This document shows, piece by piece, positions 1 through 64,000 of a stretch of 64,000 bases of DNA (positions are counted from its first letter, which is position 1; each line of letters begins with the position of its first letter). This DNA comes from Dehalococcoidia bacterium. Lineage in GTDB: Bacteria > Chloroflexota > Dehalococcoidia > Lucifugimonadales > CATQGZ01. Under the pieces are notes generated by a model that worked only from the letters and a program-made list of their open reading frames with translations, made no database searches and was not told where the DNA came from. The stretch is taken from assembly GCA_965223945.1 (NCBI GenBank), contig CBDCXW010000003.1:30841-94840 (forward strand), in the 5' to 3' direction. The translations under genes and the position numbers were made by a program.

Positions 1-2618
1 GCTTCCAGCCTCACGGTGCAGGCGCCCGGCACCGCCGCCGGCCCATTCGGACTCGGACCGGCAATGAGACGCGAGTCGTCGTCCCCGGGGGCTTCACGGG
101 GACCCTTGTGGCGCATGTCCCACACGAACCGGTTCATACCGGCTTCCGCCGGGAGCCCGCTAAACCTACTCACCTCGCGCCCCTCCGCATCGAGGAACGT
201 GAGCGCCGCCCCGTCCGCCGACCGCTCCCGCAGGTGGTACGTGATTATCGCCCCCTCTGGAGGATTCTTGCCCGCATCCAGAAAGACGCGGTCCTTCGCG
301 CCATCCGGATTCTCCGTCTCTTCGAAGGTCGCGGCGGCTCCTATGGCGACCCAGTAGTTCTTCCCCGGACCGAACCGCTCCGGGCCGAGCTTGCCGAGAA
401 TGTTCAGCGCGCGGAAGGCCGGCCGGGGCTCGAACAGACGGACCTCGTCCTCTAGCGCCTCCTTCGAAATCACACGGAGCGGCGTCACGTCGTCGAGTAT
501 CCAGAACGACCTCCCGTGGGTAGCGACCACCAGGTCTGCATCCTTGACGAGCAGGTCGTGAATGGGTGTCACAGGCAGGTTCAGTCGCAGCGATTGCCAC
601 GAGGCCCCCGAGTCCGGCGACACATAGACGCCCGTCTCGGTACCGACGTATATCAGGCCGGCCCTCACCGGGTCTTCCCGGACGACGCGCACGAACTCCC
701 CCTCCGGTATCCCGTCGGCTATCGACTCCCAGCTCCTCCCGCCGTCCCGCGTGCGGTACAGGTACGCCGAATAGTCGTCGAGCTTGTAGTTCCACGCCGC
801 GAGCCAGGCCGTGTCCGGTTCGTGGAGAGACAGCTCGATCATGCTCACCGTCGCCCACTCAGGGAGGCCCGGCGGCGTCACGGCGTCCCAGGTCGCGCCA
901 CCGTCTCTCGAGACATGGACGAGGCCATCGTCGGTGCCAGCCCAGAATACGCCGGGCTCGTGGGGCGACTCGGCGAACGAGAATATGGTGCAGTAGACCT
1001 CCGCGCCCGACACGTCGCGGCTGATCGGCCCGCCGCCCGGTTCGCCCTTGTCCGGGTCGTTTCGCGTGAGGTCAGGAGACACCGCCTCCCAGCTCGTCCC
1101 CTCGTCCGTCGAGCGGAAGACTCTGTTGGCGGCGGCGTAGAGGACGTTGGGATCGTGAGGCGATATGACTATCGGGAAGGTCCATTGGAAGCGGTACTTC
1201 ATGTCCCGCGCGCCCAGACCGTACGACATCTCCGGCCACACGGTGATGATGCGCGACTCTCCGGTGGCGTGGTTATACCTGACGAGGGCGCCCCCGCCTC
1301 CAGGCGCGCTGCCGATCGCCCCGGAGTAGACGATGTCGGGGTTGTCGGGTCGCACCGCGACGTACCCGCTTTCCGAAGGCCCGACGGCGTAGCTGTCGGA
1401 GAAGGGGATGGCGCCCTTTATCGACCTGCTGGGAGTGCTGATTGCGCTGTTGTCCTGCTGGGTGCCGTAGACTCGGTACGGGTGCCGAGTGTCGACGGCG
1501 GCATGGTAGAACTGGGCCGTCGGCTGGTTGTATATGGTCGACCACGTCTCGCCGCTGTCGAAGGAGACGCACGCGCCGCCATCGTTCCCTTCGATCATCC
1601 TCCGAGGATCGCGGGGGTCGATCCACAGGTCGTGGTTGTCGCTGTGCGGCGTCGTCATCATCGAGAAAGTGCGCCCGCCGTCGTCCGACCTCCACGCCTG
1701 TATCGGGAGAGTCCACATGGTGTCCTCCCTGGTCGGGTGAGCGAAGATGTGGTGGTGATAGAAGGGGCGCTGCCTGACTATCGTGCTGTCGTTGACGCGC
1801 TCCCAGGTGTCGCCGCCATCGTCCGAGAGCAGCAGGACGCCGTCCTCGGCCTCGACGATCGCCCAGACACGCCCGAAGCGGGCCGGCGACGCCGCTACCC
1901 CTATCCGGCCCTTGATTCCCTCCGGCATGCCGGGCCGGTCAGTCAGATCGTGCCATGTGTCGCCGCCGTCCGTGGACCGCCACAGGCCGCTCTCCGGCCC
2001 GGCCCCGACAAGGCTCCACGGCGTACGCAGCGCCTGCCATATCGCCGCGTACAGGACCCGAGGGTTGCGTGGGTCCATGGACAGGTCGATCGCGCCAGCC
2101 CTCTCGCTCTTGAAGAGGACGCGCTCCCACGTGCCGCCGCCGTTCTTGGAGCGGAAGACTCCACGCTGCGCATTCGGGCCGAAGGCGTGGCCCAGCGCCG
2201 CGACGTAGAGCCGGTCGGGGTCTCGTGGATCGACCCGGACCCGCGAGACGTGCCGCGTGTCGTCCAGGCCGATATGCCTCCACGTCGCGCCTGCATCTGT
2301 TGACCGGTATATGCCATCGCCGTGTGAGACGTTGCTGCGAATGCACGCTTCTCCTGTTCCCGCATATATGACCGAGGGATCGGCGTCCGCCACGGCGAGG
2401 GCGCCCACGGAAGATGATCCGAAGAAGCCGTCCGAGATGTTGCGCCAGTACGTGCCTCCGTCCGTCGACTTCCAGACGCCGCCCGCGCACGCCCCGAAAT
2501 AGAAGGTCTGACGCTCCTCGGGGTCGCCAGCCACCGCCACGACGCGCCCTCCTCTGTGCGGCCCGATCGAGCGCCACCTCAGGGTGCTAAGATGCTCCGG
2601 TCGCAGTCTGATACTCAA
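1..2618 (-). CDS. VPS10/BNR-repeat glycosyl-hydrolase-like protein (3' end runs off the window)
   Basis: Read manually; absent from the ORF track. TTG at 2618 with AGGAGG RBS; MSIRLRPEHLSTLRWRSIGPHRGGRVVAVAGDP...GGVWKSTDGGTYW; many SxDGGxTW Asp-box repeats. Confidence 0.85.
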   Translation of the reverse strand, partial: MSIRLRPEHLSTLRWRSIGPHRGGRVVAVAGDPEERQTFYFGACAGGVWKSTDGGTYWRNISDGFFGSSSVGALAVADADPSVIYAGTGEACIRSNVSHGDGIYRSTDAGATWRHIGLDDTRHVSRVRVDPRDPDRLYVAALGHAFGPNAQRGVFRSKNGGGTWERVLFKSERAGAIDLSMDPRNPRVLYAAIWQALRTPWSLVGAGPESGLWRSTDGGDTWHDLTDRPGMPEGIKGRIGVAASPARFGRVWAIVEAEDGVLLLSDDGGDTWERVNDSTIVRQRPFYHHHIFAHPTREDTMWTLPIQAWRSDDGGRTFSMMTTPHSDNHDLWIDPRDPRRMIEGNDGGACVSFDSGETWSTIYNQPTAQFYHAAVDTRHPYRVYGTQQDNSAISTPSRSIKGAIPFSDSYAVGPSESGYVAVRPDNPDIVYSGAIGSAPGGGGALVRYNHATGESRIITVWPEMSYGLGARDMKYRFQWTFPIVISPHDPNVLYAAANRVFRSTDEGTSWEAVSPDLTRNDPDKGEPGGGPISRDVSGAEVYCTIFSFAESPHEPGVFWAGTDDGLVHVSRDGGATWDAVTPPGLPEWATVSMIELSLHEPDTAWLAAWNYKLDDYSAYLYRTRDGGRSWESIADGIPEGEFVRVVREDPVRAGLIYVGTETGVYVSPDSGASWQSLRLNLPVTPIHDLLVKDADLVVATHGRSFWILDDVTPLRVISKEALEDEVRLFEPRPAFRALNILGKLGPERFGPGKNYWVAIGAAATFEETENPDGAKDRVFLDAGKNPPEGAIITYHLRERSADGAALTFLDAEGREVSRFSGLPAEAGMNRFVWDMRHKGPREAPGDDDSRLIAGPSPNGPAAVPGACTVRLE

Positions 2619-2859
2619 TGGGGTCCTCCTGTTCGACTCTTCATAGCCTGACCGCCGGGGCCGAACGGCCTCCGATTCTATCAGGGAAGGGGAGCCGCCG
2701 CGTCCGCCTGGATTATTGAGACTGCACCGATCCTCCCGGCGCTTGTCGGACTGATGCGGCAGATGGTACAAAGACCGGGGCCAGGGTGCTTACCCCTGGA
2801 AACTCGGCCACACGACGACGCAAATCCACGAGACTGCAAGAAAGGCAACGACGCTCGCA

Positions 2860-3681
2860 ATGGAAAGGTTGACACAACTATCACGGCGACTGACCGAAGC
2901 GCCCGCCTTCGAGCTCGGCATAGTCGCGATCATCATTATCAATGCCCTGCTGCTTGGAGTCGGTACTTCCCCCACGCTGGACCGGGGGTACGGAACCTGG
3001 ATAAGTATCGGATACCAGCTAGCGCTAGCCATATTCATCGTGGAGGCGCTGCTCAAGATGACGGCGTCATCGCCGCGCGTCGCAGGGTACTTCAAAGATG
3101 GCTGGAACGTGTTCGACTTCCTTGTCATAGTGTTCGCGCTGATCCCGGCGACCGGACAGTTCGCGCTGATCGCCCGGCTTGCGCGGCTGCTGCGGGTGCT
3201 GCGGCTCGTATCGACGATCAGAGACCTGCGGTTGATCGTGACCGCGCTCGTCCGTTCGATTCCCAGCGTAGGACACGTCATCATGCTGATGAGCATCATC
3301 GTGTATATCTACGCCATCTTCGGCTACCACCTCTTCAGCGAGCACGACCCCGAGAACTGGCGAAACTTGGGGGTTGCCACCCTGACGCTGTTTAACGTCA
3401 TCACGCTGGAAGGGTGGACTGTGGTCATGTTCACCGCGATGGACCTCCACCCGCTGGCGTGGGCTTACTTCGTCAGCTTCGTGATAGTCGGCACGTTCGT
3501 GGTGATCAATCTGTTCATCGCCATCATCATCAACAATCTGGATGAGGCGAAGCTCGAACGTCTCCGCGACCTGGAGCGCCCCGTGTCAAGGGAAGAGCTC
3601 CTGCGCGAGATCCGGGCCACTCAAGAAGCCCTTCAGCGGCTGGAGAGACGCATGGAGGACAACCAGGGAGAAACGTCCTAG
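2860..3681 (+). CDS. Bacterial voltage-gated cation channel (BacNav/NaChBac-like)
   Basis: Six TM segments, WNVFDF, S4 RLARLLRVLRLV, filter TLEGW, C-terminal coiled coil. Confidence 0.9.
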   Translation: MERLTQLSRRLTEAPAFELGIVAIIIINALLLGVGTSPTLDRGYGTWISIGYQLALAIFIVEALLKMTASSPRVAGYFKDGWNVFDFLVIVFALIPATGQFALIARLARLLRVLRLVSTIRDLRLIVTALVRSIPSVGHVIMLMSIIVYIYAIFGYHLFSEHDPENWRNLGVATLTLFNVITLEGWTVVMFTAMDLHPLAWAYFVSFVIVGTFVVINLFIAIIINNLDEAKLERLRDLERPVSREELLREIRATQEALQRLERRMEDNQGETS

Positions 3682-3690
3682 GGCGGCGGC

Positions 3691-5130
3691 TTAGAAGAGG
3701 TAGTCTTCGCCTACTACCTGGCGGATCAGTTGGCGGGAGCGCTGGCTGTTTCTGACTCGGGTCTCCAGCCTGTCAGGGTCGCACCAGAGCTCCATCACCC
3801 TGTCTATAAGACGCTGCTGCTCTACTCTGTACGCGGGGTCTCCGGCCAGATTATTGAACTCACCGGGGTCCATTTCGAGGTCGTATAGCTCGAGCTCGGG
3901 CGGGTGGCCGTGGCTGTAGCACAGCTTCCACCGTCCCTGCCGGAGCATCGCCCTCGGCCGGTCGGTCCCATGTGCCAGGTGCTCGACGAAGGCCTCGTCC
4001 CGCTCGTTGACAGACTCCCCGTTCAACAGAGGCAGGAGTGACGCGCCGTCCAGGTCCATGAAGGAGGTCTGTCCGGCGTCCATCCCGGCCATCTCCAGCA
4101 TTGTGGCAACGACGTCGACCAGGGTGACAGCGCCTCCAAATCGTTGACCACCCTCGATGACTCCGGGCCAGACGACGTGCAGTGGGACCCTCGCGGCCTG
4201 CTCGTAGAAGTTCATCTTGCGCCACAGGCCGTGCTCGCCAAGCGACTCGCCGTGGTCAGCCGTGTAGATGACGACGGTGTTCTCCGCCAGTCCCTGTTCG
4301 TCCAGTGTGTCCAGGAGCCGGCCGATCTTGTCGTCCAGGTAGCTGATTAGGCCATAGTAGGAAGCCCTGGCACGGCGTATCTCTTCGTCCGTATAGCCCC
4401 AGAATCCGAATGCCTGCCTGAGCCTGCTGGCGGCAGGAGGCAGGTTCTCCAGGTGGCCCGGCGGATTGTTGGGAAGGTCGGCGTGCTCCGGGTAGTACAT
4501 CGAGAAGTGCGGCTCCGGCGTGATGAGGGGGAAGTGGGGAAGATGGAATCCCACGCACAGCGCCCACGGCTGGTCGCGCCGCGACGGGTCGCGCAGGTAG
4601 GCGAGTGCGGCGGTCTCCATTGCGTCGTCGTTCTCTATATGATGGCTGGAGCCGGACCCCGCCTCTTGCACTTTGCCCCACGGCTCGTCCGCCGTTGGGA
4701 CGCCGTCTTCCCACAGGTGCATCGGCGTCCCGCCGTAGACGGCCTTTCCGAGGGGGCCTCCCCGCCTCGGGTCCACCGCGATCTGCTCTCGGAAGCCGTG
4801 AAGGTTGTCCAGGCCAATCAGGTGCATCTTTCCCGACAGCACGCTGTCGTAGCCTATCGACCGCAGCGCGTAAGGCCAAGTCGGAACGTCGGTCGGAAGA
4901 GGCTTCTCGTTGTCCCAACCCTCGCAGTTGGAGACGTATCTTCCCGTCAGGAAGGACAGACGCGACGGGACGCAGAGAGGCGCGTTGCAATACGCGGCGT
5001 CGAAGGTGGCGCCGGCTGCGGCCAGGCGCTCCATGTTGGGCGTCCGGACAAATGGGTGCCCGTAGGCGCCAGACCACATGGGCCCATGCTCGTCGGACAT
5101 GATCACGAGGAAGTTCGGCTGGTCCGGCAT
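3691..5130 (-). CDS. Sulfatase (choline-sulfatase-like)
   Basis: PNFLVIMSDEH, CVPSR formylglycine motif, GKMH, ADHGE; start MPDQ has a GGAG RBS. Confidence 0.9.
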   Translation of the reverse strand: MPDQPNFLVIMSDEHGPMWSGAYGHPFVRTPNMERLAAAGATFDAAYCNAPLCVPSRLSFLTGRYVSNCEGWDNEKPLPTDVPTWPYALRSIGYDSVLSGKMHLIGLDNLHGFREQIAVDPRRGGPLGKAVYGGTPMHLWEDGVPTADEPWGKVQEAGSGSSHHIENDDAMETAALAYLRDPSRRDQPWALCVGFHLPHFPLITPEPHFSMYYPEHADLPNNPPGHLENLPPAASRLRQAFGFWGYTDEEIRRARASYYGLISYLDDKIGRLLDTLDEQGLAENTVVIYTADHGESLGEHGLWRKMNFYEQAARVPLHVVWPGVIEGGQRFGGAVTLVDVVATMLEMAGMDAGQTSFMDLDGASLLPLLNGESVNERDEAFVEHLAHGTDRPRAMLRQGRWKLCYSHGHPPELELYDLEMDPGEFNNLAGDPAYRVEQQRLIDRVMELWCDPDRLETRVRNSQRSRQLIRQVVGEDYLF

Positions 5131-5225
5131 AGGCAGGTCTCCGCAACGTGATGTGGCTGGGGCATAGTAGCACACGTCTCCTCCACACAGCTTCAGCCCC
5201 GCATTAGCAGGCTGCTGAGGAACGG

Positions 5226-5311
5226 CGTGTGCAGAGAGGCGGAGCCCCTTTGCCGGGAGTCTAAGGGTGTCCCTCAGGCTCCATGATCTCTCCCCTTCCT
5301 AGATGGGAAGG
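5226..5311. repeat. Intergenic REP-like repeat (second copy ~15279-15352)
   Basis: GTGTGCAGAG.GGC...GCCCCTTTGCCGGGAGTC..AGG.T..CCCTCAGGC...CTCTCCCCTTCCTA shared by both sites. Confidence 0.7.
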
Positions 5312-5351
5312 GGGCGGGAAAAAGGCCCGGACGAGCTCTTCCTCAATCTAG

Positions 5352-6550
5352 GGATACTCTGAGCAAGTCTGTTGGGATGTCATAGTACCATGTCACCGAG
5401 AAGAGAGAGGATGTTTGGGGTGAACGATGCTATGGACCAGCCAACATTTGCGGATCTGGAATACGACGGCAAGAAGCGCAAGACCCGCCGGGAGATATTC
5501 CTGGAGCGCATGGATAGTCTGATCCCGTGGGATCAGATAGAAGAGCGTATCCGCCCCTTCTATCCCAAGGCGGGCCGAGGCCGAAGACCGTATGAGTTGT
5601 CGGTGATGCTGCGGATACACTGCGTGCAGTTGTTCTACAACCTGAGTGACCCTGGTATGGAGGACATGCTCTACGAGGTCGAGTCGGTGAGACGGTTCGT
5701 AGGTCTGAGGCTGTCAGGCCCGCTGCCGGACGAGACGACGATCCTGAACTTCCGTCATCTGTTGGAAGAGCACGAGTTGGGGCAGAGTCTGTTCGAGGAG
5801 ATCAACCGTCATCTCGAATCCCAGGGACTGCGGCTTCGGGAGGGGACGATCGTGGACGCGAGCATCATCGAGGCGCCGTCATCGACGAAGAATCGTGCTG
5901 GTGATCGCGACCCTGAGATGCGTCAGACGAAGAAGGGGAACGAGTGGCACTTTGGGATGAAGGTACACATCGGTGCGGACGCTGAGACGGGAGTAGTGCA
6001 TAGCATATCTACGACATCGGCGAACGTGCATGACGTGACAGAGGCGCACCGGCTGCTTCACGGCGGAGAGAAACGGGTGTGGGGCGATGCGGGGTATCAG
6101 GGAGTCGACAAGCGTGCGGAGAACCGTGAGTTGGGTGTGGACTGGCAGGTAGCGATGAGGCCCGGCCGGCGACGGCAACTGGGGCAAGGGAGCTGTGAGG
6201 CGCTTGCGGAGAAGCACAAAGCATCGATCAGGGCGAAGGTGGAGCATCCGTTCCTGTACGTGAAGCGGCACTTTGGGTACGCCAAGGTCCGGTACCGAGG
6301 GCTGGCTAAGAACACGCAACGACTGATGTTGCTGCTTGGGCTGACCAACCTGATAACGACAGAGCGTTACCTGGTGGCCTGATGGAGGTGAAGTGCGCCC
6401 AAAACTAAAGAACTGGGCGACGAGACATCCCGGCAGAGCCGTTTTAGGGCGATGGCAGCATCAATCGGCATGCAATAAAAGAGCGGACATCCCCGTCAAT
6501 ATCCCTTCTGTACACCCCATACGGCTTACACGAAGTTGTTCAGAGGTTCC
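5352..6550 (+). mobile_element. IS5-family insertion sequence
   Basis: Imperfect TIRs GGATACTCTGAGCAAG / rc GGAACCTCTGAACAAC; CTAG duplication at 5348-5351 and 6551-6554. Confidence 0.92.
5432..6382 (+). CDS. IS5-family DDE transposase
   Basis: PDETTILNFRHLLE, IVDASII, HFGMKVHIG, GDAGY, RAKVEHPF, KVRYRGL. Confidence 0.95.
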   Translation: MDQPTFADLEYDGKKRKTRREIFLERMDSLIPWDQIEERIRPFYPKAGRGRRPYELSVMLRIHCVQLFYNLSDPGMEDMLYEVESVRRFVGLRLSGPLPDETTILNFRHLLEEHELGQSLFEEINRHLESQGLRLREGTIVDASIIEAPSSTKNRAGDRDPEMRQTKKGNEWHFGMKVHIGADAETGVVHSISTTSANVHDVTEAHRLLHGGEKRVWGDAGYQGVDKRAENRELGVDWQVAMRPGRRRQLGQGSCEALAEKHKASIRAKVEHPFLYVKRHFGYAKVRYRGLAKNTQRLMLLLGLTNLITTERYLVA

Positions 6551-6554
6551 CTAG

Positions 6555-6702
6555 GAGTCTGTCCGAGAAACAATGTTCTAAACGATATGCGTCATTAGTG
6601 GAGTGTAAAGATGCTAATTACTCCACGACAAGGTCCAGATTGCTGTAAGCAGGTTATTGCGTGGCGGGTTTCGTCTCCCGGAACGAATCCTCGGACAGGC
6701 TC
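6555..6702. mobile_element. 148-bp MITE (family A, copy 1)
   Basis: TIR GAGTCTGTCCGAG/CTCGGACAGGCTC, CTAG on both sides; near-identical copy at 26763-26910. Confidence 0.9.
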
Positions 6703-6748
6703 CTAGTAGGACTATAATTAAGCGGATACGGCGATAAGGAGGGTGACA

Positions 6749-7576
6749 ATGGCTGACCAGGGATCGGCGGAATCCAGCTACACGATGGGCTACAGCGAGG
6801 AGTTTCTACAGCTTCTCCATAGACGCAATGCGGATAGAAATGCCGCCTACATGCTGCCACATCTCAGGCCGGGCCTTCGCGTCCTCGACTTCGGCTGCGG
6901 GCCGGGCACCATATCGGTCGGCCTCGCAAGGGCAGTAGAGCCAGGAGAGCTTCACGGCATCGACATGGAGGAGTCACAGATCGATCTGGCCCGGTCCGCC
7001 GCTGAGGCGGGCGGACATGCCAACACGACCTTCCACGTCGGCGACGTGACCGATCTTCCCTTCGAGGACGACTACTTCGACGTCGCCCACTGCCACGCCG
7101 TTCTCATGCACGTTCCCGACACCGAGGCGGTGCTGTCCGAGGTGAAGCGCGTCCTTAAGCCCGGCGGTATCGTCGCCAGCCGGGAAATGTTCGTCGAATC
7201 CTCGTTCCTGGAGCCCAGCAACGAGGCCGTGGACTCAGCGTGGGCCACGTTCTCGAACCTTCTCGCTGCCAACGGCGGCCATCCCCAGATGGGGAAGGAG
7301 CTCAAGAGCAGGTTCCTCGAGGCCGGCTTCTCAGAGGTTCGGACGGGCGCATCCTTCGATTTCTTCGGAGCGGCCGAAGATGTTGCCTTCCTGCATGCCT
7401 TCATACTCGATTGGTTCTATTCACCCAGGGTCATAGAGGCGGCCACCACGTATGGGTTGGCGACTCACCAGCAGTTCGATGAGTGGCGCCAGGGCCTCGA
7501 CGAATGGAGCGACCAGACGGGAGCGTGTGGGGCGTTCGCTTTCGGCGAGGTTATCGCCTGTAAGCCGGGAGTCTAA
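6749..7576 (+). CDS. Class I SAM-dependent methyltransferase
   Basis: VLDFGCGPG, GDVTDLPF, RVLKPGG. Confidence 0.9.
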   Translation: MADQGSAESSYTMGYSEEFLQLLHRRNADRNAAYMLPHLRPGLRVLDFGCGPGTISVGLARAVEPGELHGIDMEESQIDLARSAAEAGGHANTTFHVGDVTDLPFEDDYFDVAHCHAVLMHVPDTEAVLSEVKRVLKPGGIVASREMFVESSFLEPSNEAVDSAWATFSNLLAANGGHPQMGKELKSRFLEAGFSEVRTGASFDFFGAAEDVAFLHAFILDWFYSPRVIEAATTYGLATHQQFDEWRQGLDEWSDQTGACGAFAFGEVIACKPGV

Positions 7577-7592
7577 GGAGGAGGCTGGGGAC

Positions 7593-8696
7593 TTAGGGTG
7601 AGGAGTCCTCGGGCTCAGAAGAGCTCGGGACGTTTACGGCCAAGTCTAGCAGGGTCTCCGTCCACTCCGCGTCGAGCAGGAGCAGGGGCAGACGCCACTC
7701 CTGGTTGGTTTCGGGCCTCACGGGGTCCTCGGGCTTTCCATAGTAGTAGCGACCGTCGGGCGACTTGTCGCCAATCCTGAGGAGGTAGCCGTCCAGGAAC
7801 TCGGTGCCGTAGTCCGTCACGCCGAGGAACCGGAACTCGAACGCAGCAGACTCCTCGTCGATGCCCCAGGCGCTGAAATCTCCGCCCTCTACCAGGGGAC
7901 CTTCCACGATCACTCCCGGAGGGCCGCCTATGAGCGGCGCGATCTCCTTCCACAGCTCGGGGTCGACCGGAACAGCCTCCTTGTCCGGGTCGCGCAGCCA
8001 CCGCACTCCCCACCCGCTCTGGTCCTCCAGGGGCCTGAATAGGGCCGCGGGAGTCTCCGGGTCGGCGGGGTTGTCATGGACGACGTTAAACACCTTCATA
8101 TCCTCTATGCGCCGCTTGGGGTACCACTTGGGGATTGGAGGGTCCTGTGCCAGTCTCGATATCACGTCGCCCCAGCTATCGACTATGAGGAACATCTCGT
8201 CGAATCCCTCGACCTGGGCGTAGTAGCTCCCGCCGTCGGTGGTCTTTTCCCCCAGGCGGAACTGTATGAACCTGCCGCCGCGGAGCCCAATGTCCACCAC
8301 GGTCTGAGGGTCGTCGAGTCCGAACTCTGCCGGATCGTCAATCTTGATGCCGGTGAGCGTGAGGTCCCTGCGGGTCTGAGGCCCGCTGAGCAGAAGGACT
8401 ATACCGCCCCAGCGGCGAAGGTCCGGCGGGATTTTGGGCGGGTCAACGAGCGACCACCAGTTCTGGTCCGTTCGATAGAACCCCACCTCGTCGCCTCGGT
8501 GCTGCACCGAGATATCGACGATGTCGTCCATCGACACCTGGTAGAACCAGGGCGGCTTTTCCTCGGGGGCTTCCTCGCTGGCAAACGGGTTGGGGACCAG
8601 AACGAATATGACATCGGAGCCGCGGACGGTGTCGAAGAAGACCCACGTCGCGAGCAGCGCGACCACCACGAGCCCAGCGGTAACCTTCCAGTTCAT
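7593..8696 (-). CDS. DUF4340-like membrane-anchored protein of Gld-type ABC operon
   Basis: N-terminal TM, repeated FGLDDP / IGDKSPDG-YY motifs, operon position. Confidence 0.7.
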   Translation of the reverse strand: MNWKVTAGLVVVALLATWVFFDTVRGSDVIFVLVPNPFASEEAPEEKPPWFYQVSMDDIVDISVQHRGDEVGFYRTDQNWWSLVDPPKIPPDLRRWGGIVLLLSGPQTRRDLTLTGIKIDDPAEFGLDDPQTVVDIGLRGGRFIQFRLGEKTTDGGSYYAQVEGFDEMFLIVDSWGDVISRLAQDPPIPKWYPKRRIEDMKVFNVVHDNPADPETPAALFRPLEDQSGWGVRWLRDPDKEAVPVDPELWKEIAPLIGGPPGVIVEGPLVEGGDFSAWGIDEESAAFEFRFLGVTDYGTEFLDGYLLRIGDKSPDGRYYYGKPEDPVRPETNQEWRLPLLLLDAEWTETLLDLAVNVPSSSEPEDSSP

Positions 8697-8781
8697 ACCG
8701 CCGCCTCCAGCAGGATGCGCACGCCTGCTCCATCTCGAAGCTCTCCCGCGGCCTTCGAGCTCATACTGACACCCCCCGACC

Positions 8782-10410
8782 TCAGCGTCTCCTCCACCAC
8801 ACGTACGCGCCCGCCAGGATCATCAGAAAGGGCGGGACCAGCCAGCTGGACCACTTGATGAAGTCCCGCTCTCTCGTGTTGACCACCAGCTCCCGGAACG
8901 GGATGACCTTCGGCCGGATCGAGATCAGAGGGATGTCCCCCGCCAGCCAGTTGACCGAGTTCAGGAAGAAGTCCGCGTTGTCGTTGCTGAAGAAGAACTT
9001 ATTGCGCGCGAAGTCCGAATCTCCGAACACTATGACCTTCGCCGGCGGGCCCGCGAAATTGGGCTGCTCGACGGTGCCGTTTGCCTGCAACAGTCCGGCG
9101 ACCGGGAAGGGCCCGATCTGCTCGATGCCCGGCTGGAACTCCACCCTTTCGGGATCGGTTTCCAGCCAGCTTGCCGGGGTCGTTCTTGCCAGCACGGAGA
9201 ACCTCACGTGACTCGGCATGTCCGCCGCGGGCAGCGTCGCGGTTATCGCGGTGACGTCCGGGAAGAAGACGTTATCCACAAGATCGCTTATCCCGAAGTC
9301 TACGAGGGATAGGAACTGACCGTTTGCCCTCTGCACCAGCGGCGTGAGCTGCTGGCCCGCCACATTGCTGATGGCGTCGGCGATTCCGTGAGAACCGACC
9401 AACACACCCCACGGTGCAAGGAGGTCGACGAAAGACTGGGGCGGGTTAGGGTCCAGCAGGGCCACGACGTTTCCGCCGCGCCTGAGGTATCCCGTCAATG
9501 CCGCCGCCTCGTCCTCAGAAAGGTCCTGCTGGGGACTTACGATGAGCAGGACGGCCACGTCGTCGGGCACGCTGCCGAACTGGCTCAGGTTGAGAGGGCC
9601 GACCAGGTAGTTGTCGCGTCGGAGTCCCTCGACCGCGAAGTCGAAGCCCCCCTCCTCCACTTCTCCGGAAAGGAGGTCCCGCGTCTCCCCGGGCTCCTTG
9701 TGACCCGTCAGGAATGCCACATGCTTCTGAGCAATGCCGGTCGCCACCAGTATCCCGGTTACGAAGTCCTGCTCAGTGAATACGGTAACGTCCTCCCGGG
9801 ACTCGGTAGTCCTGTCCTCGAAGACGATGGCGGGGTACTGCAACACGTCGTACTGGACCGCGAGCGACCGGTTCAATTCCGGGTCTATGAAGCGGTATTG
9901 GAAGTTGTTGGTGCGTCGGCTGAACTCGTTGAGGAGGTCTTCCGCCTGCTCGCGATTGGCGTCGGCCGGAGTGAAGAAGGCGTTGGCCCGAACGGGACCA
10001 TCCAGGTCCCTCAGCACATTGACCGTCTGGGGCGCCAGATTGAAGACCCGCGTCGCCGTCACGTCAATGCGTGTCGGGCTCCGGAAGAAGAGGAAGTTGA
10101 TCAGGATCACGATGATGAAGAAGGCTACCGTCATGATGACGATGTTCAAGCCGTACCGCCCCTGCCGCCCCGCGATGAAGCTTGCTATCTCCCGGGGCGC
10201 GAGGACGAGGGCGACGAACAGAAGGATCAGGCCGGCGACCAGCAGCGAAAGCCCCGGACCGGTAAGCCGGTCTATCAGGAAGTAGCCCAGTGCACCAATT
10301 ATCGTCGCCGCGACGCCGGCGACGGCGGCCACGAAGCTCCAGAAAGCCGGGGAGCGTGCAGACCCCTTCAGCGCGTCGATGAGTCCTGTGCCCGGCGATG
10401 GTGCTGCCAT
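8782..10410 (-). CDS. GldG-like ABC auxiliary component
   Basis: RIDVTATRVFNL, FLTGHKE, VFGDSDF, NSVNWL, C-terminal TM then WWRRR. Confidence 0.85.
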   Translation of the reverse strand: MAAPSPGTGLIDALKGSARSPAFWSFVAAVAGVAATIIGALGYFLIDRLTGPGLSLLVAGLILLFVALVLAPREIASFIAGRQGRYGLNIVIMTVAFFIIVILINFLFFRSPTRIDVTATRVFNLAPQTVNVLRDLDGPVRANAFFTPADANREQAEDLLNEFSRRTNNFQYRFIDPELNRSLAVQYDVLQYPAIVFEDRTTESREDVTVFTEQDFVTGILVATGIAQKHVAFLTGHKEPGETRDLLSGEVEEGGFDFAVEGLRRDNYLVGPLNLSQFGSVPDDVAVLLIVSPQQDLSEDEAAALTGYLRRGGNVVALLDPNPPQSFVDLLAPWGVLVGSHGIADAISNVAGQQLTPLVQRANGQFLSLVDFGISDLVDNVFFPDVTAITATLPAADMPSHVRFSVLARTTPASWLETDPERVEFQPGIEQIGPFPVAGLLQANGTVEQPNFAGPPAKVIVFGDSDFARNKFFFSNDNADFFLNSVNWLAGDIPLISIRPKVIPFRELVVNTRERDFIKWSSWLVPPFLMILAGAYVWWRRR

Positions 10411-10411
10411 G

Positions 10412-11125
10412 CTAGCGCCACCTTCGAGATTCGAGAGACCGCGCCGTCAGGAACAGGAACACCGCCGCGATACTTACGTAGTAGGCCACGTTGCTTGTGT
10501 CGATGACACCCCGCTGGAAGTCGAGCAGGTGGTCGTTCATCGAGAATCCAAGAAGCACTTCCTGGGTGATCCCGGAGACGAGGTCTGCCACCTCGTCTAT
10601 GAAGGAGAACGTCAGCAGTGCGGCGGTGCCCACGGCGGCCGACACGATCTGGTTGCCGGTAAGCGACGAGGCCAGGAGGCCTACTGCCAGAGCGGCGGAC
10701 CCATGCAGGAGCACTCCGATGTACGCGCTGAATATGGGGCCGGTGTCGGGGTCCCCAAACCAGAAGAGCAGGATCACGTAGTACAGCGTGAGCGCCATGA
10801 TGACTACATAGAGCCCCAGAACGGCCAGATACTTACCGATCACGACCTCCCAGTCTCGAACTGGAGCGGTCAGCAGCAACTCCAGCGTACCGAGCTTCTG
10901 CTCCTCCGCGAGCAGCCTCATCGTGAGAAGGGGAGCCAGGAACAGCGTGAAGAAGCTGGCCCAGTTTATGAAGCCGCGGACGCTGGCCTCGGCGAACGGG
11001 GCCGTGATGTCGTTGACGAAGAAGATGCCGGTCAGCACCAGGAACATGGCGCTGACGATGTACGCGGTCGGAGTCGTAAAGAAGGCCTTGGACTCCTTCC
11101 AGGCGATTGCGGCCGTGTTCTTCAT
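10412..11125 (-). CDS. ABC-2 permease (GldF-like)
   Basis: PLLTMRLLAEEQKLGTLELLLTAP; start MKNTAAIAWKE. Confidence 0.88.
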   Translation of the reverse strand: MKNTAAIAWKESKAFFTTPTAYIVSAMFLVLTGIFFVNDITAPFAEASVRGFINWASFFTLFLAPLLTMRLLAEEQKLGTLELLLTAPVRDWEVVIGKYLAVLGLYVVIMALTLYYVILLFWFGDPDTGPIFSAYIGVLLHGSAALAVGLLASSLTGNQIVSAAVGTAALLTFSFIDEVADLVSGITQEVLLGFSMNDHLLDFQRGVIDTSNVAYYVSIAAVFLFLTARSLESRRWR

Positions 11126-12072
11126 GCTGTCTCCAGCTCTTCGCTCATCGTGAGGTTCAGGAATATCTCTTCGAGGGTCATGCCGATCGAGCGGATGGTC
11201 AGGAGGTCCCAGCCGCGGCCCACCACGGTGGAAGCAATCTCCGCCCTTGCGTCGGAGCCGGCCAAGGTGTCCACGTGGAAGGAGAGGAAGCCCGGATCCG
11301 CGGGCGTCCTGGTCATTACGCCGGTGACGTCCTCGATCGATTCGATGATTCGCACCGCTTCGTCCTGTGGCGCCCTTATCTCCAGCTCGATGCGCTCCGA
11401 ACCCCGGAGACGGGTGCTGAGGTTCTCGGGGGCATCGACGGCTACGATCTCGCCCTCGTGAATGATGATGACCCGCTGGCACAACGTGCTGACTTCGGGA
11501 AGTATGTGCGTGCTTACGATCACCGTATGGTCGCCCGCAAGGTTCTTGATCAGCTGGCGGGTCTCCACCACCTGGATGGGGTCGATTCCTATGGTGGGCT
11601 CGTCGAGGATCAGGACTTCGGGCTCGTGCAGGATCGCCTGGGCGATCCCGACGCGCTGGCGGAAGCCCTTAGACAGCTTGCTGATGTGGCTGCTCTGGTA
11701 CTCCTCCAGCCGGCAGATGTCGATCACATCACCAACGCGCGATCGTATCCGGTCGCGTGTCATCCCTCTGATGGTGCCCATGAAGCCGAGATACTCCTCG
11801 ACAGTCATGTCGGTGTAGAGGGGGACGGTCTCCGGGAGGTAGCCTATGTGCCTGCGGGCCACGAGGGACTGGGAAACTATGTCGTACCCCGCGACTGTCA
11901 CCTTGCCGCTGCTCGGCGGCATGTATCCGGTGATAATCTTCATCGTCGTGGTCTTCCCGGCCCCGTTGGGACCGAGGAATCCCAAGACCTCGCCCGGCTC
12001 CACGCGGAAAGAGATGCCGGTGATCGCCGGGAAGTCGCCGAAGTTCTTGGTAACGTTCTCTAGCTCGATCAT
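11122..12072 (-). CDS. ABC ATP-binding protein (GldA-like)
   Basis: GPNGAGKT, LSKGFRQRVG, ILDEPT, STH. Confidence 0.95.
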   Translation of the reverse strand: MIELENVTKNFGDFPAITGISFRVEPGEVLGFLGPNGAGKTTTMKIITGYMPPSSGKVTVAGYDIVSQSLVARRHIGYLPETVPLYTDMTVEEYLGFMGTIRGMTRDRIRSRVGDVIDICRLEEYQSSHISKLSKGFRQRVGIAQAILHEPEVLILDEPTIGIDPIQVVETRQLIKNLAGDHTVIVSTHILPEVSTLCQRVIIIHEGEIVAVDAPENLSTRLRGSERIELEIRAPQDEAVRIIESIEDVTGVMTRTPADPGFLSFHVDTLAGSDARAEIASTVVGRGWDLLTIRSIGMTLEEIFLNLTMSEELETA

Positions 12073-12450
12073 GCCTCAGTCAGCAAACCGGGATTAGACC
12101 ACACAGCCTAATCCCAGTAACGTGTTCCTCTACATTAACGTTAGGAAAGACCAATAGATTCGCAAAGGCAACAGTCCCGTGAGAGGACTGCCGGTGAGAT
12201 TCTAACCCATCGCCACAGCGGGTTCAAGCTGTTGGGTACCTCCAAAATCCCACACCTGCGACATAGGGTCTTCGCCCATCGGCCCCGTCAACAAGAGGCT
12301 ACGGCGACATTGGCAATGGCAATAAGCCTCACCCGCTTCGTAAAGACTTCCAGTAAAGACCTCGAACGGGGTGCCGCGTGTGTGAGGGTGTCCCTCACTT
12401 AGAAATCTTCCTCATTCTTCTCCCGAGAAGGTGAGTGGGACAGACGGACA

Positions 12451-12702
12451 GAGGCTTGACAAACAGAACGCCTGTCCGCATAATGGGAGCCAATCCAGGC
12501 GCCGAGGCTGAAGCCCGAACCCGGGAATGGGGAATGAGACAAATGGCACAAAATGAGGCAGTTTCCCAGAAGGTCGCGGCTCCGCCCCGAATAAACCGGC
12601 CCGGATTAGCTACGAATCTAGTGTCCCACAATCGTCCGAGTTCGTTCCTTATCCGTCCCAGAATCTCCGTTGCGTGTCCCGGAGGCGTCTCGCCGGTGTC
12701 AC
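12451..12702 (+). repeat. Non-coding element: sigma70 promoter with LexA-like box plus 11-bp-phased YGTCYC array (copy 1)
   Basis: TTGACA(12456)-17-CATAAT(12479) with AGAAC-GCCT-GTCCG; array units at about 12622, 12633, 12643, 12654, 12675, 12686, 12697; homologous to 46642-46877. Confidence 0.75.
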
Positions 12703-13027
12703 TCTCACCCCAGTCCTTCCCGCTCCAATGGACGGATGGAAGCCTCTTTTCCCTGTCGGGACCCACAGGACAGTGGGCGCGCGCCTGTCGCAATATTGCT
12801 GCGGGACCATCGCGTTTCTGCCGCATCTCTCTTGCAGAGGTGTCGAAAACCCGTTGACCAATTCTGAACCTCCAGCTATGGGGTCCCACAAAATGCAACA
12901 GTTTGCATCAATTTCGGCGAAACCCCAGGCACCCAGCTGGCTCGATCCAACCTTCATAGTACAGGTTTCGGCATGCTAAGATATGATTCGGCAGTATTCG
13001 AACGGACGAGAGACCCGGAAAACCGAC

Positions 13028-14227
13028 ATGGCCATATCCGCCTCTGAGAAACTGATCTACGTGGACCACGCCGCCACTACGCCGGTGCGTGAAGAGGTCC
13101 TGTCGGCGATGCTTCCCTACTTTTCAGGTGCGTTCGGCAATCCGTCGGGTCTGTACACCGTTGCGCAGGAGGCGCGCAAGGCTGTCGACGACTCCCGCGA
13201 GGCAGTTGCGCGGTGCCTGAGTGCCCGCATGAGCGAGGTCGTGTTCACCAGCGGCGGGACCGAGTCCGACAACGCCGCCGTAAAGGGCGTCGCCTTCGCG
13301 ATGCGGAACGTCGGCAAACACGTCATCACCACCGCCGTGGAGCACCACGCGGTCCTGCACGCATGCCACCAGCTGGAGCAGTTCGGCTTCGACGTCACAT
13401 ACCTTCCAGTGGATGAGTACGGCCTCGTGGACCCGGACGACGTCGGACGCGCGATCACAGATCAGACCGTGCTGGTAAGCGTGATGCTCGCCAACAACGA
13501 AATCGGCACAGTCCAGCCGATTTCCGACATATCGCGGGTCGTGAAGGCCGAGGCGGCCAGGCGCGGGCAGACGATCACCATGCACACAGACGCTGTACAG
13601 GGCGGCACCTTCCTGGACCTGGACGTCAAGGTCCTGGGAGTGGACATGCTCAGCCTCTCCGCGCACAAGTTCTACGGCCCAAAAGGGGTGGGGGCACTCT
13701 ACGTCCGACGCGGGACGCCGTTCGAGCCCCTGCAGATCGGCGGCGGACAGGAGCGACAGCGCCGATCAGGCACGGAGAACGTGCCGGGCATTGTCGGAAT
13801 GGCAGAGGCCCTGAGACTGGCGGCCGAAGACAGGGAGAGCGAGTCAAAGCGCTTGGCAGGCCTTCGAGATAAGATCGCAGCCGGGATAGGGCAGGCTGTA
13901 GAGGATGTCTACTTCAACGGTCACCCCACCCACCGGCTCCCGAACAATGTCAATGTCTCCTTCAAAGGCGTCGAGGGCGAGCCAGTGCTCCTCGGACTGG
14001 ACTTTGCCGGGATCAGCGCCTCCAGCGGCAGCGCCTGCTCGTCGGCCTCCCTGGAGCCCTCCCACGTATTGCTGGCGATCGGCAGGTCCGCTGACGTAGC
14101 GCAGGGAAGTCTCAGGATTACTCTCGGGCGTGACAACACCGAGGATGACGCCGACTATCTGCTCTCGGTGCTTCCGGAAATCGTTGGCAAGCTCCGGGCG
14201 ATGCCGTCACTCTCGGCTGTGGGGTAG
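13028..14227 (+). CDS. iscS: Cysteine desulfurase
   Basis: [37 protein letters not shown]. Confidence 0.93.
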
Positions 14228-14235
14228 GGGAAACC

Positions 14236-14811
14236 ATGAAATCTGGACCATCCAACATCAGGTCGCTCAAACGCGCCTCTCTTTTTGGCGTGTGGACTAT
14301 GCTTGCGATCGCGCTGTCCTTGCTGACGGCCGCGTGCGGAGGCGACGACGACCGATCAGTTGCCAAGGGCAGGCAGCTGCACTTCATCGCCGAGCAGCCA
14401 AGAGTCGCCGAGAAGGTAATATTCACCGACGGGAACGACAACCGGTGGGTAATCAGGCCGAAGGCGTCGAACCGGCAGATAGCCGTCGTCGAGCTGACGA
14501 TCGCAAACTTCTCCACGACCGTGGCCTCCTTGCTGCTCAACGAGTCCGCCGCACTGCTGGGCGACCGCCGCAGTGACAGGATCGAGCCTATCAACCCCTT
14601 CGAGTCGGCCTCCCCGGCCGATGGCGACGAGAGGGGAGCCCTCGTGCTCGATGGTCAGTTCCTGTGGGGGCTGGTGGAGCTCGAGAAAGACCGCCAGATA
14701 GAGGGCGCCTTCATATTCGATGTCCCTAAGGGCTTGATCCTTGGCACACTATGGTGGGAACAGACGGACACGGTCTCGCTTGACTTCGTCGACTATCAGA
14801 GAAACCGCTAG
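14236..14811 (+). CDS. Hypothetical lipoprotein
   Basis: Hydrophobic leader ending LTAAC; Ig-like beta pattern. Confidence 0.6.
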   Translation: MKSGPSNIRSLKRASLFGVWTMLAIALSLLTAACGGDDDRSVAKGRQLHFIAEQPRVAEKVIFTDGNDNRWVIRPKASNRQIAVVELTIANFSTTVASLLLNESAALLGDRRSDRIEPINPFESASPADGDERGALVLDGQFLWGLVELEKDRQIEGAFIFDVPKGLILGTLWWEQTDTVSLDFVDYQRNR

Positions 14812-14898
14812 TCGAGGTAGGGACCGTAGTGGCGGGCCGCGGGGACGCAGCCACCCGGAGTTAGAGAGAGCAAACCCCAATACTTGACGGAGGGACAA

Positions 14899-15225
14899 GT
14901 GGCACACCCGCAGGAAGTGACCGATTCCGATTTCGAAGACCAGGTACTGAACGCCGATACGCCCGTCCTGGTGGACTTCTGGGCCGATTGGTGCGCGCCG
15001 TGCAAGATGATCGCGCCCATCGTCGACCAGCTGGCAGAGGAGTACGACGGTCAGGTGAAGTTCGCCAAGCTCGACGTCGATTCCAACCCGAAGGCGCCGA
15101 TGACGTACGGCGTGAGAGGCATTCCCACTCTGCTGATCTTCAAGGGCGGGCAGCCCGTCGACCAGGTCGTCGGCGCGGTCCCCAAGTCGACGCTGAAGAG
15201 CCGCATAGAGGCCGCGATAGCCTGA
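14899..15225 (+). CDS. trxA: Thioredoxin
   Basis: DFWADWCAPCK, GIPTL; GTG start after GGAGG. Confidence 0.95.
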   Translation: MAHPQEVTDSDFEDQVLNADTPVLVDFWADWCAPCKMIAPIVDQLAEEYDGQVKFAKLDVDSNPKAPMTYGVRGIPTLLIFKGGQPVDQVVGAVPKSTLKSRIEAAIA

Positions 15226-15419
15226 CGTTCTTCGCAGAGCCTACTTGGGACCAGAGGCCTGCCAGGCCCAAGAACGGGGTGTGCAGAGGGGCAGGGCCCC
15301 TTTGCCGGGAGTCCGAGGATACCCCTCAGGCACATAAGCTCTCCCCTTCCTAAGGAAGAGCCGATTTGCTCTCGAAGGCGGCGCACGCACGTCGAATCGA
15401 ACAACCTGGGAGGCAGGTC

Positions 15420-15731
15420 ATGACCCATCCCAAACCGGTTAGGATCACGGTTATCAAGAAGACCTTCAACCAGGACTTCGTCGATCAGTACACCGAGGGC
15501 GTCAAGTGGGAGCCCAGGGGGTGCTGCCACGATTTCGAGGTCGGCCAGGAGTTCATCAGCGACGGCCACATGCCTGAAGGGTTCAGCGATTGGGCCTGGG
15601 CCGACATACAGAAGTACGTCATGACCCTGGCAAGGGGCGGCAACATGGTCGGCGTCAAGCCCGGCGTATTCATAACCGCCTGCACGGACGGTTTCAGGCC
15701 CGTCTTCTACAAGCTAGAGCGCATGGAGTAG
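15420..15731 (+). CDS. Small Cys-containing protein (TIGR04076-like)
   Basis: CCHDFEVGQEF...PEGFSDWAW...ACTDGFRPVFYKLER. Confidence 0.75.
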   Translation: MTHPKPVRITVIKKTFNQDFVDQYTEGVKWEPRGCCHDFEVGQEFISDGHMPEGFSDWAWADIQKYVMTLARGGNMVGVKPGVFITACTDGFRPVFYKLERME

Positions 15732-15737
15732 CGGCCG

Positions 15738-16129
15738 CACCGGCAAGGTGCCTTCATGGCCTCATATGCAGTCTGCCACACCGCCTGTCCTGATCAGGCG
15801 GGTCTGGGGCAACTCTGAGTCTTGTATCCGCCTTCGGCGCTTGAGTACAATGCCGCCCGTGCATGCGGGGGTGGCCGTTTGACCGGTCGAGCGCTGTCTA
15901 ATCTCACGGTTGTCCCCGCCTTCGTCATTCCCGCGAAAGCGGGAATCCATCACCGGCAAGGTGCCCTCATGGCCTCATATGCAGTCTGCCGCGCTGCCTG
16001 TCCTGATCAGGCGGCGGATCTGGGGCATCTTTAGGCCTTGTATCCGCCTTCGGCGCTTGAGTACAATGCCGCCGAGTCTGCGGGGGTGGCCGTTTGACCG
16101 GTCGAGCGCTGTCTAATCTCACGGTTGTC
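15738..16129 (+). repeat. Diverged tandem duplication (~177 bp) of promoter plus first 12 codons of CoA-transferase, separated by a REP hairpin
   Basis: 15738-15914 vs 15951-16129; GTCATTCCCGCGAAAGCGGGAATCC between them. Confidence 0.9.
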
Positions 16130-18517
16130 GAGTACAGCTGCGGAGTTGCGGGCGCTTTATGCGCCAAGGCATTCGGCGACCTCGGAGCGAACGTCATCAA
16201 GGTGGAGCCGCCGGAGGGGGATCCGACCCGGCTCTTCGGGCCTTTTCCCGGAGACCGGCCCAACATAGAGTCCGGCGGCCGGTTCATATACCTCAACGCC
16301 AACAAACGCGGCGTCGTACTGGACCTGACTTCTGCCCAGGACAGGGAGAGACTGGCCCGGCTGCTGGCTTCCGCGGACGTGTTCGTAACTGATCTCTCGA
16401 GGCTTCGCGCCATCGAGCTGGGGCTGAGTTACGAGACTCTGGGTCCCGCGCATCCCGGCCTGGTAGCTGCCTACATAACCCCGTTCGGCCTGACCGGGCC
16501 GTACCGAGACTACAAGGGGCCGGACCTGGTCACCTACCACATGGGCGGGCTTGGATACGAGACACCGTGGTTCTCGGTGACCGACCCGGAGAGCGAGTAC
16601 CCGTTGCGGGCGGGTGGGTACCAATCGGAGTACCTAGCCGGCTGGTCAGCGGCACTGGCCACGATGATCGCGGTGTTCTACAAGGACGCCTACGGCTGCG
16701 GACAGATGGTGGACGTGTCCGCCCTGGAGGCCGTCTCCGACCACATCAGGGCCAACTTCGCTCTGTTCTCCCACGAAATCTCGGAGTTGCCGGAGAGTCG
16801 ATTGAAGAGCAACCTCCCATGGATATGGGAGTGCGGAGACGGCTACGTGTCGATGTCGTTCGTTCTGCAGAACTGGTGGGACGCTCTGAAGGAGCTGATG
16901 GGAAACCCCGATTGGACCGCGAGCGAAGAGTACGCCGACGCGAAAGAGCTCGTCGCCAGGGCTGACGACGCCGCACCGCTGGTCGCAAAGTGGTTCAGGC
17001 AGTACACCCGCCGGGAGCTGTTCGACATGCTCCAGGCGAGAGAGGTGCCGTGCTTCCCTGTCTACACCGTCGGGGAAGTTATGGCCTCTGAGCATTACGC
17101 CGAGAGAGAGTTCTTCGCCCTGCAGCGCCACCCGGTGGTCGGGGACGTCTTGCAGCCTGGCCCGCCAGTCGGAATGCGGGGAACTCCGTGGAGCCTGGAG
17201 CGGCCCGCGCCATTGCTCGGACAGCATACCGAGGAGGTGTTCAGAGACTCCGGAGTCCGACCCTCAGAGGCCGTCCGCCCGGAGCGCGACCCCGACGGGC
17301 CACGAAACAGACCTCTGGAGGGCATCAGAGTCCTCGACTTCGGATGGATACTGTCGGTGCCGCACTGCACTCAGTGGCTGGGCAGCATGGGAGCCGAGGT
17401 ACTTCGAGTCGCGTCAAACGCCCACATGGAGGCAGGCCGCACGGGGGATCGGGCCAGCACCGACGGCATCGGCGGGGTCAACCGCGCCGGGGCCTGGAAC
17501 GGGAACAACTACAGCAAGCTCGGGCTGACGCTCAACCTCAAGGAGCCCAGAGCGGTCGATCTGGTCATGGATCTGGCCGCGAAGTGCGACGTAGTAGCCG
17601 AGAACTTCGCGCCAGGCGTGATGAACAGGCTTGGCCTGGGATACGAGGCGATTAGGGAGGCGAATCCGAGCATCATCTATCTCAGCGGTACCACGCTGGG
17701 CGCCGACGGGCCAGACTTCAAGGCGACAGGATGGGGCCCCAACACGCTATCGTACGGCGGCCTGACCTGGCTGACGGGGTACGAGGGCGGCGCGCCCGTG
17801 CAAGCCGGAGGCAACCTGCCGGACTATGTAATCGGCACGATTATGGCCTTCCACGTGCTGAGCGCCATATCGCATCGTCGCCGGACTGGCCAGGGACAGT
17901 TCATCGAGATGTCGATGGCCGAGGCGGTGAGCACCTTCATTCCGGAAACGTTCATGGATTTCGTCATGAACGGGCGCGAGGCTGGGCGAATGGGCAATCA
18001 CGTTTCCGAGATGTCGCCTCACGCCGTCTATCCGGCAGAGGGCCACGACCAGTGGGTGGCGATCGCCGTCGCGAACGACGAGGAGTGGCGCGCCATGTGC
18101 GAGGCGGCAGCCCACCCCGAGTGGCTCTCCGACCCAAGGTTCGCCACGCTCGATGACAGGAAGCGGAACGAGAAAGAGCTCGACCGCCTCATTGGAGAAT
18201 GGACAGCCAATCATCCGCCCGACCGGATAATGCACATCCTGCAGGGAGCAGGCGTTGCCGCAGGACCGGTTATGAGCACGTTCGACCTGCTCGGAGACCC
18301 GCACTTCATCGAACGGGGATTCGTCATCGAGCTCGACCATCCAGAGGTCGGTAGGCGCGCGGTCGCCGGGCTCCCGGCGAAGTTCAGCGCCATCCCGGAC
18401 CCGGCGTGGTTCCCGGCGCCTCTACTGGGCCAGCACAACGGCTATGTCTTCAGGGACCTGCTGGGACTGGACGAAGAGGAGATCAGCCGCCTGATGGCTG
18501 AGAAGGTCATCTACTGA
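16094..18517 (+). CDS. Tandem two-domain family III CoA-transferase (CaiB/BaiF)
   Basis: Two units: DLGANVIKVEPP..NANKRGV and LEGIRVLDFG..ENFAPG; APLLGQH twice. Confidence 0.92.
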   Translation: MTGRALSNLTVVEYSCGVAGALCAKAFGDLGANVIKVEPPEGDPTRLFGPFPGDRPNIESGGRFIYLNANKRGVVLDLTSAQDRERLARLLASADVFVTDLSRLRAIELGLSYETLGPAHPGLVAAYITPFGLTGPYRDYKGPDLVTYHMGGLGYETPWFSVTDPESEYPLRAGGYQSEYLAGWSAALATMIAVFYKDAYGCGQMVDVSALEAVSDHIRANFALFSHEISELPESRLKSNLPWIWECGDGYVSMSFVLQNWWDALKELMGNPDWTASEEYADAKELVARADDAAPLVAKWFRQYTRRELFDMLQAREVPCFPVYTVGEVMASEHYAEREFFALQRHPVVGDVLQPGPPVGMRGTPWSLERPAPLLGQHTEEVFRDSGVRPSEAVRPERDPDGPRNRPLEGIRVLDFGWILSVPHCTQWLGSMGAEVLRVASNAHMEAGRTGDRASTDGIGGVNRAGAWNGNNYSKLGLTLNLKEPRAVDLVMDLAAKCDVVAENFAPGVMNRLGLGYEAIREANPSIIYLSGTTLGADGPDFKATGWGPNTLSYGGLTWLTGYEGGAPVQAGGNLPDYVIGTIMAFHVLSAISHRRRTGQGQFIEMSMAEAVSTFIPETFMDFVMNGREAGRMGNHVSEMSPHAVYPAEGHDQWVAIAVANDEEWRAMCEAAAHPEWLSDPRFATLDDRKRNEKELDRLIGEWTANHPPDRIMHILQGAGVAAGPVMSTFDLLGDPHFIERGFVIELDHPEVGRRAVAGLPAKFSAIPDPAWFPAPLLGQHNGYVFRDLLGLDEEEISRLMAEKVIY

Positions 18518-18550
18518 GACGTTTTTCCGCACCAGCGCGCGCGGAACACA

Positions 18551-19547
18551 CTAGTCGACCGGCACCACCGACAAGGGCTCCCCTCCCATCGCGACTCTGG
18601 CCGCGTTCTGTACCGCGAATGCGCGAGACTTCTCCCCGGCCTCCGGGACCGCCGACGAGCGGTGTGGCGTGATGACCACGTTGTCCATCCGGAGAAGCGG
18701 GTTGCCGGCGTCTGGCGGCTCGGGGTCAGTGACATCCAGCCCGGCGGCCATGATCGCACCGTCCCGGAGGGCGGTCACCAGGGCAGGCTCGTCTACCACG
18801 GGCCCACGGCATGTGTTGATGAGGATAGCAGACGGCTTCATCAGGCCAAGCTCCCGCTCGCCGATCATGCGTCGGGTGCTGTCCATGAGCGGTACGAGAA
18901 GCGCGACGACGTCGGAGGAGCCAAGAAGCTCGTCCAGCGTGACCCTTTTGAGACCCCACTCCCGCTCCATCCCGGGCGGGGCAGCGACCACGTCGTGGTA
19001 TAGCAGGTCGCACTTCCAGCCTTGCAGCCGGCGGGCGACCTCCTTGCCGATGTAGCCCAACCCGCTTGCCGATGTAGCCCAACCCGACGATACCAATCGT
19101 CTTGCCAGTGAGCTCATGCGCGGTGTAGGGCATGTCCTGCTCGATGTCTCTGCCCCAACCTCCAGCACGAACCGAGTAAAACAGCAGGTGGAGCTTGCGA
19201 TAGACGCTGAGCATGAGGGCGATGGTGTGCTCCGCAACCGCGTCGGCCTTGCCGCCGCCGTGGTTCGCCACCATTACACCCAGGGAGGTCAGCTCCCCGA
19301 GGTTCATCCGATCGGTTCCGGCTCCGGTGACCTGTACGAGCCTGAGGCTTCCCGCGGCCTCCACCAGCTCCCTCGGGACCGGATAGGACGGAGCGATGAG
19401 AGCGACGGCTCCCGCGATCTGCGCTGCCTGGTCTTCCAGGGAGGCGTTGGAATCGACCCACGCCACGCGGACGCCGTCCGGCGCGTCCCCGCGGTAGGCC
19501 TCCAGTTCGCTTTCGCTCGACGCCATCACGTGTATCGTCGGGGGCAA
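18551..19547 (-). pseudogene. D-2-hydroxyacid dehydrogenase, frameshifted
   Basis: Exact 22-bp tandem duplication 19043-19064/19065-19086 in GLGYIG; N and C halves in different frames. Confidence 0.85.
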
Positions 19548-19625
19548 TGGGGACCTCCTCCTGTTGGGCCGGACGCGATTATAGGTCTGGGGCTCCGGTT
19601 AGGCAAGGTCGTGTCGGTCCTGGTG

Positions 19626-20193
19626 CAGGGCAATCGCATTTTGACATTGGCTCGCCTTCGGTGAGCGAGCCGGAGACGGCGAGGTGAGGCAGTGCCTGGC
19701 GCTGCTCGACGGAAAATTCTCCAGATGTGTCTCACTTGTTATCATTTATGGTGATTTCATAGCTGGGCGTCGAGATTTGGCGAGACACTTGCGAGACGTT
19801 CGCGAGACACTTGTGAGACACCTGTGAGACAGTGTTGCCGACAGGTACGGTGATGGTCCAACCGCAGAGTACGCAGAGAGCGCAGAGAGAGCGTCGGTGG
19901 TTGGCATAGGGAGGACCGTAGCACATGTGTGCGGGTCTGTCAAATGTCTGAACTGTGATCGAGGACCGAGAACAGCCTCCATTGGGTCTTGGACATGGCC
20001 TTCGATGAGGACCGGAGCAGGGGTCAGGACTGGCAATGCGGACCAGAATTTGGCGGTCGTCAGGCATATGGCGGTGAACATGCTCAAACAGGAAACAACC
20101 GCAAAGGTCGGTATCAAGGCCAAGCGGAAGAAGGCCGGATGGGACTATGACTACTTGCTCAAGGACCTCTCTACTTAAAATGCGATTGCCCTG
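19626..20193 (+). mobile_element. Non-autonomous ISAs1-ended cassette with transposase 3' remnant and GAGAC array
   Basis: 17-bp perfect TIR CAGGGCAATCGCATTTT; 10-bp TSD GGTCCTGGTG (19616-19625, 20194-20203); remnant NLAVVRHMAVNMLKQE...KRKKAGWD.DYL. Confidence 0.88.
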
Positions 20194-20226
20194 GGTCCTG
20201 GTGCCGTGTGCTAGAATCCGGCGAGC

Positions 20227-20757
20227 ATGACGACCACGATAGCCGTCGTTTCGGATACCCACTGCTTGGAGTGGGAAGAGGTCCATCCGGGTATCAGGGC
20301 CGCGATCTCGGAGGCCGATATCGCCGTCCACTGTGGTGACTTCACCAAGATGAGCGTGGTGGAGGGTATGCGCCGCGGAGCCCGCCGCGCGGTGCTGGTC
20401 CACGGCAACTCGGACCCGGTTGAAGTCCGAAGGGCATTGCCGCCGTTCGAGGTCTTTCAAGTGGACGGCGTGCGCATCGGCGCCACGCATCCGGCATGGG
20501 GCGGACCGCCATTCGGGCTCGACGAGCTTCTCCAGGACTTCGAGAGTCCCCTGGACGTGGTCCTGTTCGGGCATCTGCACGAGACATGCGACGAGATGCG
20601 CGACGATGTGCTCTTCGTCAGCCCCGGCCAGGGGTACCGGTCGTTCATGGTGCCGGCGACAATCGCTGTCGTAACCGTCGAAGGGGGCATGGCGACGGCC
20701 GAGATACAGGTAATCGAAGCGGCGGAGGAACGCCGCAAACTGCGAAATGAGGTGTAA
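20227..20757 (+). CDS. Metallophosphoesterase (YfcE-like)
   Basis: SDTH, HCGD, GNSD, FGHLH, SPG. Confidence 0.9.
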   Translation: MTTTIAVVSDTHCLEWEEVHPGIRAAISEADIAVHCGDFTKMSVVEGMRRGARRAVLVHGNSDPVEVRRALPPFEVFQVDGVRIGATHPAWGGPPFGLDELLQDFESPLDVVLFGHLHETCDEMRDDVLFVSPGQGYRSFMVPATIAVVTVEGGMATAEIQVIEAAEERRKLRNEV

Positions 20758-20759
20758 GG

Positions 20760-21641
20760 ATGCCGAACCGGATCAACAGAGCCATCGAGCTCCTGGAGCA
20801 GGGACAGCCAATCTACTACACACATGCCGGCGAGCTGACCTACGAGAATGGCAGAGCCCAGGCCGGCACATGGGCGGACTATCTGGCCGTTGACCTTGAG
20901 CACGGTGCGTGGGACCTCCCGGGGCTTGACGATTTCATGCGCGGACTTGCGGACGGTGGCCCCACCAGGAGCGGCCATAGGACTCCCACGGTGATTACGA
21001 CCGTACCCACGGACGGCACCGACGAGGCGGTTGTTCGCGCCAACGCCTGGATGTGCAAGCAGGTCCTGGCGAGAGGAGTCCATGGCGTTCTCCTGTGCCA
21101 TGCGGAGACAGCGGGCGCGGTTCGGGCCTTCGTGGAGTCCTGCAGGTACCCGTCCGCCCGCGCCGGGGTTGGGGAGTGGCTGGGGCAGGGGAGAAGGGGC
21201 GCCGGAGGACAGGGCTACGCCGCGGCGGCCTGGGGGATCTCGGACCAGGAGTACATCGAGAAGGCAGACCCATGGCCTCTGAATCCGCAGGGCGAGCTGC
21301 TCCTTGGCCTCAAGATCGAGAACCAGCGAGCGCTGCTCTACGCCGACGTAACCACCCACGTCCCAGGTGTCGCCTTCGCGGAGTGGGGCCCCGGCGACAT
21401 GAGCATGTCACTGGGTTACGACACCAGGCCAGTAGCTCCCTTCCCAGAGGACTTGGAGGCCGCACGCGCCCGAGTCCTCTCGGCCTGCAAGAGCGCGGGT
21501 ATCCTCTTCCTGAACGGAGTCCAGGAAGAGGACGTCTGCCAGATGATTGACGAGGGCGTGATGATCGGGTCTTCCGGGGAGCGAGGCGAGGCCGCCGCCA
21601 CAAGAGGTCGGGAGTACACCAAGCGGGCTATGCCAGTCTAG
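20760..21641 (+). CDS. HpcH/HpaI-like aldolase
   Basis: VDLEHG, LKIEN, EWGPGDM. Confidence 0.8.
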   Translation: MPNRINRAIELLEQGQPIYYTHAGELTYENGRAQAGTWADYLAVDLEHGAWDLPGLDDFMRGLADGGPTRSGHRTPTVITTVPTDGTDEAVVRANAWMCKQVLARGVHGVLLCHAETAGAVRAFVESCRYPSARAGVGEWLGQGRRGAGGQGYAAAAWGISDQEYIEKADPWPLNPQGELLLGLKIENQRALLYADVTTHVPGVAFAEWGPGDMSMSLGYDTRPVAPFPEDLEAARARVLSACKSAGILFLNGVQEEDVCQMIDEGVMIGSSGERGEAAATRGREYTKRAMPV

Positions 21642-22225
21642 TTGAGGACCGGCTCCTTCGTCAGCAGCTCGTTCCTGAAGTCGATCGACGCCGGGTGGAT
21701 CGTCCGTCGTTTAGCGATCAGGTGCGCAATCCGGTGGTCGAGGCACCTGAGCAGAGCCCTGTCGATGTCCTCGTTGGCCAGAGCCTCGACCTCCTCCAGT
21801 GCGGGACGTCTCTTGATCTTCGCCGGGTCCAGCTTATCGGCCAGGTATACCACCTTGGCTACCTGGCCCATCCCCGTCCTGCCGGTAGTGTGGTACCGGA
21901 CCGCCTCGAGGACCTGAGGATCGTAGACGCCGTCGCTCTCGATCCAGGCGGCCGCCAGCGGGCCGTGGAGCAGGGAGGGGCTTCGGAGCTCGACCATGCT
22001 GGGGACGATCCCGTAGGAATAGGCCTCGGCGAGGATCGACTCGCCGTCGAGCGCCCGAGCCAGGTCGTGGGCAGCTATGCCGAGGTCAACGAGATTGGGA
22101 TCGATCCGGTGAAGCCGCGCCAGCTTCTTTGCGACTCTGCGGCTGCGTTCGACATGCTCTCTCAGGCCTTTCGGTAGGAATCGCAGCCGTCTCTCGACGC
22201 CGGAGGGCAGCTCCCTTGTGTTCAG
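21638..22225 (-). CDS. yqeK: HD-domain hydrolase (YqeK-like Ap4A hydrolase), probable CTG start
   Basis: Frame open to CTG overlapping the HIT stop; REHVER..AAHDLAR..LLHGP..RYHTTG..ADKLD. Confidence 0.8.
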   Translation of the reverse strand: MNTRELPSGVERRLRFLPKGLREHVERSRRVAKKLARLHRIDPNLVDLGIAAHDLARALDGESILAEAYSYGIVPSMVELRSPSLLHGPLAAAWIESDGVYDPQVLEAVRYHTTGRTGMGQVAKVVYLADKLDPAKIKRRPALEEVEALANEDIDRALLRCLDHRIAHLIAKRRTIHPASIDFRNELLTKEPVLN

Positions 22226-22566
22226 CCCATGGCCTCAAGGGGTCGTCCCGCCATAAGGTGAAGGTGAAGGTGAGCGACCTGCTGACCGGAGTCCTTCCCC
22301 TGATTGATGACCAGCCTGTATCCGGAGCCGATGACGCCCTGTGTCTCGGCAAGAGTCCTGGCCGCCGAGAACATCTCGCCGAGGACGGTGTAGAAGCTGG
22401 GAGACAGGCTGCTCAGGTATGTGACATGCTGGTTCGGGATGATGAGCAGATGGACCGGGGCCTTTGGAGCGGTGTCCCTGATGGCGAAGCAGTACTCGTT
22501 TCTATAGAGGAGGTCGGCGGTTAGGTCACCTGTGCCTATCCTGCAGAAGGTACAGTCTCGAATCAA
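22222..22566 (-). CDS. HIT family nucleotide-binding protein
   Basis: CTFCRI, PVHLLIIP, GQQVAHLHLHL. Confidence 0.93.
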   Translation of the reverse strand: MIRDCTFCRIGTGDLTADLLYRNEYCFAIRDTAPKAPVHLLIIPNQHVTYLSSLSPSFYTVLGEMFSAARTLAETQGVIGSGYRLVINQGKDSGQQVAHLHLHLMAGRPLEAMG

Positions 22567-22591
22567 AATAGGTCCCTCCTCCGCGGCTAAG

Positions 22592-23173
22592 CTACAGCCG
22601 GAATACGACCTGTATCATCACCCATACTACCAGCCCTGCCACCGTGATGCCGATGGACTTCAGTACTCCCTGGGAAGATCTGTCGCCGAGAGCATGCTGG
22701 AAGGCGAACGCCGTGGCCACAAGCTGCCAGACGACGACGGCGTTGACGATTGGGAACCCGAATCTCGGAATTAATCCAAGTACCCAGAGTACACCGGGGG
22801 CCTGAGCGAAGGCGATCAGTCGGGCCATCTGGGCCTGCCGGGGCCGGGACTCCGAGGGTTGAATCATGGCCGCTACGATGTAGCCCACCAGCGTGAATAC
22901 GGTCCACCAGACCAGTGCAAGGAAGACCCCCAGCAGGAATGTAACCCATCCGCCTCCCTCGACACCCAGTTTTCCTACACCCCTGGCAGCTACAACTGCC
23001 ACCAGCACGGCTATGGCCTGGAGTCCGGTCCCCCGCTCTCGGCTGAAGTGTTCGTATACTTTGCCGTCAAGCAGGGCCGCGCCAATCGTTCGCCGTGCCA
23101 GCGAAAGAAGAGCCGGACCCGCTTTCCGCCGGAGCAGCGAACCCAGGCCGGAGACTTGCGGCTTGTTAGTCAG
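22592..23173 (-). CDS. Yip1-like membrane protein (start uncertain)
   Basis: About five TM helices, AFAQAPGVL. Confidence 0.65.
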   Translation of the reverse strand: MTNKPQVSGLGSLLRRKAGPALLSLARRTIGAALLDGKVYEHFSRERGTGLQAIAVLVAVVAARGVGKLGVEGGGWVTFLLGVFLALVWWTVFTLVGYIVAAMIQPSESRPRQAQMARLIAFAQAPGVLWVLGLIPRFGFPIVNAVVVWQLVATAFAFQHALGDRSSQGVLKSIGITVAGLVVWVMIQVVFRL

Positions 23174-23181
23174 GGCGCCGG

Positions 23182-23571
23182 CTACCGGGTCTGGATCAGC
23201 TCGACCCTGGTCTCCGGAGGACACTTCAGGAATGCGATCAGCGGGCCCCCCGGCACGTCTATCGGTCCCTCCTTGAGCTCGGCGCCGAGACCTACGAGCC
23301 GGGCAATCTCGGCATCGATGTCCTCGACGTCGACGCCGAAGTGCTCAAGTCCGTGGTGTGCGTCGGCGTCTCCGGGCCCAAGTGTCTCTCCGGTCCGTGC
23401 CCCTGAGATGTTCACCGTGAAGCCGGACGGATCGGCGCAGCCGATGAACCGGTCTCCAAATTTACGGACGGTGTCGCTCACTATCTTGAAGTTGAAGGCC
23501 CTTACGAACCAGTCCGCGGTCTCTTTCGGATCGGGGGACTTGATGTGAACGTGGTTGACGCGATAAAGCAC
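23182..23571 (-). CDS. VOC/glyoxalase family protein
   Basis: VNHVHI, LEHFGVDV, TRVELIQ. Confidence 0.88.
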   Translation of the reverse strand: MLYRVNHVHIKSPDPKETADWFVRAFNFKIVSDTVRKFGDRFIGCADPSGFTVNISGARTGETLGPGDADAHHGLEHFGVDVEDIDAEIARLVGLGAELKEGPIDVPGGPLIAFLKCPPETRVELIQTR

Positions 23572-23633
23572 GGCCTTCTTCTCCTCTGGGGTCTGGATTG
23601 CTACGGCGTAGCCTATGAGATGGGCGGAAGGCT

Positions 23634-23890
23634 GTCAAGGCGGCGCCCACGGCGCCGGTGTGTAGGGGGAGAAGTCACCCTCACCCCAGCCCTCTCCCGT
23701 CGAGGGAGAGGGGGTAAGAATCCCTTCTCGCCACACGATCGTCGTTGTGCCTCATCGTAGGGGCAGACCCTTGTGGCTGTCCCTGGCCGACATCCCCATC
23801 CTGGGCGCCCACAAGGGAAGAAAGTCACCCTCACCCCGGCCCCCGTATCGAGTACGGGGCAGGCCCTCTCCCGTCGAGGGAGAGGGGGTT
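23634..23890. repeat. REP cluster (GTAG-type hairpins, CCCTCACCC..CCTCTCCCGTCGAGGGAGAGGG, CCCCGTATCGAGTACGGGG)
   Basis: Multiple palindromes; related units at 25370-25533, 47855-48017, 52366-52384. Confidence 0.8.
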
Positions 23891-23895
23891 TGGGT

Positions 23896-25227
23896 TCAGA
23901 TCCATATCTTGAAGCCTCCTCTGGACACGGCGAAGGTCATGGCGAGGGCGTCGGCCTCGTCGGGCGAATCGCGCTTGCCGTCCTTGCTTTCGAGCGCTAT
24001 AGCCCCGCCGCGCGGATGGTGGCACCTCCGGGTGGACACCTGGGCGATGAGGGCGGGGTCGTCGTCGGTGTCGAGCGTTCCCTCCTCGTATCTGCTCTTC
24101 ATGGCCCACCAGGCCTCGGTGATGAGGTTGGCGAAGCGGTCGGGGTTCCTGGCCTTCTTGCCGCCGACGAAGGGCACGAGCCTGGTGTGGGGGAGTCGGA
24201 GCTGCCTGAGCCTGTCGACGACCCCTCCGCCGACGCCGGAGTCGTCGACAACGAGGGTGTCGACGCTGTGCCTGTCGCAGTAAGACTCGAGGAACTCGGC
24301 GGTGCTCATGGTGTCGCGGCCGCGCACCCTCCAGACGATTCTGGCGACCGGGCCCTGCCGCCTGACGACGACGGTCTTCGCCTGTCCGAAGCGGGATACG
24401 TCGCACGCGACGACCACGTCTCCCGCTGGCTGGAGGCTCCTCTCGGCTGCGCCGGTCGCGTGGCGGAGGGTGACGACGGCGTCGTCGAGGTTGTCCGGGA
24501 ACCTGCCGAGCACGCCGCCGACGTACATGGGGTCGTTCCGGCCCCAGTCGGCTTTGCGGTCGGTGACGTGGTCCGGGGCGACCATGCCAGGGACGGCGAG
24601 GCGGTCGGCGACGAGGTTGGGCGTGTCGCCCGCGCCGATCCTGACAGTGTCGTACATGTCCCGCTTCGAGTGGTGGGAGTCGTAGAAGGGTCCGGCCGAC
24701 ACGAGGGGGTTGCCGGTCATGAGGGTCAGAGCGGGATTGAGGCGTCTGAGGGCGTCGATGTCCGTCCCGGGGACGGCGTGGGCCTCGGTGACGACGACCA
24801 TCAGGTTGGGGGAGTGGAAGCCCTGGAGGTTGTAGGGGGAGCTGGTGGCGAATCCGATGGCGAAGGTCTGGTCATCGATTTCGTACCGGGAGGTCCGGAA
24901 GACGCGACTCCGCAGGCGGTGTGGGGCGCGTGCGTGGGCGGTCCTGATCTCCCTCCACAGGATGTCGTCGACCTGGCGCGTGGTCGGGCCGGTGACTATG
25001 GCCTTGGCGGGGGAGCGTGAGTGGAGCCACCAGAGGACGGCTCGTGCGGCGGCCCAGTCCTTGCCCGAGCCGTGGCATCCGACGACGGAGACTCGTCGGG
25101 ACCTGGCGACGGCGTTCAGGATGTCCGTCTGCTTGTGGTAGGGCTTCTCGGAGAGGGTATCGCGCACGAAGATGACGGGGTCCGTGTGGCCTTCGGGATC
25201 GGGGCGGGCCGTTTGGCTGCCGGGCAT
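23896..25227 (-). CDS. Phage terminase large subunit-like protein (orphan, atypical Walker B)
   Basis: Q motif, GCHGSGKD Walker A, GPTTRQV, QGFH, VVVTEAH, MTGNP, LGRFP, nuclease ACDVSRFG, VDDSGVGGGVVD, SPDEADA. Confidence 0.85.
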   Translation of the reverse strand: MPGSQTARPDPEGHTDPVIFVRDTLSEKPYHKQTDILNAVARSRRVSVVGCHGSGKDWAAARAVLWWLHSRSPAKAIVTGPTTRQVDDILWREIRTAHARAPHRLRSRVFRTSRYEIDDQTFAIGFATSSPYNLQGFHSPNLMVVVTEAHAVPGTDIDALRRLNPALTLMTGNPLVSAGPFYDSHHSKRDMYDTVRIGAGDTPNLVADRLAVPGMVAPDHVTDRKADWGRNDPMYVGGVLGRFPDNLDDAVVTLRHATGAAERSLQPAGDVVVACDVSRFGQAKTVVVRRQGPVARIVWRVRGRDTMSTAEFLESYCDRHSVDTLVVDDSGVGGGVVDRLRQLRLPHTRLVPFVGGKKARNPDRFANLITEAWWAMKSRYEEGTLDTDDDPALIAQVSTRRCHHPRGGAIALESKDGKRDSPDEADALAMTFAVSRGGFKIWI

Positions 25228-25298
25228 GTATTGAGCATCATCCCAACCTCGGTTTCGGGGCGTCTTGGAGCCCCTCGGGGTCCGTCCCTCTCGGGTGT

Positions 25299-25328
25299 AT
25301 TATACGAACGGATGTGCGTGGTTGTCAA
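25299..25328 (-). promoter_or_regulatory. Sigma70 promoter with LexA-type box for the terminase-like gene
   Basis: TTGACA-18-TATAAT on the minus strand; CGAAC-GGAT-GTGCG at 25305-25318 in the spacer. Confidence 0.8.
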
Positions 25329-25397
25329 GTGGCGCCCACGGCGCCGGTACGTAGGGGGCATGGAACAGTCACCCTCACCCCAACCCTCTCCCGTCAA

Positions 25398-25518
25398 GGG
25401 ACCTTTGCGTAACCTGCCGGACGAGGCGACATCGGGAGTTGTTGACGACACCACCCTGGCTAAACCCCCACCCTCTGGATACCGGCCTTCGCCGGTATGA
25501 CGGTTGTGCAAAGGTCTC
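25398..25518. mobile_element. ~121-bp MITE (family B) inside a REP loop
   Basis: TIR GRGACCTTTGC..AACC, GTCAA duplicated; copies at 32796-32918 and 47882-48003. Confidence 0.88.
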
Positions 25519-25519
25519 G

Positions 25520-26668
25520 TCAAGGGAGAGGGGGATCGGGACCGGCGGAGAGGAGGGCTAGCCCCTTCTTGTGGATCATTGCCGCTGTGTAGCCTGCCCT
25601 GGCTGCGGCCTTGTCGCCGTATATGTAGACGAGGGCGTTGTAGCCGTAGGTGTGCTGTCCGAAGGCGTCGTCGTCGGGGGGATCGGGGACCCGACAGCTC
25701 GGGCAGGGATCGGAGGGCTGGCAGGTATCGTCCTCGGAGTGGACGGCGGCCCTCTGAGCCTCTATCTGGTCGACTTTGTAGTCCAAGACAGCCTGGTTGG
25801 AGGCGCTCTTGGTCTCGTCGTCTCCGAATATGTGCACGAGGGCTTTGTGGCCGTACGTGTCGCGGTCGTACTCGTCTTCGCCGTAGATGGAGAAGTCGTA
25901 GGTGCGGTCTTCGGGGTACTCGAAGTGCGTCCACTCGGACTTCCACTTCCAGGTGGTCTCGGGCACCGGGTCGGCGCCCACGGCGCCGGTATGTGCGTCC
26001 GTGTCGCGGTAGGGGGCGGGCTGCGGCTTGGGCGCGTGGGCCGCGGGGTCGGGGCAGAGGGCTTTGACAACGTCGTAGCCCCGGTTGATGAGCACCTCCG
26101 CGGCCGAGAACCTGAAGTGCTGGTTGAAGCCTGTGCGTGTGCCCTGCATGACGTCGATGAAGAACCGTGCGATGTCTCTGCCGTCGTTGGTCTCCTGTTG
26201 GATGATGTCGGCGAGCTGCTGGGCGGCGGCATCCACGGCGGCGCCCACGGCGCCGGTGGGTAGGGGAGCGCCTTCGCGGGAACGACGGGGGGTGTTGTCT
26301 TCGGCGAGGGCTCGCGCCATCTTGGGGTTGATGATGGCGAGCTGACGCGTGGCCTCCATGCGGTGGCAGGGTTGGAAGTCGGGCAGCCGGCCCGTGACGG
26401 CGTTGATGAGGAACTGGGAGATGAGGTCTCCGCCGCGCGTGTGCTCTCGGACCATGCCGGTGAATTCGGGGCTAGAATCGAGCTTGATGAGCCGGTCGGA
26501 GGCCTGGAGCCGGTGGTGGGGCTTGAAGTCGGGGAGATCGCCGAGCATGGCCTGGGCGAGGAAGTCGACGATGAGCCTTCCGCCCTGGGTCTGCTCGTGG
26601 ACGATGTCGGCGAGTGATGGGCCGACGGCGCCGGTGTGTAGGGGTGCGGTCTGGGTTGCAGGAAACAT
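25520..26668 (-). CDS. Hypothetical protein with three tandem helical repeats resembling small-terminase-like domains
   Basis: Repeats xxxIVxExTxGGxxIxxFLxxxMxG...HRxxAxxxL (third ends LINRGY); second repeat type TYGxxALVxIxGD twice. Confidence 0.6.
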   Translation of the reverse strand: MFPATQTAPLHTGAVGPSLADIVHEQTQGGRLIVDFLAQAMLGDLPDFKPHHRLQASDRLIKLDSSPEFTGMVREHTRGGDLISQFLINAVTGRLPDFQPCHRMEATRQLAIINPKMARALAEDNTPRRSREGAPLPTGAVGAAVDAAAQQLADIIQQETNDGRDIARFFIDVMQGTRTGFNQHFRFSAAEVLINRGYDVVKALCPDPAAHAPKPQPAPYRDTDAHTGAVGADPVPETTWKWKSEWTHFEYPEDRTYDFSIYGEDEYDRDTYGHKALVHIFGDDETKSASNQAVLDYKVDQIEAQRAAVHSEDDTCQPSDPCPSCRVPDPPDDDAFGQHTYGYNALVYIYGDKAAARAGYTAAMIHKKGLALLSAGPDPPLP

Positions 26669-26704
26669 CAGTTCTATTATAGCGGATGTGTCAAGGGGTC
26701 TGAA
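26662..26704 (-). promoter_or_regulatory. Leaderless promoter with LexA-type box over the start codon
   Basis: TTCAGA-17-TATAAT, 7 nt to ATG; AGAAC-TGAT-GTTTC. Confidence 0.7.
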
Positions 26705-26762
26705 CTGTGATTCGTGTGATGGACATGATGGGGATGAGGGGGGGTATGGGGTGGCGGACTAG

Positions 26763-26910
26763 GAGTCTGTCCGAGAAACAATGTTCTAAACGATATGCGT
26801 CATTAGTGGAGTGTAAAGATGCTATTTACTCCACGACAAAGTCCAGATTGCTGTAAGCAGGTTATTGCGTGGCGGGTTTCGTCTCCAGGAACGAATCCTC
26901 GGACAGGCTC
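26763..26910. mobile_element. 148-bp MITE (family A, copy 2)
   Basis: Near-identical to 6555-6702, CTAG flanks. Confidence 0.9.
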
Positions 26911-27299
26911 CTAGTCGCACGCTACCTCCAAGGAGGGCATTTCTCGTGGAGATGGCACAGCTAGGCGATGTTCACCCAGATGGCTTCATCATGTCTGTCT
27001 CAAGTGATGCTGCCCACATCACCTTTCTTCTATCCGTCCCACATCCTGAGGAAGACTCTGTCAATGAGTCAACGCCTCTTGTGACTGTGCGCCTTTCTTT
27101 AGAGAGAGCGAAGATACTGAGTATGGGCTTAGCGGAAGCAATCGTCCGGCGAGAGAAGGCTTTGGGATGTCAAGGGCGGAGAGAAATCAGGCCGTGTGGC
27201 GGAGCAAAAGTGTACCACTTGAGCGGCGATGTTCAGCGAAAATGTCCGCCTACGACGGGTGTCGTCGGGAGCCCTTAGTCGCAGCGAGGTTGGTGGAGC

Positions 27300-28082
27300 C
27301 TATGCGTCAGGGGAATCGCTGGCTGAGCGCGTGGTGACGGCCTGCCGGCTCTGCTTGAGGCGGTAGCTTTCGCCGTTCATCTCCAGGATGTGAACTCTGT
27401 GAGTGAGGCGGTCCAGCAGGGCGCCGGTCAGTCTCTCCGAGCCGAAGACCTCGGTCCACTCGTCGAAGGGCAGGTTGGTGGTGACCAGTACCGACCCCCT
27501 CTCGTATCTCTGGCTGAAGACCTCGAAGAGGAGCTCAGCGCCGGTCTTGGAAAGTGGTACGAAGCCAAGCTCGTCGACGATAAGCAGCTTGAGTCGGGCC
27601 AGCTTCTTCTGGAGGTTGAGCAGTCGCCGCTCGTCCCTGGCCTCGATCAGCTCGTGGACCAGCGAGGCGGCCGTGGTGAAGCCGACCGACAGTCCCCTCT
27701 GGCAGGCGGCGAGCCCCAGACCGAGGGCCACATGGGTCTTGCCGGTGCCGCTGTTGCCTATGGCGATGACGTTCTCCCGCCGGTCTACGTACTCGCAGCG
27801 TGCCAGCTGCATGGCCAGGTGCTTGTTCACCGACGGCATGGCCAGGAAGTCGAAGGTGTCGAGGCTCTTGGTGGCGGGGAAGCGTGCCGCCTTGATCCTG
27901 CGGTCAACCATCCGATGATGGCGGTCTATCAGCTCAAGCTCAGAGAGCCTCAGCAGGTAGCCTGGATGGTCGACGCCCTCGGCGGCGCACTGGCCGGCCA
28001 CCTTGCAGTACTCCCTCAGGAAGGTGGGCAGCTTCAGCTCCTTGAGGTGATGCTCCAGCAGCACCGTAGACCTCTCGCTCAC
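27300..28082 (-). CDS. istB: IS21 helper ATPase IstB
   Basis: GNSGTGKTH, LLIVDELG, TTNLPF, LLDRLTH, GESYR. Confidence 0.95.
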   Translation of the reverse strand: MSERSTVLLEHHLKELKLPTFLREYCKVAGQCAAEGVDHPGYLLRLSELELIDRHHRMVDRRIKAARFPATKSLDTFDFLAMPSVNKHLAMQLARCEYVDRRENVIAIGNSGTGKTHVALGLGLAACQRGLSVGFTTAASLVHELIEARDERRLLNLQKKLARLKLLIVDELGFVPLSKTGAELLFEVFSQRYERGSVLVTTNLPFDEWTEVFGSERLTGALLDRLTHRVHILEMNGESYRLKQSRQAVTTRSASDSPDA

Positions 28083-28919
28083 CGCCCGATCCCCGACATG
28101 AGCGCCATGTAGTCGCTGGCTGCTGTCTTCGTCACGGTGACCCTGGGCAGGTAGGGGTACAGCTCCAGGTCGAGTCTCTGGGGACGGCCCTCTATCCTGC
28201 ACAGCACCAGGTGTTTGATGGCGTCGAAGCTTATGGCGCCGAGCCTGAGGGCATCACGCACGGCCTCGTACACCTCCTCCTTGCGGAAGTTCTCCACCAA
28301 CCGCAGCACCTGTACGAACTCACGCTTGCCGCGCCTGCCCATCCTCGACTCCAGCAGTCTGCGCAGCATGCCGAACTCCTCCGGCAACTCCCACCCGGCC
28401 AAAGGAGCAGCCTGGTCCAGCGCTCCCGTCTTGCGCTCCAGCAGCGGCAGGTAGTGGACAGGGTCGAAGACGAAGTCGTCGCGTTCGTATGAGCGCGGAT
28501 GCCGGGCTATCACCTCTGCCCCGCAGCTGATCACCACGTCACCCACATAGCCGCGCACCACCACCTCCCTGTGACCGTAGGCCACGGGCACCGAGTAGTC
28601 GTTGGTCCGGTACCGCACCAGGGACAGGGAGCTGACACGGCTCACGTGCTTGTCGCTGGCGTCGTATGGCACGGCGGGGAACGCCAGCAGGGCTTCCAGG
28701 TCACGCTCCATCCGCTGGCCTATCGTCTCCCTGTGCCCACGCAGCTGTCTCCCCATCCGTTCCAGGCACCTCTCCTCGAGGTAGGCGTTGAGCGCATCGA
28801 AGCTCGGGAACGACGGCACTGGCACCAGGAAGTTCCGGCGAGCATATCCCACCAGCCCCTCGACCTTGCCCTTGTCGTTACCCTTGCCGGGACGGCCGAA
28901 CCGGATGCTCCTATAGGTG

Positions 28920-29993
28920 TCAAGGAGTGCTGTGGGATAGGGCTGAATTCCGTAGGACGGAGAAGACCTCGCGAGCCACATAGCGTTTGAGGCAACGGAT
29001 GACCTCGGCCTTGCTCATTCCCTCTTTGGTGCGACGACGCATGTAGGTCTGGGTGCGCGGATCGTATCGAAGTCTGACGACAACAATGCGATGGAGAGCG
29101 GCGTTGGCCTGGCGGTGCCCACCTCGGTTGAGCCGATGCCGGTTGGTCTTGCCAGAGGAGGCAGGTATGGGATTGACTCCGCACAGGGAGGCGAAGGCAG
29201 CCTCGGAGTGGAGACGGTCCGGGTTACTCCCGGCAGCAATGAGGAGGGTCGCCGCCGTGTCTGGCCCTATGCCGAAGCCATCTACCAGGGCCGGGGCTGC
29301 CGTCCGTGTAAGTCGATCGAGCTCGGCCTCCAGGTCGTGGACCTCCTTGCTGAGCTGACGGTAGCGGCGGGCAAGGGAGCGCAGGGTGTATCTGGCCGCT
29401 GCCAGGGGACCATCCAGACGACCGGTGCGGAAGCTCTTGCAGCGCGTGACTAGGGCACCGGCAGCGAGACCATCGAGCGTTTCGCGAAGCTCGGCCGGGG
29501 CCGTGACAACCAGCGCCTTCATCTGGTTGATGGCCTGGGTGCGAGCCTTGACGGCCGAGTCCTTCGCGCTCTTGAGCATACGGATCATTTCGACTTCACC
29601 CTCACCTGACTTGGGAGTGGCATCGGCTACTCCGGCAAGCACGGCACGCGCTGCCATCTCCGCATCAGTGGGATCGCTCTTCCCCTTCCGGTAGCGGGTT
29701 GACCGGTCGGGCCGGTTAACCTCCACGACGGTATGTCCCCTACGCGTCAGGTAGCGGGTGACTCCAGCGCCATAGGAACCTGTGCCCTCAATTCCGAAGG
29801 CCTGAATCTCTCCCAGGCCTAGTGACCACCGCTCGAGCTCCTCATACCCATTGGTGGTCGCAACCGTGCGAAGCTCTTCCAGACGGACACCCTGACGGTC
29901 AATGGCCACAGCCACATGCTTGTCCTGGTGAGTGTCCACTCCTATGACCACCTGAACAGAACGACCGCCTTCTTGATCGACAACTCCCATCAT
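28920..29993 (-). CDS. IS110 DEDD recombinase/transposase
   Basis: IGVDTH, GIEGTG, KSDPTDA, GIGP, ASSGK, LKRYVAR; GAGGAGG RBS. Confidence 0.95.
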   Translation of the reverse strand: MMGVVDQEGGRSVQVVIGVDTHQDKHVAVAIDRQGVRLEELRTVATTNGYEELERWSLGLGEIQAFGIEGTGSYGAGVTRYLTRRGHTVVEVNRPDRSTRYRKGKSDPTDAEMAARAVLAGVADATPKSGEGEVEMIRMLKSAKDSAVKARTQAINQMKALVVTAPAELRETLDGLAAGALVTRCKSFRTGRLDGPLAAARYTLRSLARRYRQLSKEVHDLEAELDRLTRTAAPALVDGFGIGPDTAATLLIAAGSNPDRLHSEAAFASLCGVNPIPASSGKTNRHRLNRGGHRQANAALHRIVVVRLRYDPRTQTYMRRRTKEGMSKAEVIRCLKRYVAREVFSVLRNSALSHSTP

Positions 29994-30009
29994 CTCTACG
30001 GCCTCCTCT

Positions 30010-30200
30010 GGGATGGCGCCCTGGCTGGGTGAGCGGACAGGACTGCGATGGGACTTGAGCCAAGCTCCTATGAGGTCACTGCTCCCCAAACCGTTGGCAC
30101 CTTATGGGCCATCTCCAGTTCGCGTCGACAGATCACGAGGAAGGCATCTCAGCCAGTCCCACTACGGGTCAGACCCAAACCGAGATGGCCCACACACATC
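30010..30200 (-). ncRNA. Candidate IS110 bridge RNA
   Basis: Non-coding end with a 10-bp stem GGGCCATCTC/GAGATGGCCC and 8-nt segments matching both donor ends. Confidence 0.6.
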
Positions 30201-31083
30201 ATCGCAGTCCTCGAACAGGTAGTGCGACACCAGCTCCGAGAACACACGAGTACGCTGGCGCCGGCCGTCTCCCAGGATCCTGGCCACCGCCAGTCTCGTG
30301 TTGTCGTACAAGATGCTCCGCGGCACGCCGCCCAGGAACGAGAACGCCGAGACGTGACCGTCGCAGAACGCCTCGGTCGTCTCTGCGGGGTAGGCCTTGA
30401 CGAAGCACGCGTCGCTGTGGGGAAGGTCCAGCACGAAGTAGTGGATGGTCTGCTCCACTCCTCCGATGACCGCCTTCGCCTGGCCGAAGTCGCACTGGGC
30501 ATCACCAGGAGGATGGGAGAGCGGAACGTACATCTCGCGTGTCCGGCGCCGTCGCTCGCGCACGTAGTCCTTGACTATCGTGTACCTGCCACCGAACCCG
30601 TGCTCCGCTCTCAGACGGTCATAGATCCGCTTCGCCGTGTGGCGCTGCTTCCTCGGAAGACGCCGGTCCTCTTCCAGTATCCGGTCGATCACCCCGTGGT
30701 ACGGGTCCAGCTTAGGGCGACGCGGCGGTGACTGTCGACGGTACCCGGGTGGCACCGAGTACTCCAGCATCTTGCGCACCGTGTCCCGGTGCAGCCCGAA
30801 CACCCGGGCAGCCTCTCGCGTGCTCATCCCTTCCACCATGCAGGCCCGGCGCACTCGAACGTACAGTTCCACTTTGTACATCCTTCACACCTTCCATCGA
30901 GTTGCCTCCAACTCTATAGAAGGCGGCGGGTGGTCCAGTTTTGCAGCGCCACTCCCGGACGCTCACCCCCGCCTCGCCGGTCCATTATTACTCCGCCCTT
31001 TACACTTTGGGACCAGTGCAGATCAGCGAAGAGGCACAGGAACGGTTCCGGCAAAGCTTCAAGGAGTTCAAGGAGTTCGAGGC

Positions 31084-31464
31084 ATGACGACTGCTGAATA
31101 CAAGCTTGAGGCCGGTATTGAGGCTCTGTGCCGCTTCACCAGCCCAAAGAAGCCTACATTCGGATTGACTTGTCGACTCTCTGGTTCAGGCGACCCAGTC
31201 ATAGCCCGCGAGTATCTGACCTTCTCTGGTCTTGTTGGGTCAGGGTTCGAACAGGTGAAACTGCCACCGATCCTCGATCCAACTTCCTTGTCCTTCTGGT
31301 TTCCACCCATAACTCCAGATGGAGAAGGTGGGGTGGACATCCACAGTGAACGTATGGTCGAAGGTCATCTCTACCCGATGTCTGTGGGAAGTATACCCTT
31401 GGTGGCTGTCAAAGAATCTGATGGTTCGATTACCTTATACGGTCTTCCGGCAGAAGATGGCTGA
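31084..31464 (+). CDS. Hypothetical protein (lower GC)
   Basis: ATGA overlap with the upstream split gene. Confidence 0.5.
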   Translation: MTTAEYKLEAGIEALCRFTSPKKPTFGLTCRLSGSGDPVIAREYLTFSGLVGSGFEQVKLPPILDPTSLSFWFPPITPDGEGGVDIHSERMVEGHLYPMSVGSIPLVAVKESDGSITLYGLPAEDG

Positions 31465-31669
31465 CCTACCTCCCGAAAGCTATGATCCTCTATCACGTAT
31501 ACTCAGTGGTTTGTTGCGGAACCTCAGACCACTGACCAATACTGCCGATCTGCCCGTCTGCAATACTCGCATCCTGCGTGAGGATCACGGGATGCTTTGG
31601 AACCGCCGAGTGGCTGTTCACACCACCAAAGAAGGCGTGACCAACTTCAAGGCCATTAGAGATGACTAA
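31457..31669 (+). CDS. Short hypothetical protein or remnant
   Basis: Overlapping start, same lower-GC islet. Confidence 0.35.
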   Translation: MADLPPESYDPLSRILSGLLRNLRPLTNTADLPVCNTRILREDHGMLWNRRVAVHTTKEGVTNFKAIRDD

Positions 31670-31943
31670 AAGCTGAGACGACTCTACCTCGTAACCAGCA
31701 GCCATCCAAGCCTGTGACTCACAAACGCTCGACCCAGCACGGGAACGCTGGGGTCCAGCGAAGCGCCCGTACAGCGAAGTCCCAGGCCGCGAAGCAGCAG
31801 GTCTAAGTCGCTTCGACTTTTTGGTTCAGAGTCGGGACTTTTGGTTCAACCGGCAGTTTTGGTGCAAAGCCCGTCAAGGGAGAGGGGGTTACGCAAAGGT
31901 CTCCCTTCGGTGGGGAGAGGGGGTCGGAATTACGGCGTCCTGT

Positions 31944-32627
31944 CTAGCGCGGGCGCAAGTCAGCGAGACGGTCGCTCGCGCGGCGGACCTCGTCCGCGAA
32001 GGCCCTGATCCTGTCGGAGTCTTTGACGCCCTGGGTCTCGACGCCGCTTGAGACATCCACGGCCCATGGCCGGGCTGTTTCAAGCGCGAGGCCCACGTTC
32101 TCCGGAGTCAGCCCTCCAGCCAGCATGCAGCGGCCGGCGTCGGAAACGGCTCGAGCTATGCTCCAGTCGAAGGTAAGTCCGGTGCCGCCCAAAGAGCCCT
32201 TCCGATGAGTATCGAGCAGGGCCATGTGACCGGCAGAGACGACCTCTGCCACGGCCCGCCGGGTCGAGTCGATGGTCGTCTCTCTGTCGCCCCCGTCGCG
32301 CACCTTGACCATCTTGACAATAGGGACTTCAACAGCCTCCCAGTACCCTGACGGCTCGTCGCCGCACAGCTGTACGAGGTCCAACCCGCAGTGGCGTGCG
32401 ATGGAGTTGACCTCGTCGACCGGCTGGTCTGCAAAAAGCCCCACGACTCTAGGCAAATCGACGGCCCTCAGCCCCCTGAACTCCTCGATGACCTTCCGCG
32501 CGTGCCCTGGGGACACCTGTCGTCGAACGCCGGGGACGAAATTGAAGCCCATGAAGCTCGCCCCGGAGTCGGCGGCGATCAGTGCATGATCAAGCTCACG
32601 AAGTCCACATATCTTGAAGCGCGTCAT
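31944..32627 (-). CDS. trpF: Phosphoribosylanthranilate isomerase
   Basis: KICGL, GGTGLTFDW, LAGGL, DVSSGVE. Confidence 0.95.
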   Translation of the reverse strand: MTRFKICGLRELDHALIAADSGASFMGFNFVPGVRRQVSPGHARKVIEEFRGLRAVDLPRVVGLFADQPVDEVNSIARHCGLDLVQLCGDEPSGYWEAVEVPIVKMVKVRDGGDRETTIDSTRRAVAEVVSAGHMALLDTHRKGSLGGTGLTFDWSIARAVSDAGRCMLAGGLTPENVGLALETARPWAVDVSSGVETQGVKDSDRIRAFADEVRRASDRLADLRPR

Positions 32628-32659
32628 GTCGAAATCGCTGCCTGATTCGGACGAGCGGA

Positions 32660-32685
32660 AGGGCGGGTTTGAAACCCGCCCCTAC
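32660..32685. repeat. GTAG-type REP (second copy 43752-43777)
   Basis: AGGGCGGGTTTGAAACCCGCCCCTAC identical at both sites. Confidence 0.85.
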
Positions 32686-32795
32686 GGCATGATGCGCTGG
32701 CACGGCCTGATTCTGGGGATGGGTTCCGGCCCCGTATCGCGCACGAGGCAGGCTGTGCGCCGAATGACGGGGATGGGGATGGATTCCCGCTTTCG

Positions 32796-32918
32796 GAGAC
32801 CTTTGCACAAACCGTCGCACCGGCTAAGGCCGGTATCCAGAGGGGTGGGGGCTTAGCTAGGATGGTGCCGTTTGCAACTCCCGACGTCGCCCCGTCCGGT
32901 AGGTTACGCAAAGGTCTC
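32796..32918. mobile_element. MITE family B (inverted) inside GGATTCCCGCTTTCGCGGGAATGAC hairpin
   Basis: TIR GAGACCTTTGC; CTTTCG duplicated. Confidence 0.88.
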
Positions 32919-32952
32919 CTTTCGCGGGAATGACGGAGGTGGGGAATTATGG

Positions 32953-33735
32953 TCATACCAGACCTCTGAGCCTTGCGCCGGGGTCGGCGGCTGTCACGAG
33001 GGCCTCACCGACCAGGACCGCGTGGGCGCCCGCGGCCCCGACGCGTTCGATGTTCTCCCGGCTGCTCACGCCGCTCTCGCTGACAACGATCTTGCCGGCC
33101 GGGACGGCGGGCGCAAGGCGCTCCGTGACCTCCAGGTTGGTCTTGAAGGTCCGAAGGTCGCGGTTGTTGATCCCGATGATCTCGGCGTCGACTGCGAGGG
33201 CCTGCTCGAGCTGGGCCTCGTCATGCACCTCTACAAGCGACTGCATCCACAGCTCTTGCGTGAGGGAGCGGAGCTCTTCGAGCAGGACGGGGTCGAGCAT
33301 CGCGACGATCAGGAGGACCGCGTCCGCGCCGTGGGCGCGGGCTTCGTAGACCTGGTACGGATCGAAGACGAACTCCTTGCGGAGGACCGGGATGCCGCGA
33401 GGGTTGACTACGGCGTGAACGGCCTCCAGGTCTTCGATGCTGCCCTGGAAGTGGTCCCTGTTCGTGAGCACGGAGACGGCGGCCGCTCCGTTGTCGGCGT
33501 AAGAGGAGGCCAGGGCCGCCGGATCGAGGTCGGCCCGGAGCAGCCCTTTGGCCGGGGAGGCCCTCTTTACCTCCGCGATGACGCGGACGGAGTCGCTCCA
33601 GAGCGCTCCGGCTAGGTTCAGGGGCGCCTTCGTCTCCCGAATTCGCCTCTCGACCTCCGACAGCGGCACGTCGGCCTTCAGCCGGTCCAGCTCAATCTTC
33701 TTGGCCGCGACGATTTCGGTCAGGATTTCGGCCAC
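32953..33735 (-). CDS. trpC: Indole-3-glycerol phosphate synthase
   Basis: IAEVKRASP, LRKEF, GINNRDL, SESG. Confidence 0.95.
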   Translation of the reverse strand: MAEILTEIVAAKKIELDRLKADVPLSEVERRIRETKAPLNLAGALWSDSVRVIAEVKRASPAKGLLRADLDPAALASSYADNGAAAVSVLTNRDHFQGSIEDLEAVHAVVNPRGIPVLRKEFVFDPYQVYEARAHGADAVLLIVAMLDPVLLEELRSLTQELWMQSLVEVHDEAQLEQALAVDAEIIGINNRDLRTFKTNLEVTERLAPAVPAGKIVVSESGVSSRENIERVGAAGAHAVLVGEALVTAADPGARLRGLV

Positions 33736-33743
33736 GTGACGGA

Positions 33744-34757
33744 CTACTCCAGCCTCTGGCTTAGCTCGACGAGGGCGTCCAGGACGGCCCCGGCCCTGCC
33801 GCTGTCGATCGACTCTGCGGCAAGGGCGGCGCCTTCCTTCAGAGACGAAGCTGCGCCGGCGGCCAGCAGGGCGGCCGCGGCGTTCATCAGCACGATGTCT
33901 CGGGCCGGGCCGGCCTCGCCTGCTAGTACTCCCCGGAGAACGGCTACACTCTCCTCGACACTTCCCGCCTTTACCGACGCCGCCGATGTCCGGCTGAATC
34001 CGAAGTCCTCGGGCGAGACGGCGTACTCGGTAACCGAGCCCGCATTGAACTCCCAGACCCTGGTCTCGCCGCCGATGGTGATCTCGTCCAGCCCGTCGTT
34101 GCCGTGCACGACAAGGGCTCTCTTGCTTCCGAGCCTGCCGAGGGTCTCAGCCATCTTCCGGCCCATGGCGGGATCGGCAACACCGACTACCTGGGCGTCC
34201 GCGCCCGCCGGATTGGTCAGCGGACCAAGGATGTTGAACACCGTGCGAATGCCGATCTCGCGCCTCGGGCCAGCGGCGAATCTCATCGACGGGTGGTACC
34301 TCTGGGCGAACATGAAGCCAAGCCCCGCGTCCTCGATACACCGCCCGACGCTGTCCGGGCCAAGATCGATATTGACTCCCAGCCCCTCCAGGACATCGGC
34401 GCTGCCGCACGCTCCCGACATGGCCCTGTTGCCGTGCTTGGCGACTTTGACCCCCGCGCCGGCCGCCACGAACCCGGCCGTCGTCGAGACGTTGAAGGTG
34501 CCGGACGAGTCGCCGCCGGTCCCGCAGGTGTCGACGACGGGGCCGGCAACCTCGACGCGGAGAGACTTATCTCTCATCACGCGGGCCATGCCGACGATCT
34601 CGTCGACAGTCTCGCCCTTAACGCGGAGAGCGGTAACGAATGCCCCGAACTGGGCGGGAGTGGCCTCGCCGCTCATGATCTCGTCCATCACCTGGGCGGC
34701 CTGATCCTCGGTGAGGGAGCCGCCTTCGGCGACTGTCGATATAGCTTCTCTGATCAT
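33744..34757 (-). CDS. trpD: Anthranilate phosphoribosyltransferase
   Basis: DTCGTGGD, KHGNR, GSADVL, GLDEI. Confidence 0.96.
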   Translation of the reverse strand: MIREAISTVAEGGSLTEDQAAQVMDEIMSGEATPAQFGAFVTALRVKGETVDEIVGMARVMRDKSLRVEVAGPVVDTCGTGGDSSGTFNVSTTAGFVAAGAGVKVAKHGNRAMSGACGSADVLEGLGVNIDLGPDSVGRCIEDAGLGFMFAQRYHPSMRFAAGPRREIGIRTVFNILGPLTNPAGADAQVVGVADPAMGRKMAETLGRLGSKRALVVHGNDGLDEITIGGETRVWEFNAGSVTEYAVSPEDFGFSRTSAASVKAGSVEESVAVLRGVLAGEAGPARDIVLMNAAAALLAAGAASSLKEGAALAAESIDSGRAGAVLDALVELSQRLE

Positions 34758-34818
34758 TCGTTCCTCCGTGGTTCTGCAAGACCTGGATTCCGGCCTCCGC
34801 CGGAATGACGGATGCAGG

Positions 34819-36411
34819 TTAGGGCACGGCGCGGCCTGCCATTACGCCGGTGCATCGCTCGTTGTCCACCGCCACCTGACCGTTCACCAGAACGTAGGGG
34901 ATGCCCGCGGGCGGCTGCGTCGGATCGTCGTAGGTCGCGTTGTCGATCACCCGGTCGGGGTCGAAGACGACCAGGTCGGCGAAGTAGCCGACCTCGACGC
35001 GGCCGCGTTTAGTCAGGCCGAACCGCCGGGCCGGATTGTCGGTCATCCTCTGGACAGTCTGTTCCAGGCTCATGACATTGAACTGACGGCGGAGACGGCC
35101 CAGGAAGCGGGGGAACGTCCCGTAGGCCCGCGGATGCGGTATGTTCCCTATGGGAATGGAGTCACTTCCGACCATGTAGTCGGGCCTGGACAGGAAGTCC
35201 ATGGAGTCGCGGCTTAGCTGCTGCCAGACGGCGACGCTGTCTGGCGGGGCGCCGCGATAGCCGAGCTTGAGGTCGTTCTCGACCAGTAAGTCGAGCGCCG
35301 CCTCGCTCATGGAGACGCCCCTGGCCTTGGCGATGTCTGCGATGCTCATACCTTCCAGCTCGGGGGTGAGAGGCGAGTACGATATCACGGCATCGCCGAG
35401 ACTCTCGCGGCTCTCGAAGTGATCGACGAGCTTCCGTTTCTCCGAGGGGTCGCGGAGCCTCTCCAGCGCCGCGTCCGGGCCGCCGACGTGCATGTAGCTC
35501 GGCAGCATGCTGAGGACGAAGGTGCATCCGGACGGGTAGGGGTAGAGCTCCAGCGTGCAGTCGACGCCCTCGGCCTTGGCCTTGTCGATGAGCTCCATCC
35601 TCTTCGCAACCTGCCCATGGCTGCCAGGCGCGGTGCGGTAGTGGGAGAAATGGACGCCGACGCCCGACTGCCTGCCGATCTCCAGCGCTTCGGGGACTCC
35701 ACCCTCGCCGCCGAAGGAGCGCTCTTTGTGGTTGGTGCGGAGATGGGTCACATAGACGCCCCCAGCCTCACGGGTCGCCGTGCACAGCTCCACCATCTCG
35801 CGCGTGTCGCTCCACGAGTGCGGGAAGTAGGCGAGACCGGTCGCGAATCCAACGGCGCCCTGCTCGATGCCTTCCTTGATGAGCCGCTTGGCCTTCTCCA
35901 GCGCCGCCCCAACAAGCGGCTCATCCTCGAAGCCCAGGGCCTCCAGCCGTACGGCGCCGTGGGCGACGCAGTAGGCGGTGTTGATCGATACCTTGCCGTC
36001 GTAGTGCGAGCGGAAGGCGGCTACGCTGCTCATATCCAGGCCTTCGGGAGGCTCGCCGAGGATTCCCGATAGGTAACGCCTGTAGGTGGCGTAGTTCTCC
36101 GCCGACAGCGGCGCATACGACAGCCCGTCTTGGCCCAGTATCTCGGTCGTTATGCCCTGGCGCAGGCCGTTGGCATGCTGCGGGTCCCATAGCAGGATGC
36201 CGTCGGAGTGCGCGTGGGTATCGATGAAGCCGGGGCACACGGCCAGCCCGGTCGCATCCACAACGCGCCGCGCCCCGGCGCGCGAGAGGTCGCCCACAGC
36301 CTCGATGCTGTCCCCCTCAATTCCTACGTCGGCCCGGAAGCCAGGCGCGCCGCTCCCGTCCACTACCGTTCCGCCCGATATCAAGACATCGAACATTGCT
36401 TGCTCCTTCAC
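34819..36411 (-). CDS. N-acyl-D-amino-acid deacylase-like amidohydrolase
   Basis: PGFIDTHAHSD, GQDG, HPRAYGTFPR, ADLVVFD. Confidence 0.9.
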   Translation of the reverse strand: MKEQAMFDVLISGGTVVDGSGAPGFRADVGIEGDSIEAVGDLSRAGARRVVDATGLAVCPGFIDTHAHSDGILLWDPQHANGLRQGITTEILGQDGLSYAPLSAENYATYRRYLSGILGEPPEGLDMSSVAAFRSHYDGKVSINTAYCVAHGAVRLEALGFEDEPLVGAALEKAKRLIKEGIEQGAVGFATGLAYFPHSWSDTREMVELCTATREAGGVYVTHLRTNHKERSFGGEGGVPEALEIGRQSGVGVHFSHYRTAPGSHGQVAKRMELIDKAKAEGVDCTLELYPYPSGCTFVLSMLPSYMHVGGPDAALERLRDPSEKRKLVDHFESRESLGDAVISYSPLTPELEGMSIADIAKARGVSMSEAALDLLVENDLKLGYRGAPPDSVAVWQQLSRDSMDFLSRPDYMVGSDSIPIGNIPHPRAYGTFPRFLGRLRRQFNVMSLEQTVQRMTDNPARRFGLTKRGRVEVGYFADLVVFDPDRVIDNATYDDPTQPPAGIPYVLVNGQVAVDNERCTGVMAGRAVP

Positions 36412-36971
36412 ATTTCCAGAAAGTTGCTGAGCAGGTCCTTGCCGACCGGGGTCATGATGGACTCCGGATGGAACTGTATGCCCTCGACCGGATGAGTCCT
36501 GTGCCGCACGCCCATAATCATACCGTTGTCGGTCCGGGCGGTCACCTCCAGCTCATCGGGAAGATCATCGTCGTAAATGGCCAGGGAATGATACCTGATG
36601 GCTTTGAAGGGGTCGGGAAGACCCTTGAAGACCCCTTTGCCGTCGTGGTGAATCAGCGAGGTCTTCCCGTGCATGATCTCGCCCGCGCCTCCGACGGTCC
36701 CGCCATAGGCGTGGCCGATGCACTGGTGGCCCAGGCAGACTCCCAATGTGGGCGTCGTCGGGCCGAACCGGCGCAGGACATCGTTGGAGATGCCGGCCTT
36801 CTCCGGCGTGCATGGCCCGGGGGAGATGACGATCTTCTCAGGGTCCATGTCCGCGATCTCCTCCAGCGTGGTCTGATCGTTGCGGACCACCTCCACCTCA
36901 GCCCCCAGCTCGCAGAGATACTGATAGAGGTTATAGGTGAAGCTGTCGTAGTTGTCGATGAGTAGTATCAA
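36408..36971 (-). CDS. trpG: Anthranilate synthase component II
   Basis: IDNYDSFT, ISPGP, GVCLGHQ, QFHPES; TTG start. Confidence 0.95.
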   Translation of the reverse strand: MILLIDNYDSFTYNLYQYLCELGAEVEVVRNDQTTLEEIADMDPEKIVISPGPCTPEKAGISNDVLRRFGPTTPTLGVCLGHQCIGHAYGGTVGGAGEIMHGKTSLIHHDGKGVFKGLPDPFKAIRYHSLAIYDDDLPDELEVTARTDNGMIMGVRHRTHPVEGIQFHPESIMTPVGKDLLSNFLEM

Positions 36972-37011
36972 GGCAACCTCTCTGTCTAGCCGGCGTGCAC
37001 GGGCCGCGGAC

Positions 37012-38469
37012 TCATGCGTCGATCTCCAGCTCGGCCTGGTCGATGGCCGAGAGGACTGCCGACGCCTTGTGAAGTGTCTCGTCGAACTCGAAGTCGGGCG
37101 TTGAGTCGTAGACGATTCCCCCGCCGGCCTGGACATGGGCGACACCGTCCTTGACTACGACGGTGCGGATCGTGATAGCGGTGTCCATGTTGCCTGAGAA
37201 GTCGAAGTAGCCAACGGCGCCGGCGTAGGCGCTCCGGCGGTCGGGCTCCAGTTCCGCGATGATCTCCATAGCACGTATCTTCGGCGCGCCGGAGACTGTC
37301 CCCGCGGGGAAGCATGCGCGGAACGCGTCGTAGGCGCTGTAGTCGTCCCGAAGCCGCCCGGTGACGTGGGACACGAGGTGGATCACGTGGGAGTAGCGCT
37401 CAACGTCCAACGCCTGCGTGACCTCGACCGTGCCGGGCTGGGACACTCTCCCTACATCGTTGCGGCCGAGGTCCAGCAGCATCACGTGCTCGGCGCGCTC
37501 CTTCTCGTCGTTTCTCAGGTCCTCCTCGAGCTGCCTGTCCTCTTCCTCGTTCGCGCCGCGCGGCCGCGTACCGGCTATGGGGTGGACCGCGACCTGTCCA
37601 TCGACGACCTGGACGAGCAGCTCCGGCGACGCCCCAACGATCTGAAACCCGTCGAGGTTGAGGTAGTACATGTACGGCGACGGGTTGATGGCCCGGAGGG
37701 CCCTGTATATCTGGAACGGGTGCGCGGCAGTCGGGCGCGACATGCGCTGCGCCACGACCGTCTGGATCACATCTCCGGCGATGATGTATTCGCGGGTCCT
37801 CTCGACCATCCGGTCATACTCCTCGCGTGTCATGTTGAACCGCACGTCGGCTCCCGTGGCCTGGCCGATATCGGGCTCAGGGACTGCCGCCGGCCTTCGG
37901 AGTCTATCTACCATTTCGTCGATCCGCTCCGTCGCCTCCTTGTATCCCGTGGCTGCTCCGCTCGTGGTGTCGGTGTGGCTGACGACCTTGATCTTGTGCC
38001 GGACGTGGTCGAAGACGAGGTAGGTGGTCGACAGCATGAAGACCGACTCGGGAATGCCGAGCGGGTCGGGGCCGGGCGTCGGGAGGTTCTCGAAGTACCT
38101 GACGGCGTCGTAGGAGATGTAGCCCACGGCACCGCCATTGAACTTCTCCAGGTAGTCGACGTCGGCCAGCCGGTACTTCGAGAGCATCTCCTCGACCGGT
38201 CCGAGAGGATCGACCTCTCCGAGCTCTTCGCCGGGACCGGTCTTGACGACCCGCTGGGGATCGGTGCCGATGAAGCTGTACCGGGCGACGCGCTCGCCCC
38301 CTTCGACGCTCTCCAGCAGATAGGAGTAGGGGCCCCGCTCGACCTTCAGGTAGGCGGAGACGGGCGTCTCGAGGTCGGCGCTCAGCTCCCGGTAGACCGG
38401 CACCAGGTTGCCCCGGTCCGCCAGACGCTCGACCTCTTCCAGGGTAGGGTGGTACATCGACTGCCTCAT
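37012..38469 (-). CDS. trpE: Anthranilate synthase component I
   Basis: LLES, NPSPYMY, PIAGT, EHVMLLDLGRND, GAPK. Confidence 0.96.
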   Translation of the reverse strand: MRQSMYHPTLEEVERLADRGNLVPVYRELSADLETPVSAYLKVERGPYSYLLESVEGGERVARYSFIGTDPQRVVKTGPGEELGEVDPLGPVEEMLSKYRLADVDYLEKFNGGAVGYISYDAVRYFENLPTPGPDPLGIPESVFMLSTTYLVFDHVRHKIKVVSHTDTTSGAATGYKEATERIDEMVDRLRRPAAVPEPDIGQATGADVRFNMTREEYDRMVERTREYIIAGDVIQTVVAQRMSRPTAAHPFQIYRALRAINPSPYMYYLNLDGFQIVGASPELLVQVVDGQVAVHPIAGTRPRGANEEEDRQLEEDLRNDEKERAEHVMLLDLGRNDVGRVSQPGTVEVTQALDVERYSHVIHLVSHVTGRLRDDYSAYDAFRACFPAGTVSGAPKIRAMEIIAELEPDRRSAYAGAVGYFDFSGNMDTAITIRTVVVKDGVAHVQAGGGIVYDSTPDFEFDETLHKASAVLSAIDQAELEIDA

Positions 38470-38476
38470 TCCGTGA

Positions 38477-39532
38477 TCAGGGGCGCGCGGGCAGGGTCAG
38501 CCCGACGCGCCTCTTCATCTCTTCCAGCTTCGGCTGCGACATCCCCTCCGCCTGCTCCGCACCTCGGGCCATCAGGCGGTCGAGCTCTGCCTCGTCGCTC
38601 ACGAGGTCCTCGTACCGGCACTGAATCGGCATCAGGGCCTCTATCACGACCTCGGCGACTCTGGACTTGAGGTCGCCGTAGCCCCGGGCGTCGGCGAAGT
38701 CGGCCTCCGTCTCTGCCTCGGTCCTCCCGGTGATCACACTGTAGATTCCCAGGAGGTTGTTGACGCCGGCCCTATCGGGATCGTCCGAGAAGCGTATCTC
38801 GTTGCCGGAGTCGGTGACGGCGCGCTTGATGGACCGCTCGATCTCATCCGGGCTGTCCAGCATCCGCACAGCGTGTCCTCTGGCAGACGACTCGCTCTTG
38901 GACATCTTCACCGTCGGGTCGTCCAGCCCCATTACCCGAGCGCCCACCTGCGGGATCATGGCCTCCGGGACGACGAAGGTTTCGCCATAGCGGTGGTTGA
39001 ACCGCTGGGCGATGTCTCGTGCGAGCTCCACGTGCTGGCGCTGGTCGTCGCCGACCGGTACCTCGTCCGCGTCGTACAGGAGGATGTCCCCAGCCATAAG
39101 CACCGGGTAGTCGAGCAATCCTGTCGTGACGCTCTCCTGCCTGGCGGTCTTGTCCTTGTACTGGGTCATGCGCTCCAGCCAGCCGACGGGCGTGACGCAG
39201 TTGAGTATCCAGCAGGCCTCGGCGTGGGCGGTCACGTGGCTCTGTACGAACAGGGTACTCTTCGCCGGGTCGATCCCCGCGGCGAGGAGCATCGCCGACA
39301 TGGACCTCGTCTGGTGCGCAAGGACCGCAGGGTCCTGAGGCACGGTGATCGCATGCAGGTCAACGACGCAGAAGAAGTTCTCCTTCTCGGCCTGGCGCTC
39401 TGCCCAGCCCTTGATGGCGCCGAGGTAGTTGCCCAGGTGGACGTCTCCCGACGGCTGGATGCCGCTGAAGACCCTCCTGCGCGACCGCCTGGGTTGCGCT
39501 TCTACAGCTTCGGTCATCTCCGCGATAGTCAT
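38477..39532 (-). CDS. trpS: Tryptophan-tRNA ligase
   Basis: SGIQPSG, HLGN, VPVGDDQ, KMSKS. Confidence 0.96.
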   Translation of the reverse strand: MTIAEMTEAVEAQPRRSRRRVFSGIQPSGDVHLGNYLGAIKGWAERQAEKENFFCVVDLHAITVPQDPAVLAHQTRSMSAMLLAAGIDPAKSTLFVQSHVTAHAEACWILNCVTPVGWLERMTQYKDKTARQESVTTGLLDYPVLMAGDILLYDADEVPVGDDQRQHVELARDIAQRFNHRYGETFVVPEAMIPQVGARVMGLDDPTVKMSKSESSARGHAVRMLDSPDEIERSIKRAVTDSGNEIRFSDDPDRAGVNNLLGIYSVITGRTEAETEADFADARGYGDLKSRVAEVVIEALMPIQCRYEDLVSDEAELDRLMARGAEQAEGMSQPKLEEMKRRVGLTLPARP

Positions 39533-39562
39533 GGCCTATTCCCTTCCTGTCTTTTGAAGGCA

Positions 39563-39848
39563 CAAAAAAAACCCGTCCACAAAGGGACGGGTAAAGTTCC
39601 GCGGTGCCACCCTACATTCGCCGCCGGGGCGTCCGGCAGCATCTCCGTGGGGCACGAAGGAGCCTGAAGGTTCCTCGATGCCCTGGGCTCAGATAACGGG
39701 GCCCTCTCCGCCCAAGCCTACGGTCCCGGCCAGCCGGGGCTTTCGGTTGGAGGCTCCCAGGTCCATTTGGTCTCTGCGCCAGCGCCGGATCCCACCATTT
39801 CCGGCTCTCTGAGGCCTCGCTGGAGACTTACTACTCCTGTTCACAGCC
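39563..39848 (-). ncRNA. T-box riboswitch (Trp) with intrinsic terminator
   Basis: AGTA, AGAGAGC, GGTGGGA, TGG specifier candidate, CCGTTA, T-box AATGTAGGTGGCACCGCGG, hairpin plus T8. Confidence 0.92.
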
Positions 39849-39935
39849 TGTGTTTATATGTTATGTCGCGAAAACAGAATAGGCGAGGGGAGGGAGGACT
39901 GTCAAGGGCGCGAGTGGATGCTCTGACACGGGGCA

Positions 39936-40937
39936 CTAGCCGCCTGGAATGTGGCCGGTGGCCCGCAGGATCGTCTCCTGGACGAGGAGCTCATGGTCGA
40001 GGGACCGGTCGGGCTGTTTCTCGCCCCGGATGTCCTTCACGAAGGCCTCAAGCGAGGCGACGTACCTAGGGCGGGCCTCGAGACCGACGATCGACACGCC
40101 TGCCGGGTAGCCCCCGCGCGGCTCCGTCAGCGCGAGGCGAAGCGTGTCCGCCGGCTCCATGGGCTCCATTATGGCCGAGCCGACAGAGCCGTAGACCTCG
40201 AAGCGCCTGGCCGTCGGGGCCGGCTCCATCGCCGCGATGTCGACGATGGCCATGGCGCCGTGGTACTCGAACACGCCGAGGGTGTTGTTGGGAAAGCCTC
40301 TCGTCTCGATCACGTCCTCGCGAAGGAAGGACGTCACCCTGGAGGGCCGGCCGAGTATCCAGACGATCTGGTCCACCATGTGCGGGGCCAGGTCGTAGAA
40401 GATCCCGCCTGCCGGCAACCGGCTTGGGTCCTGGCGCTCGACCGGGATGTTAGTCGACATGTGGCCTCGTACCGCGAACACGTCCCCGAGGAAGCCCGAC
40501 CTGGCCCATTCCGCAATCCGGGTGAAGCCGTCGTTGTAGCGGAACATGTAGCCCAGCTGGACCAAGAGGCCCTTCTGCCGGGCGCTGGCAACCACCACCT
40601 CAAATCGGGGATAGTCGGCGCCGGCCGGCTTGTCGTAGAAGACGTGCTTTCCGGCGGCAACGATCTCCTCGGTATGGTCGAGACTCTCCAGGTTGGAGCC
40701 CTCCGAGGATATCGCGACGACTGTGTCGTCCTCCAGCATCTCAGCCTTGTCGTCCAGCCAGCGCACCTGCGACCAGGGAGCTTCGGCGGACGACTCCAGC
40801 TCGCGGCGCCTGTCGACATCCGGCTCGTAGAGGCCGACCACCTCGACGTCCGGGTTCGCCAGCATGACGCTCAGAACCCCGGCAGCGTGGGCATGCTTGG
40901 TCCCGTACTGCGCCATGCGAATCTTACGAGAGGCCAC
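39936..40937 (-). CDS. Gfo/Idh/MocA oxidoreductase; native start separated by IS1380
   Basis: KHVFYDKP, QLGYMFRY, DLAPH; original MTKTVASRK reconstructed across the IS. Confidence 0.85.
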   Translation of the reverse strand: MASRKIRMAQYGTKHAHAAGVLSVMLANPDVEVVGLYEPDVDRRRELESSAEAPWSQVRWLDDKAEMLEDDTVVAISSEGSNLESLDHTEEIVAAGKHVFYDKPAGADYPRFEVVVASARQKGLLVQLGYMFRYNDGFTRIAEWARSGFLGDVFAVRGHMSTNIPVERQDPSRLPAGGIFYDLAPHMVDQIVWILGRPSRVTSFLREDVIETRGFPNNTLGVFEYHGAMAIVDIAAMEPAPTARRFEVYGSVGSAIMEPMEPADTLRLALTEPRGGYPAGVSIVGLEARPRYVASLEAFVKDIRGEKQPDRSLDHELLVQETILRATGHIPGG

Positions 40938-40945
40938 AGTCTTAG

Positions 40946-42658
40946 CCCGAATCCACCGATGCGGAGCGGCCTTGGGGTTGGAACAAGGGGTGAGGGCCGT
41001 GGGACGCGACGGTCCGCGCTCGATTCCGATAAATGGGGCCGGTGGCGGCCTTTGGTTGTCGTTGGGGGCGCCGATGGCGGTCCTGGGCAGCGGCGCTGGG
41101 GCGGGGTCGGCGGGACAGCATGCAGGGGAAGACAATCGCGGACCGGGCCGGTGCGACTCTGTGGGTCGGTTGGGTAGTCTGGTGGACGTGTCAGGCGCCG
41201 TCGGTGCCGTCAGGCAGGCAATGGCAGGGCTCGCAATCGAGCCAGGGCGCGAGTGAACTGGGTTTCCCAAGGCCAGCCCTGTGGCAGATGCAAAGTGAGG
41301 CGGCGGGCCGAGCGGGTGAGCCGTCCGGCCAGGGAGAAGAAGCGCCGCCGGAGGGTCTTGGTGGTCACCACCCCCTCGTCCAGACCGATGCGCGCGGTCC
41401 AGCGGGCCAGGTTATGGGCCAGCACCTGGACGGCCAGCCATGCGCCGTTGGCGGGGAAGCGGCCCGAGGGGAGATGGTTGAGGCCGACGCCGTGCTTGAG
41501 GTCTCGGATAGCATTCTCAATCTCGGCGTGGCGGCGATGGTCGGCCTCCAGTTCCAGGGTTTCCCCGTCCCGGTCGGTGATGAAGCCGTGATAGCTGTAG
41601 CTGGCGAAGAGGGCCAGTTGGGAACCGGGCGTGGGCTTCACCCGCCGGACGATGAGCCGCACTGGGGCGGCTTCGGGCTCACCCTGGAAGGGAGTGTAGG
41701 TGGTCTCGGCCACGTCGGCGCCGCCGTCCATCCAGTAGGGGACGGGCGTCCAGTCCTCCTCGGGAATCGCCTCAATCAACTCCCTGAGGCGGGCGTGTTG
41801 GCGGATGGTGATGGAGAAGCGGACATCCATCTTGCGGCAGACGACGACCAGGGCGTGGGCATAGAAGCCGCTGTCGGCCCGCACCGTGAGTTGTCCTGTA
41901 GCCCCAGCATGGCGCACCCGGCCCACGGTCTCCCGCAGGAAGTGGGCGGCGCCCCGAACGGTGTTGGCGCGGCCCTCGCGCAGCCGAGACATCAGCACGT
42001 CGCCGGTGCCGGCGGCGATGGCCAGCAGCGGGTGATAGCCCCGCTGGCCAGTGTAACCATGGTGACGCGCCCCCTCCTTGGCCAGTCCGTAGGTCTCGCA
42101 CATGGTGGAGTCCAAGTCGATGGTCAACGGCCCTTCGCCGGGTCCCGCACCAGCGGCCCAGGCCCGGGACAGCAACTCCCGGCTCACCCGATCCAACTGG
42201 CGGACGTGGCCCCACCGGAAGCTGCGCAGGAAAGTTCCCAGGGTGGATGGCGCCTTGACTACGCAGCCGATGGCGCCAGCTGTCCCGCCGGTACGCAACA
42301 CGTCGGCGTCGTCAATGAAGTCGCCCCCAGCCAGCGCCGAGGCCACCAGGGTCAGCATCTTGTCTCCTGGGTTCGCTCGCCCCGGCGCGTCTCCCAGGTC
42401 GACGTGGCTGTCGACGACTTCACGCAGGCCCAGGTGCTGGGCTAGGGTCACCGGGAGGAGCAGCCCAGCATTGGCCACCAGGCGGTGGTCGTCGAAGGCG
42501 ATACGGATGCGGTCGGGATGGTTGCGTGCTAGCATCTATCGGGTGCTCCTTGTTCTGGGGTCGGCTTTGCTGTTTCAAAACCATTATCCCAGATTCACAG
42601 GAGCACCCTCTTGCCGCTTCAGGACACTGACCCGACGCCCTCCTTCGGTGGATTCGGG
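40946..42658 (-). mobile_element. IS1380-family element, copy 1
   Basis: TIR CCCGAATCCACCGA; flanks CTTAG/CTAAG; 1713 bp. Confidence 0.93.
41210..42535 (-). CDS. IS1380 transposase
   Basis: APSTL, IDLDST, GYHPLL, VRADSGF, HAEIENAIRDLK. Confidence 0.93.
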   Translation of the reverse strand: MLARNHPDRIRIAFDDHRLVANAGLLLPVTLAQHLGLREVVDSHVDLGDAPGRANPGDKMLTLVASALAGGDFIDDADVLRTGGTAGAIGCVVKAPSTLGTFLRSFRWGHVRQLDRVSRELLSRAWAAGAGPGEGPLTIDLDSTMCETYGLAKEGARHHGYTGQRGYHPLLAIAAGTGDVLMSRLREGRANTVRGAAHFLRETVGRVRHAGATGQLTVRADSGFYAHALVVVCRKMDVRFSITIRQHARLRELIEAIPEEDWTPVPYWMDGGADVAETTYTPFQGEPEAAPVRLIVRRVKPTPGSQLALFASYSYHGFITDRDGETLELEADHRRHAEIENAIRDLKHGVGLNHLPSGRFPANGAWLAVQVLAHNLARWTARIGLDEGVVTTKTLRRRFFSLAGRLTRSARRLTLHLPQGWPWETQFTRALARLRALPLPA

Positions 42659-42718
42659 CTAAGTCATGGCGCAATTCTAACAGCGGACATCGGCGCGTCA
42701 ACCGGCGGTTCGGCACGT

Positions 42719-43669
42719 CTATTCGCGGAGGCCGGCCATGATCGCGGCGAGCAGATCCATCGTCTTGACGGCCTGGCCCAGATCGGCGGCCGGCGGACCT
42801 ATGGGCCGTCCGCCCTTGACTGCGTCGAAGAAGTACCGGGCTTGCTCCACAGTGCCGTGCGAGCCGGTGTCTTCGATTTCGATTCGGCCACCGTCCTGGA
42901 CAACGTACCCCCGCTGTACTCCCTCCAGGTACGCGGAGACATCTCGACCGTGCATCTCGTACCTCTCCAGCCGGGCGCCGGTGGTGTAGTTGGCCGTGAT
43001 CTGGGCGACGCATCCGCTTTCGAACTCGACGAGCGCAGCGTGCACGTCCTTGTATCCGGAGAATCTCCGGCGGACAACGCTGTGCACCTGGGTCACCTCG
43101 GACGCGGCGAGCGCCCGCACCAGGTCGATGGCATGGATGGGGGACTCATAGAGCATGTTGTCCATGACATCGGGTGAGTATTGCCTGCGCGCCCCGACTT
43201 GGACCAAAGACTTGTGGAACGCGGCGACTATCTGCACGATAGGTCCTCTCGACTCCACGATCTCACGGGCGGCGGCGACCATGGGGTGGAAGCGCCGGTT
43301 CCAGGCGACCATTCCGAGCGCGCCGGTTGCGGCGGCCGCGTCCCTGAGCTCCTCAGTCTCTGCCGTGCTGAGTCCGGGCGGCTTCTCCAGCATGGTGCTC
43401 ACGCCGCGGCGGAGACAGGGCAGCGCCGCTACGGCGTTCAGGTGCGGGGGCACTGCGACGATGACCGCATCCAGCGTCTCCGCATCGAGCATCTCGTCGA
43501 CTGCGGCGTAGGACCCCTCCGGGGCGTACCTGGCCGCGGCTGCCCTGCGCGATTCGTCGGCGGGATCGCAGACCGCCGCCAGCGTCACGTCGTCGAAAGC
43601 GTCTATGGCGGCGAGGTGGTTCAGGCCTCTGGGACCGACACCAATAACCGCGACCCTGAGATTCGGCAT
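42719..43669 (-). CDS. Gfo/Idh/MocA oxidoreductase
   Basis: VAVIGVG, LEKP, NRRF, IHAID. Confidence 0.9.
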   Translation of the reverse strand: MPNLRVAVIGVGPRGLNHLAAIDAFDDVTLAAVCDPADESRRAAAARYAPEGSYAAVDEMLDAETLDAVIVAVPPHLNAVAALPCLRRGVSTMLEKPPGLSTAETEELRDAAAATGALGMVAWNRRFHPMVAAAREIVESRGPIVQIVAAFHKSLVQVGARRQYSPDVMDNMLYESPIHAIDLVRALAASEVTQVHSVVRRRFSGYKDVHAALVEFESGCVAQITANYTTGARLERYEMHGRDVSAYLEGVQRGYVVQDGGRIEIEDTGSHGTVEQARYFFDAVKGGRPIGPPAADLGQAVKTMDLLAAIMAGLRE

Positions 43670-43878
43670 GTCAGACCTCCGGACTCAGTGTACCGAAATC
43701 TTTGAAATGACGGGCAGTAATGGAGGGGTTGGATTTGGGTTCTACAACGACAGGGCGGGTTTGAAACCCGCCCCTACCAGGTCATAGTCTCGTAACCCTT
43801 CAATACCAGGGTGTTGAGCCCCTAGAGTCCCTTCTACCTGGCGGGAGAAGGGACTGGGCGGTCTGCTACAATCGCTCC

Positions 43879-44622
43879 ATGCCCAGCTACGGCGTCACTC
43901 TCCTGTCCGGCGGACTTGACTCCACCACCGTGGCGGCCTACGCGAAAGACCGCGTCGACAACATGTCGGCGATCACCTTCCACTACGGCCAGAGCCACTC
44001 CAGGGAGGTCGACTGCGCGGCACGAATCGCGGGCATCATGGGCATCGAGCACAAGCTCCTCGATATCTCCTTTCTCTCGGATGTCGCCTGGTACTCCGCC
44101 CTGACCAACCCCGACCAGTTCCCGGCGCCGTCGGGACGCTCCGGCGAGGAGATCGGCCACGGCGTCCCGATAACCTACGTCCCTTTGCGCAACACCATAT
44201 TCCTGTCGCTAGCGGCGGCCTACCTGGAGAGCCGGGTGCTGTACGCAATCGAGGTCGAGAGCGTCGACGCCTCGGAAGTGGCGGCCTCCGTGTACGTGGC
44301 CCCCAACGCGCTCGACTACAGCGGCTACCCCGACTGCCGCCCCGAGTTCTACGAGAGCATGAGGCGGACGATGGAGCTGGGCAGCAAGCTATGGACCGAG
44401 TACGGGGTGCCGATCAGGATCGAGACTCCGATCATCGACCTCACGAAGGCCGAGATAGCGACGCTCGGAACAAGGCTCGGGGCGCCGCTGGAGCAAACCT
44501 GGAGCTGCTACGAGGGCGGCGAGGTCCCCTGCGGCTCGTGCGACAGCTGCATCCTGCGAGCCAGGGGGTTCGCCGAGGCCGGCATGCCCGACCCCCTGCT
44601 CGTGAGCCTCGGCAGGGCCTGA
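43879..44622 (+). CDS. queC: 7-cyano-7-deazaguanine synthase
   Basis: LSGGLDS, YVPLRN, YPDCR, SCY, CGSCDSC. Confidence 0.95.
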   Translation: MPSYGVTLLSGGLDSTTVAAYAKDRVDNMSAITFHYGQSHSREVDCAARIAGIMGIEHKLLDISFLSDVAWYSALTNPDQFPAPSGRSGEEIGHGVPITYVPLRNTIFLSLAAAYLESRVLYAIEVESVDASEVAASVYVAPNALDYSGYPDCRPEFYESMRRTMELGSKLWTEYGVPIRIETPIIDLTKAEIATLGTRLGAPLEQTWSCYEGGEVPCGSCDSCILRARGFAEAGMPDPLLVSLGRA

Positions 44623-44624
44623 AC

Positions 44625-45332
44625 GTGCTTCGGGTGAGCCGGATGCCTTCGGGTGAGCCGGAGATATTCCGGTCGATCCAGGGCGAGGGCGTCTCGGCGG
44701 GGACGCCCTCGGTCTTCCTGAGACTGGGCCTGTGCAACCTCGCCTGTTCCTGGTGCGACACGAAATACACATGGGACTGGGCCTCGTACGACTACGACGA
44801 GCAGGTGATGCTGATCGACGAGACGGAGGCCGAGCGCCGGATACTTGGCTTCGACCTCCCGCACCTGGTCATCACCGGGGGCGAGCCCATGATTCAGCAG
44901 GCGGCCCTGGCGCCTCTGGCGACGTCGCTGAAGGGCAGGGGGTTCTCCTGCGAGTTGGAGACGAACGGAACGCTGGCGCCGGTGCCGGAGATGGTCGAGG
45001 CGGTGTCGCAGTGGAACGTGTCGCCGAAGCTCGACAACTCGGGCAACCCGCGTGGCCGCCGCGAAGTCCCGGAGGCGCTGTCGGCCTTCCGCAAGATTGA
45101 CTCCGCGTTCTTCAAGTTCGTCGTCACCGGGCCCTCCGATCTCGACGAGGTGTCCGCGCTGGTCGAAAGGTACGACCTGCCATCGGAGCGCGTCGTCCTG
45201 ATGCCGGAGGGGACCACGGCAGACGTCGTCAACGAGCGCGGCGCATGGCTGGCCGAGGCGTGCGCCGAGCGCGGATTCCGCTTCTCGACCCGGCTCCACA
45301 TCCTGCTGTGGGGAGACAAGCGGGGGCGGTAG
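44625..45332 (+). CDS. queE: 7-carboxy-7-deazaguanine synthase (radical SAM)
   Basis: SIQGEG, CNLACSWCDT, TGGEP, ETNG, VSPK, RLH. Confidence 0.95.
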   Translation: MLRVSRMPSGEPEIFRSIQGEGVSAGTPSVFLRLGLCNLACSWCDTKYTWDWASYDYDEQVMLIDETEAERRILGFDLPHLVITGGEPMIQQAALAPLATSLKGRGFSCELETNGTLAPVPEMVEAVSQWNVSPKLDNSGNPRGRREVPEALSAFRKIDSAFFKFVVTGPSDLDEVSALVERYDLPSERVVLMPEGTTADVVNERGAWLAEACAERGFRFSTRLHILLWGDKRGR

Positions 45333-45333
45333 A

Positions 45334-46116
45334 ATGGGGATGAGAGTCGCCGGTCTGACGTTAGTGTTGCTATGTCCGACATTGTTCGCAATCGTCGTCT
45401 GTGAAGACGAGGAGCGATCGCCAGTGTCTGATTATGCGGCGGAGTGGGGATACCACGGGCCGCTAGGGCCGCAGAATTGGGCCTCGCTGTCTGAAGAGTA
45501 CACAGCCTGCGGCGACGGCAAACAGCAGTCTCCGATCGATATCACCGGATATGACGAGGGAGACGCCGAGCCCATTTCGTTTTCCTACGACACGGACGCG
45601 ACAGCAGTGCGCAATGACGGCAAGGCCGTGTATGTCGACTACGCGCCGGGCAGCACTCTAAGTGTCGGTCGGCGAACCTTCGAGCTGAAGTCGGGACACA
45701 TTCACTCACCCTCGGAGCATCGAATGGACGGTGTGAGCCTCGCGGCGGAGCTGCATCTGGTACACACGGATGCGGATGGACAGATGGCAGTAGCGGCACT
45801 GCTGTTCAGACTGGGCGAGCCCAGCCCCACGGTGCAGGCGATTCTCGATGCCGCCCCGGCTGTCGGCGGTACCGTCCGCGGCAACACTACCCTCAATGCA
45901 GGCGGTTACACGCCCGGCGAGCTCGGCTACTACCGGTACGACGGCTCACTGACGACTCCTCCGTGCTCTGAGCCGGTCGAATGGTACGTATTGCGAGAGC
46001 CGAAGACTATCTCGCCGGAACAGGTTGCCGACCTACAGGCGCTGAGCAGCGGTCCCAACAATCGTCCCATCCAACCCGAGAGCACCCGCGTGATAGTAGC
46101 CGTCGGAGCGTCTTAG
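45334..46116 (+). CDS. Alpha carbonic anhydrase, secreted
   Basis: WGY, QQSPIDI, HIHSPSEH, ELHLVH, GSLTTPPCSE, NNRP. Confidence 0.93.
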   Translation: MGMRVAGLTLVLLCPTLFAIVVCEDEERSPVSDYAAEWGYHGPLGPQNWASLSEEYTACGDGKQQSPIDITGYDEGDAEPISFSYDTDATAVRNDGKAVYVDYAPGSTLSVGRRTFELKSGHIHSPSEHRMDGVSLAAELHLVHTDADGQMAVAALLFRLGEPSPTVQAILDAAPAVGGTVRGNTTLNAGGYTPGELGYYRYDGSLTTPPCSEPVEWYVLREPKTISPEQVADLQALSSGPNNRPIQPESTRVIVAVGAS

Positions 46117-46277
46117 AGAGCGGCAAACGGGACTAATGCGACGGTCACTTGGACAAACAACACCTGCGTTCCATATTCAAGGGCGTGGTTCTTGGCATAG
46201 TCTCTTTTCTGATTGTCAAACTAATGCAGCTATTGTCCACAGGCCACCGAGCGGGTAGATCATGTTTACTGACCTAG

Positions 46278-46356
46278 GGATGGTCTGAATAAGTCCGTGG
46301 ACTGCAGTTCCACACATAGTGAATTAAGCCGTGCTGATGGGTTATTCAGAGCATCC
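46278..46356. mobile_element. 79-bp IS5-like MITE (family C)
   Basis: TIR GGATGGTCTGAATAA/TTATTCAGAGCATCC; CTAG TSD. Confidence 0.85.
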
Positions 46357-46360
46357 CTAG

Positions 46361-46640
46361 GCATTTTTCTCTAGTGCCTGGATCGATGTCCTGCCGGGAT
46401 GCACTGCTTGGGGCCACACTCGAGAGGAAGCGCTCTTGGCGTTGCAGGACGCGGCGGATGCATACATCGAGGACATGGAGGATGCGGGGGGAAACATCCC
46501 CGATCGCGGGCTTGAGATCGTGGAGGCTCCCCTAGTAACTGTGGCTCGATGATTCCGCCTCCCCACATCCTTCGACATCTCAGAGGGGTAACCGCCCGCA
46601 ACTTCATCCGGGCACTGGAACGAGATGGTTCCATATTAGG
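46361..46640 (+). pseudogene. Degraded hicB-hicA-like toxin-antitoxin pair
   Basis: ..AWIDVLPGCTAWGHTREEAL..* (ends 46552), overlapping MIPPPHILRHLRGVTARNFIRALERDG (truncated). Confidence 0.75.
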
Positions 46641-46641
46641 A

Positions 46642-46877
46642 GAGGCTTGACGAACAGAACATAAGTCTGCATAATGAGAAGAGTCGCCCTAGACGCCGAG
46701 GCTGAAGCCCACACTCCGGCAATGGAAAATGAGACAGTTTCACAGAAAATCGCGGCCCCGCCCGAACAAACCCGCCCCGACTAGCTACAATCAGGTGTCT
46801 CGCATGTGTCTCGGAACTGTTTCACAACCGTCTCATAAGTGACTCATAGCTGTCTCGCAATTGTCTCTCGTGTCTCA
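46642..46877 (+). repeat. Non-coding element: promoter with LexA-like box plus 11-bp-phased TGTCTC array (copy 2)
   Basis: TTGACG(46647)-17-CATAAT(46670), AGAAC-ATAA-GTCTG; units at 46796, 46807, 46818, 46829, 46840, 46851, 46862, 46871. Confidence 0.8.
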
Positions 46878-46986
46878 CGGCCCTCTCCCGCCAAGGAGAG
46901 GGGGCAAAGGGGCAAGAGGCGGCCTTGACGCTTGACCCCGCCGACATATAATGAGGCGCATTCCCGCGTAGTCGAGGCCAACGTCC

Positions 46987-47774
46987 ATGCCCAAGTTCGC
47001 AGCCAACCTGTCCATGATGTTCAACGAGGTCGGATTCTTGGACCGGTTCGACGGGGCAGCGCGCGCGGGGTTTTAGGGGTGTCGAGTACCTCTTCCCGTA
47101 CGACTATGACAAGGACGACCTGGCCGAGCGCCTGCACTGGTACGAGCTGACCCAGGTGCTGCACAACCTGCCCGCAGGCGATTGGGACGCCGGCGAGAGG
47201 GGCATCGCTTGCAATTCCGACCGGGTCGGGGAATTCCAGGACGGCGTAGGAGCGGCCATCGAGTTCGCGACGGCATTGAAGTGCCCGCAGGTCAACTGTC
47301 TCGCAGGGATCCCCCCCGAAGGCGTCGACCCTGAGAGGCTGCGTGAGACGTTCGTGTCTAACCTGAAGTTCGCCGCCCCCAGGCTGCAAGAGGCCGGGAT
47401 CAAGCTGCTGATAGAGCCGATAAACACCCGCGACATACCGGGCTTCTACCTCACTAACACCTCTCAGGCCCGATCGATCATCGGGGAGGTGGGCTCCGAC
47501 AACCTTGGGCTGCAGTACGACGTGTACCACATGCAGGTCATGGAGGGAGATCTCGCCCCGACCATCGAGGGCAACCTGGGACCTGATAGAGCACTTCCAG
47601 ATCGCTGACACACCCGGCCGCCACGAGCCGGGTACAGGCGAAATCAACTACCCCTTCCTGTTCGACCTCATAGACCGCACGGGGTACGAGGGCTGGATAG
47701 GCTGCGAGTATAAGCCAGCCGATACGACCGAGTCGGGGCTGGACTGGGTGAGGCCGTACCTCGACAGCCTGTAA
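46987..47774 (+). pseudogene. hyi: Hydroxypyruvate isomerase with two +1 frameshifts
   Basis: MPKFAANLS.., [26 protein letters not shown]; extra base in runs near 47071 and 47578. Confidence 0.85.
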
Positions 47775-47881
47775 GAGGGTGTTTCGAGGACCTTCCCTAG
47801 TGGTAGGGAAATATCAGAGTCGAGGAGGGGTCGGTTCCCGACAGCTCTATCTTCACCCTCACCTCAATCCTCTCCCGTCAA

Positions 47882-48003
47882 GAGACCTTTGCGTAACCTA
47901 CCGGACGAGGCGACGTCGGGAGTTGTAAACGACACCATCCTAGCTAAGCCCCCACCCCTCTGGATACCGGCCTTCGCCGGTATGACGGTTGTGCAAAGGT
48001 CTC
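47882..48003. mobile_element. MITE family B inside a REP loop
   Basis: GAGACCTTTGC TIR, GTCAA duplicated. Confidence 0.88.
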
Positions 48004-48054
48004 GTCAAGGGAGAGGAGGCTCTGAGAGAACAACCCCTCGCAAACGCCTGTAAG

Positions 48055-49767
48055 CCCGAATCCACCGATGCGGAGCGGCCTTGGGGTTGGAACAAGGGGT
48101 GAGGGCCGTGGGACGCGACGGTCCGCGCTCGATTCCGATAAATGGGGCCGGTGGCGGCCTTTGGTTGTCGTTGGGGGCGCCGATGGCGGTCCTGGGCAGC
48201 GGCGCTGGGGCGGGGTCGGCGGGACAGCATGCAGGGGAAGACAATCGCGGACCGGGCCGGTGCGACTCTGTGGGTCGGTTGGGTAGTCTGGTGGACGTGT
48301 CAGGCGCCGTCGGTGCCGTCAGGCAGGCAATGGCAGGGCTCGCAATCGAGCCAGGGCGCGAGTGAACTGGGTTTCCCAAGGCCAGCCCTGTGGCAGATGC
48401 AAAGTGAGGCGGCGGGCCGAGCGGGTGAGCCGTCCGGCCAGGGAGAAGAAGCGCCGCCGGAGGGTCTTGGTGGTCACCACCCCCTCGTCCAGACCGATGC
48501 GCGCGGTCCAGCGGGCCAGGTTATGGGCCAGCACCTGGACGGCCAGCCATGCGCCGTTGGCGGGGAAGCGGCCCGAGGGGAGATGGTTGAGGCCGACGCC
48601 GTGCTTGAGGTCTCGGATAGCATTCTCAATCTCGGCGTGGCGGCGATGGTCGGCCTCCAGTTCCAGGGTTTCCCCGTCCCGGTCGGTGATGAAGCCGTGA
48701 TAGCTGTAGCTGGCGAAGAGGGCCAGTTGGGAACCGGGCGTGGGCTTCACCCGCCGGACGATGAGCCGCACTGGGGCGGCTTCGGGCTCACCCTGGAAGG
48801 GAGTGTAGGTGGTCTCGGCCACGTCGGCGCCGCCGTCCATCCAGTAGGGGACGGGCGTCCAGTCCTCCTCGGGAATCGCCTCAATCAACTCCCTGAGGCG
48901 GGCGTGTTGGCGGATGGTGATGGAGAAGCGGACATCCATCTTGCGGCAGACGACGACCAGGGCGTGGGCATAGAAGCCGCTGTCGGCCCGCACCGTGAGT
49001 TGTCCTGTAGCCCCAGCATGGCGCACCCGGCCCACGGTCTCCCGCAGGAAGTGGGCGGCGCCCCGAACGGTGTTGGCGCGGCCCTCGCGCAGCCGAGACA
49101 TCAGCACGTCGCCGGTGCCGGCGGCGATGGCCAGCAGCGGGTGATAGCCCCGCTGGCCAGTGTAACCATGGTGACGCGCCCCCTCCTTGGCCAGTCCGTA
49201 GGTCTCGCACATGGTGGAGTCCAAGTCGATGGTCAACGGCCCTTCGCCGGGTCCCGCACCAGCGGCCCAGGCCCGGGACAGCAACTCCCGGCTCACCCGA
49301 TCCAACTGGCGGACGTGGCCCCACCGGAAGCTGCGCAGGAAAGTTCCCAGGGTGGATGGCGCCTTGACTACGCAGCCGATGGCGCCAGCTGTCCCGCCGG
49401 TACGCAACACGTCGGCGTCGTCAATGAAGTCGCCCCCAGCCAGCGCCGAGGCCACCAGGGTCAGCATCTTGTCTCCTGGGTTCGCTCGCCCCGGCGCGTC
49501 TCCCAGGTCGACGTGGCTGTCGACGACTTCACGCAGGCCCAGGTGCTGGGCTAGGGTCACCGGGAGGAGCAGCCCAGCATTGGCCACCAGGCGGTGGTCG
49601 TCGAAGGCGATACGGATGCGGTCGGGATGGTTGCGTGCTAGCATCTATCGGGTGCTCCTTGTTCTGGGGTCGGCTTTGCTGTTTCAAAACCATTATCCCA
49701 GATTCACAGGGGCACCCTCTTGCCGCTTCAGGACACTGACCCGACGCCCTCCTTCGGTGGATTCGGG
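48055..49767 (-). mobile_element. IS1380-family element, copy 2
   Basis: Near-identical to copy 1; perfect TSD GTAAG. Confidence 0.95.
48319..49644 (-). CDS. IS1380 transposase
   Basis: Same protein as 41210-42535. Confidence 0.93.
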   Translation of the reverse strand: MLARNHPDRIRIAFDDHRLVANAGLLLPVTLAQHLGLREVVDSHVDLGDAPGRANPGDKMLTLVASALAGGDFIDDADVLRTGGTAGAIGCVVKAPSTLGTFLRSFRWGHVRQLDRVSRELLSRAWAAGAGPGEGPLTIDLDSTMCETYGLAKEGARHHGYTGQRGYHPLLAIAAGTGDVLMSRLREGRANTVRGAAHFLRETVGRVRHAGATGQLTVRADSGFYAHALVVVCRKMDVRFSITIRQHARLRELIEAIPEEDWTPVPYWMDGGADVAETTYTPFQGEPEAAPVRLIVRRVKPTPGSQLALFASYSYHGFITDRDGETLELEADHRRHAEIENAIRDLKHGVGLNHLPSGRFPANGAWLAVQVLAHNLARWTARIGLDEGVVTTKTLRRRFFSLAGRLTRSARRLTLHLPQGWPWETQFTRALARLRALPLPA

Positions 49768-49872
49768 GTAAGGCGCGGTAACCGGCGATTGTCCCTGCTA
49801 TACTGTGCCGATCCGGCGGGTACGCACGGGGGTCGTTGCGCTGGTCGTCCGATGTCAATGGACTGACGGCGT

Positions 49873-49937
49873 CTGGATTCCGGCCTCCGCCGGAATGACG
49901 AACCGGAAACTGGATTCCGGCCTAAGCCGGAATGACG
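49873..49937. repeat. Two tandem CTGGATTCCGGC..GCCGGAATGACG REP hairpins (also 34783-34810, 15923-15948)
   Basis: Palindromes with shared flanks. Confidence 0.85.
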
Positions 49938-49950
49938 GACTGGAGAGGGC

Positions 49951-52335
49951 GTGATGGCGACCAACGTCACCACCGAGATCGAACAGGTCAGCGAACGAGA
50001 CAGGACGCTCCTCGAGGTCCAGGACCGCGTGCTGTGGCTGGCCATGAACATGGTCTACTACGCCAACAACGTGCGTCCGAGCCTGGATAGCGTGAAGGTG
50101 GGAGGCCACCAGGCATCCAGCTCATCGGTCGCTTCGATTCTCACCTCGCTGTACTTCGACTTCATGCGGGCGGGGGACCGGATTTCGATAAAGCCCCACG
50201 CTTCCCCGACCTTCCACGCGATCCAGTACCTGCTCGGAAACCTCGATCCTTCCTACCTGAAGACGCTGCGCGGCTTCCACGGGCTCCAGTCCTACCCCAG
50301 CCGGACGAAGGACCCGGACCCCGTGGACTTCTCCACCGGCTCTGTCGGGATAGGCTCGATCGCACCCAACTTCGCGGCGCTGTCCGACGACTACGCAAGG
50401 TCCCACGGCTACCTGGGCGAGGCCCCCGTGGGACGCTACATCAGCCTGCTCGGCGACGCGGAGCTTGACGAGGGCTCGGTCTGGGAATGTATCGCCGAGC
50501 CGGCGATGGCGGGCCTGTCCAACGTCCTGTGGGTGATCGACCTTAACCGTCAGAGCCTCGACCGGATTATTCCGGGCATCAGGGTGAAGGCCTGGCGGTC
50601 GATGTTCCGCGGGAACGGCTGGAAGGTCGTCGACGCAAAGTACGGAAAGAGGCTTCAGGCGGCCTTCCGGCAGCCCAACGGCGAGCTGCTCCGCACGGCT
50701 ATCGACGACATGTCGAATGAGGTGTACCAGCGCCTGCTTCGCGTCTCGTCCGAGACCCTGCGGGAGTGGCTGCCGCGCACGAGCGCGTTCCCGGAGGACA
50801 TGAAGCGGCTGATAGACCAGTGGGACGACCGGGAGCTTCAGGAGATAATCCGCAACCTGGGAGGGCACGACTTCTCGATGCTCAGGGAGGCGTTCTCTCA
50901 GGTGGATGTCTCCGACGGGCCGTGCGTAGTGTTCGCGTACACGCTGAAGGGATGGATGCTGCCGTCCATCGGCGACCCGCAGAACCACTCGGTGGTCCTG
51001 TCTGAAGAGCAGATGGCGGAGCTGAAGGGACAGTTGGGGGTGGCAGACGGCGATGAGTGGTCGGCGTTCGACCCGGATTCGGCGCCGGGCCGCCTCTGCG
51101 GCGCGACGGCCGAGCGGCTGCGAATGCCGGAGGGGAACGGGGCACAAGCGGCAAGCCTCGAAGTCCCTGCGTCCTTCGACCGCGCGTACCGCGGACAGAT
51201 GTCGACGCAGCAGATGTTCGGACTGGTGCTCACGGACATCGGCAGAAGCCACCCCGATCTGGGGAAGCGGATCGTTACTGTCAGCCCGGACGTAGCAAGC
51301 TCGACGAACCTCGGCGGCTGGATCAACAGGGTAGGGGTGTGGCACCACGAAGAGACGGAGCCGCTGCCCGACGATGAGATCATCCGCGCTCTCAAGTGGG
51401 ACACTTCCCGCCAGGGGCAGCACATCGAGCTCGGCATATCGGAGAACAACCTCTTCATGATGCTCGGCCAGCTCGGCCTCACGCACGAAATGCACGGCGA
51501 GCTGCTGTTCCCGCTCGGCACGGTCTACGACCCGTTCATCCGCCGCGGGCTGGACGCCTTCTTCTACGGCGTCTACTCCGGTTCGCGGTTCATCGTGATT
51601 GGCACGCCTTCGGGCATTACGCTGGGCCCGGAGGGCGGCGCCCACCAGTCGATAGTCACGCCGTCCGTAGGCATAGAGATGCCGGAGCTGGATTTCTACG
51701 AGCCCTGCTTCGGCAGGGAGCTGGAGTGGATCATGCTCTCCGCCATGGAGCAGATCCGGCTCCGGAAGCGGTCGACGTATCTGAGGCTGACAAGCTACCG
51801 GGTGGACCAGGGACTGATGCCTGTGCCCGACGACCCAGACGAACTCGAGAGGCTGCGGTCCCAGGTGCTCGCAGGTGCATACCGGCTCGTGGACAGGAGC
51901 GGCGAGCCCGACTATAGCCCCGGCGAGAACGTCGTCCACGTCATGACGAGCGGTGCGTTAATACCTGAGGTCGTCGACGCGAGCGGCCGGCTGCTGGAAG
52001 AGGGTATCTTCGCCAACGTGATCAACGTGACCGGCCCGGGGCCGTTGTACAGAAAGCACCAGGAGATAGCCAGAGCGTCCGTGAACGACATCGGGGACAT
52101 GTCCGAGTTCATGTCGGACGTTGTGCCTGCGGAGGAGCGGAGCGCGCCGGTCGTGACCGTCGTGGACGGGCACCCGCACTCTCTGGCATGGATCGGCGGC
52201 GCGCTGGGCACCACGACCATCCCTCTGGGGGTGACCGAGTTCGGCCAGTCGGGCTCGCGGCCCGAGCTGTACAAGGAGTACGGAATCGACGCCGACAGCG
52301 TGATCGCAGCCGCCTTCGCCGCGTTGGGCATGTAG
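49951..52335 (+). CDS. Pyruvate dehydrogenase E1-like (AceE-type) TPP enzyme
   Basis: KVGGHQAS, QSYP, STGSVG, GDAELDEG, LGISENN, EGGAHQS. Confidence 0.88.
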   Translation: MMATNVTTEIEQVSERDRTLLEVQDRVLWLAMNMVYYANNVRPSLDSVKVGGHQASSSSVASILTSLYFDFMRAGDRISIKPHASPTFHAIQYLLGNLDPSYLKTLRGFHGLQSYPSRTKDPDPVDFSTGSVGIGSIAPNFAALSDDYARSHGYLGEAPVGRYISLLGDAELDEGSVWECIAEPAMAGLSNVLWVIDLNRQSLDRIIPGIRVKAWRSMFRGNGWKVVDAKYGKRLQAAFRQPNGELLRTAIDDMSNEVYQRLLRVSSETLREWLPRTSAFPEDMKRLIDQWDDRELQEIIRNLGGHDFSMLREAFSQVDVSDGPCVVFAYTLKGWMLPSIGDPQNHSVVLSEEQMAELKGQLGVADGDEWSAFDPDSAPGRLCGATAERLRMPEGNGAQAASLEVPASFDRAYRGQMSTQQMFGLVLTDIGRSHPDLGKRIVTVSPDVASSTNLGGWINRVGVWHHEETEPLPDDEIIRALKWDTSRQGQHIELGISENNLFMMLGQLGLTHEMHGELLFPLGTVYDPFIRRGLDAFFYGVYSGSRFIVIGTPSGITLGPEGGAHQSIVTPSVGIEMPELDFYEPCFGRELEWIMLSAMEQIRLRKRSTYLRLTSYRVDQGLMPVPDDPDELERLRSQVLAGAYRLVDRSGEPDYSPGENVVHVMTSGALIPEVVDASGRLLEEGIFANVINVTGPGPLYRKHQEIARASVNDIGDMSEFMSDVVPAEERSAPVVTVVDGHPHSLAWIGGALGTTTIPLGVTEFGQSGSRPELYKEYGIDADSVIAAAFAALGM

Positions 52336-52430
52336 ACACGTCCGCTCAGTCCCCTCACTCCAGCTCCCGTATCGAGTACGGGGAGGCTCTCTTCCACAAG
52401 GGCAGAGTGGGCCTATGGGAGGCTATATCC

Positions 52431-52868
52431 TTGACCAAGATGCTGGTAGTCCACGGCGCGGGCATGAACATGCGCGGAAAGGCGCAGGTGGAGCGGTTCG
52501 GCCCTCATACCCTCGAAGACTATGACCGCGCGATCACGGAGTACGCCGAAGAGCTCGGCATCGAGGTCGACATATTCCATTCCAACGTCGAGGGCCACGT
52601 TATCGACAGGTTCTACGAGGCGCACGACGGCGACATCGACGCGGCTGTGATCAATCCTGCCGGGTACACCACCGGACATCCGGCTCTGGCTGCCGCCATC
52701 GAGCAGGTCCGGTTCCCAACGATCGAGCTGCACGTTACGAACCCGACCGCACGGGGCCGCGTCTCCGAGATCGCCCCCGCCTGCAAAGGGTTGGTGTTCG
52801 GATTCGGCCTGTTCGGATACTACCTCGCCCTCCGCGGCCTCCTGGACCTGGTCGAAAGCACTCGATAG
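52431..52868 (+). CDS. Type II 3-dehydroquinate dehydratase-like (divergent)
   Basis: HSNVEG, INPAGYT, IELHVTN, GFGLFGY. Confidence 0.8.
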   Translation: MTKMLVVHGAGMNMRGKAQVERFGPHTLEDYDRAITEYAEELGIEVDIFHSNVEGHVIDRFYEAHDGDIDAAVINPAGYTTGHPALAAAIEQVRFPTIELHVTNPTARGRVSEIAPACKGLVFGFGLFGYYLALRGLLDLVESTR

Positions 52869-52886
52869 GGCGGCAGGTCGAGCGCC

Positions 52887-53495
52887 ATGCTCGAATCCGC
52901 AGCCGCCGTTCTGCTTGCCTACCTGATGGGAACGTTCCCTTCGGCGTACGTGGTGGGACGTCTATACGCGGGCCTGGACATCAGGGAGCACGGGAGTAGG
53001 AACCCAGGGGCGCTGAACACGTTCCGACAGGTGGGCGCAAAGGCCGGTCTGGCCGTCCTGGTGGTAGACGGCGGCAAGGGCGCCGCATCCGTGGTCGTGG
53101 CCGAAGCGCTTGGAGCCCACGAATACGCGGTCTACCTGGCGGCGCTGGCGGTCACTCTCGGCCATAACTTCACGCCGATGCTGGGGTTCAGAGGAGGGAA
53201 GGGCGGCGCGGCCGTCTTCGGAATCTCGGCGGCGATGCTGTGGGGCATGACGGCCGTCAGCCTGGGATTCGGACTGGTGGTACTCGCGGCCACTCGTCAG
53301 GTCGTGTGGTCGATCACCGGAGCGTTCGTGGCGCTTAACGTCCTGACAATGGCTACCGGTCAGCCGACCGAGATGATCGCGCTATGCCTGCTGCTCTCGT
53401 TCATCGTAGCCGCAACGCACCTGTACAGGGGCCGTGGGCACCTCCTGCCCGACATTCGTCAGCGCCAATGGCGTAGGTTCATGAGGGCTGAGTAG
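52887..53495 (+). CDS. plsY: Glycerol-3-phosphate acyltransferase
   Basis: DIREHGSRNPGALN, DGGKG, GHNF, FRGGKG. Confidence 0.88.
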   Translation: MLESAAAVLLAYLMGTFPSAYVVGRLYAGLDIREHGSRNPGALNTFRQVGAKAGLAVLVVDGGKGAASVVVAEALGAHEYAVYLAALAVTLGHNFTPMLGFRGGKGGAAVFGISAAMLWGMTAVSLGFGLVVLAATRQVVWSITGAFVALNVLTMATGQPTEMIALCLLLSFIVAATHLYRGRGHLLPDIRQRQWRRFMRAE

Positions 53496-53530
53496 GGGCT
53501 GGTGCTACATCTGACGTCAGCGTGTCTAAG

Positions 53531-54196
53531 CTAAAGACGAGCGCGGCTCCCTAACAGCCGCTTCTTCGCCTTGGTCAAGGTGGTGAGGACGTGGATAAGG
53601 GGGCTCGTCTTCCGAGCGACTATGGTCCCCTGGGCCAGCGCCCGCTTGAAGCCCTCAGGTGTACCGTCGAAGTCGGGCATCTCGACGTACGTCCGCCCCA
53701 GCTCCATCGGTGTATGAGCGTCGCTGACGCCAGAGACCAGCAGGCCGCGCTCCTCCGCGAGCTCTACCGCCTTTCGATTGTCGGCATTCAGGCTGTTCCG
53801 AGAGTTGAAAATCTCGACGATGTCGGCGTACGGCAGGACCTCGTCAATCCCCCGCGGTGTGATGACTGAACTGCGGAAACGGTCGTAGGGGTGCGGGATG
53901 GAGACCAGGCCTCCCTGGGACTTGATCAGCTTGACCGTCTCGAGCGGCGAGAGGCCCCGGGGGACAGCCTCCTCCAGGAAGAGCCCTGTTATCTCGCCGT
54001 CCGACGACCCGACCTCCTCGCCGACGATCACCCTGAACGGCGCGATCCGCATGACCTCTTTGGCGCCCTCGATCGTGTTGTGGTCGGTGACGGCTATACA
54101 GTCGAGCCCGACCTTGACGCAGCGCTTGACCAGAGCTTCGGGGGACATCTCCGAGTCCGGGGAGAAGCGGGTGTGCATGTGCAGGTCAACGCGCAT
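53531..54196 (-). CDS. PHP-domain phosphoesterase
   Basis: DLHMHT, TDHN, PHP, SDAH. Confidence 0.9.
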   Translation of the reverse strand: MRVDLHMHTRFSPDSEMSPEALVKRCVKVGLDCIAVTDHNTIEGAKEVMRIAPFRVIVGEEVGSSDGEITGLFLEEAVPRGLSPLETVKLIKSQGGLVSIPHPYDRFRSSVITPRGIDEVLPYADIVEIFNSRNSLNADNRKAVELAEERGLLVSGVSDAHTPMELGRTYVEMPDFDGTPEGFKRALAQGTIVARKTSPLIHVLTTLTKAKKRLLGSRARL

Positions 54197-54471
54197 CAGG
54201 CGGGAAACCCTGAGGACCGGCGGTCATCGTCTTCCAGCATGCGCATCTGCTCGCCGTAGGCTGTCCGAATGCGAGAGATACGCAGCTCGGCCGTTGCAAG
54301 CATCTCGCTGCAGACGCGCGCCAGCTTCGTCCCCTTCTCGAACAGACGGGTGGCTTCGGAGAGAGTAAGGCCACCCGCCTCCAGGGCCTTGACGGTCTTG
54401 TCGAGGTCAGCTAGCGCCTGCTCGAAGGTCAGCTCACCTTCGGGTTGCTGGGATGTACCGTCAGTAGTCAT
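54196..54471 (-). CDS. xseB: Exodeoxyribonuclease VII small subunit
   Basis: TFEQAL..LEAG.L.L..FEKG..L..C..L..AE. Confidence 0.9.
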   Translation of the reverse strand: MTTDGTSQQPEGELTFEQALADLDKTVKALEAGGLTLSEATRLFEKGTKLARVCSEMLATAELRISRIRTAYGEQMRMLEDDDRRSSGFPA

Positions 54472-54600
54472 GCACCATGGAGTCTAGCACACGCCGTGCC
54501 TTCGGTTGCGGCATCGAGCGCGGTTGACGCAGGCCTGCGGCGTACATACACTTTCTGGCGGAGAGGGCAGGGAAGTGCCTCCCATTATGGAGGTTAGAAG

Positions 54601-55056
54601 ATGCGGTTAGCCGTGGGCGCAGACCACAACGGTTACGCGCTCAAGAAGACGATGGCCGATTTGCTAAGGTCACTGGGACATGATGTGGTGGACGTGGGCG
54701 CCCATAATATGGACCCAAGCGACGACTACCCGGACTTCGCCGGGGCCCTTGCCCTGACGGTGGCGTCGGGCGAGGCGGAGCGGGGAGTCATGGTCTGCGG
54801 CAGCGGCGTCGGGGCGTCCGTGGCCGCAAACAAGGTCCGCGGAGTCCGGGCGGCGGTCTGTCATGATACCTACTCAGCCCACCAGGGCGTCGAGCATGAC
54901 GACATGAACGTGCTCTGCCTCGGAGCGCGAATCGTCGGTGAAGAGGTGGCGAGAGAGGCGGTGCAGGCGTTCGTTTCAGCCACGTTCAGCGGCGAGGAGC
55001 GCCACAGGCGGCGCCTCGAAAAGGTGCTGGCGATAGAGGCGAAGCAGGGGAGTTAG
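54601..55056 (+). CDS. rpiB: Ribose-5-phosphate isomerase B
   Basis: ADHNG, DDYPD, CGSGVG, ANKVRG, RHRRR. Confidence 0.93.
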   Translation: MRLAVGADHNGYALKKTMADLLRSLGHDVVDVGAHNMDPSDDYPDFAGALALTVASGEAERGVMVCGSGVGASVAANKVRGVRAAVCHDTYSAHQGVEHDDMNVLCLGARIVGEEVAREAVQAFVSATFSGEERHRRRLEKVLAIEAKQGS

Positions 55057-55556
55057 CCCGGCCTCCACTCGGCGCCGAAGAGGCAGACCACGGGCCTCTG
55101 GGTTTCTTCCGCCCGCTCAAAGCAGAGCGATATCCTGTCGACGTCCTCGTCCGTCTCCACCAGGTAGTACTCCAGCCCCCAGGCGTTAATAATCGGCTCC
55201 GTGAAGCGCGCGGCCGAATCGGGCGTCACGCCATGTCTGGTATATCCTCGGTAGCCGACCATTAGCACGACGGGAAGCGAGGAGTCAACCGCAAGGGACC
55301 GCACTGAGTCGCCCGATTCGAAGAGCCCTGTGTTCTGGATCAAGACGACGGGCTTCTTGCCGCCGACCCACAGGCCCAGGGCCACTCCGATGCTCTCGCC
55401 CTCGCGCGCCACCTGCACGAGGTGGAGCGACGGGTCGGCCATCATCTCCTCGTACAGGAAGCTGGTCTCGCTGTCCGGAAGCCAGACGACGTGGGTCACT
55501 CCATTTTCGTGGAGCTTGTCGAGAATCGCTCGCGGGTCAAGCTCAAGTTCGGGCAT
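55053..55556 (-). CDS. TPP decarboxylase alpha subunit (ComD-like)
   Basis: LPDS, AREGE, IQNTG, GYRG. Confidence 0.8.
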   Translation of the reverse strand: MPELELDPRAILDKLHENGVTHVVWLPDSETSFLYEEMMADPSLHLVQVAREGESIGVALGLWVGGKKPVVLIQNTGLFESGDSVRSLAVDSSLPVVLMVGYRGYTRHGVTPDSAARFTEPIINAWGLEYYLVETDEDVDRISLCFERAEETQRPVVCLFGAEWRPG

Positions 55557-55743
55557 GGCAGTCCTCTCAGTATTCGGGGCGGCCTCATTATATGTAGGGG
55601 CCAGCGAAACGGCAACGAGCGCGGCATGCGGGATGGCGTGCCGAACGGAGACACTGCCGCGAGTTGGAGGTGGAGGCCGGTTCGGTTACAATGTCGGTAC
55701 CGCGCGAGTACACCGTCCAGCCTGCTAGGGTGGCCTATCGTCG

Positions 55744-56442
55744 ATGAGCATTCGACAGCTGTACGAGCTCCAACTGGTTGACTCGGACATTGACGTTCGC
55801 GAGCAGTCGCTGGCCGAGGTGCGGCGCCAGCTTACCGACGACGCCGAGTTGGTGGCGGTCAGGAGGCGCCTCTCCGAGCTAAGCCAGCGTCTGGAAGAAC
55901 AGGCCCCCGCGCGGAGGCCCGTCGAGCTCCGCATTCGCGACATCGAAGATAGGCTGAAGACCGTAGATGCGCGGCTGTACGGAGGCTCCATCACCAATCA
56001 ACGCGAGCTGGAAGCCCAGCAGGAGCAGCAGCACTATCTTCGGGAGCAGCACACGGCCGAGGAAGACCAGCTCCTCGAGATGATGGTGGCATCCGAAGAG
56101 ACCCAGAACGAGCTGGAGGCGGCCGCGAGTCTGGCCGCGGAGATAGAGACGGGACGAAAGCAGGCCCAGCCGGAGCTTACCGCATCTGAGGAGGCCCTGA
56201 GCATGGAGCTGCGCGAGTTGGAAGCGGAGCGAAAGGAGGTCGCGGCACTGATCTCCCCATCCGATCTGGCATTGTACGACTCGCTACGCAAGAGCAGGGG
56301 CGGCCAGGCCGTCGCCAGGGTCGAGAGAGGAATGTGCCAGGGATGCCGCCTCTCTCTGCCCAGCACCGACGTCCAGCGGGCCAAGACATCGACGGGGCGG
56401 GTCCGGTGCAACAGCTGCCAGCGGATACTCTTCGTCCAGTGA
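55744..56442 (+). CDS. Coiled-coil protein with C4 zinc ribbon (DUF164-like)
   Basis: LQLVD..long coiled coil..CQGC..CNSCQRIL. Confidence 0.9.
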   Translation: MSIRQLYELQLVDSDIDVREQSLAEVRRQLTDDAELVAVRRRLSELSQRLEEQAPARRPVELRIRDIEDRLKTVDARLYGGSITNQRELEAQQEQQHYLREQHTAEEDQLLEMMVASEETQNELEAAASLAAEIETGRKQAQPELTASEEALSMELRELEAERKEVAALISPSDLALYDSLRKSRGGQAVARVERGMCQGCRLSLPSTDVQRAKTSTGRVRCNSCQRILFVQ

Positions 56443-56485
56443 ACTCACGGTGCCGGGCGGCCCGGGCCGCGCGTTCTCGCAGGCG

Positions 56486-57820
56486 ATGCTTGCCCTAGGC
56501 TACTACCGGCTCCGGGAGCCTGGCGTTCCTGTGGAGCGGCTCCAGGAGACCTTCTCGGAGTACTGCGACCTCTACCTGCATCAGCCCATCGACATGTTCG
56601 TCGACGTTGGGGACGGGCCGCCCTATCCGGAATACGCCCGGATGGTGAAGTACATGGAGGACTCGCCCAGTGACTTCCTGATAGTCGTGCCAGGCGCAGA
56701 GCACCTCGGCACCGACCTAGAGTCTGTCGCGCGCTCAGTGCTCAAGCTCGAAGGCGTGGGCGCAAAGGTAAGCTGCGCCGACGAGGACCTCCCGGACCCG
56801 CTCCAGAACGCGCTGGCGACCATCGGAGTCGAGAACGTCTCGCGAGACCGCAGCGACCGGATCAGAGACTCGATGCGCCGGCTTGCCATCGAAGGGCGCA
56901 CCCTCGGCCGCCCACCCTACGGGTACCGGAGCGGGCCGGACGGCGTGCTGGAAGTCCATCCAGAAGAGGCGGAGGTCGTAAGGCTGGCTTACAGGCTGTA
57001 TACGGATGACTGCCGAGGCCTCCGGCTCATCGCCGGCGACCTCAACGAGCGCGGCCTCACGACCCGCAGGGGTGGCAGGTGGAACGTCGCGACTCTGAGG
57101 GACATGCTGAGGAATCCCGCGTACGTCGGCACCTATACCAGGTTCGGCCTGCGAGTGCCGAAGAGCCACAAGGCGATAGTCGCGCCCGAGACGTTCCGTG
57201 CCGCCCAGGATGTCTTCAGGGCGCGGAGGCGCCGTGTCAGCGCTCCGGCGTCCGAGCCTTTCCTGCTATCGGGGATAGCCTACTGCGCAGAGTGTGGGAA
57301 TAAGATGATCGGCGTGACCCGCAGGCAGACGTGGAGACGGAAGGACCGCAGCCGACACAACCGAATTTACAGGTACTACCAGTGCCAGTCCCGTAATAAC
57401 CTCAGCGTCTGCCGGTACCACACTTGGCGAGCGGAGGCGCTGGAGGAGCGCACGCTGCGAATGCTCGAAGAGCTCCTGAGCGGCGAGGCGCCGGAGGACG
57501 CCGACCGCCGACGCTCCGAACGCGAGGGAAGACTCCGGGAGGCATCGGGGCAGCGGCTCACCAACGCCAGGCGTCGGTTCCTGCGTGCACTGCGAAGGGT
57601 CGCCACTGGGGAGGCCCCGACAAGGGACCTAACCGTCCACCTGGACGAGCTTGAGGCTCTGAGGCGCGCCGTCGACCCAGACCCCGACTCGCCGCCAGCG
57701 AATGCACGACTTACCCTTGGTAAATGGGAATCTCTCGACATCTCGGACAGACAGAACTTTCTGAGACTGCAGATCGACCGGATAGTAGTCGGGGACGATG
57801 CGGTGGAGCTGGTGGCCTGA
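56486..57820 (+). CDS. Large serine recombinase-like protein lacking the canonical catalytic Ser
   Basis: GRPPYGY, LRNPAYVG, LLSGIAYCAECG, YYQC; N-terminus YYRLRE instead of YxRVS. Confidence 0.85.
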   Translation: MLALGYYRLREPGVPVERLQETFSEYCDLYLHQPIDMFVDVGDGPPYPEYARMVKYMEDSPSDFLIVVPGAEHLGTDLESVARSVLKLEGVGAKVSCADEDLPDPLQNALATIGVENVSRDRSDRIRDSMRRLAIEGRTLGRPPYGYRSGPDGVLEVHPEEAEVVRLAYRLYTDDCRGLRLIAGDLNERGLTTRRGGRWNVATLRDMLRNPAYVGTYTRFGLRVPKSHKAIVAPETFRAAQDVFRARRRRVSAPASEPFLLSGIAYCAECGNKMIGVTRRQTWRRKDRSRHNRIYRYYQCQSRNNLSVCRYHTWRAEALEERTLRMLEELLSGEAPEDADRRRSEREGRLREASGQRLTNARRRFLRALRRVATGEAPTRDLTVHLDELEALRRAVDPDPDSPPANARLTLGKWESLDISDRQNFLRLQIDRIVVGDDAVELVA

Positions 57821-57859
57821 GGGTGACTGCCCCGGCTCTTCGGTGCTAGAATCGAATTA

Positions 57860-58257
57860 GGGCCCGAGGTTGCCGGGCGGCCGCCCCGACTCGTCGGGGA
57901 GGAAAGTCCGAGCTCCCCCCAGGCAGGATGCCCGCTAACGGCGGGGCGGGGTGACCCGACGGAAAGTGCCACAGAAACATACCGCCCTTCCATTTCGGGA
58001 GGGTAAGGGTGCAAAGGCGGGGTAAGAGCCCACCGCTCCGGTGGTGACATCGGAGGCCAGGCAAACCCCATCCGGAGCAAGGCCTAATAGCGGGACCATG
58101 GGCGCCTGGGCCCGTCCCCGGGTTGGCCGCACGACCCTTCCGGCAACGGGAGGGCTAGATAGATGGCCGCCGCCGGCCGGTTATCGGGACGAAGCCCAAC
58201 AGGTGTAAACCGTTGCCCGGTCCGGTACAGAACTCGGCTTACAGGCTGCCTCGGGCT
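57860..58257 (+). ncRNA. rnpB: RNase P RNA
   Basis: GAGGAAAGTCC, AGTGCCACAGAAA, GGTAAGAGC, GGAGCAA, ACAGAACTCGGCTTA; P1 pairing; TAGAAT upstream. Confidence 0.97.
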
Positions 58258-58281
58258 CTTCGCTTCTCCCGCACGCTCCCC

Positions 58282-58321
58282 GTTAACACTCCTCTAAACA
58301 GGCGTTAACAGCCTGTTAATC
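58282..58321 (+). promoter_or_regulatory. Pho-box-like direct repeats upstream of pstS
   Basis: TTAACA/TAAACA/TTAACA/TTAATC at about 11-bp spacing. Confidence 0.7.
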
Positions 58322-58389
58322 CTCTGCCGCGTCCCTTTGATCTAATCTGGAGGCAACACAGAACTCAAAGGAGGTAAGGTCTCAGAGTT

Positions 58390-59331
58390 ATGAACTCATC
58401 GCGTAGGAAACTCCGCACATGGTATACGGCGCCACTGATACTGGGTCTGCTTTCTGCCTTCGCGATCGCAGCCTGCGGCGACGACGAAGAGACGATTGAG
58501 ATCGACGGCTCGAGCACCGTCTTCCCGGTCTCCGAGGCAGTCGCTGAAGAGTTCGGTAAGATTAACTCCAGCGTCCGCGTCAACGTGGGCGTCTCCGGCA
58601 CTGGCGGCGGCTTCAAGAGGTTCACCGCCGGAGATACCGACATCTCGGACGCCTCCCGGCCGATCAAGGACTCGGAAGCTACCTTAGCCACGGAGAACGG
58701 CGTCCAGTACATGGAGCTCAAGGTCGGGACGGACGGACTCTCCGTTATGGTCAACCCCCAGAACGACTGGGCAGAGTGCCTCACGGTAGAAGAGCTCAAG
58801 AAGATCTGGGAGCCGGGGTCCACCATCTCGAACTGGAACCAGGTTAGGTCGGACTTCCCCGACAGGCCCTTGAGGCTATACGGCGCCGACACCGACTCCG
58901 GCACGTTCGACTACTTCACCGAAGAGATCATGGGTGAGAGCGGACTGAGCCGCTCGGATTACACGGCGAGCGCGGACGACAACGTGCTGGTGCAGGGCAT
59001 CTCCGGCGACCGGAACGCCCTCGGGTACTTCGGCTACGCATACTACGCCGAGAACGAGGACAAGCTGAAGCTGGTGGCGGTCGACAATGGCGAAGGGTGC
59101 GTGGCTCCGACGGCGGAGACCATCGAGGACGGGTCGTACGCCCCGCTGTCGCGGCCGCTGTTCATCTACGTATCGACCAAGAGCCTTGAGCGGCCCGTGG
59201 TAAAGGCATTCGTGGAGTTCTACATGGAGCACGGCCGCGACCTCGTCCGTGAAGTTGGCTACGTTCCCCTCCCACCGGACGCCTATTTGAACGCTCTGAC
59301 AGAGGTCAAGGGCTTCAAGTCCGGCAGTTAG
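58390..59331 (+). CDS. pstS: Phosphate-binding lipoprotein
   Basis: Lipobox [39 protein letters not shown]. Confidence 0.93.
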
Positions 59332-59447
59332 GCCCGGCAGCAGACGGCGGTGTTGCACCTCCATCGCCCGTCTGCGCCGGCCTTTCTCTCATGTCGGGAG
59401 CGGCAGCTTGCGTGCGCATGCAGGCCGCCGCTCCCGACGAGAACGAG

Positions 59448-60131
59448 ATGAGCATCCCCCGTCTGCTGACACGGAGCGCTGCCGAGGCCGTCGGGACCTT
59501 CGTCCTGGTCTTCGCAGCAGCCGGGTCCGTAATGGTCACGGAGCTCTCCAACAATCAGGTTTCCTCGCTTGTGCCCTCTTTCGGCTCAGGGCTGGTCGTA
59601 GCGGCGATGGTCTACGTCTTCGGCCCAATCTCGGGCGCACACATCAATCCGGCAGTTACCCTGGCCCTCGCCCTGAGCAAGCACATGCCCTGGCGCCACA
59701 CGCCCGCTTACTGGGCCGCCCAGATCGCGGGCGCATCGGCCGCGGCGGGCACACTGCGGCTGATGCTTGGAAACGCAGCCGGACTGGGCGGTCACTCGCC
59801 GTCGGGCGGCAACTTGGAGTCACTGTCGATGGAGATTGTCCTAACCTTTATCCTTCTCCTGGTGATCAGCGCGGTCGTTGCGAATCCCAGCAGGCTCGGC
59901 AGTGTGTCGGGCGTGATTATCGGAGGGACGGTCTTCCTGGGCACGATGCTGGGGGAGTCGGTATCCGGGGGCTCGATGAATCCCGCCCGCTCCTTCGGCC
60001 CCGCTCTCGTTGGATGGACGTGGACGCACCATTGGCTGTATTGGGTCGGGCCCATCATCGGAGCGGCCGCAGGAGCGGTCTTCTACCATCGGCTTCATGC
60101 CGCCCACTCTGAAGAAGGAGACACGCGATGA
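59448..60131 (+). CDS. MIP family channel (aquaporin/aquaglyceroporin)
   Basis: SGAHINPAVT, SMNPARSFGP. Confidence 0.93.
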   Translation: MSIPRLLTRSAAEAVGTFVLVFAAAGSVMVTELSNNQVSSLVPSFGSGLVVAAMVYVFGPISGAHINPAVTLALALSKHMPWRHTPAYWAAQIAGASAAAGTLRLMLGNAAGLGGHSPSGGNLESLSMEIVLTFILLLVISAVVANPSRLGSVSGVIIGGTVFLGTMLGESVSGGSMNPARSFGPALVGWTWTHHWLYWVGPIIGAAAGAVFYHRLHAAHSEEGDTR

Positions 60132-60545
60132 ACCGGGTGCTGTTCGTGTGCGTGCACAACTCGGGCAGGAGCCAGATGGCTGAGGCGCTCTTCAACCGGA
60201 TTGCGAGAGAGAGGTCTCGAGGCGCACGCCGAATCCGCGGGCACCGATCCGGCGGAGGGTGTCAACCCGAGGGTGGCGCAGATCCTGTCGGAGATCGGGA
60301 TTGACATTTCGGAGTCGAAGCCAAGTAGGCTCACGGACGACATGGTCGCGAGGTCCGGCGAGGTAACCACCATGGGCTGCGCCATGGACTCCGGGCAGTG
60401 CCCGTCGATCCGGCTGGAAAAGGTCGTGGACTGGCAGCTGCAGGACCCAAGTTTGATGGACATCGACGACATCAGGAAAATGCGTGAGACGGTACGCCAG
60501 AAGGTGGAGTCGTTATTGGACGACATCAATCCTAAACAGGAATAA
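60128..60545 (+). pseudogene. arsC: LMW-PTP-type arsenate reductase, frameshifted in an AG run
   Basis: VLFVCVHNSGRSQMAE, then a frame change at 60205-60213 to SAGT..TMGC..CP..DW..DP. Confidence 0.85.
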
Positions 60546-60558
60546 AGGGAAGATCCAC

Positions 60559-60828
60559 ATGAACAACTGGATGAGCGCACTTGCGCATCACTACGAGAAG
60601 ACCAGGGAACGCTACCCTGGCGAGAAGCTGCTGATCATGTTCGACATCGATGGCACGATCATCGATACACGGTACATGATTCTCCACGGACTCGGGCCGT
60701 GCTGCTGGAGCCGCGGGTCAATCACATCTGACTTCAACTTCCCGAACTGGCAGTACTACGGACGAGGCTCAGGCGAGAACGGATCAACCTACGAGTACTC
60801 GATGAGACGGATTCGGCAGTCGGCATAG
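60559..60828 (+). pseudogene. HAD-like gene, apparently internally deleted
   Basis: FDIDGTI motif I only, in an 89-aa ORF. Confidence 0.55.
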
Positions 60829-61002
60829 TGATTGAGGGAGCCTATATTGTGACTGTATGCACAATGTTGACAGATCGCGCCGCATGCTCCTAGACTGTCG
60901 CGTCTACGGCAGGAGATGCCGTCCCATCTACTTTTACGAATCGTGTTGCCGTCTGAGGCCCTGCGGTTCGCGGCCAACCAAGGCAGACCGTGAAAAGGGA
61001 GG

Positions 61003-62988
61003 ATGAACATGAAGAGACTGAGTAGCGCACCTATATTGATCGCCCTGTCGATGGTCCTGGTCTCTCTGGCCTGCTCGACCGAGACGGTTAAAGAGATACC
61101 CGTTGAGAAGATCGTGACCCAGGAGGTCGTGAAAGAGATACCCGTTGAGAGGGTGGTCGAGGTCGAAAAGGAGATCGTCAGGACCGTCGAGGTTGAAAAG
61201 CCCGTCGAAGTCATCAGAGAGGTGGTGAAGGAGGTCAGGGTTCCCGGCGAGACGGTGGTGGTCGAGGTTGAGAAGGAGGTCGTCAGGACAGTCGAGGTCG
61301 AAAAGGAGGTCGAAGTCGTCAGAACTGTCGAGGTCGACAGGCCGGTCATAAGGACCCAACTCGTCGTCGCCACTCCCACCGCTATGGCGATGATGTCCAA
61401 GGAAGGGACGATACCCGGCTCGAAGGTCGTCGTATCGCTGGAAACCATCGGCCAGCTTACTAAGGAGCCCAGGTCCCAGATCGCCCTGTACGGTTGTCGT
61501 CCCGGCTGCCTCGTCATCAAGGACGACTTCCTGTTGGTAGACGGCACGTATACCCTGCATCCTCATGTCATCAAGAGCTGGGAGTTCAGCGCTGACACGA
61601 CGAGCTGGACTATGGATATGCAGGAGGGCATTAAGTTCTGGGACGGGAGAGACGCCACAATAGATGACCTGATGTGGAGCATCTTCGATGGCCTCTACCA
61701 GATGGACTCAGCGCCTCTCACCGGGGAGAAGCTGGACGGACGCCCGCTCCGCTGGGGGGTTTCCGCACCTTGGATCGACGCCGTCTCCAGGGAGATCGTC
61801 GACGACGACACCATAGCGGTCCAGTTCCCCGGGCCCACGATCGGCCTCGCGGTCAACTCGCTGACCACGAGGGTCGATAGCGGCGGATTGCGGGATAGCA
61901 AGACGATCATTGAACAGGGGTGGAAGCATTTCCTGGAGAACCCCAACTTCACCGCCGCATACATGCCGACCAAGGAAGTGGCGCAGGAGATAAAGGAGTA
62001 CGAGGCCTGGCCGGACCACTGGAAGTGGCAGCCAGACTTCGAGGTACTGCACCTGTTGGAGGTGCCGGAATCCGCGACCAGGGTCGCCCAGCTGGCGGCG
62101 AAGCAGGCGGACATCGCGGCCATCTCCGCCGTGACCCTGCCCCAGGCGTTGAAGTTAGACCACGTTGGGATCATCGAGCAAAGTAACATATCGATGACCC
62201 AGCACTTCTTCGTCAACGTGTTCCGGCCGGAAGACCCGGGGTACAACAAGGACTGGCCGTTCAACGACATAAGAGTGCGTGAGGCCTTCAACATCGCCAT
62301 CGACCGGGACCTGATCATCGACAGGATCTACAACGGCCGGGTCGTCCGGCAGGATGCCCCCCTCCTAGGGCCCGGCACGCTCGGCTGGAACGAGCCGGAA
62401 GTCCAGGCAATGATAAACGACCCGATCCCTTACGATCCCGCCAGGGCCCGCCAGCTCCTCGAGGAAGCCAACTTCCCGATGGACAAGAAGCTGAAGATCG
62501 TCCAGGGCAACGTCGTGTTCGGCGGCGTGCCTGAGATGAAGGAACTCAACACGGCGATCCTCACTCAGTGGCGCCAAAACCTCGGTCTGGACGTAGAGCT
62601 CGTACTCGGCGACAGGGTCCAGCTATTCGGCCCGCACCGCAACGATAAGCAGGCGATCCCATACGACATATACGGCGGCGAGCAGCATGGGGTGAACCCG
62701 CTTGGGGCCTGGCCGGAGAACTTCTACAAGGACAACGGGTGGAACTTCTTCCTGCCGGCGAAGGACGAGCTGCTGGCGCTCTATACGGCAAAGCAGGACT
62801 CGCTTTACCCGGCCGAGGTTTCAAGGCTCTCCGCCCAGATCTCCAAGTTGGTGCGCGACCAGTGGATGTTCGTACCGATCACAGTCAACCCCCTCTTCTT
62901 CGGAAAGAACAGGGATACGGTCAAGGACTGGCCTCTGGCCCCCGTAAAGTGGCCGCAATACTTTGAGCAAATCACGGCAGTCAGGTAG
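61003..62988 (+). CDS. ABC substrate-binding lipoprotein family 5 with V/E/K repeat stalk
   Basis: Lipobox LAC, VEVEKEV repeats, DIRVREAFNIAIDR, YDPARARQLL. Confidence 0.9.
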   Translation: MNMKRLSSAPILIALSMVLVSLACSTETVKEIPVEKIVTQEVVKEIPVERVVEVEKEIVRTVEVEKPVEVIREVVKEVRVPGETVVVEVEKEVVRTVEVEKEVEVVRTVEVDRPVIRTQLVVATPTAMAMMSKEGTIPGSKVVVSLETIGQLTKEPRSQIALYGCRPGCLVIKDDFLLVDGTYTLHPHVIKSWEFSADTTSWTMDMQEGIKFWDGRDATIDDLMWSIFDGLYQMDSAPLTGEKLDGRPLRWGVSAPWIDAVSREIVDDDTIAVQFPGPTIGLAVNSLTTRVDSGGLRDSKTIIEQGWKHFLENPNFTAAYMPTKEVAQEIKEYEAWPDHWKWQPDFEVLHLLEVPESATRVAQLAAKQADIAAISAVTLPQALKLDHVGIIEQSNISMTQHFFVNVFRPEDPGYNKDWPFNDIRVREAFNIAIDRDLIIDRIYNGRVVRQDAPLLGPGTLGWNEPEVQAMINDPIPYDPARARQLLEEANFPMDKKLKIVQGNVVFGGVPEMKELNTAILTQWRQNLGLDVELVLGDRVQLFGPHRNDKQAIPYDIYGGEQHGVNPLGAWPENFYKDNGWNFFLPAKDELLALYTAKQDSLYPAEVSRLSAQISKLVRDQWMFVPITVNPLFFGKNRDTVKDWPLAPVKWPQYFEQITAVR

Positions 62989-63355
62989 GCTAACGTCCAC
63001 CTCGACCTGTCCGACATAGCTGAAACGAAGCTGCCTCTGTTCCCGGCTGCGAATGCCGGTGGACAGGGGCAGCTTTAGTGTAGGTGGACAGGGTGGATCC
63101 GCCGGTTGCCCGCGGTACCCGCAGCCGACGGACGGGAGGCCTCCCGTCCTCTATTTACGCCGGCACCAAGCCAAGCAGGGCGTACCGTGGTTGTCTGTGA
63201 AGAAGAGCACAATGTTGACAGGTTACGCCGACCGCTCCTAGACTTCGACCGTTCGGCTGTAAGAGACGCTGGCGACCTACTGCCCAAATCGTGCGGGCCG
63301 CCACAGGAACGTTGTCCACCCCCAAGTAAGTCAGACCGTGAGAGGGAGAGTAAAC

Positions 63356-64000
63356 GTGAAGAGACTGAGTAGCGCAACAACACTGATCGGACTGTCTATG
63401 GTCCTGGTCTTGATGGCCTGCTCCACCGAGACCGTCAGAGAGGTGCCTGTAGAAAAGATCGTGACCCAGGAGGTCGTCAGAGAGGTGCCTGTAGAAAAGA
63501 TCGTCGAGGTCGAAAAGGAAGTCGTCAGGACCGTCGAGATCGAAAAGCCCATTGAGGTCATCAAGGAGGTGGTGAAGGAGGTCGAGGTACCCGGCAAGAC
63601 TGTGGTGGTCGAGAAGCCGGTTATAACGACCCAGATCGTCGTCGCCACTCCGACCCCCGCTCCAATTGGGGCAGGGCCCTCAGGTACTCTGGTTGTTGCA
63701 GACGCCGACATAGCCTTCCCGAACATGATCCCATGCAAATTCGCATACAATCCCCAGCAAAACGTCCACCGATGGAGCGTCTTCGACACCGTCTACTACC
63801 ACGGCTTCGAAGAGCCCGGCATCAGCCTGATCGGCCTCGGAGAGTCGTGGTCTTACAACGCCGACCAGACGGTTCTCACTTGGAACACAAAGAAGGGCGT
63901 CGAGTTCGACGGGGGCTGGGGCGAAGTTACTGCCGAGGACTGGCAGTGGTCTTGGGACTCCCAGCACTGCGAAGGGTCGCTCCACTCGGGCATCTTCATC
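63356..64000 (+). CDS. Second family-5 binding lipoprotein paralog (partial)
   Basis: GTG start, near-identical leader KRLSSA..ACSTETV, V/E/K repeats, KKGVEFDGGWGEVTAED; open to the window end. Confidence 0.88.
   Translation, partial: MKRLSSATTLIGLSMVLVLMACSTETVREVPVEKIVTQEVVREVPVEKIVEVEKEVVRTVEIEKPIEVIKEVVKEVEVPGKTVVVEKPVITTQIVVATPTPAPIGAGPSGTLVVADADIAFPNMIPCKFAYNPQQNVHRWSVFDTVYYHGFEEPGISLIGLGESWSYNADQTVLTWNTKKGVEFDGGWGEVTAEDWQWSWDSQHCEGSLHSGIFI

Follow-up and report, generated by a model that had tools for sequence, protein, structure and literature searches.

P2 Cox, 186 Apl and the Xis proteins of lambda and L5 bind five to seven direct repeats spaced about a helical turn apart, where an oligomeric filament bends the DNA and represses a promoter. 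The pneumococcal BOX and the REP/BIME repeats are intergenic and modular, with a tandem middle module and self-complementary flanks, and they can affect the expression of their neighbours. The iterons of parC have a unit length of 11 bp, and the small terminases (TerS) of satellites act on chromosomal pseudo-pac sites. How small terminases read DNA is still debated. The repeat sets of SPP1/SF6-type pac sites cover the promoter or promoters and the start of the terS gene, and in TerS rings the spacing between adjacent helix-turn-helix (HTH) domains is close to one turn of B-DNA, from which wrapping has been suggested (PMC4737164). In SaPIs terS lies in a LexA-controlled operon that is expressed without a terL of its own (PMC5052747), and in the parC of R1 two sets of short iterons around a promoter are bound cooperatively by the small autoregulating DNA-binding protein ParR (PMC2241845).

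The window analysed here, a 64,000-nucleotide stretch of a Dehalococcoidia genome, contains two copies of a dispersed element of about 250 bp (Table 1). Every ordered block that a preliminary description had listed for the two copies is present, and the order is the same in copy 2 as in copy 1. The array units (d units) are reverse complements of the upstream TG..(A/G)CA units (u units), with u3 complementary to d1, so the array had rightly been called inverted. Copy 2 has a single TGAGACA unit because of an 18-nt deletion. The elements had also been described as lacking a convincing ORF. A 140-aa frame is in fact open across copy 1, but we discount it because 1-nt indels between the copies break it. 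Coding leaders were rejected as well: frames starting at an ATG 7 nt past the -10 hexamer are intact in only about half of the copies of another branch (family 2), and they do not look protein-like. The gene 3' of copy 1 encodes a class-V aminotransferase (Pfam Aminotran_5; 12983-14227) and begins 280 bp downstream, with a remnant of a related family (family 3) in between. Copies 1 and 2 both belong to what we call family 1, several copies of which have the tails GGCGTCTCGCCGGnGTCACnCTCACCCC.

Table 1. Element copies, their parts and related loci in the window
Feature	Position	Strand	Description
Copy 1, whole element	12451-12702	+	About 250 bp, non-coding; GAGGCTTGAC promoter at 5' side
Sigma-70-type promoter, copy 1	12456..12484	+	11/12 consensus matches; shuffles average 0.4 sites
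Promoter elements, copy 1	12456-12461; 12479-12484	+	TTGACA; 17-nt spacer; CATAAT
Operator-like motif within promoter spacer, copy 1	12466..12477	+	GAAC-GCCT-GTCC; LexA/Cheo-like, one mismatch
CGCCGAGGCTGAAGCCC block, copy 1	12500-12516	+	
Variable leader, copy 1	12500..12532	+	Two short hairpin-like blocks, GGCTGAAGCC and CCCGGGAATGGGG; differs between copies
Three u units, copy 1	12533..12561	+	TGAGACA, TGGCACA, TGAGGCA; 9-10-nt spacing
Individual u units, copy 1	12535-12541; 12544-12550; 12554-12560	+	TG..(A/G)CA
Conserved 57-nt core, copy 1	12562..12618	+	CAGAA..TCGCGGC, then TAGCTAC (12607-12613); 3' end TAGCTACGAATC
AGCTA, copy 1	12608-12612	+	Invariant in 32/32 aligned family-1 copies (columns A115 G116 C117 T118 A119)
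d array, copy 1	12620..12702	+	About 8 units, 11-nt spacing, TGTCCCA-type, several degenerate
Subfamily-specific tail	12703..12735	+	GTCACTCTCACCCCAG...; common to a separate REP-like repeat family (D8)
Family-3 remnant	12780..12925	+	Second superfamily remnant, without promoter; compared with other family-3 copies
Family-3 remnant, parts	12874-12879 (AGCTAT)	+	d-type array, AGCTAT, u units TCCCACA/TGCAACA, then TTTCGGCGAAACC
Family-4 superfamily member	19650..19960	-	Promoter TTGACA..GCAC-ACAT-GTGC..TACGGT; 5 x GTGTCTC(A/G)C units
Family-4 member, remainder	19650..19960	-	CCCAGCTATGAAATC, u unit GTGAGACAC, decayed TerS N-terminal remnant (..FSVEQRQALPHLAVSGSLTEG..)
Copy 2, family 1	46642..46877	+	Promoter 46647-46675; one u unit; AGCTAC 46783-46788; array 46796-46877 (GTCTC-type)

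The Cheo-type LexA SOS box has the consensus CGAACRNRYGTTYC with the core GAAC-N4-GTTC. The preliminary description assigned a LexA-box promoter to the element, and this assignment stands in part. The sigma-70 promoter is real and its spacer holds a LexA-like motif, but neither copy 1 (GAAC-GCCT-GTCC) nor copy 2 (GAAC-ATAA-GTCT) has the strict core. The -35 TTGAC and the -10 hexamer are retained in the 31 promoters that can be parsed among the 34 family-1 loci. Their operator half-sites are GAAC in 24 and either GTCC (18/31) or GTTC (8/31), the central N4 varies, and the exact core occurs in 3/31. A relaxed LexA site may nevertheless explain the operator, because the boxes upstream of the genome's own recA and lexA genes are also imperfect (GAAC-GCAT-GTTT and GAAC-AGAT-GTAT). 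We refer to the operator as LexA-like, its identity as a LexA site being putative. The promoters are under constraint, since the -35, the -10 and the operator half-sites persist even though the copies are old.

Array phasing is evident in both copies. Copy 1 contains four strict YGTCYC hexamers, or five if YGTYYC is allowed, at spacings of 11, 21 and 32; copy 2 contains six strict and seven relaxed hexamers at spacings of 11, 22 and 9. The seven or eight hexamers at 10-11 bp reported earlier can thus be recovered in copy 1, which has eight positions in an 11-nt register once degenerate units (CGTCCG, CGTTCC) are counted, but strict matches number only four and six. Self-identity at a lag of 11 is 0.46 in copy 1 and 0.62 in copy 2, values that are reached by 3/5000 and 0/5000 dinucleotide shuffles, respectively, so the periodicity survives the comparison with shuffled sequence that had been proposed for it. 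A genome-wide scan, also proposed at that stage, finds 33 strict lag-11 arrays (29/33 TGTY-type), compared with one at lag 8 and none at lags 10, 13 and 14. At the codon-multiple lags 9 and 12 the numbers are 14 and 20. Together with the promoter and the conserved motif in its spacer, this phasing supports the description of a dispersed non-coding element. Several other identities for the units were considered and dropped because the unit classes vary or misfit, namely PhoB/OmpR-type direct-repeat boxes, DnaA boxes, CsrA GGA sites, Rho rut sites, T-box leaders and ribozymes.

The two copies first described are a small part of the family. An nhmmer search of the 4.0-Mb genome gives 34 family-1 loci, those in the window included, of which 32 are uninterrupted; the other two contain insertions that measure about 2.5 and 1.3 kb. 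By strict count the superfamily has at least 70 loci; a looser census of 101 probably includes chance matches of its relaxed anchor, and we use the strict figure. The motif CAGCTAYGA is common to all other families of the superfamily, and family 1 is a derived branch. The best pairwise identities among family-1 copies are 68-90% with no near-identical copies, so the copies are old. Copy number has changed between species, because the congener G002 has one family-1-like copy yet dozens of its own family. A BLAST search with the 86-nt core in 40 relatives gives a single weak match, in G002, and a family-4 query in G001-G003 gives short matches in G001 only. The module is conserved across Dehalococcoidia metagenome-assembled genomes (MAGs). 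An exact-pattern scan for the family-1 core in 185,579 species genomes has no match; divergent relatives escape it, because the pattern recovers only 18/34 of the genome's own copies. A literature search that covered sources other than subscription journals and supplements returned no published description of such elements.

Dispersal over 34 mostly intergenic loci, the copy-number contrast with G002 and the possession of a promoter are properties that a non-autonomous mobile element (a MITE or IS remnant), a stand-alone SOS-induced small RNA or a type I/III toxin-antitoxin RNA would also have. Any of these is a highly improbable explanation here. The near-identical copies typical of a MITE are missing, with identity reaching 90% at most. 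The shared sequence begins about 10 nt 5' of the -35, no terminal inverted repeat or target-site duplication was noticed by eye in the family-1 flanks examined, and the copies have no transposase with them; in the two interrupted ones an IS has inserted into the element, which is a target here rather than a carrier. A small RNA or toxin-antitoxin system is opposed by the absence of a conserved small ORF and of an Rfam match: at the gathering threshold Rfam reports RNase P only in the 64-kb window, and at E values up to 10 it reports only two meaningless lncRNA matches within 12400-12800. The antitoxin repeats of type III systems are 34-36 nt long, unlike the 11-nt period of the arrays.

The element is linked to genes for small-terminase-like proteins. 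The preliminary description based this link only on shared promoter architecture, which understates it: an array with the AGCTA module fronts all five intact genes of the genome, and remnants of the genes occur elsewhere. The five TerS-like paralogs found by tblastn are 133-148 aa long. In the intact layout, a promoter with a G.AC-N4-GT.C operator is followed by five to nine TGTNNCA units at 11-bp spacing, by CAGCTAYGA, which contains the Shine-Dalgarno (SD) sequence, and by three inverted units over the start codon. The full module, comprising promoter-operator, d array, CAGCTA(C/G)G.A(A/G)G and ATG, lies directly 5' of three paralogs (C5:117434, C4:196858 and C7:10160). The other two (C8:1008448 and C4:285812) have an array and an AGCTACG motif without an operator-type promoter; their upstream TTGAC lies within a REP-like repeat, and their arrays (GTGTCCAG) poorly match their own u units (TCCGACA). 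Many other superfamily copies run into a decayed N-terminal coding remnant that aligns without gaps to the intact proteins over 38 aa. By this evidence all superfamily loci trace to the 5' control region of the five TerS-like genes. The u units of copy 1 are a relic of the region spanning the SD, the ATG and the first codons, since the corresponding units of the intact genes overlap the start codon.

Weak profile and fold matches suggest that the five linked proteins are TerS-like. PHROG families of the terminase small subunit match all five (4.8e-10 to 1e-4), Pfam HTH_Tnp_1_2 matches at 5.5e-7 (above the cut-off in one protein), and Sf6_terminase matches at 1.4e-5. An AF2 model (pLDDT 81.8) consists of an HTH at helices 14-48 and then two long helices at 50-136, and its nearest solved folds are phBC6A51 2AO9 followed by the NV1 and Sf6 small terminases (7JOQ, 3HEF), all weak matches with E from 0.03 to 1.2. 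The genomic settings of the paralogs differ. The intact paralog at C4:285812 lies upstream of a degraded module, in which a large-terminase gene (phrog_2, 6e-31) and a portal gene (Pfam 6.2e-73, one internal TAG) come next once IS insertions are passed. The other four have no terL or portal gene beside them, and three of the five, set among housekeeping genes, each have a small ORF of unassigned family as partner. A possible recombinase lies two genes downstream of one such two-gene cassette. The Pfam TerL families PF03237, PF03354 and PF20441 have no match in the genome, and tblastn with one of the TerS-like proteins finds no match in 50,697 phage records.

We propose, with a probability of roughly 0.45, that the element is a pac- or operator-type DNA array bound by TerS-like oligomers, now orphaned from its gene and probably acting as a regulated promoter cassette. 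A site of this protein-wrapping kind is a reasonable reading because the same module fronts TerS-like genes, decayed remnants of such genes and one terminase/portal context, and SPP1 offers a direct precedent for it. Units one helical turn apart would present the same face of the duplex to HTH domains that bind cooperatively, and a ring- or filament-forming TerS-like oligomer could wrap the array DNA. The direct array and the inverted units may take the roles of SPP1 pacL and pacR, with the invariant AGCTA between them as a candidate point of action. Each unit class (GAGACA, GGAACA, GCAACA/GCGACA, GGACAC) would be matched to a different TerS-like paralog. The start of the recognition helix does track the unit class, with GRTT and GGAACA found together twice, GRAT and GAGACA twice, and NRTT or DRST with GCAACA. 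This fits a DNA site better than an RNA helix, although the association comes from six to eight loci and shared ancestry may explain it. At the window copy the gene is gone and the order has been rearranged to u units, the core ending in TAGCTACGAATC and the d array. This copy retains its promoter and operator as well as AGCTA and the phasing of its array. No small terminase gene lies behind copy 1, where a pac site would be expected to have one. Copy 1 may instead serve as a stress-regulated promoter cassette, because neither a terminator nor a second promoter occurs between 12484 and the start of the aminotransferase gene at 12983. In trans, the TerS-like paralog of the matching class could still occupy its array, which would then be a roadblock or titration site. 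Anatomy, copy number, descent from the 5' regions of TerS-like genes, co-variation and conservation in Dehalococcoidia MAGs are seen directly in the sequences, whereas protein binding, SOS control and a present function of the element are what we infer.

The main rival is an RNA device, which we consider doubtful. Here the 5'-UTR units UGUNNCAU would be antisense to the triplicated start region AUGNNACA, and a three-helix hairpin with an 11-nt period would bury the AUG, place the SD in its apical loop and set translation of the TerS-like protein. An orphan copy would yield a self-pairing leader or non-coding RNA, with u3 paired to d1 around the 57-nt core; with similar reservations, that RNA might modulate the downstream mRNA or base-pair in trans with mRNAs of TerS-like genes in its own class. 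The units do occupy the interval from promoter to ATG, start codon included, and the u units are not a protein-level feature, because they are nucleotide repeats in different reading frames. Duplexes between the u and d units of the same copy have an energy of -27.2 kcal/mol, compared with -23.0 kcal/mol across copies, a difference that none of 10,000 permutations reaches. The covariation analysis suggested earlier gives a divided answer, and co-variation between inverted and direct units suits an RNA hairpin as well as it does a DNA site. The two central pairs of the u3:d1 helix have compensatory types (GC12/CG8/AU3 and GC10/AU7/GU3), and RNAalifold on four intact MAG loci predicts three helices with 17 pairs, 6/17 of them with double changes. 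However, RNAalifold finds 0 pairs and no consensus structure in the 32-copy family-1 alignment, and G-U mismatches on the sense strand do not exceed A-C mismatches (15 vs 21 and 15 vs 22; 4 vs 4 in intact loci). Because there is no G-U excess, this wobble-asymmetry test of strand cannot separate the RNA model from the DNA model, while A-C being as frequent as G-U among u/d mismatches is in itself the better fit to a DNA site.

Folding predictions are similarly mixed. The minimum free energy (MFE) structures of L064, L065 and L067 form the expected three-helix start-codon hairpin, but MFE z-scores are unremarkable in 8/10 intact 5' regions, and the sense strand has no advantage; L065 and L067 alone have clearly negative scores, on both strands alike. 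Metatranscriptome contigs include low-depth pieces over 12424-12800, with no cover over 12172-12423, and one contig carries the core and array of another copy. Such contigs indicate presence in RNA libraries only, where DNA carry-over is possible, and cannot give transcript starts, strand or level. Two intact paralogs of this genome have poor u/d complementarity, and no Rfam family matches the element. Numbers also favour a DNA site over a helix, as d units outnumber u units two- to three-fold. The distant relatives L092 and L095 keep three u units with no clear d array, so something besides pairing must read the u units. Finally, an RNA helix leaves the invariant AGCTA of its loop unexplained, and invariance in 32/32 orphans that have no gene behind them seems better suited to a DNA site.

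A further alternative, which we regard as unlikely, is that the array, u units and core are inert leftovers of a dead TerS-like cassette and that selection keeps only the promoter and operator for the neighbouring host gene. The copies are old and divergent, u3:d1 pairing is 76% Watson-Crick with mismatches that resemble neutral transitions, and the copy 1 array is degenerate, with four strict hexamers in its eight register positions. Besides AGCTA, no part of the element has been kept better than the hexamers of the promoter and the half-sites of the operator, and neither a terminator nor a second promoter separates the copy 1 promoter from the aminotransferase gene. By a crude GC3-based ORF call, 25/34 family-1 copies face a co-oriented gene within about 500 nt, which counts for a promoter cassette, but 9/34 do not, which counts against it. 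Decay outside the promoter is also hard to reconcile with the invariance of AGCTA and with a 57-nt core conserved far above its flanks in the 32-copy alignment. In addition, the arrays retain a significant 11-nt phase, and the unit class of an array still matches the u units of the same copy.

Several observations count against a TerS-type DNA site as well. The inverted units misfit a single rotationally symmetric ring, and the u/d complementarity spans the ATG with compensatory changes at 6/17 pairs, as an RNA hairpin predicts. Four of the five paralogs lie away from terminase and portal genes, and the phage records hold no match. The strict LexA core is found in just 3/31 promoters, and array and u units match poorly at C8:1008448 and C4:285812. 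The DNA-binding domains of SF6 TerS are reported to bind pac DNA with little sequence specificity (PMC4737164). A centromere-like role, which had been mentioned at the outset, has no support, and inspection of the neighbourhoods of the copies revealed no partition genes. At the far end of the DNA-site interpretation, and quite improbable, is the idea that this sponge-associated lineage of Dehalococcoidia has in its chromosome some 70-100 true entry sites of the pac type, from which the SOS response, a helper phage or a GTA-like particle would start headful packaging of adjacent, mostly catabolic, host genes and thus multi-origin transduction. We would give equally little credence to the corollary that each site is a stress-inducible promoter joined to an array, the array being a class-specific address label read by a paralog-specific small terminase.

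If the TerS-like paralogs do bind the arrays, no sequence-defined site would illustrate more clearly the recognition of helically phased DNA by ring-wrapping small terminases. In an uncultured symbiont lineage, the sites would then have escaped their genes and be spreading as regulatory or packaging signals, with 34 or more host genes as neighbours. Class-specific arrays and their paralogs would also offer a handle on two matters, the specificity of TerS-DNA recognition and the directed transfer of genes that may occur in sponge microbiomes. If instead the RNA model holds, the module would be an unusual translational operator made of tandem anti-start-codon repeats. Under either model, annotation of these loci as genes or as CRISPR-like arrays is unwarranted.

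Among known systems, the SPP1/SF6-type pac sites resemble the intact module in that its arrays lie between the promoter and the ATG and its inverted units cover the first TerS-like codons. Compared with the pac repeats, the arrays of this genome appear much longer and more regular, with 5-9 units at 11 bp, and the two sets are inverted, co-varying complements. Moreover, most copies, copy 1 included, have no terS behind them and are dispersed along the chromosome at 70 or more loci, and terL and portal genes accompany only one of the five intact genes. The SaPI/PICI arrangement is approached by three of the intact genes, which lie in cassettes of two genes behind a LexA-like operator and have no neighbouring terL; these cassettes differ in having no integrase, replication or capsid-remodelling genes, and the identity of their operator as a LexA site is putative. 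In parC the iteron sets are direct repeats on either side of the promoter, whereas the sets here are inverted and both downstream. Where parC has the ribbon-helix-helix protein ParR, the protein next to the arrays is HTH/TerS-like; no ParM-like gene was noticed, and the chromosome carries dozens of copies. With the Cox, Apl and Xis sites the element shares phased direct repeats at a spacing of about one helical turn, but those sites occur at att or switch regions rather than at the start of terS and have neither an inverted co-varying set nor orphan dispersal. The BOX and REP elements are likewise dispersed, modular intergenic repeats, but their units are 35-60 nt long, they have no promoter-operator, and they do not derive from the 5' end of a gene.

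Window 12451-12702 (copy 1) and 46642-46877 (copy 2) align over their full lengths and carry the same blocks in the same order, as the preliminary description had proposed from the sequence alone. At a lag of 11 nt, copy 1 has a self-identity of 0.46 and copy 2 of 0.62; among 5000 dinucleotide shuffles, 3 reached the former value and none the latter, and the helical phasing also claimed for both copies is beyond chance. The seven to eight hexamers described earlier hold as register positions, many of them degenerate: strict YGTCYC sequences number only four in copy 1 and six in copy 2. No intrinsic terminator follows either array. A second promoter lies behind copy 2 at 46925-46952, and no further promoter was found between copy 1 and the aminotransferase gene (12983).

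Positions and composition of the element parts, related elements and associated genes (window coordinates, or contigs C4, C5 and C7 of the organism's own assembly, G000)
Feature	Position	Strand	Details
Copy 1 promoter, strong sigma-70-type	TTGACA 12456-12461; CATAAT 12479-12484	+	17-nt spacer; 11/12 consensus matches
Copy 1 operator-like motif	within promoter spacer		GAAC-GCCT-GTCC
Copy 1 variable leader	between promoter and TG..(A/G)CA units		
Copy 1 three TG..(A/G)CA units	12535-12560		
Copy 1 conserved core	to 12618		ends in TAGCTACGAATC
Copy 1 array	12620-12702		~8 units of 11 nt
Promoter-less superfamily remnant	12780-12925	+	d-type (direct) array, AGCTAT, u (inverted) units TCCCACA/TGCAACA, TTTCGGCGAAACC
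Complete family 4 element	19650-19960	-	promoter with GCAC-ACAT-GTGC, five GTGTCTC units, CCCAGCTATGAAATC, inverted unit
TerS partner ORFs (L057, L060, L061)	C5:117832-118125, C4:197253-197564, C7:10603-10947		
Packaging module (L170)	C4:285812-295000		TerS-like gene, IS21-type and other transposase insertions, large terminase, portal, more transposases

When nhmmer was run iteratively on the 4.02-Mb assembly of the organism itself (63% G+C), these two copies extended to a family of 34 loci (family 1), 32 uninterrupted and two split by insertions of ~2.5 and ~1.3 kb, with 21 promoter-only matches beyond them. Family 1 is old. Its copies share 68-90% best pairwise identity, similarity starts ~10 nt upstream of the -35 element, and TTGAC, the -10 hexamer and the two operator half-sites are kept among otherwise divergent copies; AGCTA is invariant in all 32 aligned copies. 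By our own reading of a crude GC3-filtered ORF call, 25 of the 34 copies have a co-oriented gene within ~500 nt downstream, coding for one of an assortment of catabolic and metabolic enzymes; nine copies face a convergent gene or none. This profile of divergent copies, conserved parts and gene-facing placement does not fit a recently active MITE. Rfam holds no match to the element, and we consider it very improbable that it is a mobile element or a stand-alone sRNA. Family-1 elements receive IS insertions and do not carry IS elements themselves. The interrupted copies are at C1:713114-715831 and C8:1220523-1222068, and an ORF in the C1 insertion opens with MYKV.LYVRVRR, as does one in the IS-rich DNA next to the gene at C4:285812.

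The window also contains REP-like palindromic repeat families (23636-26644, 34783, 47846-48022 and 49873-49944; for example, CTGGATWCCGGCCT.CGCCGGWATGACGG and GTCACCCTCACCCCAGCCCTCTCCCGTCRAGGGAGAGGG), and the first half of GTCACCCTCACCCCAGCCCTCTCCCGTCRAGGGAGAGGG is common to the tail of some family-1 copies. Two 300-nt stretches with 100% identity (40944-41243 and 48053-48352), 7.1 kb apart, are probably parts of a duplicated mobile element. A ~215-nt tandem duplication at 15738-16129, with three consecutive repeat pairs of 90-95% identity, is apparently non-coding, and a bacterial class A RNase P RNA lies at 57865-58257 (+; 277.7 bits). Two related genes or segments at 60996-63655 have internal 36- to 105-nt repeats encoding (V/I)E(V/K)E-rich units; their product is presumably the "repeat protein" named earlier as a possible ligand, and no link between these genes and the element was seen.

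The motif in the promoter spacer, G.AC-N4-GT.C, resembles the Gram-positive-type LexA box consensus. Its family-1 consensus is GAAC-N4-GTCC (GAAC in 24/31 copies; GTCC in 18/31 or GTTC in 8/31), other families have GCAC-N4-GTGC or GTAC-N4-GTAC, and the organism's recA and lexA genes are preceded by GAAC-GCAT-GTTT and GAAC-AGAT-GTAT, respectively. The LexA-box promoter initially reported is a promoter with a LexA-like motif, and the exact core occurs in just 3 of 31 family-1 copies. SOS control through this operator is plausible. A promoter of the same type (TTGACAACCACGCACATCCGTTCGTATAAT, 25299-25328, -) lies upstream of a 443-aa ORF (23899-25227, -) that, like a neighboring 382-aa ORF, has no Pfam match.

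The array unit varies among family-1 copies (GTGTCGCATAA, GTGTCCAGCAA, TGTTCCATATC..., GTGTCTCAC...), and the TG..ACA units upstream in each copy are the reverse complement of its own array unit. Duplexes between inverted and direct units score -27.2 kcal/mol within copies versus -23.0 kcal/mol across copies, which was reached by 0 of 10,000 permutations. Where the last of the upstream units pairs with the first of the array, only 171 of 224 cells are Watson-Crick, and the two central pairs of this helix vary (12 GC, 8 CG and 3 AU; 10 GC, 7 AU and 3 GU). Mismatches there show no G-U bias (21 A-C and 15 G-U), and RNAalifold gave no consensus structure for the 32-copy alignment.

Tandem-repeat and motif scans reveal many further 11-nt TGTY-type arrays in the genome. 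Other families share the promoter type and a CAGCTAYGA(A/G)AT motif but are arranged differently, running from promoter, leader and direct array through CAGCTAYGA to two or three inverted units and GGAGAAAA.TTTCC.... A strict anchor yields 36 such loci, one seemingly spurious, and together with family 1 they form a superfamily of at least 70 loci; a looser census of 101 loci probably includes chance matches. Beyond the inverted units, the sequence of the other families reads as a decayed protein N-terminus (..NPTDFDTFGEKFSVEQREALPHLAVSDSLTGG..TNWVRV) that aligns gap-free to five intact paralogous genes for terminase-small-subunit-like (TerS-like) HTH proteins of 133-148 aa. Array and motif precede all five, and three also have the operator-type promoter (C5:117434, C4:196858 and C7:10160), which bears out a terminase link first suggested by shared promoter architecture. 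In the intact genes, the Shine-Dalgarno region corresponds to CAGCTACGAAAGGAG, and the inverted units coincide with the ATG and opening codons (for example, AAT CCG ACA GAT = NPTD). Family 1 is a rearranged, gene-less derivative of the superfamily module: in its first half it resembles distant relatives such as locus L095, with their promoter-SD-start arrangement, and in its second half the leader-plus-array part.

Two other superfamily members occur in the window. The family 4 element ends in a decayed TerS-like N-terminal remnant that closes with a short open frame. The promoter-less remnant sits directly behind copy 1 and ahead of the aminotransferase gene, which makes the intergenic region a composite of two elements. 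We infer that the putatively stress-regulated promoter of copy 1 reads through its array and this remnant into the gene, while the array would be open to occupation in trans. Metatranscriptome contigs cover the element in part, as well as core and array of a different copy, although starts, strand and level are unreadable from contigs. That the element is a relic with an exapted promoter seems unlikely to us. Elsewhere, TGGGTACGCGTGAG forms the end of a family-4-type element (C1:124540-124830; L038 1040-1330) that stops just ahead of the recA LexA-like box and promoter. This 14-nt motif also closes many family 2, 4 and 5 copies and occurs ~15 nt ahead of some family-3 promoters; it marks a sharp boundary and is possibly a cleavage or recombination site.

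PHROG terminase-small-subunit families match all five proteins (down to 4.8e-10), and Pfam assigns HTH_Tnp_1_2 and, weakly, Sf6_terminase. In an AlphaFold model (pLDDT 81.8), two long helices come after a three-helix HTH. The first-ranked Foldseek match of the model is phBC6A51 protein 2AO9 (E 0.03), with the small terminases of NV1 and Sf6 next (E about 1), which is weakly consistent with a TerS fold. Three of the five genes lie amid ordinary housekeeping genes and have a stop that is overlapped by an ORF of 97-114 aa; this ORF is conserved in the three loci, has an N-terminus that looks helical or coiled-coil by eye, and matches nothing in Pfam or PHROG. The C4:285812 locus is a degraded phage-type packaging module with a 454-aa large terminase (phrog_2, 6e-31) and a portal gene broken by an internal TAG; three Pfam large-terminase families have zero matches in the genome. 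We think it improbable that the arrays function as entry sites for packaging across the chromosome. At C4:267550-269850 (L169 9553-11845, -), a gene pair for a prohead serine protease (Peptidase_S78) and an HK97-type major capsid protein (492 aa) adjoins the ribosomal protein L25 gene; no portal or terminase flanks the pair, which may be an island or encapsulin-like remnant.

A TerS-like profile search returned 12,499 representative clusters at E <=1e-3 and 1,582 at E <=1e-10. The family is sporadic within the class (1/150 other sampled genomes), and its close relatives comprise 16 loci in 12 Dehalococcoidia MAGs. In a congener (G002), decayed copies number in the dozens and belong to its own class, and a single copy is family-1-like. 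Four MAG loci (L062, L064, L065 and L067) have the same module, with a direct array and CAGCTAGGAG between a G.AC-N4-GT.C promoter and three inverted units that cover the ATG; their unit classes are GGAACA, GCAACA and GAGACA. Marine relatives at a greater distance retain the promoter, AGCTATGAAA and three start-region units in tandem, with no clear upstream array, so that the tandem units look ancestral and the inverted array a later addition. The three units either differ in reading frame or lie partly ahead of the ATG, which marks them as a signal at the nucleic-acid level rather than a repeat in the protein.

For the four MAG loci, RNAalifold predicts three 6-bp helices with 17 pairs, 6 of which have compensatory double changes, and G-U and A-C occur 4 versus 4 times. 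These changes could reflect an RNA hairpin in which 5'-UTR units, antisense to the AUG plus 5 nt, sequester the start region. Such a hairpin accounts for the compensation and for the 5' UTR position of the units, but it leaves unexplained why the loop motif is invariant, why direct units are in excess, why some relatives have no array and why a G-U bias is absent, and we regard it as possible but doubtful.

We tentatively favor a DNA site (probability about 0.45) at which the HTH domains of a TerS-like oligomer would bind one unit per helical turn. A DNA site accounts for the 11-bp phase and the excess of direct units (5-9), for AGCTA being invariant between the unit sets even in gene-less copies, for the symmetric mismatch spectrum and, provided that the paralogs differ in specificity, for the class structure. 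The number of direct units per array is comparable to the subunit counts of TerS rings, and the first recognition-helix residues track unit class in the few cases available. The DNA-site and hairpin models are compatible, not exclusive.

TerS rings place their HTHs about one DNA turn apart, which suggests wrapping (PMC4737164), and SaPI terS is under LexA control (PMC5052747). No description of elements like these was found in searches of the main text of open-access articles. Each component has known counterparts: repeat sets of the pac/operator type, LexA-like promoters, and repeats dispersed between genes. The apparent novelty lies in the combination of a co-varying inverted set with regular 11-bp arrays of several classes that are tied to TerS-like paralogs and occur in at least 70 copies, most of them gene-less.

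Follow-up and report, generated by a model that had tools for sequence, protein, structure and literature searches.

A large-terminase paralogue with a LexA-type operator in a Dehalococcoidia genome and its relation to a dispersed phage-head gene set

Here we describe an intact gene for a phage-type large terminase (TerL) in a 64,000-nucleotide stretch of a Dehalococcoidia genome (hereafter the window); its sigma-70 promoter carries a LexA-type operator. We moderately favour the reading that this TerL is an orphaned paralogue from a phage-head gene set that occupies several loci, is inherited vertically and is probably under SOS control; the set is a candidate for a system resembling gene transfer agents (GTAs) and has been eroded in this genome; it is because of that erosion that the window copy is an orphan. 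A preliminary description of the window, made from its letters, had proposed a domesticated, DNA-damage-inducible terminase-like gene pair, either a GTA-like system scattered across the genome or a repurposed DNA motor.

The terminase gene and its surroundings

The features of the region are listed below in window coordinates.

23182-23571: glyoxalase-family gene, on the housekeeping side
23642..23668, minus strand: REP-like 27-mer on the downstream side of TerL, immediately ahead of the glyoxalase-family gene's -35, with an exact 18-nt core
23896..25227, minus strand: TerL (large terminase) paralogue, 443 aa, intact open reading frame (ORF), phrog_2 match
25228..25298, minus strand: 5' leader of TerL, conserved with the copy on contig C7 (upstream alignment by eye)
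25299..25328, minus strand: sigma-70 promoter of TerL, TTGACA-18-TATAAT, 12/12 hexamer matches
25306..25317, minus strand: LexA-type operator GCACATCCGTTC in the spacer of the TerL promoter, one base from the -10
25331..25358, minus strand: REP-like genome-wide repeat of about 27 nt bordering the duplicated TerL unit on its upstream side, with an exact 18-nt core
25400..25516, no strand assigned: MITE-like insertion of about 117 bp whose ends are inverted (GACCTTTGC...GCAAAGGTC), within a REP hairpin, read from the sequence
25520..26668, minus strand: P0002, helical-repeat protein of a multi-copy family, 382 aa, function unassigned by profile or fold
26663..26674, minus strand: LexA-type box GAACTGATGTTT overlapping the P0002 ATG, a leaderless arrangement
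26676..26704, minus strand: sigma-70 promoter of P0002, TTCAGA-17-TATAAT, 10/12 hexamer matches
26702..26713, minus strand: distal LexA-like box GAATCACAGTTC overlapping the P0002 -35, conserved upstream of paralogues
27300..30881, minus strand: IS islet, IS21 (IstB, IstA) with an IS110-family transposase inserted (Pfam IstB_IS21, Mu-transpos_C_2, DEDD_Tnp_IS110)

The assignment of the first gene as TerL-like held. The PHROG profile phrog_2 ('terminase large subunit') matches residues 10-433 (E 2.3e-30), and a profile of the family built from 30 sequences matched the Sf6 gp2 terminase structure (E 1e-5), with the nuclease region (residues 233-362) covered by this PDB match; Pfam Terminase_6N remained sub-threshold (12.9 bits, cut-off 22). 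The motifs GSGKDW, VVVTEAH, CDVxRFG, VVDDxGxGGG, and SPDEADALAM do not vary among 30 relatives and recur in phage contigs of IMG/VR. In our own reading, GCHGSGKDW would be the Walker A motif and VVVTEAH the Walker B motif with the catalytic Glu; S54, G55, K56, D57, T147, and E148 are unchanged in 30/30 sequences, and the acidic residues D276, D328, D423, E424, and D426 are invariant in the same 30-sequence alignment. The protein combines a TerL profile match and N-terminal ATPase motifs with a C-terminal RNase-H-like nuclease bearing conserved acidic residues, as is expected of a large terminase. Contigs from two RNA libraries overlie parts of TerL and P0002 (word depth 2.6-4.8), and are evidence neither way because DNA carry-over is possible.

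The two genes lie, as first described, between housekeeping genes (glyoxalase, Yip1, HIT) and the IS islet. Equally borne out was the lack of portal and capsid genes in the window: tblastn with the portal, capsid, and neck proteins of relatives gave matches on contig C4 only, and Pfam scans of the window returned no phage structural gene. Integrase, repressor, replication, lysis, and tail modules were found neither in the window nor in the eight relatives' loci scanned, and only XRE-type HTH genes stand beside some TerL genes; the linked modules typical of a prophage or PICI were thus not seen. A serine-recombinase-like gene occurs 31 kb off, at 56450-57820, and nothing was seen linking it to TerL or P0002. 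The P0002 stop codon lies in the REP hairpin interrupted by the MITE-like insertion, on both sides of which CCTTGAC is repeated. An in-frame 'PLHTGAVG' motif was rejected as a protein repeat or pac site, because it belongs to the REP-like genome-wide DNA repeat (81 matches with up to 2 mismatches in this genome) and falls in variable linker insertions of the family alignment.

P0002 does have the three tandem helical repeats claimed for it, each of about 45 aa (internal similarity and AlphaFold helix pattern). The AlphaFold model, with a mean pLDDT of 55, is good only over residues 18-125 (pLDDT about 90), and ESM Atlas scores reach at most 0.83. Profile and structure searches returned nothing for P0002 in Pfam or PHROG at E <= 0.01 (weak sub-threshold rows were DUF6894, E 0.16, and phrog_6694, E 0.017) or in Foldseek against the PDB at E <= 0.001, and none of its 174 relatives carries a Pfam domain or a name. 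A small-terminase role, suggested by position and a motif resemblance, was dropped because no profile matched; no fold match was obtained either, nor is the position upstream of TerL conserved, a P0002-like gene preceding TerL at only 2/80 loci. Of the proteins encoded upstream of TerL in relatives, the one at locus L078 is unrelated to P0002 and the one at L115 has only helical repeats in common with it. The gene 'pair' of the preliminary description accordingly dissolves: P0002, with a GC3 of 0.85 and at least six full-length paralogues in this genome, is present in 10/151 genomes against 49/151 for TerL. It is not a partner of the terminase, but one of a family that has expanded on its own and is expressed from a leaderless promoter with a LexA-type box.

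TerL copies in this genome and the head-gene set of the order

This genome holds three TerL copies, on contigs C3 (the window), C7, and C4; compared with the window copy, that on C7 is 90.5% identical and that on C4 70.9%. By blastn, the unit duplicated between C3 and C7 measures 1434 bp at 90.9% identity and extends from the -35 to the stop codon (window 25329, its upstream boundary, to 23896). The window and C7 copies are duplicates that span promoter to stop codon, and the C4 copy is the ancestral one. The latter adjoins a portal gene bearing a TAG stop and is separated from its own promoter by an IS21 copy that resembles the window IS21; other IS elements also interrupt the locus, and tblastn with relatives' proteins found no adaptor or terminator gene in this genome. 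With neither adaptor nor terminator located and the C4 TerL deprived of its promoter, the window TerL has no evident working partners; it is a duplicate and not the resident copy of the system. The dN/dS ratio (NG86 without codon-bias correction) is 0.385 (about 0.39) for all three pairs, with dS of 0.157 for C3-C7 and 0.56-0.58 against C4. This ratio is only moderate, and we read it as selection having kept the window TerL intact so far. Multi-copy paralogues in other genomes mostly give 0.08-0.54, and two very recent pairs (dS <= 0.06) give 0.42 and 0.72.

A survey of 151 genomes of the order (SAR202-type Dehalococcoidia) found 49 with TerL, 58 with portal, and 51 with a 491-aa capsid gene, 42 genomes holding both TerL and capsid by our own reading of the tables; about two thirds of the genomes sampled lack the set. 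Portal, protease-like, capsid, adaptor, and 'tail terminator' genes were recognised at the clusters, while neither tail genes nor a small terminase were recognised at those scanned and other small ORFs had no match. The portal follows TerL directly at 42 of the 57 loci with TerL at least 47% identical. Among families with a close TerL lineage the capsid is 71-81% identical, nearly always without a stop. Many genomes carry the set in two parts, a TerL-portal locus and a protease-capsid-adaptor-terminator locus, and in single-contig genomes capsid and TerL lie 742 kb (G040), 444 kb (G143), 180 kb (G011), and 1.16 Mb (G096) apart. The flanks are housekeeping genes (rplY, mfd, GNAT, ABC transporter); in 6 genomes drawn from 5 families, rplY is the neighbour either of the cluster or of its capsid portion. 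Several relatives retain TerL-portal or TerL alone, and solo TerL may be multi-copy (six copies in G134, three to five in other records).

The phylogeny of TerL mirrors host families: all 8 multi-member GTDB families are monophyletic, and the 14 label changes equal the minimum, compared with a mean of 25 for shuffled labels (0/200 shuffles as good). The three copies of this genome group with congener G032, the C3/C7 stem being long (0.37 substitutions per site). It is important to note that family-specific temperate phages would give the same family-level congruence. As in GTAs, phage structural genes are conserved with the host lineage without integration or replication genes; a complete particle gene set including tail was not found at the clusters scanned. 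The scattered arrangement first suggested for a GTA-like system, with dispersed portal and capsid genes under LexA-type boxes, is encountered in many relatives, while in this genome the set is eroded.

That these genes are inert debris, decaying remnants of old prophages whose boxes are left-over phage operators without a present role, seems unlikely to us. In its favour are the TAG-bearing portal, the IS-interrupted C4 locus, and the failure to find adaptor and terminator in this genome, the patchy distribution (49/151), and relatives reduced to TerL-portal or TerL, but ORFs are intact in nearly all genomes, the catalytic residues are invariant (30/30), paralogue dN/dS within genomes is mostly 0.08-0.54 (the 0.72 coming from one near-identical pair), the capsid is 71-81% identical across families with the close TerL lineage, and the promoters and operators of both operons are conserved across families.

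LexA-type operators and the predicted regulation

The region has three promoter-like sites where 0.4 would be expected, and the P0002 ATG follows its -10 by 7 nt; each gene does have its own sigma-70 promoter with an overlapping box, as had been proposed. Both GCACATCCGTTC and GAACTGATGTTT carry one core mismatch to GAAC-N4-GTTC, one half of the TerL box being non-consensus (GCAC). We take both boxes to be real because they are conserved, and not on the strength of the single sites. The corresponding TerL box is GTACATGCGTTC at the C7 copy and GTACATGTGTTC at the displaced C4 promoter, after which the start of the TerL leader is also present. Among relatives, the boxed promoter precedes TerL at 34/80 loci, or 34/57 at >= 47% TerL identity and 0/23 below it; the 34 boxed loci give the operator consensus GnAYATnTGTWC next to TAnnnT, with G at position 1 in 33/34 and, in the second half-site, G in 31, T in 34, T/A in 34, and C in 32 of 34. 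All eight capsid operons examined have a GAAC-N4-GTGC-type box in the promoter. P0002 paralogues bear the box in 6/6 cases, perfectly as GAAC-N4-GTTC in 4, and a perfect version of the distal box (GAACCGCAGTTC) occurs at C4:196661. The layout -10/A/GAAC-NN-ATG was read at the starts of 10/18 relatives' P0002 genes inspected, with GCTC-ATAT-GTTC in 4 more; a strict '-10 plus full box' regex recovered 1/24 relatives' loci only. Conservation of the boxes is apparent at all three kinds of gene.

The LexA box type named in the preliminary description is also found where a host SOS regulon would have it, before lexA (twice GAACAGATGTAT), recA (GAACGCATGTTT), ruvB (GAACACGCGTTC), and imuB-dnaE2 (GAACGCCAGTTC) of this genome and before lexA of 5 relatives. 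By sequence, TerL looks like a member of a LexA regulon, its operator resembling the genome's own LexA box, overlapping the promoter, and being conserved in orthologues. Dehalococcoides presumably uses a Gram-positive-type LexA box; a literature search on the Dehalococcoides LexA binding sequence found nothing. Control by another regulator, such as an element-encoded XRE/CI-type repressor, so that the genes would not be SOS-controlled, is in our estimate improbable. HTH_3 genes do adjoin TerL in G032 and G001 and occur upstream within the C4 locus, one half-site is often GTGC/GCAC in place of GTTC/GAAC, and 51/506 promoter-like sites in this genome bear such a box, many beside IS ends, which is many for one regulon; but the same 12-mer type precedes the SOS genes listed above, a GAAC-N4-GTGC box stands at one relative's own lexA, and the dispersed capsid loci travel without a repressor gene.

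Under the favoured reading of an inherited, SOS-controlled head-gene set, an old HK97-type head-and-neck set (TerL-portal plus protease/scaffold, major capsid, adaptor, and 'tail terminator') would have been inherited with the chromosomes of the order, its split loci in many genomes having to work in trans. Each operon would be transcribed from a sigma-70 promoter whose spacer holds a LexA-type operator adjacent to the -10, through which LexA would bind and repress the head genes; DNA damage would lead to LexA self-cleavage and derepression, and TerL, as ATPase and RNase-H-like nuclease, would then pump DNA through the portal into capsids. The resulting system would resemble a GTA or other domesticated particle. 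Counting against this reading are the lack of recognised tail genes and small terminase at the clusters scanned, the many genomes without the set, stops or splits in some copies (the portal TAG here, a split portal in G020, a TAG in TerL of G046 and G052), the erosion seen in this genome, the non-consensus half of the window TerL box, the 0/23 result below 47% TerL identity, and the only moderate dN/dS.

That orphan TerL acts without portal and capsid, as an SOS-induced nuclease or translocase, a phage-packaging decoy, or a self-amplifying gene, is quite unlikely, since the multi-copy solo genes, the boxed promoter and low dN/dS retained per copy, the duplication here of exactly promoter plus gene, and the long C3/C7 stem are met by motifs that are all still those of packaging terminases, by a non-dedicated literature search that found no portal-independent terminase function, and by unit edges in G134 without terminal inverted repeats or target duplications, whose REP-like flanks could mediate ordinary recombination. 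The unit was accordingly rejected as a mobile element. A bolder extension, which we put forward with considerable doubt, is a domesticated multilocus head system triggered by DNA damage, with all operons wired directly to LexA. Among Chloroflexota it would be the first particle system for DNA packaging that is GTA-like or tail-less, and in several lineages its terminase gene would have become independently amplifying, SOS-inducible, and selected even without portal and neck genes; if true, such selection would imply a portal-independent role for the terminase.

Comparison with known systems

SAR202 and related Dehalococcoidia are uncultured and abundant in the deep ocean and sponges, and to our knowledge almost nothing is known of their DNA exchange. 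A damage-linked head-gene regulon, if true, would offer this clade a concrete candidate for a means of transferring genes or making particles, and selected multi-copy orphan terminases raise the question of whether a packaging motor is reusable alone. For annotation, a lone TerL among housekeeping genes need not signify a prophage. A literature search on GTAs or prophage capsids in Chloroflexi/SAR202 returned nothing relevant in the parts of the texts available.

Known GTAs have tails; in RcGTA, control lies with GafA/CtrA, and LexA has an indirect role. Judged in part from the abstracts of three papers (PMC5026251, PMC5721377, PMC10883770), RcGTA-type multilocus GTAs of Alphaproteobacteria and the present set both have head genes without recognisable integration or replication genes, are conserved with the host lineage, occupy more than one locus, and are under host-type regulation. 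The set differs from RcGTA in being without recognised tail genes or small terminase, in its phylum (Chloroflexota), and in having direct LexA-type operators in its promoters (8/8 capsid operons, 34/80 TerL loci). HK97-type phages of IMG/VR have TerL 46-54% identical with the same motifs and the same order of TerL, portal, and adaptor; they differ in portals (about 24-28% identical), in capsids (not detectably similar), and in G+C (0.40-0.59).

Among phage satellites, cf-PICIs likewise encode their own head, neck, and terminase genes and no tails, but each is a single contiguous island that moves horizontally and carries integrase and replication modules, neither of which was seen at the clusters examined. 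Operon I of the staphylococcal SaPIs offers a likeness in regulation, as a packaging and capsid-morphogenesis operon under the direct LexA control that is predicted for the set. SaPIs are, however, mobile islands with integrase, repressor, and replication genes that encode TerS and not TerL, portal, or capsid, whereas the genes of the set are chromosomal, dispersed, and follow host families; if true, they would show terminase and capsid operons controlled directly by LexA, which is rarely met beyond phage satellites.

Terminase gene, neighbouring gene and promoters in the window

The source genome (G000) is assembled into 8 contigs (4.02 Mb, 63% G+C), with the window at positions 30841-94840 of contig C3; the locus studied here holds two genes of coding-type composition, P0001 (GC3 0.90) and, upstream of it, P0002 (GC3 0.85). 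They are flanked on one side by housekeeping genes (glyoxalase family, Yip1, HIT) and on the other by an IS21 element with an IS110 inside, followed by the trp operon. Searches of the 64-kb window found no portal, capsid or tail genes, in agreement with the preliminary description, and no tRNA genes.

Features of the window (window coordinates; promoters located by consensus scan)
5372-6382: DDE_Tnp_1 element
23642-23659, 25331-25348, 25973-25990, 26240-26257: REP-like repeat, exact core
23896-25227, minus strand: P0001, large terminase (TerL), 443 aa
25317-25306, minus strand: TerL box GCACATCCGTTC, in the promoter spacer, one base from the -10
25328-25299, minus strand: TerL promoter, TTGACA-18-TATAAT
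25400-25516: MITE-like element, 117 bp, inverted ends CCCTCTCCC..GGGAGAGGG, inserted in a REP hairpin
25520-26668, minus strand: P0002, helical-repeat protein, 382 aa
26618-26635: REP-like repeat, 3 mismatches
26674-26663, minus strand: P0002 proximal box GAACTGATGTTT, one base after the -10, including the ATG
26704-26676, minus strand: P0002 promoter, TTCAGA-17-TATAAT; a second box, GAATCACAGTTC, lies over its -35
27300-30881: IS21 with nested IS110
41210-42535 and 48319-49644: DDE_Tnp_1_4 transposase ORFs
56450-57820: serine-recombinase-like gene
57865-58257: RNase P RNA gene

Profile and motif evidence identifies P0001 as a large terminase, as its first designation (TerL-like) had it. The protein matched phrog_2 over residues 10-433 (PHROG profile search, E 2.3e-30), with a sub-threshold match only to Terminase_6N in Pfam, and a profile of its 30-sequence family matched the phage Sf6 gp2 terminase structure (E 1e-5). 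Alignment of 30 relatives showed no variation, in any of the 30, at two ATPase motifs (GCHGSGKDW, VVVTEAH) or at five acidic residues of the nuclease (D276, D328, D423, E424, D426), and related terminases on IMG/VR viral contigs carry identical motifs.

Two promoters were located, and each gene does possess its own sigma70 promoter overlapped by a LexA-type box (GAAC-N4-GTTC-like), as previously claimed. The proximal P0002 box begins one base past the -10 and holds the ATG, so that the mRNA would be leaderless. Boxes of the same type accompany lexA (at C4:206 kb; two inverted GAACAGATGTAT sites around the promoter) and recA (GAACGCATGTTT over the -35) of the source genome, as well as lexA of five relatives (G[AT]AC-N4-GT[ATG]C). 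Perfect GAAC-N4-GTTC sites lie upstream of ruvB and the imuB-dnaE2 operon, among others, at promoter positions; genes behind perfect or near-perfect boxes also include a DUF1802 gene and a DUF5131 (phage Gp37/Gp68-like) gene (C8:735571-741500, C8:552900, C5:254530 and C8:1063020 for these boxed genes). Genome-wide, 51 of 506 promoter-like sites had a box next to the -10 (12 adjoining bases matching 7 or 8 of 8 core positions), versus 2 at a control offset. Judged by sequence, LexA would be expected to bind the TerL, capsid and P0002 boxes.

About 50 promoters of the source genome are stereotyped, with TTGACA, a LexA-like box abutting the -10 and an ATG 6-8 nt on (e.g. C1:119545, C1:878618, C4:101076, C5:35215, C8:314728). 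Many of them flank IS elements of several families, immediately beyond the terminal repeats, which suggests either SOS-linked transposition control or a promoter module targeted by IS elements. The IS load of the window is high, and its two DDE_Tnp_1_4 ORFs do not differ in length (441 aa) or in Pfam score. The serine-recombinase-like gene (Recombinase + Zn_ribbon_recom), 31 kb off and directly before the RNase P RNA gene, showed no visible link to the terminase locus.

The REP-like repeat (~27 nt, 18-nt core) occurs in 81 copies in the 4-Mb genome at up to 2 mismatches, is arrayed in tandem close to contig ends (C2:1150-1300, C5:4823-4955), is abutted by several different IS ends, and is covered very deeply by each of the four sequencing runs examined. 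It is translated in frame ('PLHTGAVGA') within variable linker insertions of P0002 and relatives. The MITE-like element has CCTTGAC on both sides, and the hairpin that it interrupts provides the last codons and stop of P0002; most relatives have a longer C-terminus.

A head-gene set across the order

Records of related loci are titled as Dehalococcoidia, Chloroflexota and SAR202 MAGs. Among 151 sampled species-level genomes of the order, TerL was found in 49 (E <= 1e-10; mostly one intact copy, the close lineage being 50-68% identical), portal in 58, and a 491-aa major capsid gene, almost always open, in 51; our tables read as TerL and capsid together in 42. The capsid is 71-81% identical across families with the close TerL lineage. 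Eighty loci were retrieved together with 10 kb on either side, and in 57 of them TerL shares 47% identity or more with the window copy; portal lies directly downstream in 42 of these, with capsid also nearby in 11 of the 42, and TerL stands alone in 15. At the 23 loci with more distant TerL, portal was detected in 2 only, with a query that may be too divergent to reveal it there. Genes beyond the window were called by an ORF and GC3 heuristic, which misses some genes (e.g. TerL in one fetched locus, L044).

Contiguous clusters in two genomes (G049 and G001) carry, in order, TerL, portal, a protein of 260-290 aa that weakly matches head proteases, the major capsid gene, several small ORFs without assignment, a head-tail adaptor (phrog_442) and a 'tail terminator' (phrog_17840). 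ORFs without assignment measure 167, 92, 93, 99 and 565 aa in G049 and 158, 99, 270, 161 and 98 aa in G001. No integrase, replication, lysis, tail-tube or tape-measure genes were recognised in these two clusters (annotation comprised a Pfam scan of eight relatives' loci and a PHROG scan of two clusters). In other genomes the protease-capsid-adaptor-terminator block lies apart from TerL-portal, by 180 kb (G011), 444 kb (G143), 742 kb (G040) and 1.16 Mb (G096) in single-contig genomes. G049 and G040 are among the genomes whose set is intact.

A GAAC-N4-GTGC-type box next to the -10 was present at the promoter of 8/8 examined capsid operons; in the contiguous clusters this promoter lies between portal and protease. 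An analogous boxed promoter occurs at 34/80 TerL loci, all among the 57 closer ones (consensus GnAYATnTGTWC|TAnnnT). Dispersed head genes with conserved boxes, which the preliminary description had proposed to look for, are present in many relatives. The capsid-operon leader of the source genome and 7 relatives contains a small conserved hairpin and then a G+C-rich stem with a T-run (L159:15800-15960, i.e. C4:269.8-270.0 kb of the source genome). This resembles a terminator placed in the leader itself; regulation by read-through may therefore supplement the operator.

Terminase and P0002 copies in the source genome

By tblastn, TerL occurs in three places in the source genome: in the window (C3), on C7 (90.5% identical) and on C4 (70.9% identical). 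A 1434-bp unit running from the -35 (window 25329) to the stop codon is common to C3 and C7 (90.9% identity), and the C7 promoter has a better box, GTACATGCGTTC. The C4 copy looks eroded: its promoter, TTGACAGAGACGTACATGTGTTCTAGGCT, lies 5.3 kb upstream with IS21 DNA in between, and downstream of it come a portal gene (PF04860) interrupted by a TAG codon and then IS elements. The adaptor and 'tail terminator' were not found in this genome. With a stop in portal, adaptor and terminator not found and the resident TerL cut off from its promoter, the head-gene set of the source genome is eroded, which makes the window TerL an orphan.

In the TerL tree these copies group with a congener as (G032,(C4,(C3,C7))), with a long stem to C3/C7. 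All three pairs gave dN/dS 0.385 (NG86, without codon-bias correction), at dS 0.157 for C3-C7 and 0.56-0.58 versus C4. Paralogues within five other genomes mostly gave 0.08-0.54, and two very recent pairs (dS <= 0.06) 0.42 and 0.72. The intact, promoter-bearing and moderately constrained window TerL may have lost its partners recently or may have an independent role, and the multi-copy solo TerLs of other genomes leave room for the latter. Several relatives have three to six intact solo copies with a boxed promoter (six loci in G134: L082, L087, L088, L090-L092; also the records behind L099-L108 and L123-L141). The repeated unit in G134, ~2.6 kb of REP-rich non-coding DNA plus TerL, has no evident inverted ends.

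P0002 comprises three helical repeats of ~45 aa each and a C-terminal domain that is strongly conserved. Neither Pfam nor PHROG gave a match at E <= 0.01, fold and Atlas searches gave none of note, and none of the 174 protein-database members of the P0002 family carries a domain or name. Paralogues in the source genome number at least six at full length, besides several partial ones; most are solitary among housekeeping genes, and three adjoin IS481-type transposases. All six full-length copies share an upstream region, with a perfect GAAC-N4-GTTC box over the ATG in four. Among 18 inspected family genes of other genomes, 10 have the layout -10, A, GAAC-NN-ATG and 4 more GCTC-ATAT-GTTC; a stricter pattern fitted 1/24 only.

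TerL and P0002 had been described as a pair, which they are not. Only 2/80 relatives' loci have a P0002-like gene upstream of TerL, and P0002 occurs in 10/151 genomes (often multi-copy) versus 49/151 for TerL; it was not found in the two congeners of the source genome. At the one locus compared (L115), the gene upstream of TerL has only helical repeats in common with P0002. Both orphan TerL copies (C3 and C7) have a P0002 paralogue no more than 3 kb away; the only explanations we offer are shared repeat-rich insertion sites or old linkage.

Inheritance and likeness to known systems

In a TerL tree of 32 rows, all 8 GTDB families represented by more than one member were monophyletic, congruent with host taxonomy. 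Label changes were at the minimum of 14 (25 on average for shuffled labels; 0/200 shuffles as good); since related genomes share labels, the result speaks for clustering and not for independent events. The gene for ribosomal protein L25 (rplY) directly adjoins the cluster, or the capsid part of it, in G000 and G032 (family f1), G049 (f49), G021 (f22), a contig that its coordinates assign to G054 (f54), and G020 (f21), with mfd also nearby in G000 and G049, and the order GNAT, TerL, portal, ABC transporter is common to G040 and G118. Free-phage relatives are represented by 529 IMG/VR contigs that encode a related TerL (46-54% identity for the nearest among those listed); the portals of such contigs are only ~25% identical and their capsids have no detectable similarity. 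The simplest account would be that an HK97-type prophage head module was acquired early in the order, probably beside rplY, and was kept under selection and split into two operons in many lineages, with a LexA-type operator wired to it throughout.

The split, conserved, boxed head-gene set looks like a candidate multilocus gene transfer agent (GTA), a kind of system defined by particles with random host DNA. Of the scattered GTA-like system suggested earlier, the dispersal stands, as capsid and TerL-portal loci lie apart, boxed and congruent with families; no tail genes were recognised in the clusters examined, so the set departs from a GTA in this respect. The boxed head-gene operons also recall the SaPI satellites, whose packaging operon is LexA-repressed (PMC3152322).

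Follow-up and report, generated by a model that had tools for sequence, protein, structure and literature searches.

The locus upstream of hyi

The window analysed here is a stretch of 64,000 nucleotides from one contig (C3) of the genome of a Dehalococcoidia bacterium (G000; 4.02 Mb in 8 contigs, 63% G+C, 96%-complete). Within it, the remains of a hicBA-like gene pair are followed by a short non-coding element, which we term B-type, and then by a hydroxypyruvate-isomerase-like gene. Gene assignments throughout were made without a gene finder, and several gene names were given by eye. The features of the locus are as follows.

46262-46549 (+): hicB-like antitoxin gene, whose remainder at 46361-46549 reads AFFSSAWIDVLPGC...
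46274-46360 (no strand assigned): small 87-bp MITE inside hicB, with inverted ends CTAGGGATG...CATCCCTAG
46549-46650 (+): hicA-like 5' remnant, whose ATG overlaps the hicB stop
about 46641-46906 (+): whole B-type element in the order P1, leader, U, K/T, R, hairpin, from blastn homology to other copies
46647-46675 (+): promoter P1, TTGACG-17-CATAAT, from the promoter scan (10/12)
46657-46668 (+): GAAC-ATAA-GTCT box (GAAC-N4-GTCT) in the P1 spacer, a candidate SOS/LexA-box-like operator
46676-46728 (+): variable leader with short local hairpins, from alignment A2
46729-46737 (+): U, one inverted unit ATGAGACAG, complementary to the array unit
46738-46781 (+): conserved core K, from alignment A2
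46782-46795 (+): T motif TAGCTACAATCAGG, from alignment A2
46796-46876 (+): array R, eight TGTCTC-like hexamers with an 11-bp period
46882-46903 (+): GC-rich hairpin CCCTCTCC-N6-GGAGAGGG without a T-run, read from the sequence and paired in the MFE fold
46925-46952 (+): P2, the proximal promoter of hyi itself, TTGACG-16-TATAAT, from the promoter scan (11/12)
46988-47774 (+): hydroxypyruvate-isomerase-like gene (hyi; named by eye), from the open reading frames

The hicB-like gene is interrupted 12 nt past its likely ATG by the 87-bp MITE, which had a contig depth of 485-6202 in 4/4 runs, with loose ends at 46274, and gave 9 blastn matches in G000, 5 of them of at least 80 nt, counts that are approximate because the query was offset (46264-46351). 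The remainder of the gene at 46361-46549 matched Pfam HicB_lk_antitox (E 2.8e-5, 24.7 bits, under the 27-bit cut-off), and its tblastn paralogues adjoin HicA profile matches. The hicA-like frame can be matched to the N-terminal part of seven HicA paralogues from G000 as far as ...ERDG (codon 27, about 46629), beyond which it holds 7 unrelated codons and a stop that lies inside the P1 -35 hexamer. The first-pass annotation had described the element as abutting a truncated hicA, and the likeness to HicA up to about codon 27 bears this out, but the 33-aa remnant itself had no Pfam match and no HicA-profile match even at E <= 10. The missing 3' part of hicA was not found downstream of the element, so the junction is one of deletion or recombination and not of clean insertion; a simple split of hicA by insertion was rejected on this ground. 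On the other side of the element, the hyi-like gene is read through a 1-nt frameshift near 47067, and one base is missing at 47067 or 47071 in the contigs of all four sequencing runs compared.

Blastn homology of the element with other copies starts at 46641-46647, and R1, a sequence-only profile built from the alignment A2 of 28 complete copies, matched the hyi-upstream copy at C3:77487-77650 (46647-46810 of the window) with an E-value of 8e-33. P1 is the best conserved section of A2, and the promoter first noted here is real as a consensus match. The invariant columns of A2 in K/T are AGCTA..A and the G of CGAAC. The hairpin at 46882-46903 drew no terminator call from the promoter/terminator scan; comparable hairpins stand behind several other B-type copies. 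From the -10 hexamer of P1 to the start of R the distance is 121 bp, and from the end of R to the -35 hexamer of P2 it is 48 bp; P2 is conserved upstream of the hyi orthologue in a related genome, G002. Two further candidate functions were tried and rejected. A second internal promoter at T (a TACGAA-type -10) lacks the conserved last T, and the promoter scan was silent there; a coding role is contradicted by frames through K that differ among copies, because of 1-nt indels in C-runs, and by array frames that run into stops.

The hexamers of R start at 46796 (TGTCTC), 46807 (TGTCTC), 46818 (TGTTTC), 46829 (CGTCTC), 46840 (TGACTC), 46851 (TGTCTC), 46862 (TGTCTC) and 46871 (TGTCTC). As can be read directly from the sequence, and as had been reported, the first seven (46796-46867) follow one another in exact 11-bp steps and the eighth lies 9 bp on. 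When the whole window was searched for TGTCTC-N5-TGTCTC with up to 2 mismatches allowed, 16 matches were found against 6.9 expected (16 or more in 0/100 shuffles), of which 8 fall within this array and 4 within the array of another element, copy 1 (19782-19831). Tandem Repeats Finder (min score 30) listed the copy 1 array (19780-19831, period 11, 4.7 copies); the array at 46796-46876 was absent from its output, because just 5/8 hexamers are exact and the 5-bp spacers are unlike. The array is regular in spacing and degenerate in sequence, and its earlier description as the cleanest array suits the seven exact 11-bp steps but not the sequence.

A family of promoter cassettes in two architectures

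Blastn of 46400-47100 against G000 gave dozens of matches to 46641-46841 at 68-85% identity, which merge into 33 loci, and R1 had 37 matches in the 4.0-Mb genome. The B-type loci have a module order in common, namely P1, about 50 variable bases, U, K, T and R, in which U consists of one to three ATG-xxx-ACA units, K is C-rich and ends in the invariant AGCTA motif (T), and R is made of 11-nt units starting YGT. Two of the B-type elements are interrupted by an inserted IS (C1:713118/715747 and C8:1220530/1221980). Other copies, which we term A-type, have the permuted order R-K/T-U, with the long array first and the inverted units after K/T. A composite screen of G000 for a box-bearing promoter, a T motif and at least 4 phased units yielded 30 B-type and 37 A-type copies, counts that depend on the regular expressions used. 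The family comprises about 65 small non-coding cassettes, each with a strong promoter that is probably under DNA-damage control and a row of 11-base repeats behind it, placed before many unrelated genes in a few uncultured Chloroflexota. It looks undescribed: a search confined to the open-access literature, with subscription papers outside its scope, found no description of it.

The unit consensus of R is Y-G-T-C-(C/G)-C-R-N-A-A-G, in which the G and T are forced by the parsing. The hexamer TGTCTC is that of the hyi-upstream copy and about four others; other arrays of G000 are built of TGTCGC, TGTTGC, TGTCCA or a mixed TGTYCC/CGTACC type, and those of G002 of TGTCGG and TGTCAC. R has 4-10 units, compared with 1-3 units in U. 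For about 23 of 31 B-type copies, an ORF in the same direction starts 200-570 nt further on; six others are met by a convergent gene, and two are not clear-cut (ORFs judged by eye). Five downstream ORFs were compared with Pfam, giving one IMS, one GNAT-like, one DUF1800 and two without a match, and the genes downstream of B-type copies look like unrelated enzymes with no functional theme in common. An own proximal promoter is kept by hyi (P2), by nifS (G000 compared with G002 and G001) and at two loci of a further relative, G061.

Two other members of the family lie in the window.

12456-12710 (+): further B-type copy, upstream of a nifS-like gene (R1 match C3:43296-43476, E 7.8e-39; array matches 12675-12702)
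19626-20193 (-): copy 1, a MITE of 568 bp with CAGGGCAATCGC... TIRs, an ISAs1-like transposase tail (named by eye) and an A-type module
about 19943-19915 and 19831-19780 (-): promoter and array of the A-type module of copy 1
19616-19625 and 20194-20203: 10-bp target duplication GGTCCTGGTG of copy 1

The hyi-upstream element had been taken for a second copy of the element at 19780. This has to be given up: copy 1 is a TIR-bounded MITE with a 10-bp duplication and a permuted module, and in a pairwise alignment its likeness to the hyi-upstream element is essentially confined to the array. The accompanying claim that homology with copy 1 begins at about 46640 fails for copy 1, which is alike mainly in the array, but the position itself was well placed, as homology to about 33 other copies of the element's own type begins at 46641-46647. 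By tblastn, the MITE of copy 1 is present in 7 copies at 96-100% identity together with one diverged copy, and its interior is closely alignable (alignment A4) with an A-type element, devoid of TIRs, that immediately precedes recA. The module was also considered as an intrinsic part of an ISAs1-like IS with the TIRs of copy 1 and rejected as such, none being found at the ends of the only longer IS copy. That copy is a nested mosaic at C1:506497-510482. A leaderless ORF through the copy 1 array was likewise dismissed, as it has no conservation in G002.

Acquisition and distribution of the element

Both nifS and htrA have a B-type copy upstream in G000. Their orthologues (nifS in G002, G001 and G061; htrA in G002 and G061) are preceded by short, ordinary regions free of any element. 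The hyi orthologue itself is preceded by a 130-bp element-free region in G003 and by an A-type element with eleven TGTCAC units in G002. Since the orthologous nifS and htrA loci of relatives are without the element, the element is acquired and not ancestral; the contrary case, that the element is ancestral here, sits poorly with the element-free upstream regions of nifS, htrA and, in G003, hyi. The proposed comparison with empty alleles thereby gave element-free orthologues of all three genes but no exact empty allele of the hyi locus, and none is available for comparison because synteny is broken at all 3/3 loci compared, where the sequences on either side of the G000 element have their counterparts at separate places in relatives. 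Alignment of the copies, proposed in order to define the ends, placed the 5' start of homology at 46641-46647, but the 3' ends are ragged and no target duplication was recognised for B-type copies. Nor were TIRs found at the ends of B-type copies, whose flanks differ right 5' of about 46641 and whose 3' ends, as noted, are ragged. The suggestion in the first-pass annotation that the element was placed by recombination or transposition without obvious TIRs, and may be mobile, is supported as regards acquisition, dispersal in multiple copies and the lack of TIRs, but no mechanism of movement was found.

Of 151 genomes of the order, 4 gave a profile match at E <= 1e-6, all within families f1 and f48, under strict filters and with only 17 candidates scored per genome; an earlier profile search had given matches in 3/61 genomes. 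Outside G000 there are matches in only three or four other Dehalococcoidia genomes of two families. G002 has 31 profile matches, comprising one full B-type element and the U-K cores of A-type copies, which are about 90% alike over the core. G061 has 16 matches, 10 of them full length, and is treated as one genome with G123 because their match coordinates are equal; G001 has 2 weak matches and G095 has 1. A pattern search of genome contigs returned 52 loci, of which only 2 were confirmed, both in one Dehalococcoidia MAG record. Two patterns had 0 matches each in JGI metagenome contigs. In viral contigs there were 10 pattern matches, 0 of them confirmed by R1, and the promoter pattern had 0 matches; a phage origin was rejected for want of an R1-confirmed match among these contigs. 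The same arrangement of hicA, element and hyi recurs in contigs of two DNA runs from other studies, from near-identical strains: record 23 of run X3 spans 46615-47069 with 6 differences, and record 31 of run X4 spans 46332-46762. One RNA run, with a 0.06 share of words, is labelled sponge metagenome, a label from which we claim no habitat.

A box shared with recA, lexA and an imuB-like gene

A G[AC]AC-N4-GTN[CT] box occupies a fixed place in the 17-bp spacer of P1 in 25/28 aligned copies, and the remaining 3/28 are one-mismatch variants, compared with a chance rate of 0.25% per 20-mer. A box of the same layout is found in the spacer of the recA promoter of G002, beside the -35 of recA in G000, upstream of recA in G001 and G061, twice at lexA of G000, and in the promoter of a 489-aa IMS-family (impB/mucB/samB; imuB-like) gene of G000, the first 14 nt of which promoter are identical to many P1 copies. 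Because the same kind of box is found at recA, lexA and imuB-like promoters, P1 is probably an SOS/LexA-controlled promoter, as judged from these sequence parallels. PMC3323433 gives GAAC-N4-GTTC as the LexA motif of Gram-positive bacteria and, for the alphaproteobacteria, a direct repeat GTTC-N7-GTTC with an 11-bp period. The P1 box shares the GAAC-N4-GT.. layout of LexA operators and recurs at recA, lexA and the IMS-family gene, and the array period of 11 equals the 4 + 7 of the alphaproteobacterial repeat. The differences from LexA operators are that the right half of the box is mostly GTCC (GTCC, not GTTC, in 17/25), that there are 80 such promoters per genome, and that the array hexamers vary far beyond a LexA half-site. 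We put at about even the chances that the GAAC-N4-GTNC box is a LexA-type operator which would keep P1 silent until DNA damage.

The 80 box-bearing promoters in the 4 Mb of G000 include many that head other repeat families, and some stand upstream of housekeeping-looking genes. C exceeds G in the first 150 nt behind 71/80 of them. The P1 box is constant while the array motif changes, and co-variation between the two is weak or absent.

A possible DNA-level cassette and its alternatives

The element is one copy of a lineage-restricted, non-coding dispersed repeat with a promoter, which arrived at this site and truncated hicA. Our preferred reading, held tentatively, is that it is a portable regulatory cassette acting on DNA. 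In the first step of this reading, which is well supported, P1 is a strong promoter of the sigma-70 type that faces hyi across the array; in the second, the LexA-type operator box in its spacer would keep it silent until DNA damage. In the third, R and U would have arisen by tandem amplification of 11-bp units in which G-T is invariant and the remainder is biased to YGTC.C...AA. Being one helical turn apart, these units could offer a row of same-face docking sites to a protein, either the same repressor or a winged-helix-type factor, and the row would work between P1 and the gene behind it as an auxiliary operator, a sink or a roadblock. In the fourth, slippage would change the number of units, and gene conversion or template switching between the inverted arms would keep U and R alike. 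Same-face docking on DNA is itself possible, though still short of likely; it is favoured because every motif type has the same G-T and the same period, because the long array always far exceeds its partner arm, and because no RNA fold signal was found. Against it, the array hexamer differs among copies while the P1 box stays, so a single fixed protein specificity fits poorly. LexA sites of the GAAC-N4-GTTC type are palindromes and not direct repeats, and 80 box-bearing promoters is large for an SOS regulon. The array also follows P1 and stops 48 bp or more short of P2, which is not the usual position of activator sites, and the constant sense of R on the transcribed strand, together with the kept U/R complementarity, could equally be a signal of base pairing.

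This last point leads to the alternative that the element works as RNA, either as a transcript of about 200-230 nt (a non-coding RNA or a 5' leader) whose U would pair with one of several registers of R around a K/T loop, or as a C-rich tract that would load Rho or another RNA-binding protein and gate read-through. A strong promoter always precedes the module, R always has the same sense, and the reverse-complement 7-mers common to U and R number 1.65 in own pairs compared with 0.54 in other pairs, at least one being shared by 24/34 own pairs compared with 24% of other pairs. The own-pair mean was reached in 0/10000 permutations, a test that relatedness among the copies inflates, and 10/34 copies have no common 7-mer, some being clearly mismatched. 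An A-type element lies directly upstream of recA in both G000 and G002, and at this orthologous site R and U read TGTCTC and GAGACA in G000 but TGTCGG and CCGACA in G002, a compensatory change across which promoter, T and K stay alignable. U and R appear from these comparisons to stay complementary while their sequence changes, also at an orthologous site in two species, but gene conversion between nearby inverted arms can yield such complementarity without selection. The MFE fold of the hyi-upstream copy pairs U with the sixth array unit; the putative 229-nt transcript has an MFE of -70.5 kcal/mol with a z-score of only -0.82, the folding z-scores of 28 leaders are centred on 0, RNAalifold on the 28 copies of A2 returned 0 conserved pairs, and no covariation was seen by eye in A2 for the T motif as a hairpin. 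An Rfam scan of the window at gathering thresholds found RNase P only, and an E-value scan of 46500-47000 gave two chance-level matches (E 3 and 3.9). The predominance of C behind 71 of the 80 box promoters, and in 18/29 arrays, would suit the loading of Rho, but as a universal Rho-loading tract the array was rejected, since the other 11/29 are G-rich. The disparity between 1-3 units in U and 4-10 in R also counts against action as RNA. Contigs from RNA libraries overlap the element (X17 record 11 at 46385-46763; X16 at a depth of 4.6-7 over 46606-46839), although they reveal neither start, strand nor level of transcription and DNA was possibly present in the libraries; the bin 46840-46956 was without cover in the RNA-run contigs, from which we draw no conclusion. 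Taken with both sides, we consider action as RNA rather unlikely.

A more improbable alternative is that U, K/T and R are cis-acting sites of mobilisation, whose arms would fold in single-stranded DNA and expose AGCTAYGA to a trans-acting nuclease or recombinase, in a rolling-circle or hairpin-recognising manner, switched on by the damage-controlled promoter. In both architectures a conserved, unpaired core lies between arms made of inverted units, the copies are dispersed with a patchy distribution, the A-type copies of G002 are about 90% alike over the core, and synteny breaks at the element at each of the three loci. However, a Y1 transposase (PF01797) was not found in the 96%-complete G000, the B-type copies have no target duplication or defined ends, their likeness of just 68-85% points to no recent burst, and viral contigs gave no confirmed match.

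Operators for one or more response regulators of the OmpR/PhoB type, unrelated to LexA, would wire a two-component signal to the downstream genes, and would account for the direct repeats of TGT-initial hexamers and the 11-bp period in a genome that encodes 11 Trans_reg_C domains. We regard this as very unlikely, as the arrays are not at or over a -35, the downstream genes are without a common functional theme, no regulator gene is linked to the copies examined, and the shared scaffold of promoter, K and T is left unexplained. Least likely of all is a functionless array, a minisatellite made by slippage in a selfish or decaying repeat of which the promoter alone would matter, if anything, for although the unit number of 1-10 between copies, the degenerate units and the resemblance of the R unit to an 11-nt stretch of P1 (the right half of the box and the -10 hexamer), which we read as in line with origin by local duplication, would suit it, the arrays of both architectures have lasted, with G-T and period intact, across three or four genomes from two families, and U/R complementarity is kept at orthologous sites.

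Relation to known repeats and implications

Known promoter-bearing dispersed repeats include Correia elements, ERIC, REPINs and putative mobile promoters (Nijveen et al. 2012, PMC3575422). The cassette resembles these repeats and departs from them in being built of modules, in having an operator-like box and inverted arms composed of units, and in occurring in two architectures. Like them, it is a short, non-coding, multi-copy intergenic unit with a functional-looking promoter, found upstream of unrelated genes and shared patchily between taxa, and for many of them, too, no means of movement is known. Unlike them, it has no TIRs of its own, a fixed order of promoter with operator box, inverted units, core and 11-bp array, and two permuted architectures, a distinction drawn from descriptions and not from sequence. 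BOX elements of Streptococcus pneumoniae are modular intergenic repeats with a variable count of an internal tandem module between conserved ends, and share with the cassette the modular intergenic build and the variable number of tandem units. Their modules are tens of bases long, have strong RNA folds and are not known to carry a conserved promoter with an operator, in contrast to the 11-bp units, the promoter with an operator-like box and the lack of a conserved RNA fold seen here. Operators of the OmpR/PhoB family comprise 2-4 hexamer units at or just upstream of the -35 of one regulated promoter; the direct hexamer repeats one helical turn apart are common to both (with a 10-11-bp period), but the cassette carries 4-10 units downstream of its promoter, within a mobile scaffold and not at a -35. 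Plasmid partition sites and rolling-circle origins have runs of 11-bp iterons beside a promoter or a conserved nick-type motif, an arrangement similar to the run of 11-bp direct repeats next to a promoter and conserved motif in the cassette, which differs in having no linked partition or Rep gene, dozens of chromosomal copies and a repeat sequence that varies by copy. Type III toxin-antitoxin loci (ToxI-like) also present a promoter, a tandem repeat tract and a hairpin in that order, but with units of about 35 nt in place of 11 nt, and no toxin gene lies downstream of the cassette (a hyi-like gene here, unrelated enzymes elsewhere).

If P1 is LexA-controlled, a genome of 4 Mb would hold some 65-80 copies of an SOS-type promoter multiplied by a mobile non-coding cassette, providing a natural experiment in the expansion of a regulon through promoter spread, before metabolic and housekeeping genes. 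It is conceivable, although we think it improbable, that the cassette is a plug-in which spreads horizontally and places arbitrary genes under the DNA-damage response, with a LexA-gated promoter and, behind it, a row of 11-bp units that copying between the arms would keep complementary to a template-like unit upstream and that would serve as a length-tunable gate (a repressor sink, a roadblock or a self-pairing leader). In that case the roughly 65 copies of a genome would amount to a regulatory layer, evolvable and responsive to damage, which would also buffer free LexA. The two architectures and the concerted change of arms upstream of recA offer a system for studying how phased repeats arise, stay matched and tune expression. 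The elements also flag synteny breakpoints and assembly-prone repeats in these uncultured genomes, and at the present locus the element explains the truncated toxin gene (hicA) without invoking selection on hicA.

Boundaries and genomic context of the B-type elements

When the flanks of the B-type elements at L039, L055 and window 43879-48000 were compared with the related Dehalococcoidia genomes G002, G001 and G061, the left and right flanks of each element were found to match separate genome regions. The element marks a break in synteny at each of these three loci. At the 3' end of these dispersed non-coding cassettes, at least eight arrays of 11-bp units, among them those of C8:552637, C2:290156 and C3:43296, share a final unit, ...GCGTCTCGCCGG..., independent of the array motif; a hairpin, CCCTCTCC...GGAGAGGG, often comes after it. 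Possibly this shared last unit is ancestral, or it serves as a signal of the 3' boundary. At two B-type copies of the source genome, C7:127732 and C8:514951, a CAGGGC(A/G)ATT.GCA... end like the TIR of copy 1 (the MITE at 19626-20193, minus strand) is found about 40 bp outside the element; past one of the two elements comes another such end, oriented like the first. Two further B-type elements of this genome are each interrupted by one insertion sequence (ORFs named by eye):

C1:713118-715848: insertion of about 2.5 kb; its ORFs are IS21-like and look like istA/istB
C8:1220530-1222086: insertion of about 1.4 kb; one ORF looks like an integrase core

The window copy (46641-46906) lies between a hicBA remnant and a hyi-like gene, and two repeats lie nearby:

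46274-46360: MITE of 87 bp that splits hicB, with inverted ends CTAGGGATG...
47776-48000: repeat region; all four runs show many loose ends and joints here, and contig depths between hundreds and 25000

Contig depth across the MITE was 485-6202 in four runs, against tens in the flanks, and it is therefore very abundant in those communities. The region at 47776-48000 resembles a dispersed repeat of REP-like type, and beside it, at 48319-49644 on the minus strand, is a transposase gene that looks like IS1380 (named by eye). A single surplus base in a T-run at 47060-47075 interrupts the reading frame of the hyi-like gene. As all four public runs compared have one base fewer, at 47067 or 47071, this frameshift is probably an assembly error or strain-specific indel, rather than the mark of a pseudogene.

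Box-bearing promoters

Promoters of the form TTGAC-N-G[AC]AC-N4-GTN[CT]-...-TAnnnT number 80 across the source genome, among them:

25299-25328 of the window, minus strand: box-bearing promoter

The T motif, the conserved end of core K/T, is absent within 330 nt of 33 of these 80; these 33 stand at the start of other repeat families, whose leaders are C-rich and whose hairpins are REP-like. Within the GCAC-N4-GTGC subclass, an ATG often lies 6-8 nt past the -10. Upstream of recA, a TGATACGATT motif is conserved about 70 nt before the start codon in 4/4 genomes (G000, L133; G001, L137; G002, L138; G003, L135). This motif probably represents recA's true extended -10; if so, the TTGACA...TACAAT site farther upstream in G000 could be an additional promoter.

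In G002, several copies of the permuted A-type have runs of CCACTGCC-like repeats ahead of the -35 hexamer; at L038, L048 and L056 short runs of these 8-9-bp repeats were seen just upstream of the promoters. At G061 locus L142, the region upstream of the nifS orthologue is taken up by a tandem repeat (CCCTTGTTCCTCGTCCAGGGCGCCCACAAGGG...) with a unit of about 70 bp, present in six or more copies.
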